Origin: Nitratidesulfovibrio vulgaris str. Hildenborough | GTDB lineage: Bacteria > Desulfobacterota > Desulfovibrionia > Desulfovibrionales > Desulfovibrionaceae | Length of the DNA: 32,000 bases | Reading direction: 5' to 3' | NCBI RefSeq assembly: GCF_000195755.1 | Contig: NC_002937.3 | Span: 2,910,001-2,942,000 of the forward strand | Shown: piece after piece, positions 1 through 32,000 of the stretch | How the letters are laid out: each line of letters begins with the position of its first letter | How positions within the stretch are numbered: the stretch's first letter is position 1 | The notes under the pieces: generated by a model | What the model was told of the DNA's origin: nothing | Seen by the model: the letters and a program-made list of their open reading frames with translations, nothing else | Database searches by the model: none | Position numbers and translations under genes: made by a program

Positions 1-1
1 C

Positions 2-490
2 GGCCGCATCCATCCCTCGCTGTTCATGGCGCTGGAAGGCGAACGTCCGCCGCGCGGTCTCATGCCCGCCCCGCACGGTACGCACGCCACACACGCCGAC
101 GAGGGCTTCGCCGCCGTGCGGCTGTTCTTCTCCGGTACCATTGACGAGGCGGCACTCGCGCCCCTGCTGCAGCAGTGCCCCGGTGCGCCCTTCCGCATCA
201 AGGGCATCGTCCGCGTCACGGATGACGAGGCCCCGCGCCTCGTCCAGTGCGTGGGGGCACGATGCGAGGTCGAACGACTTGATGGCGGCTTCGAGGGCAC
301 GCCCTTCCTCGTCTTCATCGGACGCAACCCGGACGAGACCGCCTTGCTGGAACACTGGGCCGCACTGGGTGCCACTGCCGAACCCCCTGCACCGCAAGCA
401 GAGGCAGACACGCAGCCCGCACAGGCCACGAAGTCGGCATCGGGCGGACAGTCGTCCGACGCCACAAGAGGATGCCATGACCATCATTGA
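2..490 (+). CDS. COG0523/CobW-family metallochaperone GTPase, C-terminal part (5' end lies outside the window)
   Basis: The frame is open from base 2 (GRIHPSLF precedes the listed Met at 26). It has a His-rich linker (HGTHATHADEG) followed by a CobW_C-like segment (FRIKGIVRV...LVQCVG...FLVFIGRN) and a C-terminal CHDHH. The stop overlaps the exbB start by 14 nt. Confidence 0.6.
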   Translation, partial: GRIHPSLFMALEGERPPRGLMPAPHGTHATHADEGFAAVRLFFSGTIDEAALAPLLQQCPGAPFRIKGIVRVTDDEAPRLVQCVGARCEVERLDGGFEGTPFLVFIGRNPDETALLEHWAALGATAEPPAPQAEADTQPAQATKSASGGQSSDATRGCHDHH

Positions 491-1226
491 ACAGGGCGGG
501 CCACTCATGTGGCCCCTGCTGGGGCTTTCCATCCTCGCCTGCGCGGTCATGCTCGACCGTGGCATCGCCCTCTCCACCTTCGGCTTCCCGGCCAAGGGAT
601 TCCTCTCGGCACTCACCGAAGCCGTGCGGCGCAGCGACGCCACGGCCTTGCGCGCCCTGTGCGCCGACCTGCCCGAAGCGCTGCGCCCCTTGCTGGACGT
701 GCTGTTCCCCACTACGCCACGCCCCGACAGGGAACGTGCCGTCCGCATCATGGGCGAGGCGGTCCTGCATGAACTGACGCGCCGTGTGGGGGTGCTCGGC
801 CTCGTGGTGCGGGCCGCGCCCCTGCTGGGGCTGCTGGGCACGGTGCTTGGCATGATATCGACCTTCTCGACGGTCGCCGCCTCCGGCGGGGGCATCGACA
901 TGGCGGGACTCGCTGCCGGGATATGGCAGGCGCTCATCACCACTGCCGCCGGACTCGGCATTGCCATTCCCGCGCTGGCGGCGCAACACTGGTGCAACCA
1001 GCGCATCGACGCCGTAGCCGAGGCCCTCGAACAACTGGCCGATGCCGTCGAAGCCCTCGAACGTACCCCTGCCGGTCTTGCCGACGCAGCATCCCCCGAG
1101 GCGCGTGTCCTGCCCCTTGAACGTATGAAGGCGGCCCAGCCCGCCCCGCGTAACGGCACCAGCCCCGGTGCCGCACCAGCCCCCACCCTACCCGCCGCCG
1201 GGCAGTCCCATGCGCCACGCGACTAG
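477..1226 (+). CDS. exbB: MotA/TolQ/ExbB-family proton channel protein with an Ala/Pro-rich C-terminal tail
   Basis: ATG at 477 is preceded by AAGAGGA. The sequence MTIIEQGGPLMWPLLGLSILA... contains the signature PLLGLLGTVLGMISTF and three predicted TM segments. The listed ORF 141..1226 is an upstream over-extension in the same frame. Confidence 0.85.
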   Translation: MTIIEQGGPLMWPLLGLSILACAVMLDRGIALSTFGFPAKGFLSALTEAVRRSDATALRALCADLPEALRPLLDVLFPTTPRPDRERAVRIMGEAVLHELTRRVGVLGLVVRAAPLLGLLGTVLGMISTFSTVAASGGGIDMAGLAAGIWQALITTAAGLGIAIPALAAQHWCNQRIDAVAEALEQLADAVEALERTPAGLADAASPEARVLPLERMKAAQPAPRNGTSPGAAPAPTLPAAGQSHAPRD

Positions 1227-1656
1227 ACGCGCCTTCTCGCGCCGCATGGCCGAAGAACCCGACATCACCCCCCTGCTGGACGTGGTGTTCATCCTGCTGC
1301 TGTTCTTCGTGCTTGCGGCCACGTTCACCGTGCGCGGCATGGACCTCGACCTGCCGCCCGCGCAATCGGGCAAGGCCGTTTCCGGCAAGGTCAAGGAATT
1401 GCGCCTCGACAACCGGGGCACGCTCACCTGTGACGGCGTGGTGCTTGGCGAGGAAGGGCTGGTCGCCCTTGTCCGCAGCAACGCCGACCATGGCAGGGGC
1501 ACGGGTGCGCGCCTCGTCCTCAAGGCATCGGGAGAGGCACCGGTCGCCGCGCTGTTGCGGGTCGTCGATACGGTACGGGCCAATGGCGGGCAGCAACTCG
1601 TCATCGCAACGTCCCCCGCGGTAGCGGGCGGCAGTGACAGCCCCGACACACCATGA
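1210..1656 (+). CDS. exbD: ExbD/TolR-family biopolymer transport protein
   Basis: DITPLLDVVFILLLFFVLAATF is the typical ExbD N-terminal TM motif. ATG 1210 overlaps the exbB stop; an alternative start is Met at 1246. Confidence 0.85.
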   Translation: MRHATRRAFSRRMAEEPDITPLLDVVFILLLFFVLAATFTVRGMDLDLPPAQSGKAVSGKVKELRLDNRGTLTCDGVVLGEEGLVALVRSNADHGRGTGARLVLKASGEAPVAALLRVVDTVRANGGQQLVIATSPAVAGGSDSPDTP

Positions 1657-2162
1657 CCCCCGCCGAACGTTTCGCCGCCTGCCTTGCCGTGTCGGGCTTC
1701 GTGCATTTCGTGGCTACGGGGCTGCACGCCACCGCCGACCCTGCAACCTTCGAACGGGCGGTCTCCATCGTCTGCGACCTCGCACCACCGGAAGCCGTCG
1801 TCAGATTCGGAGACGCCACCTTCACCGGAGAGGCGGACGCGACCGACGGCAAGGCCACCGAGGATGAAGCGCGCAAGGCCATGCGCCGCTACCTGCATGA
1901 CGTGAGCGACGCCATCCACGCCCGTCGCCTGACCACCCCCGGCACCTCAGGCTGTCTCGGCACGGCATGGGTGAGTTTTGCCATCCTCCCCGACGGCAGG
2001 TTCATGCAGGCAACACTGACCACCTCGTCGGGCAACCGCGTGCTTGACGGTGCGGCAGTGGAAGCCGTGCGCCGCGCCAGCGGTGCCGTGGCCCGTCCGC
2101 GTTCCACCGGAAGCGGCACCATCGCCCTTGTCCTGCCCGTCAAGTTCCAGTTGGGACTGTAG
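1653..2162 (+). CDS. TonB-like energy transducer (short form: N-terminal TM plus TonB_C domain, no long Pro-rich spacer)
   Basis: There is an ATGA overlap with the exbD stop. The N-terminal hydrophobic helix is FAACLAVSGFVHFVATGL. The C-terminus GTAWVSFAILPDGRFMQATLTTSSGNRVLDGAAVEAVRRAS matches the TonB C-terminal pattern. Confidence 0.7.
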   Translation: MTPAERFAACLAVSGFVHFVATGLHATADPATFERAVSIVCDLAPPEAVVRFGDATFTGEADATDGKATEDEARKAMRRYLHDVSDAIHARRLTTPGTSGCLGTAWVSFAILPDGRFMQATLTTSSGNRVLDGAAVEAVRRASGAVARPRSTGSGTIALVLPVKFQLGL

Positions 2163-2255
2163 CCACAGGGCGTTGTCGGGCAGCCCCATCCGCACCCCCG
2201 TCGGAACGCATCGCCATCGCACTGGCATCCGTCACCGCCCCGCACCGGGCCATAC

Positions 2256-2295
2256 CCGGCAGCGCAGAGACACACCCCGCAGCGCAGAGACACGA
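2256..2295. repeat. Two tandem copies of a 20-bp unit (CCGGCAGCGCAGAGACACAC / CCCGCAGCGCAGAGACACGA)
   Basis: Read directly: 17/20 identity, head to tail, in the convergent gap between the tonB-like gene and cytochrome c3. Confidence 0.8.
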
Positions 2296-2300
2296 CGCGA

Positions 2301-2330
2301 CAGCGCCGCCCGGTTCACCGGACGGCGCTG
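2301..2330. terminator. GC-rich hairpin between convergent operons (CAGCGCCG-C-CCGG-TTCA-CCGG-A-CGGCGCTG)
   Basis: An 8-bp outer stem plus a 4-bp inner stem. It lies 43 nt after the cytochrome c3 stop and 139 nt after the tonB-like stop. There is no clear U-tract on either strand. Confidence 0.4.
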
Positions 2331-2372
2331 CGTGAGACGACATTCCCCGCAGGGGGGTATGCCGTGGCAGGG

Positions 2373-2807
2373 CTATTTCTTCTCGGACGCCGCGGCCTCC
2401 TTGCGGGCCTGCTGGCTCATGTGGCAGGGACGGCATCCTGTGAACTCGGGATGCTGCGCCGCCATCTTCTTGTGGCAACCGTAGCATGAGCGGTCGGTGT
2501 CCTTGGCGTGGTAGGCCACGAACATGCTCATGGTATCGCGTTCACGGGGGCCGGGTGTGGCATGGCAGTCGTTGTCCGTACACGACGCATAGGGCTTGTC
2601 GGGCGCGGGACTGTCATGATGGCACTGTTCACAGGCGATGTCCTTGTGCGTGGTGTGGTTGAACATCACGTGCATCCGCTTGGAGGTGCCATGTTTGAGT
2701 TCTATGGCCTTCTTGGGGGCCTTGGCTGCATCGGCGGCGTTGCCGACCAGCGCCGACCCCGCCATGAGCAACGATACGGCAAACAGGGAGATGACCAGGT
2801 ATCTCAT
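2373..2807 (-). CDS. Periplasmic tetraheme cytochrome c3 (formate dehydrogenase-associated)
   Basis: The start MRYLVISLFAVSLLMAGSALVGNAADA (signal peptide) is preceded by AGGAG. There are four heme-binding motifs: CEQCH, CTDNDCH (CX4CH), CYGCH and CRPCH. The listed 244-aa ORF is an upstream over-extension. Confidence 0.9.
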   Translation of the reverse strand: MRYLVISLFAVSLLMAGSALVGNAADAAKAPKKAIELKHGTSKRMHVMFNHTTHKDIACEQCHHDSPAPDKPYASCTDNDCHATPGPRERDTMSMFVAYHAKDTDRSCYGCHKKMAAQHPEFTGCRPCHMSQQARKEAAASEKK

Positions 2808-2821
2808 CAAGGTACTCCTGT

Positions 2822-3805
2822 TCAATACACATTCCAGAAGGATGGTCTGAGCGGACGCAGTTGCCTGCGCGCCGCCACCATGTCCAGATGCATCATGCCC
2901 AGCGCCAGTGCGTCCAGATTGGGGACGGCCTCGCGTTCGCGCAGGTCCACTGTGGGGCAATAGCTCTTGCATCGGGTACACCAGTCCAGTCTCTCGCCAT
3001 GGGCGGCTTCGCTTTCCCGCAGAATCTCCATGGTGCCGCTGGCGTCCTTCCCGCACGAGGGACACGCCCCCCGCAGGAACTTCCAGTCTGCGCCGCACAT
3101 GGAGCAATGCAGATGCTTCTTGCCGCCGCCACCGGCGAGGTAGGCGTTCTTTTCGTCAAGCATGGGCCTGTCCAGCCAGCCGATAGTCGGAAAGGCACCG
3201 CACACCGGGCAATAGCCCTCCTGCCATGCACCGCCCTCGTCCCACGGGGCCTCTCCCGATTCGGGCATCGACACGGCGACCAGTGCGTGCAGCACCGGAG
3301 ACAGCACGAACCCCGTCACGAAGGTGAGCACGTCGGCGTCCACCCCACAGGCTTCGGCGATGGCATCGGCAGACCTGCCCGCCAGCATCGCTTCGGCCAG
3401 CGCATCACGGGCATCCTCGCGTCCCGGTTCGACAGGACACAGAAAGAACGCCTGCAACGCCTCCATGTGGGGTGCCACCGCCTGCATTCCGCCCATGAGC
3501 GGCAACAGTACGCCTGCGACATCACGCATGGGTGCCGCGATGCCGGGCAAGGCGACTCCCGCCAGCAGTGATACCCCCTGCCGTGCGCGTTCGCCCTCAA
3601 GGGCGGGCAGGTGCAGCCCCGCATCACGCAGGGTCTGCGACAGGGCGACGGTCATCGACTCTCCGGCCGAAAGCAGGGGTTCGAAAGCCCGCAACACAGG
3701 TTCGAGGACAGGACGGCGCGCAAGCACATCCTGCACGGTTTCCGCTACGTTCTGGCAGTTTGCGGCCATGTGAAGCTCCACGGGGGCTGGAGGCAGTGCC
3801 TCCAT
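2822..3805 (-). CDS. fdhE: FdhE-like formate dehydrogenase maturation protein
   Basis: Four Cys pairs typical of FdhE are present: CPVCG, CSMCG, CPSCG and CTRCKSYC. The gene sits between fdhB and cytochrome c3. An alternative start at 3769 (MAANCQ...) has a better GGAG ribosome-binding site. Confidence 0.8.
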   Translation of the reverse strand: MEALPPAPVELHMAANCQNVAETVQDVLARRPVLEPVLRAFEPLLSAGESMTVALSQTLRDAGLHLPALEGERARQGVSLLAGVALPGIAAPMRDVAGVLLPLMGGMQAVAPHMEALQAFFLCPVEPGREDARDALAEAMLAGRSADAIAEACGVDADVLTFVTGFVLSPVLHALVAVSMPESGEAPWDEGGAWQEGYCPVCGAFPTIGWLDRPMLDEKNAYLAGGGGKKHLHCSMCGADWKFLRGACPSCGKDASGTMEILRESEAAHGERLDWCTRCKSYCPTVDLREREAVPNLDALALGMMHLDMVAARRQLRPLRPSFWNVY

Positions 3806-3842
3806 CAGAGGGTGAAAACGGATTGCCGCGCCTACGAAGACG

Positions 3843-4502
3843 CTACATGAACCCTGCGTATTCGTAGTAGTGTTCCTTCTCCTCTGCCAGCAGGTAGATG
3901 ACGCTCACGTCCTCCACATCGACCAGATGCGCCTTGGGGAAGCGCGTCTTGGCATCCGCAAGCCGCTTCTCGGCGAGGGCGAGCATCTCGTCCCGCTCAC
4001 CGAAGGCCATGGTACCGGTGGGGCAGGTCTTCACGCAGATGGGCTGCATCCCAGCGGAGACACGGTCGAAGCACATGTCGCACTTGGTGATGCGCTTGGT
4101 CTTGGGGTCGATGCGCGGGATGTTGTAGGGGCACGCCTCGGCCACGGCCTTGGCATCCGCAGGGCTGAGCTTGGCCGACTTCTCGGTGGCAAGCACCGCG
4201 CCGGTCTTCTTGTCCTTGATCATGGCGCCGGGAACGGCCATGTCGGCCACGTCGACGCACACGGGGGTGACACAGTGCCTGCACTGGTCGGGGAAGAAGT
4301 TCCAGATGACCACCCCCTTCTCGTTCATCCGCTCGTTGAAGCGGACGATCTTGAGATTGTTGGGGTTGAGGTCGGGGGGGTTCTGGTGCGAACCGCGCTG
4401 CTTGGTGACGTTGGCGGGCAGATCGTGCCATTCCTTACAGGCCAACTGACAGCCGCGGCATGCCGTGCATCTGGTCGTATCAATCAAAAAAGCCTTCGGC
4501 AT
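3843..4502 (-). CDS. fdhB: Formate dehydrogenase iron-sulfur (beta) subunit, multi-[4Fe-4S] ferredoxin-like
   Basis: AAGGAG lies 7 nt before the ATG. Cys clusters are CTACRGCQLAC, CRHCVTPVC, CPYNIP, CDMC and CVKTCP. It lies immediately downstream of fdhA. Confidence 0.9.
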   Translation of the reverse strand: MPKAFLIDTTRCTACRGCQLACKEWHDLPANVTKQRGSHQNPPDLNPNNLKIVRFNERMNEKGVVIWNFFPDQCRHCVTPVCVDVADMAVPGAMIKDKKTGAVLATEKSAKLSPADAKAVAEACPYNIPRIDPKTKRITKCDMCFDRVSAGMQPICVKTCPTGTMAFGERDEMLALAEKRLADAKTRFPKAHLVDVEDVSVIYLLAEEKEHYYEYAGFM

Positions 4503-4553
4503 TGCAATGCTCCTTGACGGGCGCGCCCCACGGCGGGACGCGCCCGAAACTGG

Positions 4554-7500
4554 TTAGGCTATTTCGGTCAGCTTGTCGGCCTTGCGCACGTTGACGAGGC
4601 AGGCCTTGCTTTCAGGAATGGTGGTGTTCGGATCGTAGGCACCCACCGTCAGGCGGTTGGTCGAGTCGCCGCATTTGGGCGTCGTCCAGCCATAGGCGAA
4701 GGGCATCCCCACGAGGTGGACGGTCTTGCCCATGACCGTGAACGGCCTGATGCGCACCGTGACCATGGCGATGGCCTCGGCCCTGCCACGGATGCTCTCG
4801 ACGATGACCCCGTCACCGTTCTTGATGCCCTTCTCTTCAGCCAGTTCGGGACTCATCTCGATATAGAGCTGAGGCTCCGTTTCGAGCAGGTTGGGCACGT
4901 TGCGGGTCTCACCGCCGCCGCACCAGTGCTCGGTCAGGCTGTAGGTGGTCAGCACGATGGGGTATTTGGGGTCGGCTGCCTTGGCTATCTGATCCATATC
5001 GGAGGTATGGAACTTGTAGACGGGGCTGGACAGCTGCTTCGAGAACGGATGGCTGTCGAGCGGCGTCTCGGCAGGTTCGTAATGCTCGGGGAAAGGCCCG
5101 TCCATGCGGCCGGTGCCATAGAACTGGGCGAAGCCGTCCTTGTTCATGATGAACGGCAGCTTGCCCTTCTCCTTGTCCGCCATGGGCGGCCATGGACCGT
5201 CGGGCACGTCGCCCACCCATTTGGCACCGTCCCATTCGATGACGGCCTTCTTCGGGTTCCATGGCTTGCCGTTCACGTCCACCGACGCACGGTTGTAGAG
5301 GATGCGCCGGTTCACAGGCCAGCACCACGACCAGTTGGGGAACAGGCCGATATTGGCCTGCATGGGCGTCTGCCGGGCATCGCGACGCTTGGACTTGTTG
5401 CCGTCCTCTTCGGTGTAGCTACCGGTGTACAGCCAGTTCAACGACGAGGTGCTGCCATCGTCCTTCAGTTGTCCGAACGCAGGCACCAGTTGGCCGCGCT
5501 TGTATTCCTTGTCGCCCACCTTGGTGTCGGCCCAGAAGAAGCCGTTGATGCGGCGTGTCCACTCCTCGGGGTCGAACTTGTCGGTCCAGTGCAGCTTCAG
5601 CACCGGGTCGGGCAGCGTACCGCCCTCGGCCTTGTACAGGGCGCGAATCTTGTTCACCAACGGCACGAAGATGTCGGCGAAGTTGCGCGCCTGTCCCGGT
5701 TCCACGGCCTTGTCGAACCATTGCAGCCAGCGTCCGCTGTTGCTGATGGTGCCAGCCTTCTCGACGCGGTGGGCGGAGGGCAGCAGGAACACCTCGGTCT
5801 TGCACGCCTTGGGGTCGACGCCGGGCCGCTTCCAGTTGTCCGTGGTCTCGGAGTTGTGCAACTCGGAGCACACCAGCCAGTCGAGCTTGTCGAGCGCCGC
5901 ACGCATCTTGTTGGTGTTGGGGAAGCTGTTCATGGGGTTCACGCCGAAGATGAAGCCCCCTTTCAGCTTGCCATGATACATGCGGTCCATGACGTACATG
6001 TACGAGTAGTCCTCGCCCTTTTCGAGCTTGGGCAGATACTCGTAGCAGAAGTCGTTCTCGGGGGTCGCCGCGTCACCGAACCAGCCCTTCAGCAGGCTGG
6101 CGACGTACTTCGGCCTGTTGCTCCACCAGTTGGCGCTGTTCTTCAGCGTGGTGACGGGCGTGTTGGCCTTGTTGTAGTCTGCCAGCGTCTGCCACTGTGC
6201 CACCGGCATGGCGTTGTAGCCCGGCAGGATATGGTACAGCAGCGCGTGGTCGGTGGAACCCTGAACGTTGGGTTCACCACGCAGCGCGTTGATACCGCCG
6301 CCCGCCACACCGATGTTGCCCAGAAGCAGCTGGATGAGGGTCGAGGTACGGATGTTCTGCACGCCCACGGTATGCTGCGTCCAGCCAAGGGCGTACAGGA
6401 TGGTGCCCGCCTTGTCGGGTCTGCCCGTGGCACAGAAGGCATCATAGACGCGCAGCAGGTTCTCTTCGGAGACGCCGGTGACGTCGGAGACGTTCTTCAG
6501 CGTATAGCGCTCATAGTGCTTCTTCATCAGATTGAAGACGCACCGCTCGTTCTTGAGGGTGGGGTCCATGACCGGGCCACCGTCGGGTCCCTTCTCGAAC
6601 TCCCATTTGCTGCGGTCGTAGGTGCGGGTCTTGGGGTCGTACCCGCTGAAGATGCCGTCCTCGAAGGCATAGTCCTTGCCCACGACGAACGCGGCGTTGG
6701 TGTAGTTGGCGACGTAGTCCTTGAAGTAGAGGTCCTTCGCGATGATGTGGTTCACCATACCACCGAGGAAGGCGATGTCGGTGCCCGAACGCAGGGGCAC
6801 ATGGAAGTCGCAACGTGCCGACGTGCGCGAGAACTTGGGGTCGACATGCATGAGCACGGCGCCGTTGTCGCGCGCCCGCATGATCCACTTGAAGGCGACA
6901 GGATGATGTTCTGCGGCATTGCTGCCGATGATGAGCACTGCATCGGTATTCTTGATATCGATCCAGTGGTTGGTCATAGCCCCTCGACCGAACGACTCTG
7001 CCAGAGCCGCAACAGTGGGACTGTGTCAGACCCGGGCCTGGTGGTCCATATGGACGACGCCCAGGCCTCTCATGGCTTGATGGATGACGGCACATTCCTC
7101 GTTGGAGGCGTGCGAGGTACCCATCATGAAGATGCTCTCAAGACGGTTGACCGTCTGCCCCTTGTCGTTCTTGAGGATCATGTCCTTGTCGCGGGCGTCC
7201 TTCACGCGACGCGCGATCTGGTTCAGTGTCCAGTCCCAGTCCTTCTCCACCCACTTGTCGCTGTGCGGCGCACGGTAGAGCGGCTTCGTCAGGCGATGGG
7301 GGTTGGTGTACATGGAGAAGAGCGCGGCACCCTTGGCACACAGCGCACCTTCGTTGACCGGGAAATCGGGGTCGCCCTCGGTGGAGACGAGCTTGCCGTT
7401 GCGCACGTAGGCGATGACCTGACAGCAGACGGAACAGAAGGGACACACGGTGCCCACTTCCTTCGCGCCTTCGATCTTGAGTTTGACGGCATAAGCCTGC

Positions 7501-7592
7501 GCGTCTTCAAGATCGAACCCCAGCTGCCCGAGAGAGAGTCCGACGACACTCACCCCGACGAGCTTGAGAAAACTCCGCCGCGTTGTTTTCAT
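4554..7592 (-). CDS. fdhA: Periplasmic formate dehydrogenase catalytic (alpha) subunit, molybdo/tungstopterin, selenocysteine-containing (about 1012 aa with U at the TGA 7026-7028)
   Basis: Track ORFs 7026..7592 and 4554..6977 are in the same frame (7028-6977=51). Reading through the TGA gives HQARV-U-HSPTVAALAESFGRGAMTNHWIDIKN, the conserved FDH active-site context. There is a Tat signal (MKTTRRSFLKL), an N-terminal Fe-S motif (CPFCSVCC) and an AAGGAGAGG ribosome-binding site. Confidence 0.92.
6994..7028 (-). promoter_or_regulatory. Sec-recoding site: UGA (7026-7028) plus candidate SECIS stem-loops downstream in the mRNA
   Basis: The mRNA after the UGA reads CACAGUCCCACUGUUGCGGCUCUGGCAGAGUCG. 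There is a small hairpin ACAGU/ACUGU (7012-7024) and a 6-7 bp hairpin CGGCUCU-GGC-AGAGUCG (about 6993-7009) starting roughly 19-20 nt after the UGA. Folding was done by eye only. Confidence 0.5.
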
Positions 7593-8311
7593 GTTCCTCT
7601 CCTTGTTGATGCCCTGACGATTCCGTAATGCGTCGAAGGTCGCCTTTCAGCCGCTTCCACGATGTCCGGGGGCCGTTCGCGGCGGAAACGGTCCGTTCCG
7701 GGAAGGAACGCCCGCGCATCCGCACGCCGTGACCCTGTCGGCCCATCCGGCCCCGGACTCACCCGGAACCGAGGTCCCCCTGCCGCCCGCTTTTCCCTGC
7801 TGAAAGGACACACCGGAAGGCAGGATGGAGACCACCACGCATCATATCTTTGCGGACAGCATAGCAACGGAGGAGGAAATCGCAACAAATATTAATAAAA
7901 AACAGTAGGTTAAATAAAACATATAGTCACACTTTGTCACCGGACTACTCTCGGATCATCACCTATAAAGTCATTTATGGTCATCTTCGGTTATCATTGG
8001 TCCATCCACACCTCTTCAGACAGACACCACCGCCCCCCTCGCAAGGGGCATATGGATTCAGGTAGGCTGGCCGATGACGCACGTCCCATCGGCGACAGAC
8101 CTGACAGCGCGGGGACAGGTGCGAAGACATGCGGTATCACGAAGCCCGGTACGGGCACGGACAACCGCCGACCTACCGGGTTCATGGGCGAGAATGCCAA
8201 GGGGGGATTCGGCCCCGCCGTGGAAAGGGCTTCATGTGCCGCATGTCCGGGGTGCGACTGTCGAAGGCGGTGTACTGATGTCGGATACGGCGCACGGGTG
8301 CCGGAGACGAC

Positions 8312-8336
8312 ACAAGCCCCGCATAGCGGGGCTTGT
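8312..8336 (-). terminator. Perfect 11-bp stem / 3-nt loop hairpin downstream of the RND operon (ACAAGCCCCGC-ATA-GCGGGGCTTGT)
   Basis: Read directly. It lies about 50 nt after the stop of the outer-membrane factor gene (8385). The U-tract is weak. Confidence 0.5.
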
Positions 8337-8384
8337 CTTCATGCTGCATGAACACGGCAGACGGTGCCGCGTTCCATTTTCCGT

Positions 8385-10013
8385 CTACTTCGAAGGGCTG
8401 CCGTCTGCACTGGCAACCGCAGAGGCATCCGAAGACACCTGCCCCCCGGCTGTCTCCTGTACAGAAGGCGCGAGAGGCGGCATGGGCTCACCTCTCCAGC
8501 CTCCGCCAAGGGCCTTGAACAGCGTCAGGCGGTTGTTCTGCCGTGCAAGATGCATGGCGATGAGGTTCTGCCGCGCCACGGCATACGAGCGTTGGGCGTC
8601 GAGTTTGTCCAGATAGCCTGCGATTCCGCTCTCGTAACGCTTTGATGCAAGGCTGTAGCTGGTGGCGGTCGCCTCCACCAGAGATGTCTGCGCGCCGGTC
8701 TGCACCGCCAGCGAACGGCCCTGCGCCAGAGTGTCCGACACCTCGCGGAATGCCGTCTGCACCGCCTTCTCGTACTGGGCCACGTAGATGTCCCTGTCCG
8801 CCTCGGCGGTCTCCACTCCGGCGCGAATGGCCCCGGCATGGAAGATGGGCAACGTGACCTGCGGCACGAAACTCCACGTGTGTGCCCCGGCCCGGAACAG
8901 GTTCTCCATGTCGTTGCTGGCGTTGCCATAGCTTGCCGTCAGCCCGATACGCGGAAAGAACTGCGCCCGTGCTGCCCCGATGTTGGCGTTGGCCGCCTTG
9001 AGGGCATGTTCTGCCGCCACGACGTCGGGCCTGCGGGTGAGCACCTCCGAAGGCACCCCTGCGGGCACGTCGGCTAGCGGCACCACATCGGCAAGCCTGC
9101 GGGCAGGCACCATGTCGGGCGTCACAGGCGTACCCAGCAACAGTGCCAGCGCGTTCTCGTCCGCAGTCACCTTCGCTTCGGCAGCCGCCACATTGACACG
9201 CGCCGTATCCACGGTCGTGCGGGCGCGCGCCACATCAAGCTCACCGGCGATGCCGTGCCCGTACCGGCTTTGCACCACCTCGAACGACGCCTGTTCCGTC
9301 TCAAGTATCTCCCGCGCCAAGGCAAGCTGTTCGCGGTCAGCCACCAGCGTCAGATACGCCTGCCCCACCTCTGCCACGAGGGTCAGCTGTACGCTGCGCG
9401 CTGCGGCGTCCGTGGACAGGAACCGCTCAAGGGCCTGTTCCTTCAGGCTGCGGACGCGTCCGAACAGGTCAAGCTCATAGGCACTGAACCCCACCCCGAC
9501 CGTATAGGCATGCGAGACATAGCCTTCGCCCGTGGGAGACAGCGACTGCGCCGTGCGACCCGCATTGCCCGCACCGCTGGCGTCGATATGCGGGAACAGG
9601 TCGGCACGCGCGATGGCGTGCTGGGCACGGGCCTTCTCTATCTGGAGGACGGCCACGCGAAGGTCGCGGTTGCTGGACAGTGCCACGTCGACGAGACGCG
9701 CCATGGGCGCATCCACGACCACCTGCCGCCAGTCCGGCGTCTGCATCGCGGGCTGCGCACCGGTCGGGGCACCGGAATGTGCAAAGGCACCAGATGACCC
9801 GGCTGGTGCAGTCGCGTCGGGTGCCTGTGCCGCAACCTGCGCCACCTGACCTGCGCCCGGTGCCACATCCTGTCCGGCATTCCATGCAGAGGGCATCGCC
9901 GGTGCCGGCCGCCGGTACTCCGGGGCCAGCGTACAACCGCCAACGACCGAAAGGGTCAACGCCAATGCCGCAGCGGAGAGTGCGACACCGTTCATGCCTG
10001 TCTTACGTCTCAT
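8385..10013 (-). CDS. RND efflux outer membrane factor lipoprotein, NodT/OprM family
   Basis: It has a signal peptide plus lipobox (LSVVGGC) and two TolC-like repeats ([18 protein letters not shown]...; ...[23 protein letters not shown]). There is an ATGA overlap with the pump gene stop. Confidence 0.9.
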
Positions 10014-13000
10014 CGTGCCACCTCGCCGGAGGCTTTCGCCTGTCCATCATCCTGCGCCGTCGCAAGGGGGTCGCCCCCATGCGCATCACTCCCGTGTCCA
10101 CCACCTTCAGGGCCACCACCACGTTTCCGCATGGCGAAGCGGTAGACCATCACGAAGAACACGGGCACGAAGTACACCGCCAGCACTGTGGCCGAGAACA
10201 TGCCTCCCATGACGCCGGTGCCGATGGCCCTCTGGCTGCCCGACCCCGCCCCGGTGCTGATGGCCATGGGCAGCACGCCCAGCAGGAAGGCCAGCGAGGT
10301 CATGAGGATGGGCCGCAGCCGCAGGCGTGCCGCCTCGGCCGTGGCATCCAGCAGGGGCCTGCCCGACTTCACGAGGTGCATGGCGAATTCCACGATGAGG
10401 ATGGCGTTCTTGGCCGCGAGGCCGATGGTGGTCAGCAGGCCCACCTGAAAGAACACGTCGTTGTTGAGACCGCGCCCGAGTGTGGCCATGAGCGCACCTA
10501 TGATGCCCAGCGGCACCACGAGGATGACCGCCGTGGGTACCGACCACGACTCGTAGAGGGCTGCAAGGCACAGGAACACCACGAGGATGGAGATGGCATA
10601 CAGTGCCGGGGCCTGCGAACCGCTCATGCGTTCCTGATAGGAAAGGCCCGTCCACGAGATGCCCACACCGGGCGGAAGCTTCGCCGCCATGTCCTCGACG
10701 GCCTGCATGGCCTCACCGGTGCTCTTGCCGGGGGCGGCGGAACCCACCAGTTCGACGGCGGGCAGACCGTTGTAGCGTTCGAGACGCGGCGACCCGTACG
10801 TCCAGCTGGCGGTCGAGAACGCCGAGAACGGCACCATGTTGCCCTGCGCGTTACGCACGTGCCAGGCGTTGATGTCTTCGGGCATCATGCGGAAGGGGGC
10901 GTCACCCTGCAGGTAGACCTTCTTGACGCGCCCGCGGTCGATGAAGTCGTTGACGTACGCACCGCCAAGGGCCGTGGAGAGCACGCCGTTGACGTCCGCC
11001 ATGGTCAGCCCGTGCGCGCCCGCCTTGGCGGCGTCCACGTCGATGCGGAATTGCGGCGTATCCTCCATCCCGTTGGGGCGCAGCACGGCGATGGCGGGGT
11101 TCTGCGCGGCCATGCCCAGAAGCTGGTTGCGCGCCTGCATGAGCGCCTCATGCCCCACGCCCTCCCTGTCCTGCAGGAAAAGGTTGAAGCCCGATGCGTT
11201 GCCGAGTTCCTGCACGGCAGGCGGCGTGAAGGCGTAGACCACCGAGTTGCGGATGCGCGAGAAGGCGCGCATGGCACGCCCGGCCACCGCCGCCGCGCTC
11301 ATGCCCTCGCCCTTGCGTTCATCCCACGGCTTGAGCTGCACGAAGGCAAGCCCCGCGTTCTGACCGCGTCCGGCAAAGCTGAAGCCCGCCACGGTGAACA
11401 GCGAGTTCACCGTCTCCTTCTCATCGACGAGGTAGTGGTGCTCCAGTTTCTTGAGCACTTCGAGGGTCTTCTCCTGTGGTGACCCCGTTGGCAGTTGCAC
11501 GAGGCTGAAGATGACGCCCTGGTCCTCTTCGGGCAGGAACGAGGTGGGCAGCCGCATGAAGAGGAATGCCGTACCCGCCAGCAGCAGCGCGTAGATGCAC
11601 ATCGTCCGGCCCACGCGACCGGTCACGCCCGTCACCTGCTTGCGGTAGCCCCGGCTGGTGCGGTCGAACATGCGGTTGAACCAGCCGAAGAAGCCACCCT
11701 GCGCCTGATGCTCGTGTTTGTGCAGGGGCTTCAGGAAGGTGGCGCACAGGGCCGGGGTGAGCACCAGCGCGACCACCACGGACAGGGTCATGGCAGAGAC
11801 GATGGTGAGTGAGAACTGACGGTAGATGACACCCGACGAACCCTTGATGAACGCCATGGGGATGAACACCGCCGAAAGCACCAGCGCGATGCCCACCAGT
11901 GCCCCGGTGATTTCGCCCATGGACTTGCGGGTGGCCTCGCGAGGGGGCAGCCCCTCCTCGGTCATGATGCGTTCGACGTTCTCGACCACGACGATGGCGT
12001 CGTCCACCAGCAGGCCGATGGCGAGCACCACGCCGAACATGGTCAGCATGTTGATGGAGAAGCCGAAGGCAGCAAGCGCCCCGAAGGTGCCGAGAAGCAC
12101 GACCGGAACGGCGATGGTGGGGATGATGGTGGCACGGATGTTCTGGAGGAACAGGTACATGACGAGGAACACCAGCACGATGGCCTCGGCCAGCGTCTTG
12201 ACCACCTCTTCGATGCTCACGCGCACGAAGGGGGTGGTGTCGTAAGGGAAGACGCAGCGGATGCCTTCCGGCAGGTTCTTGGCCAGACCTTCCATGGTGG
12301 TACGCACACGCTTGACCGTGTCCAGCGCGTTGGCCCCGGTCGCCAGCTTGATGGCGATACCGGTGGAGGGCTTGCCGTTGAAGTGCGAGACGGCGTCGTA
12401 GTTCTCGCTGCCAAGTTCTACCCGTGCGACATCGGCAAGGCGCACCGTCGAGCCATCCTGTTCCACGCGCAGCACGATGCGCTCGAACTGCTCGCGCGTC
12501 TGCAACAGCGACTGCGAGAGGATGGTGAAGCTCATCCCCTGTCCGGGCACGGCAGGCGTACCGCCTATCTGCCCCACCGATATCTGGGTGTTCTGGGCGG
12601 TGATGGCGCTACGCACATCCGCGGGGGTCATCCTGTAGTTCATGAGCTTGTGCGGGTCTAGCCACACGCGCATGGCGTACTGTGCGCCGAAGAGCTGCGT
12701 CTCGCCCACGCCGTCCACACGGCTGATGGGGTCGAGCAGGTAGGTGGCGGCATAGTCGCTGAGGTCGCGCCCCGTCAGGGACGGGTCGTCCGACGCCAGC
12801 GCGATGATCATCAGAAAGCTCGACGTGCTCTTGTTCACCGTGATGCCCTGCCGCTGCACGGCCTCGGGCAGCATGGGCGTGGCCAGCGCAAGCTTGTTCT
12901 GCACCTGCACCTGCGCGATGTCGGGGTCGGTGCTGGCGTCGAAGGTCAGGGTGATGGAGACCTGCCCTGTGGCGTCACTGGTGGACGACATGTAGCGCAG

Positions 13001-13222
13001 GCTGTCGATGCCCTTCATCTTCTGTTCGATGACCTGCGTGACCGTGTCTTCGACGGTCTTGGCCGAGGCACCGGGATACGAGGCACTGATGTTGACCGAT
13101 GTGGGCGCTATTTTGGGATACTGCGAGACGGGCAGGCTCAGAATCGACAGGGCCCCCGCCAGCATGATGATGATGGCGATGACCCACGCGAAGACGGGCC
13201 TGTCTATGAAGAATCTTGCCAT
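10010..13222 (-). CDS. RND inner-membrane multidrug efflux pump, AcrB/MexB (HAE1) family
   Basis: 1070 aa. The N-terminus is the canonical [23 protein letters not shown], and the 12-TM / two-large-loop architecture is recognisable throughout. Confidence 0.95.
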
Positions 13223-13237
13223 GACGGACGCTCCCGC

Positions 13238-14509
13238 CTACTGCTTGGCGGCTGGGGCCGCGCCTGTCGTTGCGTTCCCGGCGGAAGCCGCCCCTGCCGG
13301 GGCTGCCGGTGCGGGGGCAGGGGCCGTTGCGGAGGCCGCTGCTGATGCCGGTGGTGAACCGGCGTCCACGACACGCACCTTCGCACCGGGGCGAATCTTC
13401 TGAAGTCCTTCCACGATGACACGGTCGCCTTCTGCAAGCCCGTCGCCCACCAGCCAGTCCGAACCCACGACACGCTCGACACGGATGGAACGACGTTCGA
13501 CCGTATTCCCGGCCGAGACGAGCATCACCACCGGATTCCCCTTGGAATCACGGGTGACGGCGGCCTGCGGCACGAGGATGGCGTGCTCGTTCACGCCCTC
13601 TTCGAGCACCGCACGCACATACAGCCCCGGCAGCAGGTCGCGCCGGGGGTTGGGGAACAGGGCCCGCAGGGTCACCACACTGGTGCCGGGGTCTACGGTG
13701 ATGTCCGAAAACTGCAACGCCCCTTCCTGCGCGTAGGTGGTGCCATCCTCGAACAGCAGCTTCACCTTCGCGCCGTCAGCCCCTGCCTTGCGCAACTTGC
13801 CGTCGGCAAGTGCACGCCGCAGCCGCAACAGGTCGCCCGTGGACTGGGTGACGTCCACATAGACCGGGTCGGTCTGCTGTACCGTGGCAAGCGGCGTTGC
13901 CTGATTGGCGGTGACAAGGGCACCGGGCGTCACCGACGACCTGCCGATGCGACCGGAGACTGGGGCGGTCACGCGGGTGTACTCGAGGTCGATGCGGGCC
14001 TTCTGCACTGCGGCCCTAGCAGCTGCCACTTCAGCCTTGGCCTGCCCGTAGGCGGCCTGCGCATCGTCGTTGTCCTGCTTGCTCACGCCGTTCACCTTCA
14101 CGAGGTCGGCATAGCGTCCGGCCTTGAGACGCGCCGGTTCGAGGGCCGCCTCCGCACGGGCGAGCGATGCCAGCGCGCTGTCATGCGCGGCGCGGTATAC
14201 GGCGGGGTCGATCTGATACAGGACATCGCCCGCCTTCACGTCAGCCCCTTCGCGGAAAAGGCGTTTCTGGATGATGCCACCCACCTGCGGTCGCACCTCG
14301 GAGACGAGCAGGGCCGAAATGCGCCCCGGAAGCTCTGTGGTGAGCGTCACGGGACGGGGCCGCACGACCACCGTGGCGACCTCGGGTTCCGGCGCGGGGC
14401 CAGTGGCACGTTGCTCCTGATTGCATCCGGCGAGCACCGCCACCAGCATGACGAGCACGATCAAGAGAGTGTTTCTCGATTTGTCACGCATCTGTTCTGA
14501 ACCTTTCAT
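13238..14509 (-). CDS. RND periplasmic adaptor (membrane fusion protein, AcrA/MexA family) lipoprotein with an Ala/Pro-rich C-terminal tail
   Basis: The start is MKGSEQMRDKSRNTLLIVLVMLVAVLAGC (lipobox LAGC). An alternative start at 14491 (MRDKS) has an AAAGG ribosome-binding site. HlyD-type hairpin and barrel motifs are present. The track ORF to 14782 is an over-extension through a Cys-rich, non-protein-like leader. Confidence 0.9.
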   Translation of the reverse strand: MKGSEQMRDKSRNTLLIVLVMLVAVLAGCNQEQRATGPAPEPEVATVVVRPRPVTLTTELPGRISALLVSEVRPQVGGIIQKRLFREGADVKAGDVLYQIDPAVYRAAHDSALASLARAEAALEPARLKAGRYADLVKVNGVSKQDNDDAQAAYGQAKAEVAAARAAVQKARIDLEYTRVTAPVSGRIGRSSVTPGALVTANQATPLATVQQTDPVYVDVTQSTGDLLRLRRALADGKLRKAGADGAKVKLLFEDGTTYAQEGALQFSDITVDPGTSVVTLRALFPNPRRDLLPGLYVRAVLEEGVNEHAILVPQAAVTRDSKGNPVVMLVSAGNTVERRSIRVERVVGSDWLVGDGLAEGDRVIVEGLQKIRPGAKVRVVDAGSPPASAAASATAPAPAPAAPAGAASAGNATTGAAPAAKQ

Positions 14510-14853
14510 GGATTGATTTGTTGCGCCGTCTTCCGGTGGACACCTTCGTGCCACCTCGCATCGACCTACGGATTGCAAGGCATCTGTCCGCCCACACCCG
14601 TGCTGAACCCGGCAGCGGCATGGTTCCAGTGGGCATGGCGGGCGTGAACAGTACATGTAGAGACATGCGGCACGGGAAAGTGTGGTGAACTCTCCTCTCC
14701 GCTTTCGGCACCACGCAAACATATGCTGCGCTTCCACCACTCCATGCGGTAGGCAGCACAACATCCTTGCGGACAAAAGCACACGATATCGAATAATTAT
14801 AAAACAAGAACAAAGAATTCAGCTTGCACTGGCGTCCCTTCCCCTGTACTTTA

Positions 14854-14874
14854 TTGACCGTACAGTACGGTTAA
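14854..14874. promoter_or_regulatory. Candidate TetR operator: near-perfect 21-bp palindrome TTGACCGTAC-A-GTACGGTTAA
   Basis: Read directly. The core ACCGTAC-A-GTACGGT is perfect and the outer arms match 9/10. It sits in the divergent tetR / RND control region, 35-90 bp upstream of the possible tetR starts. Confidence 0.55.
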
Positions 14875-14908
14875 GACAAGGGCCTGTCAACGTCCTTCCA
14901 AGTCGGGT

Positions 14909-15556
14909 ATGACGGTGACAGACACACCATACGCACAGGAGATGCCCATGGCGCTAGGCCGCCCCCCACGTGATAGAAGGTCGGAAATCATCGAGATAGC
15001 AGGCCCCCTGTTCCTAGAGCATGGCTATCAGGGCACGTCCATGTCCCGCATAGCCGCCGCCCTTGGCGGGTCGAAGGGCACTCTCTACGCCTACTTCGAC
15101 AGCAAGGAAGCCCTCTTCGAAGCCTACATGGAAGACAGGGTCCGCCAGCGCGGGGCCGCCGTGTTCAACCTGCCGCCCCACCCCGCCGACCTGCACGACG
15201 TACTGCGCCTGCTGGGCAAGCGGTATCTCGGCCTCATCACCGACGAGGTATCGCTGGCACTGGTACGACTCCTCTACCACGAAGCCCCGCGCTTCCCGGA
15301 AATCGGGCGTATCTTCTACGAGACCTGCATCCTGCGCGGGCGACGCCACCTTGCCGAATACCTCAAGCGTGCGGATGAGCACGGCGCACTCCGCATCCCT
15401 GATGCCGAGGTCGCTGCCCAGCATTTTCTCGCCCTGTGCCAAGCCACCCTCTCCATGCCCGTGATGCTGTGCATCAAGGACGTCATCACGGAAGAAGAGA
15501 CTGAACGGGCCGTGGAATCGGCGGTTTCGGTCTTTCTCGCCGCCTACGCCATCTAG
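14909..15556 (+). CDS. TetR/AcrR-family transcriptional repressor
   Basis: The N-terminal HTH is EIIEIAGPLFLEHGYQGTSMSRIAAALGGSKGTLYAYFDSKEALF. The gene is divergent from the RND operon. Starts at 14942 or 14948 are equally possible (AGGAG at 14936-14940). Confidence 0.85.
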   Translation: MTVTDTPYAQEMPMALGRPPRDRRSEIIEIAGPLFLEHGYQGTSMSRIAAALGGSKGTLYAYFDSKEALFEAYMEDRVRQRGAAVFNLPPHPADLHDVLRLLGKRYLGLITDEVSLALVRLLYHEAPRFPEIGRIFYETCILRGRRHLAEYLKRADEHGALRIPDAEVAAQHFLALCQATLSMPVMLCIKDVITEEETERAVESAVSVFLAAYAI

Positions 15557-15675
15557 GCCCCTCGCATGAGGCCTGACAGTCGCCTTACGCGCGGCGATGC
15601 AGCACAGCCCTGTCCATTGGCATCCCCGGCCTCTACATGACGGGGGACCTCAGGACGATAGCCCCTGCAACAGAA

Positions 15676-15697
15676 AGGGCCGCCCGAAGGCGGCCCT
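15676..15697 (-). terminator. Hairpin AGGGCCGCC-CGAA-GGCGGCCCT, followed on the minus strand by TTCTGTT
   Basis: A perfect 9-bp stem, 47 nt downstream of the amidohydrolase-like stop. It may also serve the convergent tetR gene. Confidence 0.55.
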
Positions 15698-15743
15698 GTG
15701 ACGCGATGACCTGTGTCAGGTTCAGACTTGATACGACGGCAGG

Positions 15744-16580
15744 CTACGCTTCGATGCCGAGCACCTTGCACGCGTTCGCGTACATGACCTTGTGCCGGGC
15801 CTCGTCGCTGAGCGGCATACGGGCGTAGACTTCAAGGGCGTCGGCCTGTTCGATGAACGGATGCGCGCTGGCGAACACCACCTTGTCCTGAATGATGCCG
15901 TTCATGGCCTGAATGTAGGCTTCTGCCATGGGTGCCTGTTCGTACTCCGAGCAGTCCATGTAGACGTTGGCGTTGCGCAGGCAGGCGAAGATGGCTTCGT
16001 TCACGAAGGGGTATCCGCCGTGGCTCATGACGATGCGCAACTCCGGGAAGTCGCGGGCGACGATGTCCACATGCCGCGGGTCGGTGTAGTCCATGACGGC
16101 CCCGGCCACCTGGGGCGGCGGCGCGGTGGTGATGAACACCGGCACATTGAGGTCGCAGCACGCGGCATAGATGGGGTAGTAGCGGGCATCGTCGGGGCGC
16201 AGGTGTGCAAGGTAGGGGTCGATGGAGGCACCGCGCATGCCGAGTTCGTTCACTGCATGACGCAGTTCACGCACGGCGGCCATGCCCTTGTGCGGGTCAA
16301 GCCCCCAGAATCCGATGAACCGCTCGGGATAGGCGCGGCAGAACGCCAGCACGCTGCCGTTGTTCGCCGGAGAACCGTACGTGGTCTCGCTGTCGCGCCC
16401 GGAGATGACAGAGAGGACGACCCCGCGCTTGTCGAGGTCTTCCACAATCTGTTCAAGGGGCTGGGGCTGACGCTTTTCGAACCCTATGGCCTTGCAGGCC
16501 GCCCTGAACATGTTGCTGTTGGCGATACCTGAAATGATTTCGGGCGTATTGGGGCGAAAACGAAAATCGATGACCTTCAT
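15744..16580 (-). CDS. Amidohydrolase_2 (TIM-barrel, ACMSD/LigI-like) superfamily protein with non-canonical active-site motifs
   Basis: 278 aa, with an AAGGAG ribosome-binding site. The overall pattern matches the family (...GVVLSVISG..., RIVMSHGGYPF, KVVFASAHPF). The N-terminal motif is IDFRFRP instead of IDxHxH, and the beta-8 GSDxP motif is replaced by ASAHP. Confidence 0.8.
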   Translation of the reverse strand: MKVIDFRFRPNTPEIISGIANSNMFRAACKAIGFEKRQPQPLEQIVEDLDKRGVVLSVISGRDSETTYGSPANNGSVLAFCRAYPERFIGFWGLDPHKGMAAVRELRHAVNELGMRGASIDPYLAHLRPDDARYYPIYAACCDLNVPVFITTAPPPQVAGAVMDYTDPRHVDIVARDFPELRIVMSHGGYPFVNEAIFACLRNANVYMDCSEYEQAPMAEAYIQAMNGIIQDKVVFASAHPFIEQADALEVYARMPLSDEARHKVMYANACKVLGIEA

Positions 16581-16608
16581 GCTGGGCTCCTTGAGGGTTG
16601 ATGCATAA

Positions 16609-18276
<1,668 letters not shown>

Positions 18277-18287
18277 CATGCAGACCG

Positions 18288-18310
18288 GGCCGGCGGCACC
18301 GCCGCCGGCC
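18288..18310 (+). other. Intercistronic GC hairpin (GGCCGGCGG-loop-CCGCCGGCC) between dctP and dctQM
   Basis: A perfect 9-bp stem read directly, with no U-tract. Confidence 0.6.
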
Positions 18311-18356
18311 ACGGGTACGCAACGCGCGTTCCAGTCTCAGTCATCAAGAGGTCACC

Positions 18357-20261
18357 ATGTCGAATCCCCAGAACATGTCCATCCTGGACGCCCAAGGCGA
18401 ATGCGGCGGCGCACACATGGCCACCCGCCCCGGCATCCTCGGCTGGCTCGACGCAAACTTCGAGAAGCCCTTCCTTGCGGTGGGCATGCTCGCCATCATC
18501 TTCATCATCACCTTCCAGACCCTGTACCGCTACATCGGCGTACACATGCACGAAGGGGCGTCTGCCGCCATCTGGACCGAAGAGATGGCCCGCTTCATCT
18601 TCATCTGGATATCCTACCTCGCCCTGCCGGTTGCCATCCGCAACCGGTCGAGCATCCGGGTGGACATCATCTACGACCGCCTGCCCAAGCGTTTTCAGGA
18701 AATGTCGTGGGTCGTGGTCGACCTGTGCTTCCTCGTGCTGGCAGGCACCGTGCTGTGGCAGTCGCTCGACCTCATCAAGATGCAGATCGAGTTTCCGCAG
18801 ACGACCCCTGCCCTCCAGATTTCCTACTACATCCCCTATCTGGTGCTGCCCGTGAGCTTCGGTCTCATGGCGCTCCGCCTCGTCGAAGACCTTTTCGCAC
18901 AGGCCCGCGTCTGCGGCCTCAAGGACACCCTGCTCGCGCTGGCCGCCTGTGCGGCCCTCGCCGCCCCCGTAATGCTGGCCGAAGACCTCGAGCCTCTGCC
19001 CGTCCTCTTCGGTTACTTCGCCATCTTCCTCGCCGTGGGCGTGCCCATCGCCATCGGCCTCGGCCTTGCAGCACTGGCGACCATCATCGCCGCCGGGACC
19101 CTGCCCATCGAATACATCGCGCAGGTGGCCTTCACCTCCATCGACAGCTTCCCCATCATGGCCATCCCCTTCTTCATCGCTGCCGGGGTGTTCATGGGCG
19201 CGGGCGGTCTCTCGCGCAGGCTTCTCACTCTTGCCGACGAGATGCTGGGTTCGCTGCATGGCGGCATGGCCCTCGCCACCATCGGCACCTGCATGTTCTT
19301 CGCCGCCATCAGCGGGTCCGGCCCCGCCACCGTCGCTGCCATCGGGTCGCTCACCATCCCCGCCATGGTCGAGCGCGGCTACGACAAGTACTTCTCCGCC
19401 GCAGTGGTGGCAGCCGCCGGTGCCATCGGCGTCATGATTCCCCCCAGCAACCCCTTCGTGGTCTACGGCGTCTCGGCGCAGGTCTCCATCGGGAAGCTCT
19501 TTCTGGGCGGCATCGTGCCCGGAGTGCTCACCGGTCTGGCCCTCATGGTCTACAGCTACTGGTACTCCAAGAAGCGCGGCTGGAAGGGCGAAGTGCGCGT
19601 GCGCAACCTCAGGACCTTCACCAGGGCCCTGTGGGACGCCAAGTGGGCCCTCATGGTTCCGGTCATCGTCCTCGGCGGCATCTACGGCGGCATCATGACC
19701 CCCACCGAAGCCGCAGCGCTGGCCGCCTTCTACGGACTGTTCGTGGGCTGCTTCATCCACCGCGAACTCAACTGCGGCAGCCTCTACGACTGCATCGTCG
19801 AAGCAGCAGGCACCTCGGCCGTCGTCATCGTGCTCATGGCCATGGCCACCATCTTCGGCAACATCATGACCATCGAAGAGGTGCCCACCGCCATCGCCAC
19901 CGCGATGCTCAACCTCACCGAGAACAAGATAGCCATCCTGATGCTCATCAACGTGCTGCTCATCGTCATCGGCACGTTCATGGAAGCACTGGCGGCCATC
20001 GTCATCCTCACCCCCATCCTGCTGCCCATCGTGCTGAAGGTGGGTGTCGACCCCGTGCACTTCGGCGTCATCATGGTGGTCAACCTCGCCATCGGCTTCG
20101 TGCCCCCGCCCGTGGGCGTGAACCTCTTCGTCGCCAGCGGCGTGGCCCACGCCAAGATAGAGCACCTCTCCAAGGTGGTCATGCCGCTCATCGCCATCAT
20201 GATAGGCGTGCTGCTGCTCATCACCTACGTTCCGGCCCTCCCGATGTTCCTCGCGGAGTAG
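18357..20261 (+). CDS. TRAP transporter fused small/large permease (DctQ-DctM fusion)
   Basis: AAGAGG ribosome-binding site; 634 aa. The N-terminal 4-TM DctQ-like part is followed by a DctM-like polytopic domain (IPFFIAAGVFMGAGGLS..., FFAAISGSGPATVAAIGS...). Confidence 0.9.
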   Translation: MSNPQNMSILDAQGECGGAHMATRPGILGWLDANFEKPFLAVGMLAIIFIITFQTLYRYIGVHMHEGASAAIWTEEMARFIFIWISYLALPVAIRNRSSIRVDIIYDRLPKRFQEMSWVVVDLCFLVLAGTVLWQSLDLIKMQIEFPQTTPALQISYYIPYLVLPVSFGLMALRLVEDLFAQARVCGLKDTLLALAACAALAAPVMLAEDLEPLPVLFGYFAIFLAVGVPIAIGLGLAALATIIAAGTLPIEYIAQVAFTSIDSFPIMAIPFFIAAGVFMGAGGLSRRLLTLADEMLGSLHGGMALATIGTCMFFAAISGSGPATVAAIGSLTIPAMVERGYDKYFSAAVVAAAGAIGVMIPPSNPFVVYGVSAQVSIGKLFLGGIVPGVLTGLALMVYSYWYSKKRGWKGEVRVRNLRTFTRALWDAKWALMVPVIVLGGIYGGIMTPTEAAALAAFYGLFVGCFIHRELNCGSLYDCIVEAAGTSAVVIVLMAMATIFGNIMTIEEVPTAIATAMLNLTENKIAILMLINVLLIVIGTFMEALAAIVILTPILLPIVLKVGVDPVHFGVIMVVNLAIGFVPPPVGVNLFVASGVAHAKIEHLSKVVMPLIAIMIGVLLLITYVPALPMFLAE

Positions 20262-20287
20262 CGGGACAGACAAGACGTGAAACAGGC

Positions 20288-20316
20288 ACCGGGTGCACAG
20301 GCATACCGCACCCGGT
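20288..20316 (+). other. Intercistronic hairpin ACCGGGTGC-N11-GCACCCGGT between dctQM and the GRE gene
   Basis: A perfect 9-bp inverted repeat read directly, with no U-tract. Confidence 0.55.
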
Positions 20317-20366
20317 CGCCCCGGCATACCCAGTACATCCTCACAAGCCTCTCAAGGAGAAGACAC

Positions 20367-22853
20367 ATGCAATGCTGCAACCAGCTTTCGCCCCATGAAC
20401 AGCGCCTTCAGGACAAGATCGAAGGCAAGGTCGACCGCTACCGTGCAACCCACGAGCGCGTGTTCACCATCCTTGAAAGCTTCGACAACACCCGCCCCCG
20501 CATCGACGTGGAGCGCGCCAAGTACTTCACCGAATCCATGAAGGCCACCGAAGGCCAGCCCCTGCCCCTGCGCTGGGCCAAGGCGCTGATGCACATCGCC
20601 GAGAACATGACCGTGTACATCGACGACCATCAGCTCATCTGCGGTCGCGCCGGGTATCAGGGCCGTTACGGCGTGCTGTACCCCGAACTCGACGGCGACT
20701 TCCTCGGCACGGCCATCGAAGACCTGCCCAACCGCGCCGAATCGCCCTTCGCCATCACCCCTGAAGACGCCCGCGTGGTCGTCGAGGAGATTGCCCCCTT
20801 CTGGAAGGGCAAGACCTACCATGAGGCGCTGAACCTCGCGCTGCCCGCAGACGTCCACAAGCTCACCTACGACGACCCGCAGGGCCTCATGTCCCGCTTC
20901 ATCGTCAACGAGACCTCGTCGTTCCGCTCCTCCATCCAGTGGGTGCACGACTACGAGAAGGTGCTCAAGCGCGGCTTCCGCAGCATCAAGGAAGAAGCCC
21001 TCGAGAAGATCGCCGCTCTTGACCCCATGAGCCCGTGCGACAACGTGGAGAAGCGCCCCTTCCTCGAAGCCATCGTCATCGTGTGCGACGCCATCATCCT
21101 GTGGGCCAAGCGCCACGCCAAGCTCGCCGCAGAACTCGCCGCCAAGGAAACCGATCCCACCCGCAAGCGTGAGCTTGAGACCATGGCCGAAATCTGCGCC
21201 TGGGTTCCCGAGAACCCGGCCCGCACCTTCCACGAGGCCGTGCAGGCCCAGTGGTTCACCCAGGTGTTCTCGCGCATCGAACAGAAGACCGGCACCATCG
21301 TGTCCAACGGTCGCATGGACCAGTACTTCTGGCCCTTCTACGAAAAGGACCTCGCCGAAGGCCGCATCACCGAAGACAGCGCCCTCGAACTGCTCGAGTG
21401 CATGTGGGTGGGCATGGCCCAGTACGTCGACCTGTACATCTCCCCCACCGGCGGTGCCTTCAACGAAGGCTACGCCCACTGGGAGGCCGTCACCATCGGC
21501 GGGCAGACCCCCGAAGGACGCGACGCCACCAACGACCTGACCTACCTCTTCCTGAAGTCCAAGCGCGAATTCCCGCTGCACTACCCCGACCTTGCGGCAC
21601 GCATCCACTCGCGCTCGCCCGAACGCTACCTGTGGGAAGTTGCCGAGACCATCAAGGACGGTTCCGGCTTCCCCAAGCTGATCAACGACGAAGAGGTCGT
21701 GCCCCTGTACGTCTCCAAGGGAGCGACCTTCGCCGAGGCCCTCGACTACGCCGTCTCCGGCTGCACCGAGGCACGTATGCCCAACCGCGACACCTACACC
21801 AGCGGCGGCGCGTACATCAACTTCGCGGCAGCGCTCGAGATGGTGCTCTACAACGGCAAGATGCTGAAGTACGGCGACACCGACCTCGGCGCCCACACCG
21901 GCGACCCGTGCGAATTCAAGACATGGGAAGAGTTCTGGAACGCCTACGTCACCCAGCACCACCTGTTCCTCAAGACCGCCTTCGTGCAGCAGCACATCAT
22001 CAACAACCTGCGCGCACGCCACTTCGCCCAGCCCATGGGTTCGTCGCTGCACGACCTGTGCATGAAGCACTGCCTCGACCTGCACACCCCGCAGATTCCC
22101 GAGGGCATCAACCTCGGCTACTTCGAGTACATGGGCTTCGGCACGGTGGTCGACTCCCTGTCCGCCATCAAGAAGCTGGTGTTCGAAGACAAGAAGCTGA
22201 CCATGGGTGAACTCATCGAAGCCCTGAAGTGCAACTTCGAAGGCAAGGAAGACATCCAGCAGCTGCTGAAGAGCGCGCCCTGCTACGGCAACAACGACGA
22301 CTACGCCGACAGCATCGCCCGCGACATCGACGCCCTGTCCGTCAAGTACGGCAGACGCTACTCGCCCGAACTCGGCATGCACAACGACGTGCGCTACGTG
22401 CCGTTCACCTCGCACGTGCCCTTCGGCCGCGTCGTCTCCGCGACGCCCAACGGTCGCAAGGCATGGTCGGCCCTGTCGGACGGTTCGTCGGCCTCGCATG
22501 GTGCCGACGTGAACGGCCCCACCGCCATCCTCCAGTCCAACTTCAACTCCAAGAACTACGGCATGCGCGACCGCGCCGCCCGTATGCTGAACATCAAGTT
22601 CACGCCCAAGTGCGTGGAAGGCGAAGAAGGCTCGCAGAAGCTGGTGTCCTTCATCCGCACCTTCTGCGACCTCAAGCTGTGGCACGTGCAGTTCAACGTC
22701 ATCAACAAGGAGACCCTGCTCGCCGCCCAGCGCGACCCCGAGAAGTACCGCAACCTCATCGTCCGCATCGCGGGCTACAGCGCCTACTTCGTGGACCTGT
22801 CGCCCGACCTGCAGAACGACCTCATCGCCCGCACCGGCCACGACGTGATGTAA
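20367..22853 (+). CDS. iseG: Glycyl radical enzyme of the eliminase class; best fit isethionate sulfite-lyase (C-S lyase), not pyruvate formate-lyase
   Basis: The ATG is preceded by AAGGAGA; 828 aa. The glycyl radical motif is [13 protein letters not shown] (Gly803). The catalytic loop SGCTEARMP (Cys466, Glu468) is the GCxE type with a single Cys. The gene is flanked by a TRAP importer and an activase. The substrate assignment rests on recall of characterised IseG/IslA enzymes, not on an alignment. Confidence 0.85.
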
Positions 22854-22857
22854 CGGC

Positions 22858-22923
22858 GCGGGGCCTCGCGCCCCGCCGCCTTCGCGATCCCATGCCGCCC
22901 GCCTCCCCACCGGGGGCGGGCGG
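22858..22923 (+). other. Two strong GC hairpins in the 176-nt GRE-activase spacer (22858-22876, 7 bp; 22895-22923, 12 bp with one G-U)
   Basis: The hairpins are GCGGGGC-CTCGC-GCCCCGC and CCGCCCGCCUCC-CCACC-GGGGGCGGGCGG. Both were read directly, and neither has a U-tract. Confidence 0.6.
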
Positions 22924-23029
22924 CCCGGACGCGGTCATGCACGGAAGTCGACCGGCGCCGCCACCGACGCGGAACAGTCCACCATCCAGCACCATCAGGC
23001 CCCGGGGCACCGGGTACAACGGACATGAC

Positions 23030-23953
23030 ATGAGCTCCATCGCCGACAGAAAGACCACAGGGATCACGTTCAACATCCAGAAATACTCCGTCCATGATGG
23101 CCCCGGCATCCGCACGGTGGTGTTCCTCAAGGGATGTCCCCTGAAATGCCGCTGGTGCAGCAACCCCGAATCGCAGCGCAAGTCCGTTGAACTGGCCTAC
23201 AACACGGGACGCTGTCTCACTCTCGCCAAGTGCGTCCGTTGCGTGGAAATCTGTACGGCCGGAGCCATCTCCCGCGCGGAGGACGACACCATCAGCATCG
23301 ACCGCGCGCTGTGCAACGACTGTGAGCAGCTGTGCTCCGGCGCCTGCCCCTCCAACGCCCTCATCACCTACGGTGCCCACAAGACCGTGGACGAGGTGCT
23401 TCGCGCCGTCGAACAGGACAGCCTCTTCTACGCCCGTTCCGGTGGCGGCATGACCATCTCCGGCGGCGAACCCTTCGCCCAGCCCGCCTTCACGCTGGCA
23501 CTGCTGCGCGAGGCACGCCGTCGCCGTGTGCATACCGCCGTCGAGACATGCGGCTACGCCTCGTGGGACGACATGGCAGCCGCGCTGCCCTTCCTCAACT
23601 ACGTCCTCTACGACATCAAGAATCTCGACGACGCCCGGCACAAGGAAGCCACCGGCGTCTCCAACCAGCGCATCGTCGAGAACCTGCGCGCCCTGCGCGC
23701 CGAATTTCCGGGAATCCCCGTCCTCGTCCGCACACCGGTCATTCCCGGCTTCAACGACAACGAGGCCGACATCGCCGCCATTGCCGCGCTCACCCGCGAA
23801 CTTGGTGTGTCATACCAGCTGTTGCCCTACCACCGTCTCGGTACCCAGAAGTACCATTTCCTCGACAGGGAGGCGCCCATGGGTGAGGTGACCCTCGATG
23901 CGGAGACCATGCGCAGGCTGGAGGCGGTCGTGGCGCAGACGGCGGACAGCTGA
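23030..23953 (+). CDS. iseH: Glycyl radical enzyme activating enzyme (radical SAM, with ferredoxin-like insert)
   Basis: It has the radical SAM motif CPLKCRWC near the N-terminus, additional clusters CVRCVEIC and CNDCEQLCSGAC, and the SAM-binding motif GGEP. The track ORF from 22229 is an over-extension. The ribosome-binding site is weak. Confidence 0.9.
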   Translation: MSSIADRKTTGITFNIQKYSVHDGPGIRTVVFLKGCPLKCRWCSNPESQRKSVELAYNTGRCLTLAKCVRCVEICTAGAISRAEDDTISIDRALCNDCEQLCSGACPSNALITYGAHKTVDEVLRAVEQDSLFYARSGGGMTISGGEPFAQPAFTLALLREARRRRVHTAVETCGYASWDDMAAALPFLNYVLYDIKNLDDARHKEATGVSNQRIVENLRALRAEFPGIPVLVRTPVIPGFNDNEADIAAIAALTRELGVSYQLLPYHRLGTQKYHFLDREAPMGEVTLDAETMRRLEAVVAQTADS

Positions 23954-24061
23954 ATCTGCCCACAGCCCGGCCAACCCTGAATATCGACATAAGGCACACC
24001 GATGACCCCTCTCTGGCCAGTCACAGGCGCCACCCGACGACCAACTGATCAAGCAGACAAG

Positions 24062-24100
24062 AAAACGTGCCGGAGAAGCTCTCCGGCACGTTTATCTTTT
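24062..24100 (+). terminator. Rho-independent terminator ACGTGCCGGAG-AAGCT-CTCCGGCACGT followed by TTATCTTTT
   Basis: A perfect 11-bp stem plus a T-tract, about 110 nt after the activase stop. It ends the TRAP-GRE operon. Confidence 0.85.
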
Positions 24101-24392
24101 AAAATCAGAATATTAATACAAACGCAGCGCCACTTCAAATCCACATTGCGCCACATTCATTTACATTATATGTTACAACAAGCGTATATTAAAGAATCGC
24201 CTTCAACGTCCTGCGTGAAACGCGTCGCCCCCCTCTCTGCCGCACGTCGAGACCCCAGAACAACACGGTTGAAGAAGATGTTGTGCAGGCTCATCCTGCC
24301 GAACTGCATCAGTGCAGGCATCGGCAAGATGGACATGACACTTCGCATCACGCCATGACGTATCACATGACTGCACAGTATCAAGGCATCAG

Positions 24393-25814
24393 ATGAAAAA
24401 GATCATTGAACATATTGAAAGTATTTTTGATATTCTTAGCGACGGCATCTATATCACCCAACGCGACGGCACGACCCTGCTGGTCAACCGCATGTACGAG
24501 CAGCTGACCGGCCTCTCTTTCAAGGACCTCAGGGGGCGCAACGTTCACGACCTCGTCGCCGACGGCATCTTCGACACCATCCTGAACCCCGAAGTGGTGC
24601 GGACCAAGCGTCCGGCCGTTTCCGTGCAGCACGTCCGGCAGAGCAAGAAGATCATCCTGCGTGGCTACCCGGTCTTCGACGAACATGGCGAAGTCTGCCT
24701 CGTGGTCACGTTCGCCCGTGACATCACCATGATCACGCAATTCCGAGAGCAGATTGCCCAGCAGAAGCAGCTCATCGAGACCTTCAACGACCGTATCGAA
24801 TGCATGCTGCATGAGCAGGTGCGCAACAGCCAGCCCGTCTTCGAAAGCGAAGTCATGCAGCAGGTGCTCGACCTCTTGCAGCGGGTGGCTGCCACGGATG
24901 CCAACATCCTCATTCTGGGCGAGACGGGCGTGGGCAAGGACGTGTTCGCGAGGCTAGCCCACGAATACAGCCCGCGCAGCAGCAAGATGTTCCTCAAGGT
25001 GGACTGTGGCAGCATCGCCGAGAACCTCATCGAATCAGAGTTGTTCGGCTACGTTCCCGGTGCGTTCTCCGGAGCCAGTTCCAAAGGCAAGGCGGGCTAT
25101 TTCGAAATCGCCGACGGCGGTACCGTCTTCCTCGATGAAATCGGTGAACTGCCGCTGCCCATGCAAGCCAAGCTGCTGCGTGTGCTACAGGACAGGGAGG
25201 TCATGCGCGTAGGCTCGTCACAGGCACGCAAGGTGGATGTGCGCATCATCGCCGCCACCAACCGCGACCTCGCCGAAGACGCCAAGGCGGGCAAATTCCG
25301 CAGCGACCTCTACTATCGCCTCAATGTCGCCGTACTGGACCTGCCGCCGCTACGTGAACGGCAACAGGACATCATCCCCCTCGTTGAGCGGTTTCTCGAT
25401 CGCTTCAATGCCAAGTACCGCCGCAACATGACCCTGCCCAAGGGCACACGGCAGGCACTCCAGAACTACAAGTGGCCCGGTAACGTGCGCGAGATGCAGA
25501 ACCTCATCCAGAGCCTCGTGGTGACGTGCGAGGGGCATTCCATCAAGCCGGAGCACCTCCCTCCGCACATACAGAAGGCCGCGCGCAATCGCACGGCATA
25601 CACGCCTCCCGCGCCCGATGACGCCCGACCGCTGAAGGAGATCATGGCAGACATCGAGCGCGAAATCCTCGAAGAGGCCGTGCGTACGCACGGTTCGGTG
25701 TGCAAGGTGGCACGCATGTACAAGATCAGCCGCACCACACTCTTCCGCAAGCTGCGCGGCTCATCGCTCGCCGGGGTCTCGGGGGATGAGGAGCAGGAGA
25801 ACACCGGACAGTAA
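24393..25814 (+). CDS. Sigma-54-dependent transcriptional activator (PAS sensor - AAA+ - Fis-type HTH; no receiver domain)
   Basis: The PAS-like N-terminus is [27 protein letters not shown]. Walker A is GETGVGKD and the GAFTGA-variant loop is GAFSGA. It also has [16 protein letters not shown] and a C-terminal HTH ([16 protein letters not shown]). Confidence 0.9.
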
Positions 25815-26138
25815 TGGACTGCGAAAACAGCAGGAGTACTGTCTCCCCCCTCTCAGGAGCACGACTTCACCCCTTCTCCTGTTTCACAAGCGCTGTGGAA
25901 CACAAAGGCCACAGCCCATGCCGTGAAACGCAGCCCGGGTAAGCCTCCACCCAACGATTCCTGAAGGGTGCAGCCACACGAGCACGGACGCGCGACGCCA
26001 TACAGGCATTGCACTGCTGTCCCCTTCCACACACGTCGAGAATACCACGTTCTCGACTTGCGTGACGCATTGTCTCATGATGCGCCATCGCAGCGGTGCC
26101 TGACACCTACGCAAGCCCATTGCCAACTGATAACATCC

Positions 26139-26188
26139 CCAGAACAAGAATCCCCCACGTCCGGATACGTGAGGGATTCTTGTTCTGG
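26139..26188 (-). terminator. Long hairpin: perfect 16-bp stem (CCAGAACAAGAATCCC / GGGATTCTTGTTCTGG) plus inner 5-bp stem (CACGT/ACGTG), abutting the CCA end of the tRNA fragment
   Basis: Read directly. On the minus strand it begins at the CCA of the tRNA 3' fragment, like a native tRNA terminator. There is no strong U-tract. Confidence 0.5.
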
Positions 26189-26213
26189 CGCGCCCGGGAG
26201 GATTCGAACCCCC
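26186..26213 (-). other. tRNA 3'-end fragment (T-arm, acceptor 3' strand, discriminator G, CCA) without a matching 5' half; candidate att core
   Basis: The minus strand reads GGGGG-TTCGAAT-CCTCC-CGGGCGC-G-CCA. The required 5' acceptor strand GCGCCCG is absent from the next 90 nt, so this is not a complete tRNA gene. Confidence 0.7.
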
Positions 26214-26282
26214 GGCCAAGAGCTTAGAAGAAGTCTGCTCAAGAACTCTCCGGATTCCTATCTTTCTGAAAACAAGAGTGTT

Positions 26283-27656
26283 ATGAGCGTGTTCAGTACA
26301 AAGCCGTTCGACTGGGAATCCTGCGAACCTCCGCGCAAATGGCAACCAAATGGTAACCGCATGAGTGACCGCAGCTGGCACACAATCCCCGGCAGGAAGG
26401 GGCTGCTCTACAGGGAGCATGCTACCCGCAAGTTCTCTCGCAGGGCCGACCGCTTCTGGGCAATCAGGCATATGGTTGACGGCAAGCGTATCGTCGAGAT
26501 GCTTGGCTGGACATCTGAAGGCTGGACTGCCGACATGGCCGCCACCCTGCTTGCCGAACTTGAGCGCAACGTCAAGCAGGGCCTGCGCCCCCAGACCCTG
26601 AAGGAGAAGCGCCAGATGGCAGCCGAGGCTCAGGCTGCGGCTGCTCAACAGGCACAGCTTGATGCCTTGAAGGACATCACCTTCGGCGAACTGGCCGAGC
26701 GATACGCAGCGTGGGCCAAGTCTACCCGCATCAGCGGGCACAAGATGCAGCGACTGCTTGAGCTGCACGTCCTGCCACGCCTGCACTCCATGCCTGCGGC
26801 CTCGATCACGCCGCAGCACCTCAACGAGCTTCGCTCTGAACTGGAGCAGACCACCCCGTTGCGTGGTCGCGGCAAGGCCGAGGGCCGCGGACTCAGCGCC
26901 CAGACCGTACTGCACTGCCTGAAGGCTGTGCGCGAAGTGTACAACTACGCCCGCGAGACGCCCCACCCCGACTTCCCCGAGCGCATGCTCTACTCCGGCA
27001 AGAACCCTGCCGTGCTGAGCCGGCGCGGGCATGGCGTGCGTCTGCCCCGCAGTGACGCCCGACGCCTCCGCATCCTCAATGATGCCGAGATAAGCGCCCT
27101 GCTCTCCTACCGTGGCCAGAACGTCGTCGAGACCTCCGAACTGCACGACATGATCCTGATATCGCTCGACACCGGCATGCGCGCCGGTGAACTGGTGCGG
27201 CTGCGGACGGAGGACATCGACGTCGACCATGGCACCATCCGCATATACAGCGGCTCGGACGCGGGCATCACCAAGGGTGGACGTACCCGCATCGTGCATG
27301 CAGGCCACCTCTTCGCGGAGAGCATCACCATGCTGCGCCGGCGCGTGGGCTCCCCCGGGCTGCTCTTTCCGGGACGAGGCGGCGCGGTACGCAACACGAC
27401 GGCCGTGAGCCGTGCGATGGCGCACATCTGCGCCACGCTTGGCCTCAATGCCGACGTGACGGACGACCGCAACCGCATCGTATGGCACACCCTGCGGCAC
27501 ACCTACGCCACGCGCATGCTGGAGGCCGGAATCGACATCTACACCCTCAAAGAGCTTCTGGGACACTCCAGCGTGGCCGTCACCGAACGCTACCTGCATC
27601 TGTGCGACCGGGCCAAACGCAATGCAGCGCTGGCCCGGCTCACACGAGGCGAGTGA
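26283..27656 (+). CDS. int: Tyrosine site-specific recombinase (phage integrase family)
   Basis: The catalytic-domain signature is WHTLRHTYATRMLEAGIDIYTLKELLGHSSVAVTERYLH (HxxR...H...Y), with an earlier TGMRAGEL (Arg I). The start at 26283 is the first in-frame ATG after the tRNA fragment. The track ORF from 25968 runs through the att region. Confidence 0.9.
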   Translation: MSVFSTKPFDWESCEPPRKWQPNGNRMSDRSWHTIPGRKGLLYREHATRKFSRRADRFWAIRHMVDGKRIVEMLGWTSEGWTADMAATLLAELERNVKQGLRPQTLKEKRQMAAEAQAAAAQQAQLDALKDITFGELAERYAAWAKSTRISGHKMQRLLELHVLPRLHSMPAASITPQHLNELRSELEQTTPLRGRGKAEGRGLSAQTVLHCLKAVREVYNYARETPHPDFPERMLYSGKNPAVLSRRGHGVRLPRSDARRLRILNDAEISALLSYRGQNVVETSELHDMILISLDTGMRAGELVRLRTEDIDVDHGTIRIYSGSDAGITKGGRTRIVHAGHLFAESITMLRRRVGSPGLLFPGRGGAVRNTTAVSRAMAHICATLGLNADVTDDRNRIVWHTLRHTYATRMLEAGIDIYTLKELLGHSSVAVTERYLHLCDRAKRNAALARLTRGE

Positions 27657-27657
27657 T

Positions 27658-27906
27658 CTACAACTCGGGGACGACAATGTGCCGCACTCCCTTGCTTTCG
27701 AGGTAGGAGACGAAGGCTTCGCGCGGGTAGTAGATCTGCTCGCCGATGACCAGACGCTCTCGCGGCCCGCGCCCGAGTTTGTCGTCGTTCGCCAGCGTCT
27801 TGGGCGACAGCCCCCCGCCGGTGAACCACTTCGAGGCCTTGCGGGCTATCAGGGGCGGCAACTGGGGCACAAGGTTATCCAGCACAGTCTTATCGTTCAT
27901 GGTCAT
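27658..27906 (-). CDS. Small excisionase/AlpA-like HTH DNA-binding protein (putative)
   Basis: 82 aa, tail-to-tail with int. It has a GGGAGGAA ribosome-binding site. The pattern ...LSPKTLANDDKLGRGPRERLVIGEQIYYPREAFVSYLES resembles excisionase-family HTH proteins. Confidence 0.55.
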   Translation of the reverse strand: MTMNDKTVLDNLVPQLPPLIARKASKWFTGGGLSPKTLANDDKLGRGPRERLVIGEQIYYPREAFVSYLESKGVRHIVVPEL

Positions 27907-27964
27907 TTCCTCCCGACGTTAAGGTTATCTCACAGGGCGGCCTGTAACTTCGCCAACAGCCCCG

Positions 27965-28330
27965 TCACAGGGCGCTCTCAGGTCGTCGCGGCATAGACCC
28001 CTGGCCACACTGCGCCTCTTCGCTCAACTCCCCGCGCAGCTTCCTCACGCAATGCGACTTGGCCTTCAGCCGTAGTGCATCGGCCTCAACCCGGGTGCGG
28101 GTGATGGTCAGCCCCCGGTCGAGATGGTCCAGAGCCTCTTCCCGGGTACGCCTCCAGCCGCCCGGCGCGGTCTGCGCCTGACTCTCTTCACGCGAGCCTG
28201 CCCGCACCAGAAAACGCTTGTCGTCGGCAAGCACGACCACGCCACTGGTGATCACAAGCCCCTCGCCCTGACGGGGAAAGAACGCCCTGAACAGGACCTC
28301 TCCCTGCCGATACGGATCATTCTGCGTCAT
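27965..28330 (-). CDS. Hypothetical protein (island cargo)
   Basis: A strong AGGAGGAAGTC ribosome-binding site precedes the ATG at 28330 (MTQNDPYRQGEVLF...). I recognise no domain. Confidence 0.5.
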   Translation of the reverse strand: MTQNDPYRQGEVLFRAFFPRQGEGLVITSGVVVLADDKRFLVRAGSREESQAQTAPGGWRRTREEALDHLDRGLTITRTRVEADALRLKAKSHCVRKLRGELSEEAQCGQGSMPRRPESAL

Positions 28331-28414
28331 GACTTCCTCCTGATTGACCATGCGATGACGAAGCATCCCGCCGCCAGCACCGCGCAGATGCCACACGGAA
28401 CCACAAGCCAGGGG

Positions 28415-28627
28415 TCAGAAAGGTGCGGCATGGGGCACCTCCTCCACCGGGGCAGACAGCCCGAGCGCCGCCCGGTGCCTGTCGCGGACCCGCTTCAGGG
28501 CAAGCCGGGCCGGAAGCAACGCGGCCCTGTCCGCCTGCGTCACCCCGCGCGTCTCAAAGAGGTCATCGAGCGTACGCAACGCCAGATGGGCCTTTTCCGC
28601 GAGTACTGCCGATGGATGTATGGGCAT
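28415..28627 (-). CDS. Small hypothetical protein (70 aa)
   Basis: An internal Met (MPIHPSAVLAEKAHLALRTLDDLFE...) is preceded by AAGGACAAGG. The upstream part of the 146-aa track ORF is Arg/Ser/Gly-rich and not protein-like. Confidence 0.4.
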   Translation of the reverse strand: MPIHPSAVLAEKAHLALRTLDDLFETRGVTQADRAALLPARLALKRVRDRHRAALGLSAPVEEVPHAAPF

Positions 28628-28712
28628 GGCCTTGTCCTTGGCTGAGGTTCCGTCATCCTGAAGCCGGGCGGGAGCGCGATGACCGTCATCGCACCCGCGA
28701 CCGGCCCCGGGA

Positions 28713-28907
28713 TCACTGCCGCCGCACCGCCGGCTCTTTGCCGACTTCTGGCGTACCGATGCGGATGTACTGCCCGTGGAAGCACAGCCGCTTGCCCGCG
28801 GCGCGCTGCGTGACCCACGCGAGGTTGGCCTCTGCTGGCCCTGTCTCGCTGGCAAGGGCCACTGCCACCAGCATCAGTTCGACGGGGTTCGGCTCACGCA
28901 CGGACAT
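28713..28907 (-). CDS. Small hypothetical protein (64 aa), possibly translationally coupled to the upstream CII-like gene
   Basis: The ATG at 28907 overlaps the stop region (28894) of the preceding gene. There is no homology call. Confidence 0.3.
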   Translation of the reverse strand: MSVREPNPVELMLVAVALASETGPAEANLAWVTQRAAGKRLCFHGQYIRIGTPEVGKEPAVRRQ

Positions 28908-29355
28908 CGTCAGACTCCGCCTTCTTGATGAGCGTCATGATGGACTGGAGCGCCTCGTAGCCTTCGGCCCGGATGCGCTTGCTCTCTTCCGCCGTGATTC
29001 TGCCATCGGCGAGGCTGTCGCCCACGGCGGCCATCAGCTCGCCGAACTGGCGCACGGCTTCGATGGCGTCACGCTCTGTGGTGGAGTGCCCCCTGCCCGA
29101 CCGTGGCAGCCTGATGCACACGCACCCCATGGCCCCGCACAGGAAGTCGAGCGCACGACGCGACCCGGTGGCTTGCATGAGCGGAATGAGCTGCAACAAC
29201 CCGAACTTGTGGCCCGGTATGGAGCCGTTCAGCTCGTTCATCAGCGTTGAATAGCCCTTGCCCATGAGCGCGGCGATCTGCTCCGCCTTGTGCCCGGAGG
29301 GGGCGCGCTTCACGTCTTCCTGCAACACTTCGAGGATGGAATCATGGCCTGACAT
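28894..29355 (-). CDS. Phage regulatory protein, CII/CP76-like (putative)
   Basis: 153 aa. The stretches ...LLQLIPLMQATGSRRALDFLCGAMG... and ...DGRITAEESKRIRAEGYEALQSIMTLI resemble the phage CII (CP76) family as I recall it. No alignment was run. Confidence 0.45.
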   Translation of the reverse strand: MSGHDSILEVLQEDVKRAPSGHKAEQIAALMGKGYSTLMNELNGSIPGHKFGLLQLIPLMQATGSRRALDFLCGAMGCVCIRLPRSGRGHSTTERDAIEAVRQFGELMAAVGDSLADGRITAEESKRIRAEGYEALQSIMTLIKKAESDDVRA

Positions 29356-29506
29356 GAGAGAGATGCCCCGCTGTTCTCATTTACTGGTGTGAAGAGATGG
29401 GCCAGCAGTGAGCCTGAAGGTCCCTGTATATGAATATACTTGCGCAAGTTCGGGGTTCGCATGATATCTGGTATGGAACGTGAAATGACTACAGTCTGAA
29501 AGGAGA

Positions 29507-29842
29507 ATGCGAATGCGCATTGCATGTGTGCTCAAAAAGCTACAAGACATCGCCGCTGAAGCTTGCAGAAGCGAAGCTAACGCCCTTGCCCTGTACGCCA
29601 CTGTGGACAGTCTCCTTGCATGGCTCGAACACCAGCACAGAACACTTGGACTGCGCGGCACATTTGGCGAGCGATACGCGAGCATTCGCGTCAGCATGGA
29701 ATACCTCGCTGGACTGCGCGGACCACTGAGCCGTAGCAGGGACGAAATCGCCACTACGATCCGGCAAGACGCACGAGTTCTAGAGATGACCACGCTATTC
29801 GGGCAGCGCCCCGACCTGATGGACGTGGACCTCATCGAGTAG
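29507..29842 (+). CDS. Hypothetical protein, divergent from the CII-like gene
   Basis: An AGGAGA ribosome-binding site fits best with the second ATG at 29513. The composition is protein-like, unlike the Arg-rich antisense ORF 29377..29943. Confidence 0.45.
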   Translation: MRMRIACVLKKLQDIAAEACRSEANALALYATVDSLLAWLEHQHRTLGLRGTFGERYASIRVSMEYLAGLRGPLSRSRDEIATTIRQDARVLEMTTLFGQRPDLMDVDLIE

Positions 29843-30170
29843 CGCATGTGAAGCACCCCTTGTCTGCTCCGGCACGTATCTTCTCGGCACCGGAAAGAAT
29901 GCACAGGGCAGTGCCCACGGCGATGGCCGCGTTGTCTTTCCATGCGTGGAGGTCTGCCTCTGGATTACGCAGCCGCCCACACAGCAGCGGCAGTGCCAGT
30001 TCCAGGATGTCCTCTGCGGGATAGGGTCCATCCGCTGCCAACTCCCCCACTTGGAACAGGTGGGCATACGCAAGCGAGGCCGCGAAATCGCCCAGACCAA
30101 GAGCAGGATGCGCGAGAAGGATGCTGGCCAAGGTCACGGCTTCTTGGGCTGAAGGAGTGTACGAGTGCAT
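29832..30170 (-). CDS. Hypothetical protein downstream of the cro-like gene
   Basis: The ATG at 30170 (MHSYTPSAQEAVTL...) is preceded by GGGGG. The track lists a TTG one codon upstream. There is no domain call. Confidence 0.4.
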   Translation of the reverse strand: MHSYTPSAQEAVTLASILLAHPALGLGDFAASLAYAHLFQVGELAADGPYPAEDILELALPLLCGRLRNPEADLHAWKDNAAIAVGTALCILSGAEKIRAGADKGCFTCATR

Positions 30171-30239
30171 CAAAGCCCCCTGAGGCTAGACGTTGTGCTG
30201 CACATGGCGACGCTCGAGAACAACAGAACAGCGCCGCTG

Positions 30240-30512
30240 CTATTCCGGCTGCGATTGCTGCACGCGGGGCTTGGGCCCTGTCTTGAGGTCGCAAGGCGTA
30301 GGAAGAAGCTCGACAGGCACACCAAGGCCCAGCAACGCCGCATGACGCCGCGTTGGCATGGTCGACTGATGGCACAGCTTGGAAACGGCATTGGGGGTTA
30401 CATCAAGCTCACGCGCCAGCGCAGTGAAGGTAATCCCCTTGCGCTGCATCCAGATTCGAAGACGCTCTTGTCGTGAAAGATGAGTTAGGTTAGTTGGAAT
30501 AGACGATTGCAT
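30240..30512 (-). CDS. Small HTH DNA-binding protein (Cro/Ner-like, putative)
   Basis: The ATG at 30512 is preceded by CAGGAGG. The 90-aa product is MQSSIPTNLTHLSRQERLRIWMQRKGITFTALARELDVTPNAVSKLCHQ.... The track ORF to 30944 is an over-extension antisense to the cI-like gene. Confidence 0.6.
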   Translation of the reverse strand: MQSSIPTNLTHLSRQERLRIWMQRKGITFTALARELDVTPNAVSKLCHQSTMPTRRHAALLGLGVPVELLPTPCDLKTGPKPRVQQSQPE

Positions 30513-30545
30513 GATTGCGGCCTCCTGATTCGTTGCTGACAGGCT

Positions 30546-31055
30546 ATGTCGCCGTTTGTTTGCTACGTATCGTGCGTTAAGTTCGTCTATAAAGCAAGAA
30601 AGCGTCATTTGGCAACAAGGAAACGTCACTTGAATCAAACTTTCGACACCGTCGTTTTCACTGCGCGCCTGAAATCTCTTGAGAGTGCGCTCGGAAGCAC
30701 ACGCAAAGTGATTGCCGAACGACTGGATATCCGCCCGCAAACATTGAAGAGTTATATTGACGGTGCGGCTCTTCCTAACGCCAAGGTTCTTGCTTCGATC
30801 ATCAGTGAATTTTCCGTGAACCCCTACTGGCTCCTGCTCGGCTCTGGCGAAATGTTCGCTAACGAGACCGCTAGAGCTGTGAGCACCGAGCAAGACCCGG
30901 TGTTGAGACGCCTCGAAGGTGTCGAAACCATGCTTGTTCGTCACGGCGCATCACCAGAGGAAATTCGCGACGCCCTACGCATGGCGCTCCGCACATTGAC
31001 TGCCGCCGGTGCCGATGATGAGGTGTCAGAAAAGCCCGAAGCCGCAGTCAGTTAA
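30546..31055 (+). CDS. Phage CI-repressor-type HTH protein
   Basis: RLKSLESALGSTRKVIAERLDIRPQTLKSYIDGAALPNAKVLASIISEFSVNPYWLLLGSGEMF matches the Phage_CI_repr HTH pattern. The real start may be TTG at 30630 (AAGGAA ribosome-binding site) rather than ATG at 30546. Confidence 0.7.
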   Translation: MSPFVCYVSCVKFVYKARKRHLATRKRHLNQTFDTVVFTARLKSLESALGSTRKVIAERLDIRPQTLKSYIDGAALPNAKVLASIISEFSVNPYWLLLGSGEMFANETARAVSTEQDPVLRRLEGVETMLVRHGASPEEIRDALRMALRTLTAAGADDEVSEKPEAAVS

Positions 31056-31090
31056 ACGTCGATTGCGAATCCTTCGGGGCGGTGGAAAGA

Positions 31091-31121
31091 AAGTGCCCCC
31101 TGTCCGGGGGCATTTGTTTTT
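31091..31121 (+). terminator. Rho-independent terminator (TGCCCCC-TGTCC-GGGGGCA followed by TTTGTTTTT)
   Basis: Read directly, about 35 nt after the cI-like stop. Confidence 0.8.
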
Positions 31122-31167
31122 GGTCAGGAAGAAGTGAACACTCGCCATTAGAACAGGGAGAAAGAAT

Positions 31168-32000
31168 ATGGACTTTCGCGAGCGCATCTACACCTTGGCG
31201 GCCCGGATCGCAGAACTGCGCGCCCACACCATCACGGAAGAGGCAACCAAGAACGCCCTTATTCTCCCCTTCCTGCAAGCCCTTGGCTATGACACCTTCG
31301 ACCCGCGCGTGGTCATCCCCGAGTTCACCGCAGATGTGGGAACGAAGAAGGGTGAGCGAGTGGACTACGCCGTCATCCGCGACGGTCAGCCGGTCATGCT
31401 GATAGAAGCCAAGTGCTGCGGTGCTCCGCTCGACGCTGGCAAAGCAAGCCAACTGCTCCGATACTTCCACACGACACATAGTGCTCGCATCGGCATCCTC
31501 ACCGACGGCGTCGTGTACCAGTTCTTCTCAGACCTCGACCAGCCCAACGTCATGGACCAGAAGCCGTTCATGACCTTCGACTTCGCCGCCATCGAGGACG
31601 CCCTCATCCCTGAGCTGAAGAAGCTAGCCAACGATCGCTTCGACATCGAGGCGACCCTCTCCGCCGCGCAAGATTTGAAGCACATCCGCCAGTTGAAGAA
31701 GAAGGTCGCGGACGAATTCGCGACCCCTTCCGACGACCTCGTCCGTTACTTCGCCAAGGATGTGCACCACGGACAGTTCAGGGCCAACGTCGTTGAAGAC
31801 TATCGTGAGAAGCTCAAGCTCGCCTTCCAGCACCACATCAACGACATCATCAATGAACGGCTCCAGACCGCAATGCAGGGCAACGCTTACCCCGAACCCT
31901 TCGAGAAGCCGGAAGAAGAACAGGCCAAGCCCGTGGAGAAGGTCGTAGAGACGACTCAGGAAGAATGGGAAGCCTTCTACGCCATCAAGTCCATCCTGCG
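31168..32000 (+). CDS. PD-(D/E)xK nuclease-fold protein with type I restriction HsdR-N-terminal-like domain (3' end outside the window; not in the supplied ORF track)
   Basis: The ATG at 31168 follows GGGAGAAAG. I translated the frame by hand and it stays open to base 32000 (277 codons). The N-terminus is ...TEEATKNALILPFLQALGYD...ERVDYAVIRDGQPVMLIEAKCCG... (D...ExK). Confidence 0.65.
   Translation, partial: MDFRERIYTLAARIAELRAHTITEEATKNALILPFLQALGYDTFDPRVVIPEFTADVGTKKGERVDYAVIRDGQPVMLIEAKCCGAPLDAGKASQLLRYFHTTHSARIGILTDGVVYQFFSDLDQPNVMDQKPFMTFDFAAIEDALIPELKKLANDRFDIEATLSAAQDLKHIRQLKKKVADEFATPSDDLVRYFAKDVHHGQFRANVVEDYREKLKLAFQHHINDIINERLQTAMQGNAYPEPFEKPEEEQAKPVEKVVETTQEEWEAFYAIKSIL

Follow-up and report, generated by a model that had tools for sequence, protein, structure and literature searches.

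The window analyzed here is the whole 32,000-nucleotide stretch of the Nitratidesulfovibrio vulgaris str. Hildenborough genome (contig NC_002937.3, positions 2,910,001 to 2,942,000), and all coordinates refer to it. DVU2820, whose 278-residue product begins with MKVIDFRFRP at an ATG start codon in the open reading frame listing, lies next to a divergent operon for a TRAP transporter, a glycyl radical enzyme and its activating enzyme, with the gene of an enhancer-binding protein beyond them (Table 1). The DVU2824 product is identical to the isethionate sulfite-lyase IseG of PDB entry 5YMR over residues 24 to 828 except for apparently engineered substitutions (1886 bits).

Table 1. Features at and around DVU2820, with positions in the window and the basis of each assignment
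Feature	Position	Strand	Basis
DVU2820 CDS, 278-aa metal-site-less Amidohydro_2 protein	15744..16580	-	ORF listing, Pfam, AlphaFold2, Foldseek and phmmer
Ala239 (strand-8 Asp column) and His240 codons	15861..15866	-	Profile alignments, co-variation, type comparison
His187 codon CAC (MSHGG), the sole canonical active-site His kept, candidate general base	16020..16022	-	Invariant in alignment A1
Thr151 codon, column of the strand-5 metal-binding His	16128..16130	-	Profile alignment and co-variation table
Arg62 codon in the GRD motif that follows strand 2; third of the conserved Arg residues and characteristic of the RxR clade	16395..16397	-	Alignments
Arg7-Phe8-Arg9 codons, strand-1 HxH columns	16554..16562	-	Sequence, MAFFT columns, at least 98% kept in the 80-sequence alignment
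Ribosome-binding site AAGGAG, 8 nt 5' of the DVU2820 ATG	16588..16593	-	Read in sequence
Sigma-54 (-24/-12) promoter candidate GGGCATGGTTCTTGCC of DVU2820	16621..16636	-	Conservation; Kazakov 2015
Sigma-54 promoter candidate TGGCACGTTCCCTGCT of the divergent transporter/lyase operon	17177..17192	+	One mismatch to consensus; Kazakov 2015
DVU2822, TRAP solute-binding protein (DctP family), isethionate-binding by context	17266..18276	+	Pfam PF03480, E = 7e-76
DVU2823, fused TRAP membrane component DctQ-DctM	18357..20261 (start approximate)	+	tblastn orthologues; L037 orthologue Pfam DctQ and DctM
DVU2824, isethionate sulfite-lyase IseG, glycyl radical enzyme	20367..22853	+	PDB 5YMR match; Pfam PFL-like and Gly_radical
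DVU2825, radical-SAM activating enzyme IseH	23030..23953 (start approximate)	+	Pfam Radical_SAM and Fer4_12
DVU2827, PAS-domain sigma-54 enhancer-binding protein, predicted regulator of both divergent promoters	24393..25814	+	Pfam; Kazakov 2015

The regulon study of Kazakov et al. (2015) grouped DVU2820 with the neighboring operon and predicted its sigma-54 promoter, and that this operon encodes IseG was shown after that study. The candidate GGGCATGGTTCTTGCC departs from the strict sigma-54 consensus at three positions while keeping GG-N10-GC, and its match is not statistically significant on its own. Since a scan of the window with the strict consensus gave 13 matches against 19.5 expected from shuffled controls, the promoter candidate of DVU2820 that the initial annotation had proposed rests on that published prediction and on conservation, a near-identical element lying 50 to 72 nt 5' of the orthologue in the closest relatives (loci L001 to L005), and on these grounds it is upheld as a candidate. 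DVU2820 and the IseG operon are predicted to share a divergent promoter region controlled by sigma-54 and DVU2827.

We are confident that DVU2820 is a (β/α)8-barrel protein of the Amidohydro_2 family, as had been proposed from its motifs. The match to Pfam PF04909 (E = 1e-36; 127.6 bits, the cut-off being 26.4) is a local one that spans residues 41 to 276 only, and the N-terminal motif is therefore not placed by Pfam alone. An AlphaFold2 model of the protein has a mean pLDDT of 96.7 and a pTM of 0.93. A Foldseek search with this model ranked PDB entry 3IRS first (TM 0.82), followed by γ-resorcylate decarboxylase, LigW, LigJ and ACMSD. The barrel resembles those of the solved members 3IRS, 2DVT, 4QRN, 6DXS and 2WM1 (Foldseek E = 1e-13 to 1e-19). 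3IRS also ranked first in phmmer, and a search of NCBIfam with the protein gave no meaningful match.

Active-site columns were assigned from a MAFFT alignment of 117 full-length representatives together with profile-to-PDB alignments, and conservation was read from an alignment of 80 sequences, comprising the window protein and 79 orthologues with 52 to 86% identity. Relatives with IDxHxHP share their columns with IDFRFRP, so that Arg7 and Arg9 occupy the HxH positions. In strand 5, VFITTAP is aligned opposite PLYIHPA of LigW, and therefore the metal-binding His is lost here as well, with Thr151 in its place. In strand 8, FASAHPF (family consensus FgsayPf) lies opposite YAMDYPY of LigW and FSTDWPF of γ-resorcylate decarboxylase, which puts Ala239 in the Asp column. 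Arg7, Arg9, Thr151, His187 and Ala239 are each at least 98% conserved in the 80 sequences, and the five canonical positions co-vary across the 117 representatives, reading RR-T/M-H-A/G/S in some and HH-H-H-D in others. Judged by these alignments, the metal site of the family has been dismantled as a unit, from HxH to Arg7-x-Arg9, from the strand-5 His to Thr151 and from the strand-8 Asp to Ala239.

The initial annotation had recognized the two Arg residues at the metal-His positions, the missing strand-8 Asp and the retained mid-barrel MSHGG motif, whose His187 is invariant, and all of these readings hold. It overlooked the change of the strand-5 His, however, so that four of the five canonical positions are altered rather than the three it counted, and the two Arg residues that it placed at the barrel mouth are joined by a third conserved one, Arg62. 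Its judgment that a canonical divalent-metal site is unlikely is borne out, as the HxH, strand-5 His and strand-8 Asp columns are all replaced and the alignments do not show His/His/His/Asp ligands at other positions of DVU2820.

The alignments show the absence of the canonical metal site only. In the 80-sequence alignment, 68 positions are at least 98% conserved, and conserved polar residues follow every strand predicted in the AlphaFold2 model (D5/R7/R9, R62/D63, D95/H97, D121/Y123, T151, H187/Y190, E212/Y213/E214 and S238), on the side where the active site of a TIM barrel usually lies. From where these residues lie relative to the strands, we infer an Arg-lined pocket. It is plausible that its Arg residues bind a sulfonate or a carboxylate, and the conserved Asp, Glu and His residues could still provide a non-canonical metal site.

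The substitution pattern is a trait of a large clade and not peculiar to DVU2820. About 70 of the 117 representatives share the RR pattern, DVU2820 itself reading RR-T-H-A, and 3IRS likewise falls within the pattern. The representative P0123 comes from a contig of only 1.3 kb and thus shows no gene neighborhood. We use the name RxR clade for proteins with R-x-R after strand 1, G-R after strand 2, T/M for the strand-5 His, the strand-6 His kept and A/G/S for the strand-8 Asp. The clade is widespread, and the crystal structure 3IRS was deposited in 2009. More distant members of the clade lie in varied organic-acid catabolic clusters, and the clade is therefore not sulfonate-specific.

The nearest solved structure is 3IRS/3K4W (BB4693 of Bordetella bronchiseptica), which matches DVU2820 over its full length in phmmer (E = 2e-37) and in profile comparison (E = 2e-86) with about 30% identity. 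As in DVU2820, RxR (IDFRLRP), GR (VGRNS) and the strand-6 His (SHGNWPW) are present and the strand-8 Asp is lost (GTAYP); unlike the lyase-linked group, it is without H97, E212, E214 and H240. It comes from an aerobic proteobacterium and is titled 'uncharacterized TIM-barrel protein BB4693', and a literature search on BB4693 found no paper and no assigned function. The better-known relatives, ACMSD, LigW, γ-resorcylate decarboxylase and the LigJ hydratase, have the Pfam family, the barrel fold and the strand-6 His in common with DVU2820 (16 to 21% identity in structural alignments) and act on small anionic organic acids, but they bind Zn or Mn via the strand-1 His/Glu, strand-5 His and strand-8 Asp, all of which are replaced in DVU2820. 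LigI-type lactonases illustrate that an Amidohydro_2-type fold can work metal-independently. They and 4-sulfomuconolactone hydrolase, which we take to belong with these metal-independent lactonases, keep His and Asp residues for catalysis that DVU2820 has lost, and PDB searches with DVU2820 (phmmer and profile) gave no significant match to either.

The genomic surroundings say more about the role of the protein. Neighboring genes at 80 orthologue loci were identified by tblastn with defined queries, whose identities were confirmed by Pfam. An IseG/HpsG-type enzyme with at least 60% identity is present at 52 of the 80 loci, and 66 hold either such an enzyme or microcompartment genes. Of the 14 that hold neither, 13 are cut off within 10 kb of the gene on one side or both. 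In the reverse direction, 21 IseG-type metagenome loci extend for 9 kb or more on each side, and 16 of them contain a DVU2820-type gene. Microcompartment loci account for three of the five that do not, and in loci of this kind the gene can be about 10 kb away from the lyase, as L055, L060 and L068 show. By these counts, the DVU2820-type gene is nearly as universal as the lyase. Their partnership persists through varied gene order (divergent from the lyase, TRAP-TRAP-AH, AH-MFS with a gap of 16 to 23 bp, and lyase-activase-AH), and the IseG-linked orthologues span Desulfobacterota and Firmicutes. D. cuneatus (L030) has MFS-AH and the regulator with no lyase within 10 kb. The co-occurrence with IseG/IslA-type glycyl radical enzymes, which the initial annotation had raised as a question, is strong in both directions, and its linkage to sulfite-lyases makes DVU2820 very probably a dedicated partner of sulfite-releasing glycyl radical enzymes. 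HpfG is a dehydratase that uses DHPS without releasing sulfite, and the gene clusters listed in one HpfG paper include no DVU2820-type gene, which is weak negative evidence.

Some loci carry a paralogue with 52 to 56% identity that adjoins an enzyme closest to PDB entry 6LON (1442 bits, against 1286 for IseG), which is HpsG, the DHPS sulfite-lyase. The type of amidohydrolase-fold protein tracks the type of lyase. The two types have 74 core residues in common and differ at His240, which is conserved in the IseG-linked orthologues and Ala in the HpsG-linked paralogues, and at five switched positions in the segment of residues 19 to 49 between strands 1 and 2. Hydroxyacetone, the carbon product of HpsG, is reported not to be used further, and what both systems gain is therefore sulfite. 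The paralogue was not foreseen in the initial annotation, and together with the tails described below it narrows the possible roles considerably.

DVU2820 ends at residue 278 with no tail, and shell genes are absent from the window. Among 79 loci, a C-terminal tail of about 30 residues is present in all 29 with microcompartment genes, the identities of which were confirmed by Pfam, and in none of the 50 without them (Fisher p = 3e-22). Most tails read ..QDLVGEIVREVMARLGR, and they are strongly amphipathic, with a hydrophobic moment of 0.64 to 0.74 against a core median of 0.26. As in the cargo proteins EutC, EutE and PduP, a terminal amphipathic peptide follows a low-complexity linker, although the signal peptide of these proteins is N-terminal (MDQKQIEEIVRSVMASMGQ in E. 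coli EutC and MNQQDIEQVVKAVLLKMQ in EutE) and the orthologue tails are C-terminal. Most tails resemble the EutC targeting peptide, with identity at about 8 of 12 positions. The Bilophila-type tail is Pro-rich (PLPFQPF) and is not a classical amphipathic peptide, its motif class not being known as a targeting signal. The tails are predicted to direct the orthologues into the lyase microcompartment. These targeting-type tails were likewise unforeseen, and they also narrow the possible roles considerably. Their correlation with microcompartments offers two candidate targeting signals for engineering, one EutC-like and C-terminal and the other Pro-rich.

The cross-phylum linkage to IseG, the HpsG-linked paralogue and the match between tails and microcompartments are new here. 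Our search of the literature on IseG, IslA, microcompartments and reviews found a DVU2820-type gene discussed nowhere beyond one table entry, and it returned no fitness or knockout data on isethionate for DVU2820, no expression data for it with the lyase operon and nothing on the Bilophila orthologue HMPREF0179_00649. The description of DVU2820 as an uncharacterised accessory activity therefore stays accurate, no functional study having been found.

Our results lead us to propose, tentatively, that DVU2820 binds a small hydroxy-sulfonate in its Arg-lined pocket and speeds the break-up of the acetaldehyde-bisulfite adduct, an idea that we draw from genomic context and chemical reasoning. DVU2820 would work downstream of the lyase, on the carbonyl-bisulfite adduct that would form spontaneously from both lyase products, namely 1-hydroxyethanesulfonate from acetaldehyde and sulfite or, in the HpsG system, the hydroxyacetone adduct. 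Arg7, Arg9 and Arg62 would form a cationic pocket at the barrel mouth for a small sulfonate, His187 or a conserved Asp/Glu would take the α-hydroxyl proton, and the Arg cluster would stabilize the leaving sulfite. Free sulfite would then stay available to dissimilatory sulfite reductase and free acetaldehyde to aldehyde dehydrogenase. The acetaldehyde-bisulfite adduct is very tight (dissociation constant in the low micromolar range), and at neutral pH it falls apart slowly; simultaneous release of both products by the lyase, above all in a closed shell, would create just such a trap.

The proposed adduct chemistry would need no metal and would resemble that of hydroxynitrile lyases, in which a scaffold from hydrolase families has been recruited for the base-assisted break-up of an α-hydroxy adduct, with a carbonyl compound and an anionic leaving group as the products. 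This analogy concerns function only, as their folds are unrelated to that of DVU2820 and their leaving group is cyanide, not sulfite. In 4-sulfomuconolactone hydrolase, sulfite is released after a carbon bearing both hydroxyl and sulfonate has formed, the same collapse as would occur in DVU2820; the existence of that enzyme is confirmed in the literature.

Several points weigh against this proposal. α-Hydroxysulfonates are generally taken to collapse spontaneously, and our literature search for an enzyme that cleaves them found none. In published assays of IseG and IslA, acetaldehyde and sulfite were reportedly detected without a DVU2820-type protein, so that turnover in vitro does not depend on it. 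Bisulfite adducts of ketones are far weaker than those of aldehydes, making the need for an adduct lyase less obvious for the HpsG-linked paralogue. The broader proposition that DVU2820 and its relatives form a new class of metal-free amidohydrolase-fold lyases for carbonyl-bisulfite adducts (α-hydroxyalkanesulfonates), a third core component of the sulfite-lyase systems that is packaged in microcompartments in Bilophila and many sulfate reducers and carries a new Pro-rich signal in some lineages, is speculative and, on balance, doubtful.

DVU2820 might instead be an enzyme of the same pathway with a chemistry that we did not foresee, possibly on a non-canonical metal site built from D95, H97, D121, E212, E214 and H187. 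Its task might be to detoxify or convert acetaldehyde or side products derived from sulfite, S-sulfonated cofactors among them. The lyase-linked orthogroup has many conserved carboxylates and His residues of its own, H97, E212 and E214 not being conserved in 3IRS, and the pathway linkage is equally strong for either kind of enzyme. No particular alternative reaction is favored, however, and all that the IseG and HpsG systems share is that they take in a hydroxy-sulfonate and yield sulfite together with a carbonyl compound. We give this explanation a limited chance of being correct.

A non-catalytic partner, with isethionate, DHPS or sulfite as its ligand or the lyase itself as its docking site, and serving as a chaperone, a carrier of substrate or product or a protective or assembly factor, seems to us rather unlikely. 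The loss of four of the five canonical catalytic and metal positions would fit such a protein, as would the predicted co-encapsulation with the lyase, the reported activity of the lyase by itself in vitro and the tracking of lyase type, which is expected of a physical partner or a substrate-specific binder. The conservation is nonetheless that of an active site, with an invariant His187 and Asp, Glu, Tyr or Arg after every strand, and a simple carrier would be without obvious use where the microcompartment is absent, as in D. vulgaris.

The linkage to the lyase, the HpsG-linked paralogue and the tails argue against a regulatory, transport or substrate-preparing role for DVU2820. A function upstream of the lyase, such as hydrolysis of isethionate or taurine conjugates (esters or amides) or help to the transporter, is suggested by the family name and fold, which point to a hydrolase, and by the frequent sharing of one transcription unit with an importer. 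We consider it improbable: the protein has neither the canonical metal-water machinery nor the Asp base on which metal-free relatives such as LigI rely; isethionate itself is transported and cleaved, as is established for both IseG and IslA; DHPS systems use this protein type as well; and the targeting-type tails are predicted to place orthologues in the compartment with the lyase and not at the membrane. In microcompartment loci the gene is not beside a transporter, and a transport accessory was set aside for the same reason. A regulator or sensor for the enhancer-binding protein was set aside as well, predicted encapsulation arguing against it, and so was a racemase, since isethionate is without a stereocentre.

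That DVU2820 is an ordinary metal-dependent amidohydrolase or decarboxylase with shifted ligands, or a neighbor unrelated to the lyase, is very improbable. In favor of this reading, the Pfam match skips the first 40 residues, so that an alignment by eye could err, and sigma-54 consensus matches arise by chance at the stringency of the scan. However, the column-for-column alignment of HxH relatives with RxR, the placement of Thr151 in the His column and of Ala239 in the Asp column, and the co-variation of all five positions exclude a canonical hydrolase with shifted ligands, and two-way, cross-phylum co-occurrence despite shuffled gene order and the promoter element kept in L001 to L005 speak against an unrelated neighbor.

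It is through isethionate and DHPS sulfite-lyases that host- and diet-derived sulfonates enter conversion to hydrogen sulfide in Bilophila and Desulfovibrio, and hydrogen sulfide has been linked with colitis and colorectal cancer. Current schemes of these pathways comprise the transporter, the lyase, the activase and, in some species, microcompartment proteins, and the DVU2820-type protein adds a further component. If DVU2820 does act on the adduct, or gates sulfite in another way, it would supply a step now missing from the pathway and might serve as a target for inhibition, and the statement that acetaldehyde and sulfite are simply released would hide an enzymatic step that sets the rate from taurine-derived sulfonate to H2S in gut bacteria. 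It would also show how a closed compartment copes with two mutually reactive products and give a first functional handle on a large metal-site-less clade whose crystal structure dates from 2009. The metallo-bile-salt hydrolases of Bilophila described in two 2026 preprints are unrelated to DVU2820, being proteins of about 100 kDa that belong to PF07969 and have intact metal sites.

DVU2820, a 278-residue protein of the Amidohydro_2 type, is linked strongly and specifically to the sulfite-lyase systems of sulfidogens in the gut and the environment, a link that has gone largely unremarked. Its identity follows from a neighbour: the glycyl radical enzyme encoded nearby matches PDB 5YMR, the crystallised isethionate sulfite-lyase IseG of D. 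vulgaris Hildenborough, and departs from it only where the differences resemble engineered surface substitutions. On the metagenome contig Ga0302246_1001338 (L082), the counterparts of DVU2820, transporter, lyase, activase and regulator are 99-100% identical in protein sequence to those of the window, so that sample contains D. vulgaris Hildenborough or a strain nearly identical to it.

Features of the window discussed in the text (window coordinates)
Feature	Position	Strand	Remarks
Selenocysteine-containing formate dehydrogenase, then RND efflux system with TetR regulator	left part of window
Formate dehydrogenase alpha subunit	4554-7592	-	two ORFs parted by an in-frame TGA, motif HQARV*HSPTVA
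In-frame TGA	7026-7028
DVU2820 CDS	15744-16580	-	ATG start, 278 aa, N-terminus MKVIDFRFRP
DVU2820 ribosome-binding site AAGGAG	8 nt upstream of ATG	-
DVU2820 promoter candidate GGGCATGGTTCTTGCC	16621-16636	-	sigma-54-type
Intergenic DNA	between DVU2820 and transporter		~690 bp, otherwise GC-rich
AT-rich stretch (gtatctacttgttttataataactatacaaaac...)	17028-17090		inside the intergenic DNA
Transporter promoter candidate TGGCACGTTCCCTGCT	17177-17192		sigma-54 consensus match
TRAP binding protein, fused DctQM, IseG, activase, PAS sigma-54 activator	right of intergenic DNA	+
Glycyl radical enzyme (IseG)	20367-22853	+	matches PDB 5YMR
Five ORFs of 173-597 aa	25884-31055		no Pfam match at E up to 1e-5

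The initial annotation had asked whether this variant travels with IseG/IslA-type enzymes, and it does so in both directions. Scanning one genome for each species gave 80 loci with relatives of 52-86% identity, spanning the Desulfovibrionaceae (including Bilophila and Mailhella), Desulfomicrobium, Desulfobacterales, Desulfarculia and Desulfacinum, as well as the Firmicutes Desulfotomaculum, Desulforamulus, Desulfosporosinus and Peptococcaceae. Within the flanks retrieved, 52/80 loci had an IseG/HpsG-type enzyme of at least 60% identity, and 66/80 had either such an enzyme or microcompartment genes; in 13 of the other 14 loci, the flank falls short of 10 kb on one side of the gene or both. The sole lyase-less exception with full 10-kb flanks is Desulfovibrio cuneatus DSM 11391 (L030), whose orthologue at 10001-10828 has an MFS transporter and a sigma-54 activator nearby, with no glycyl radical enzyme or microcompartment gene. 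Conversely, when IseG was used as query and 80 metagenome loci were fetched, 16 of the 21 loci with 9 kb or more on each side contained the DVU2820-type gene; of the five that did not, three are microcompartment loci, a class in which gene and lyase can be about 10 kb apart (L055, L060, L068). The partnership survives repeated shuffling of gene order, the gene being divergent from the lyase, following two TRAP genes, preceding an MFS gene by a gap of 16-23 bp, or following lyase and activase. DVU2820 is thus very probably a functional accessory of the sulfite-lyase module.

A paralogue, 52-56% identical, occurs in D. piger, Nitratidesulfovibrio sp. HK-II and two Desulfovibrio MAGs (L076-L080), genomes that also hold the IseG-linked copy. 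Two of these loci (L076 and L077) have the order lyase, activase, DVU2820-type gene, transporter, regulator, and the lyase of L077 is nearest to 6LON (1442 bits versus 1286 for IseG), which is HpsG, the enzyme that cleaves DHPS to sulfite and hydroxyacetone. The type of the DVU2820-like protein follows the type of lyase. Both types share 74 conserved residues, every candidate active-site residue included, and differ consistently at His240 and Arg176, each Ala in the paralogue, and at five positions in segment 19-49, which links strands 1 and 2; these differences would fit two related small ligands, one carbon substituent apart. Since hydroxyacetone is reported not to be used further by Bilophila, the product exploited by both systems is sulfite.

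Part of this linkage was noted before the lyase was understood. Kazakov et al. (2015), when the enzyme was regarded as a pyruvate formate-lyase, assigned DVU2820 and DVU2822-2825 to one regulon, that of the sigma-54 activator DVU2827, predicted a sigma-54 promoter of its own for DVU2820 and described orthologues co-transcribed with MFS transporters. The promoter suggested in the initial annotation gains from that prediction and, in the five closest genomes, from a near-identical GGCAYG-N4-TCTTGC that precedes the orthologue by 50-72 nt, while its consensus match is not significant in itself, as matches of the quality of both candidates in the table are no rarer than chance within the window. 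Elements of this type lie within 250 nt in 31/76 loci, with a background of 0.058 per 250 nt. The AT-rich stretch may be an activator or IHF binding region common to both divergent promoters. HMPREF0179_00649, which Burrichter et al. (2021) listed without comment as a 'hypothetical protein, predicted amidohydrolase' on the margin of the Bilophila islAB microcompartment cluster, is a candidate Bilophila orthologue. The IseG/IslA papers, microcompartment reviews and a 2026 glycyl-radical-enzyme review yielded nothing further on the DVU2820-type gene.

Many database orthologues have 303-313 residues instead of 277-280, the surplus being C-terminal, beyond the end of the Pfam domain (residue 276). 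Of the 79 loci whose orthologue is complete, 29/29 with microcompartment-locus genes and 0/50 without had a tail (Fisher p = 3e-22, a value that overstates independence because the loci are phylogenetically related); the Pfam-confirmed locus genes encode a BMC-domain shell protein, PduS-like and EutJ-like proteins, EutQ and a phosphotransacetylase. The tails nevertheless comprise at least three distinct types. The main type, ..QDLVGEIVREVMARLGR, with variants ..IIESVIKELAKKG (Firmicutes) and ..LRKILEGVSAEILQKVG, is strongly amphipathic (hydrophobic moment 0.64-0.74 versus a core median of 0.26) and resembles the N-terminal peptides of E. coli K-12 EutC (MDQKQIEEIVRSVMASMGQ) and EutE (MNQQDIEQVVKAVLLKMQ) as read from the genome, whose targeting role is established. 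EutC-like amphipathic peptides were also found in two other ORFs of microcompartment loci (L067:13989-14612 and L042:15243-15920), internally in a EutQ-like ORF (PIIVSKIVEEVMACLN) and N-terminally in a protein of about 200 residues (MEQDKLVESIVAEVLKRLL). Bilophila, Mailhella and related gut lineages (L008, L011, L016, L018, L019, L022, L031; e.g., L019:10892-10933) have a Pro-rich tail, ..FPLPFQPFVPSGR, which is not amphipathic and may represent a novel type of signal for microcompartment targeting or docking; across ORFs of more than 40 residues in 80 loci, P[LM]PF.PF was found solely at the C terminus of the DVU2820-type protein. DVU2820 itself has no tail, and the D. vulgaris locus has no shell genes. 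Judging from the predicted targeting, where the lyase is encapsulated the DVU2820-type protein would be as well, which argues against a cytoplasmic regulator. Near-universal co-inheritance, a cognate paralogue and targeting tails are probably the points most likely to surprise specialists.

The fold proposed in the initial annotation is well founded. PF04909 matches at E = 1e-36 (an NCBIfam search gave no useful match), an AlphaFold2 model from a 60-sequence alignment is very confident (mean pLDDT 96.7, pTM 0.93), and Foldseek ranked 3IRS highest (TM 0.82), ahead of gamma-resorcylate decarboxylase, LigW, LigJ and ACMSD. The local Pfam alignment begins at residue 41 and so cannot place the N-terminal motif; columns were therefore read from an alignment of 117 full-length representatives, drawn from an exhaustive search of a 50%-identity-clustered library (5067 matches, E up to 0.001). 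There IDFRFRP shares columns with IDxHxHP, so that Arg7 and Arg9 replace two His, as had been read by eye. In the family profile against solved structures, the strand-8 ASAHP lies opposite YAMDYPY of LigW and FSTDWPF of gamma-resorcylate decarboxylase, placing Ala239 in the Asp column, and the retained MSHGG contains His187, invariant in the 60-sequence alignment. The named changes thus hold, and the count of losses was too low: VFITTAP lies opposite PLYIHPA, putting Thr151 in place of the strand-5 His. The five canonical positions co-vary, with RR-T/M-H-A/G/S in about 70 of the 117 representatives versus HH-H-H-D in 12 and few intermediates, indicating that a large clade lost the canonical site as one unit; members of the RR group typically carry a third Arg, Arg62 (GRD). 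The initial observation is confirmed and extended, and its interpretation is partly supported.

DVU2820 is a variant inside a known superfamily, in an uncharacterised clade lacking the metal site. The motif change is shared across this clade, for which a structure was deposited in 2009, and the gene linkage was noted in 2015. That structure, 3IRS/3K4W (BB4693, Bordetella), comes from structural genomics, shows the same motifs and has been assigned no function. More distant members of the Arg-x-Arg type lie on plasmids of aerobic proteobacteria in varied organic-acid clusters, such as that of Caballeronia with a mandelate-racemase-family enzyme, an MFS transporter and a fumarylacetoacetate-hydrolase-family protein; this variety suggests that the clade in general probably handles anionic organic acids. 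Two further plasmid relatives are candidate members: one, in Hydrogenophaga, adjoins a tricarboxylate-transporter binding protein, the other, in Paracoccaceae, a CoA ligase. Within the clade, the sulfite-lyase tie is confined to the DVU2820 orthogroup and its paralogue. On Methylobacterium nodulans plasmid pMNOD01 (L164, 1-7810), a distant member flanked by an MFS transporter and a Rieske ring-hydroxylating dioxygenase system adjoins a TauE/SafE sulfite exporter, a single further case in which one would expect an alpha-hydroxysulfonate intermediate and the release of sulfite.

Our results lead us to speculate that a small sulfonate is bound in a pocket made by Arg7, Arg9 and Arg62, and that the target would be whatever both lyase systems have in common inside the compartment. 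Acetaldehyde and bisulfite combine fast to 1-hydroxyethanesulfonate, which has a low micromolar dissociation constant and slow spontaneous release at neutral pH, so a lyase that releases both products together would lock them up; this would happen away from sulfite reductase and aldehyde dehydrogenase. DVU2820 might be a metal-free catalyst of adduct break-up, with His187 or a conserved carboxylate taking the hydroxyl proton and the Arg residues stabilising the leaving sulfite. We advance this chemistry tentatively: the lyases turn over in vitro without a DVU2820-type protein, ketone adducts are weak, and our literature search found no enzyme for alpha-hydroxysulfonate cleavage, all of which count against it.

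Only a little less probable is some other pathway chemistry, possibly at a non-canonical metal site, since the loss is limited to the canonical site and conserved carboxylates with His97 could in principle build another. A non-catalytic binder or lyase partner is somewhat less likely again; conserved residues follow every strand of the model in an active-site-like pattern. Upstream substrate preparation or a transport role is improbable, as predicted encapsulation beside the lyase speaks against both. That DVU2820 is a canonical enzyme or an unrelated neighbour is very improbable given the altered columns and the co-occurrence.

Elsewhere in the window, some of the five Pfam-less ORFs may be spurious frames in GC-rich DNA, and the TGA within the formate dehydrogenase alpha subunit fits a selenocysteine codon instead of a real stop.
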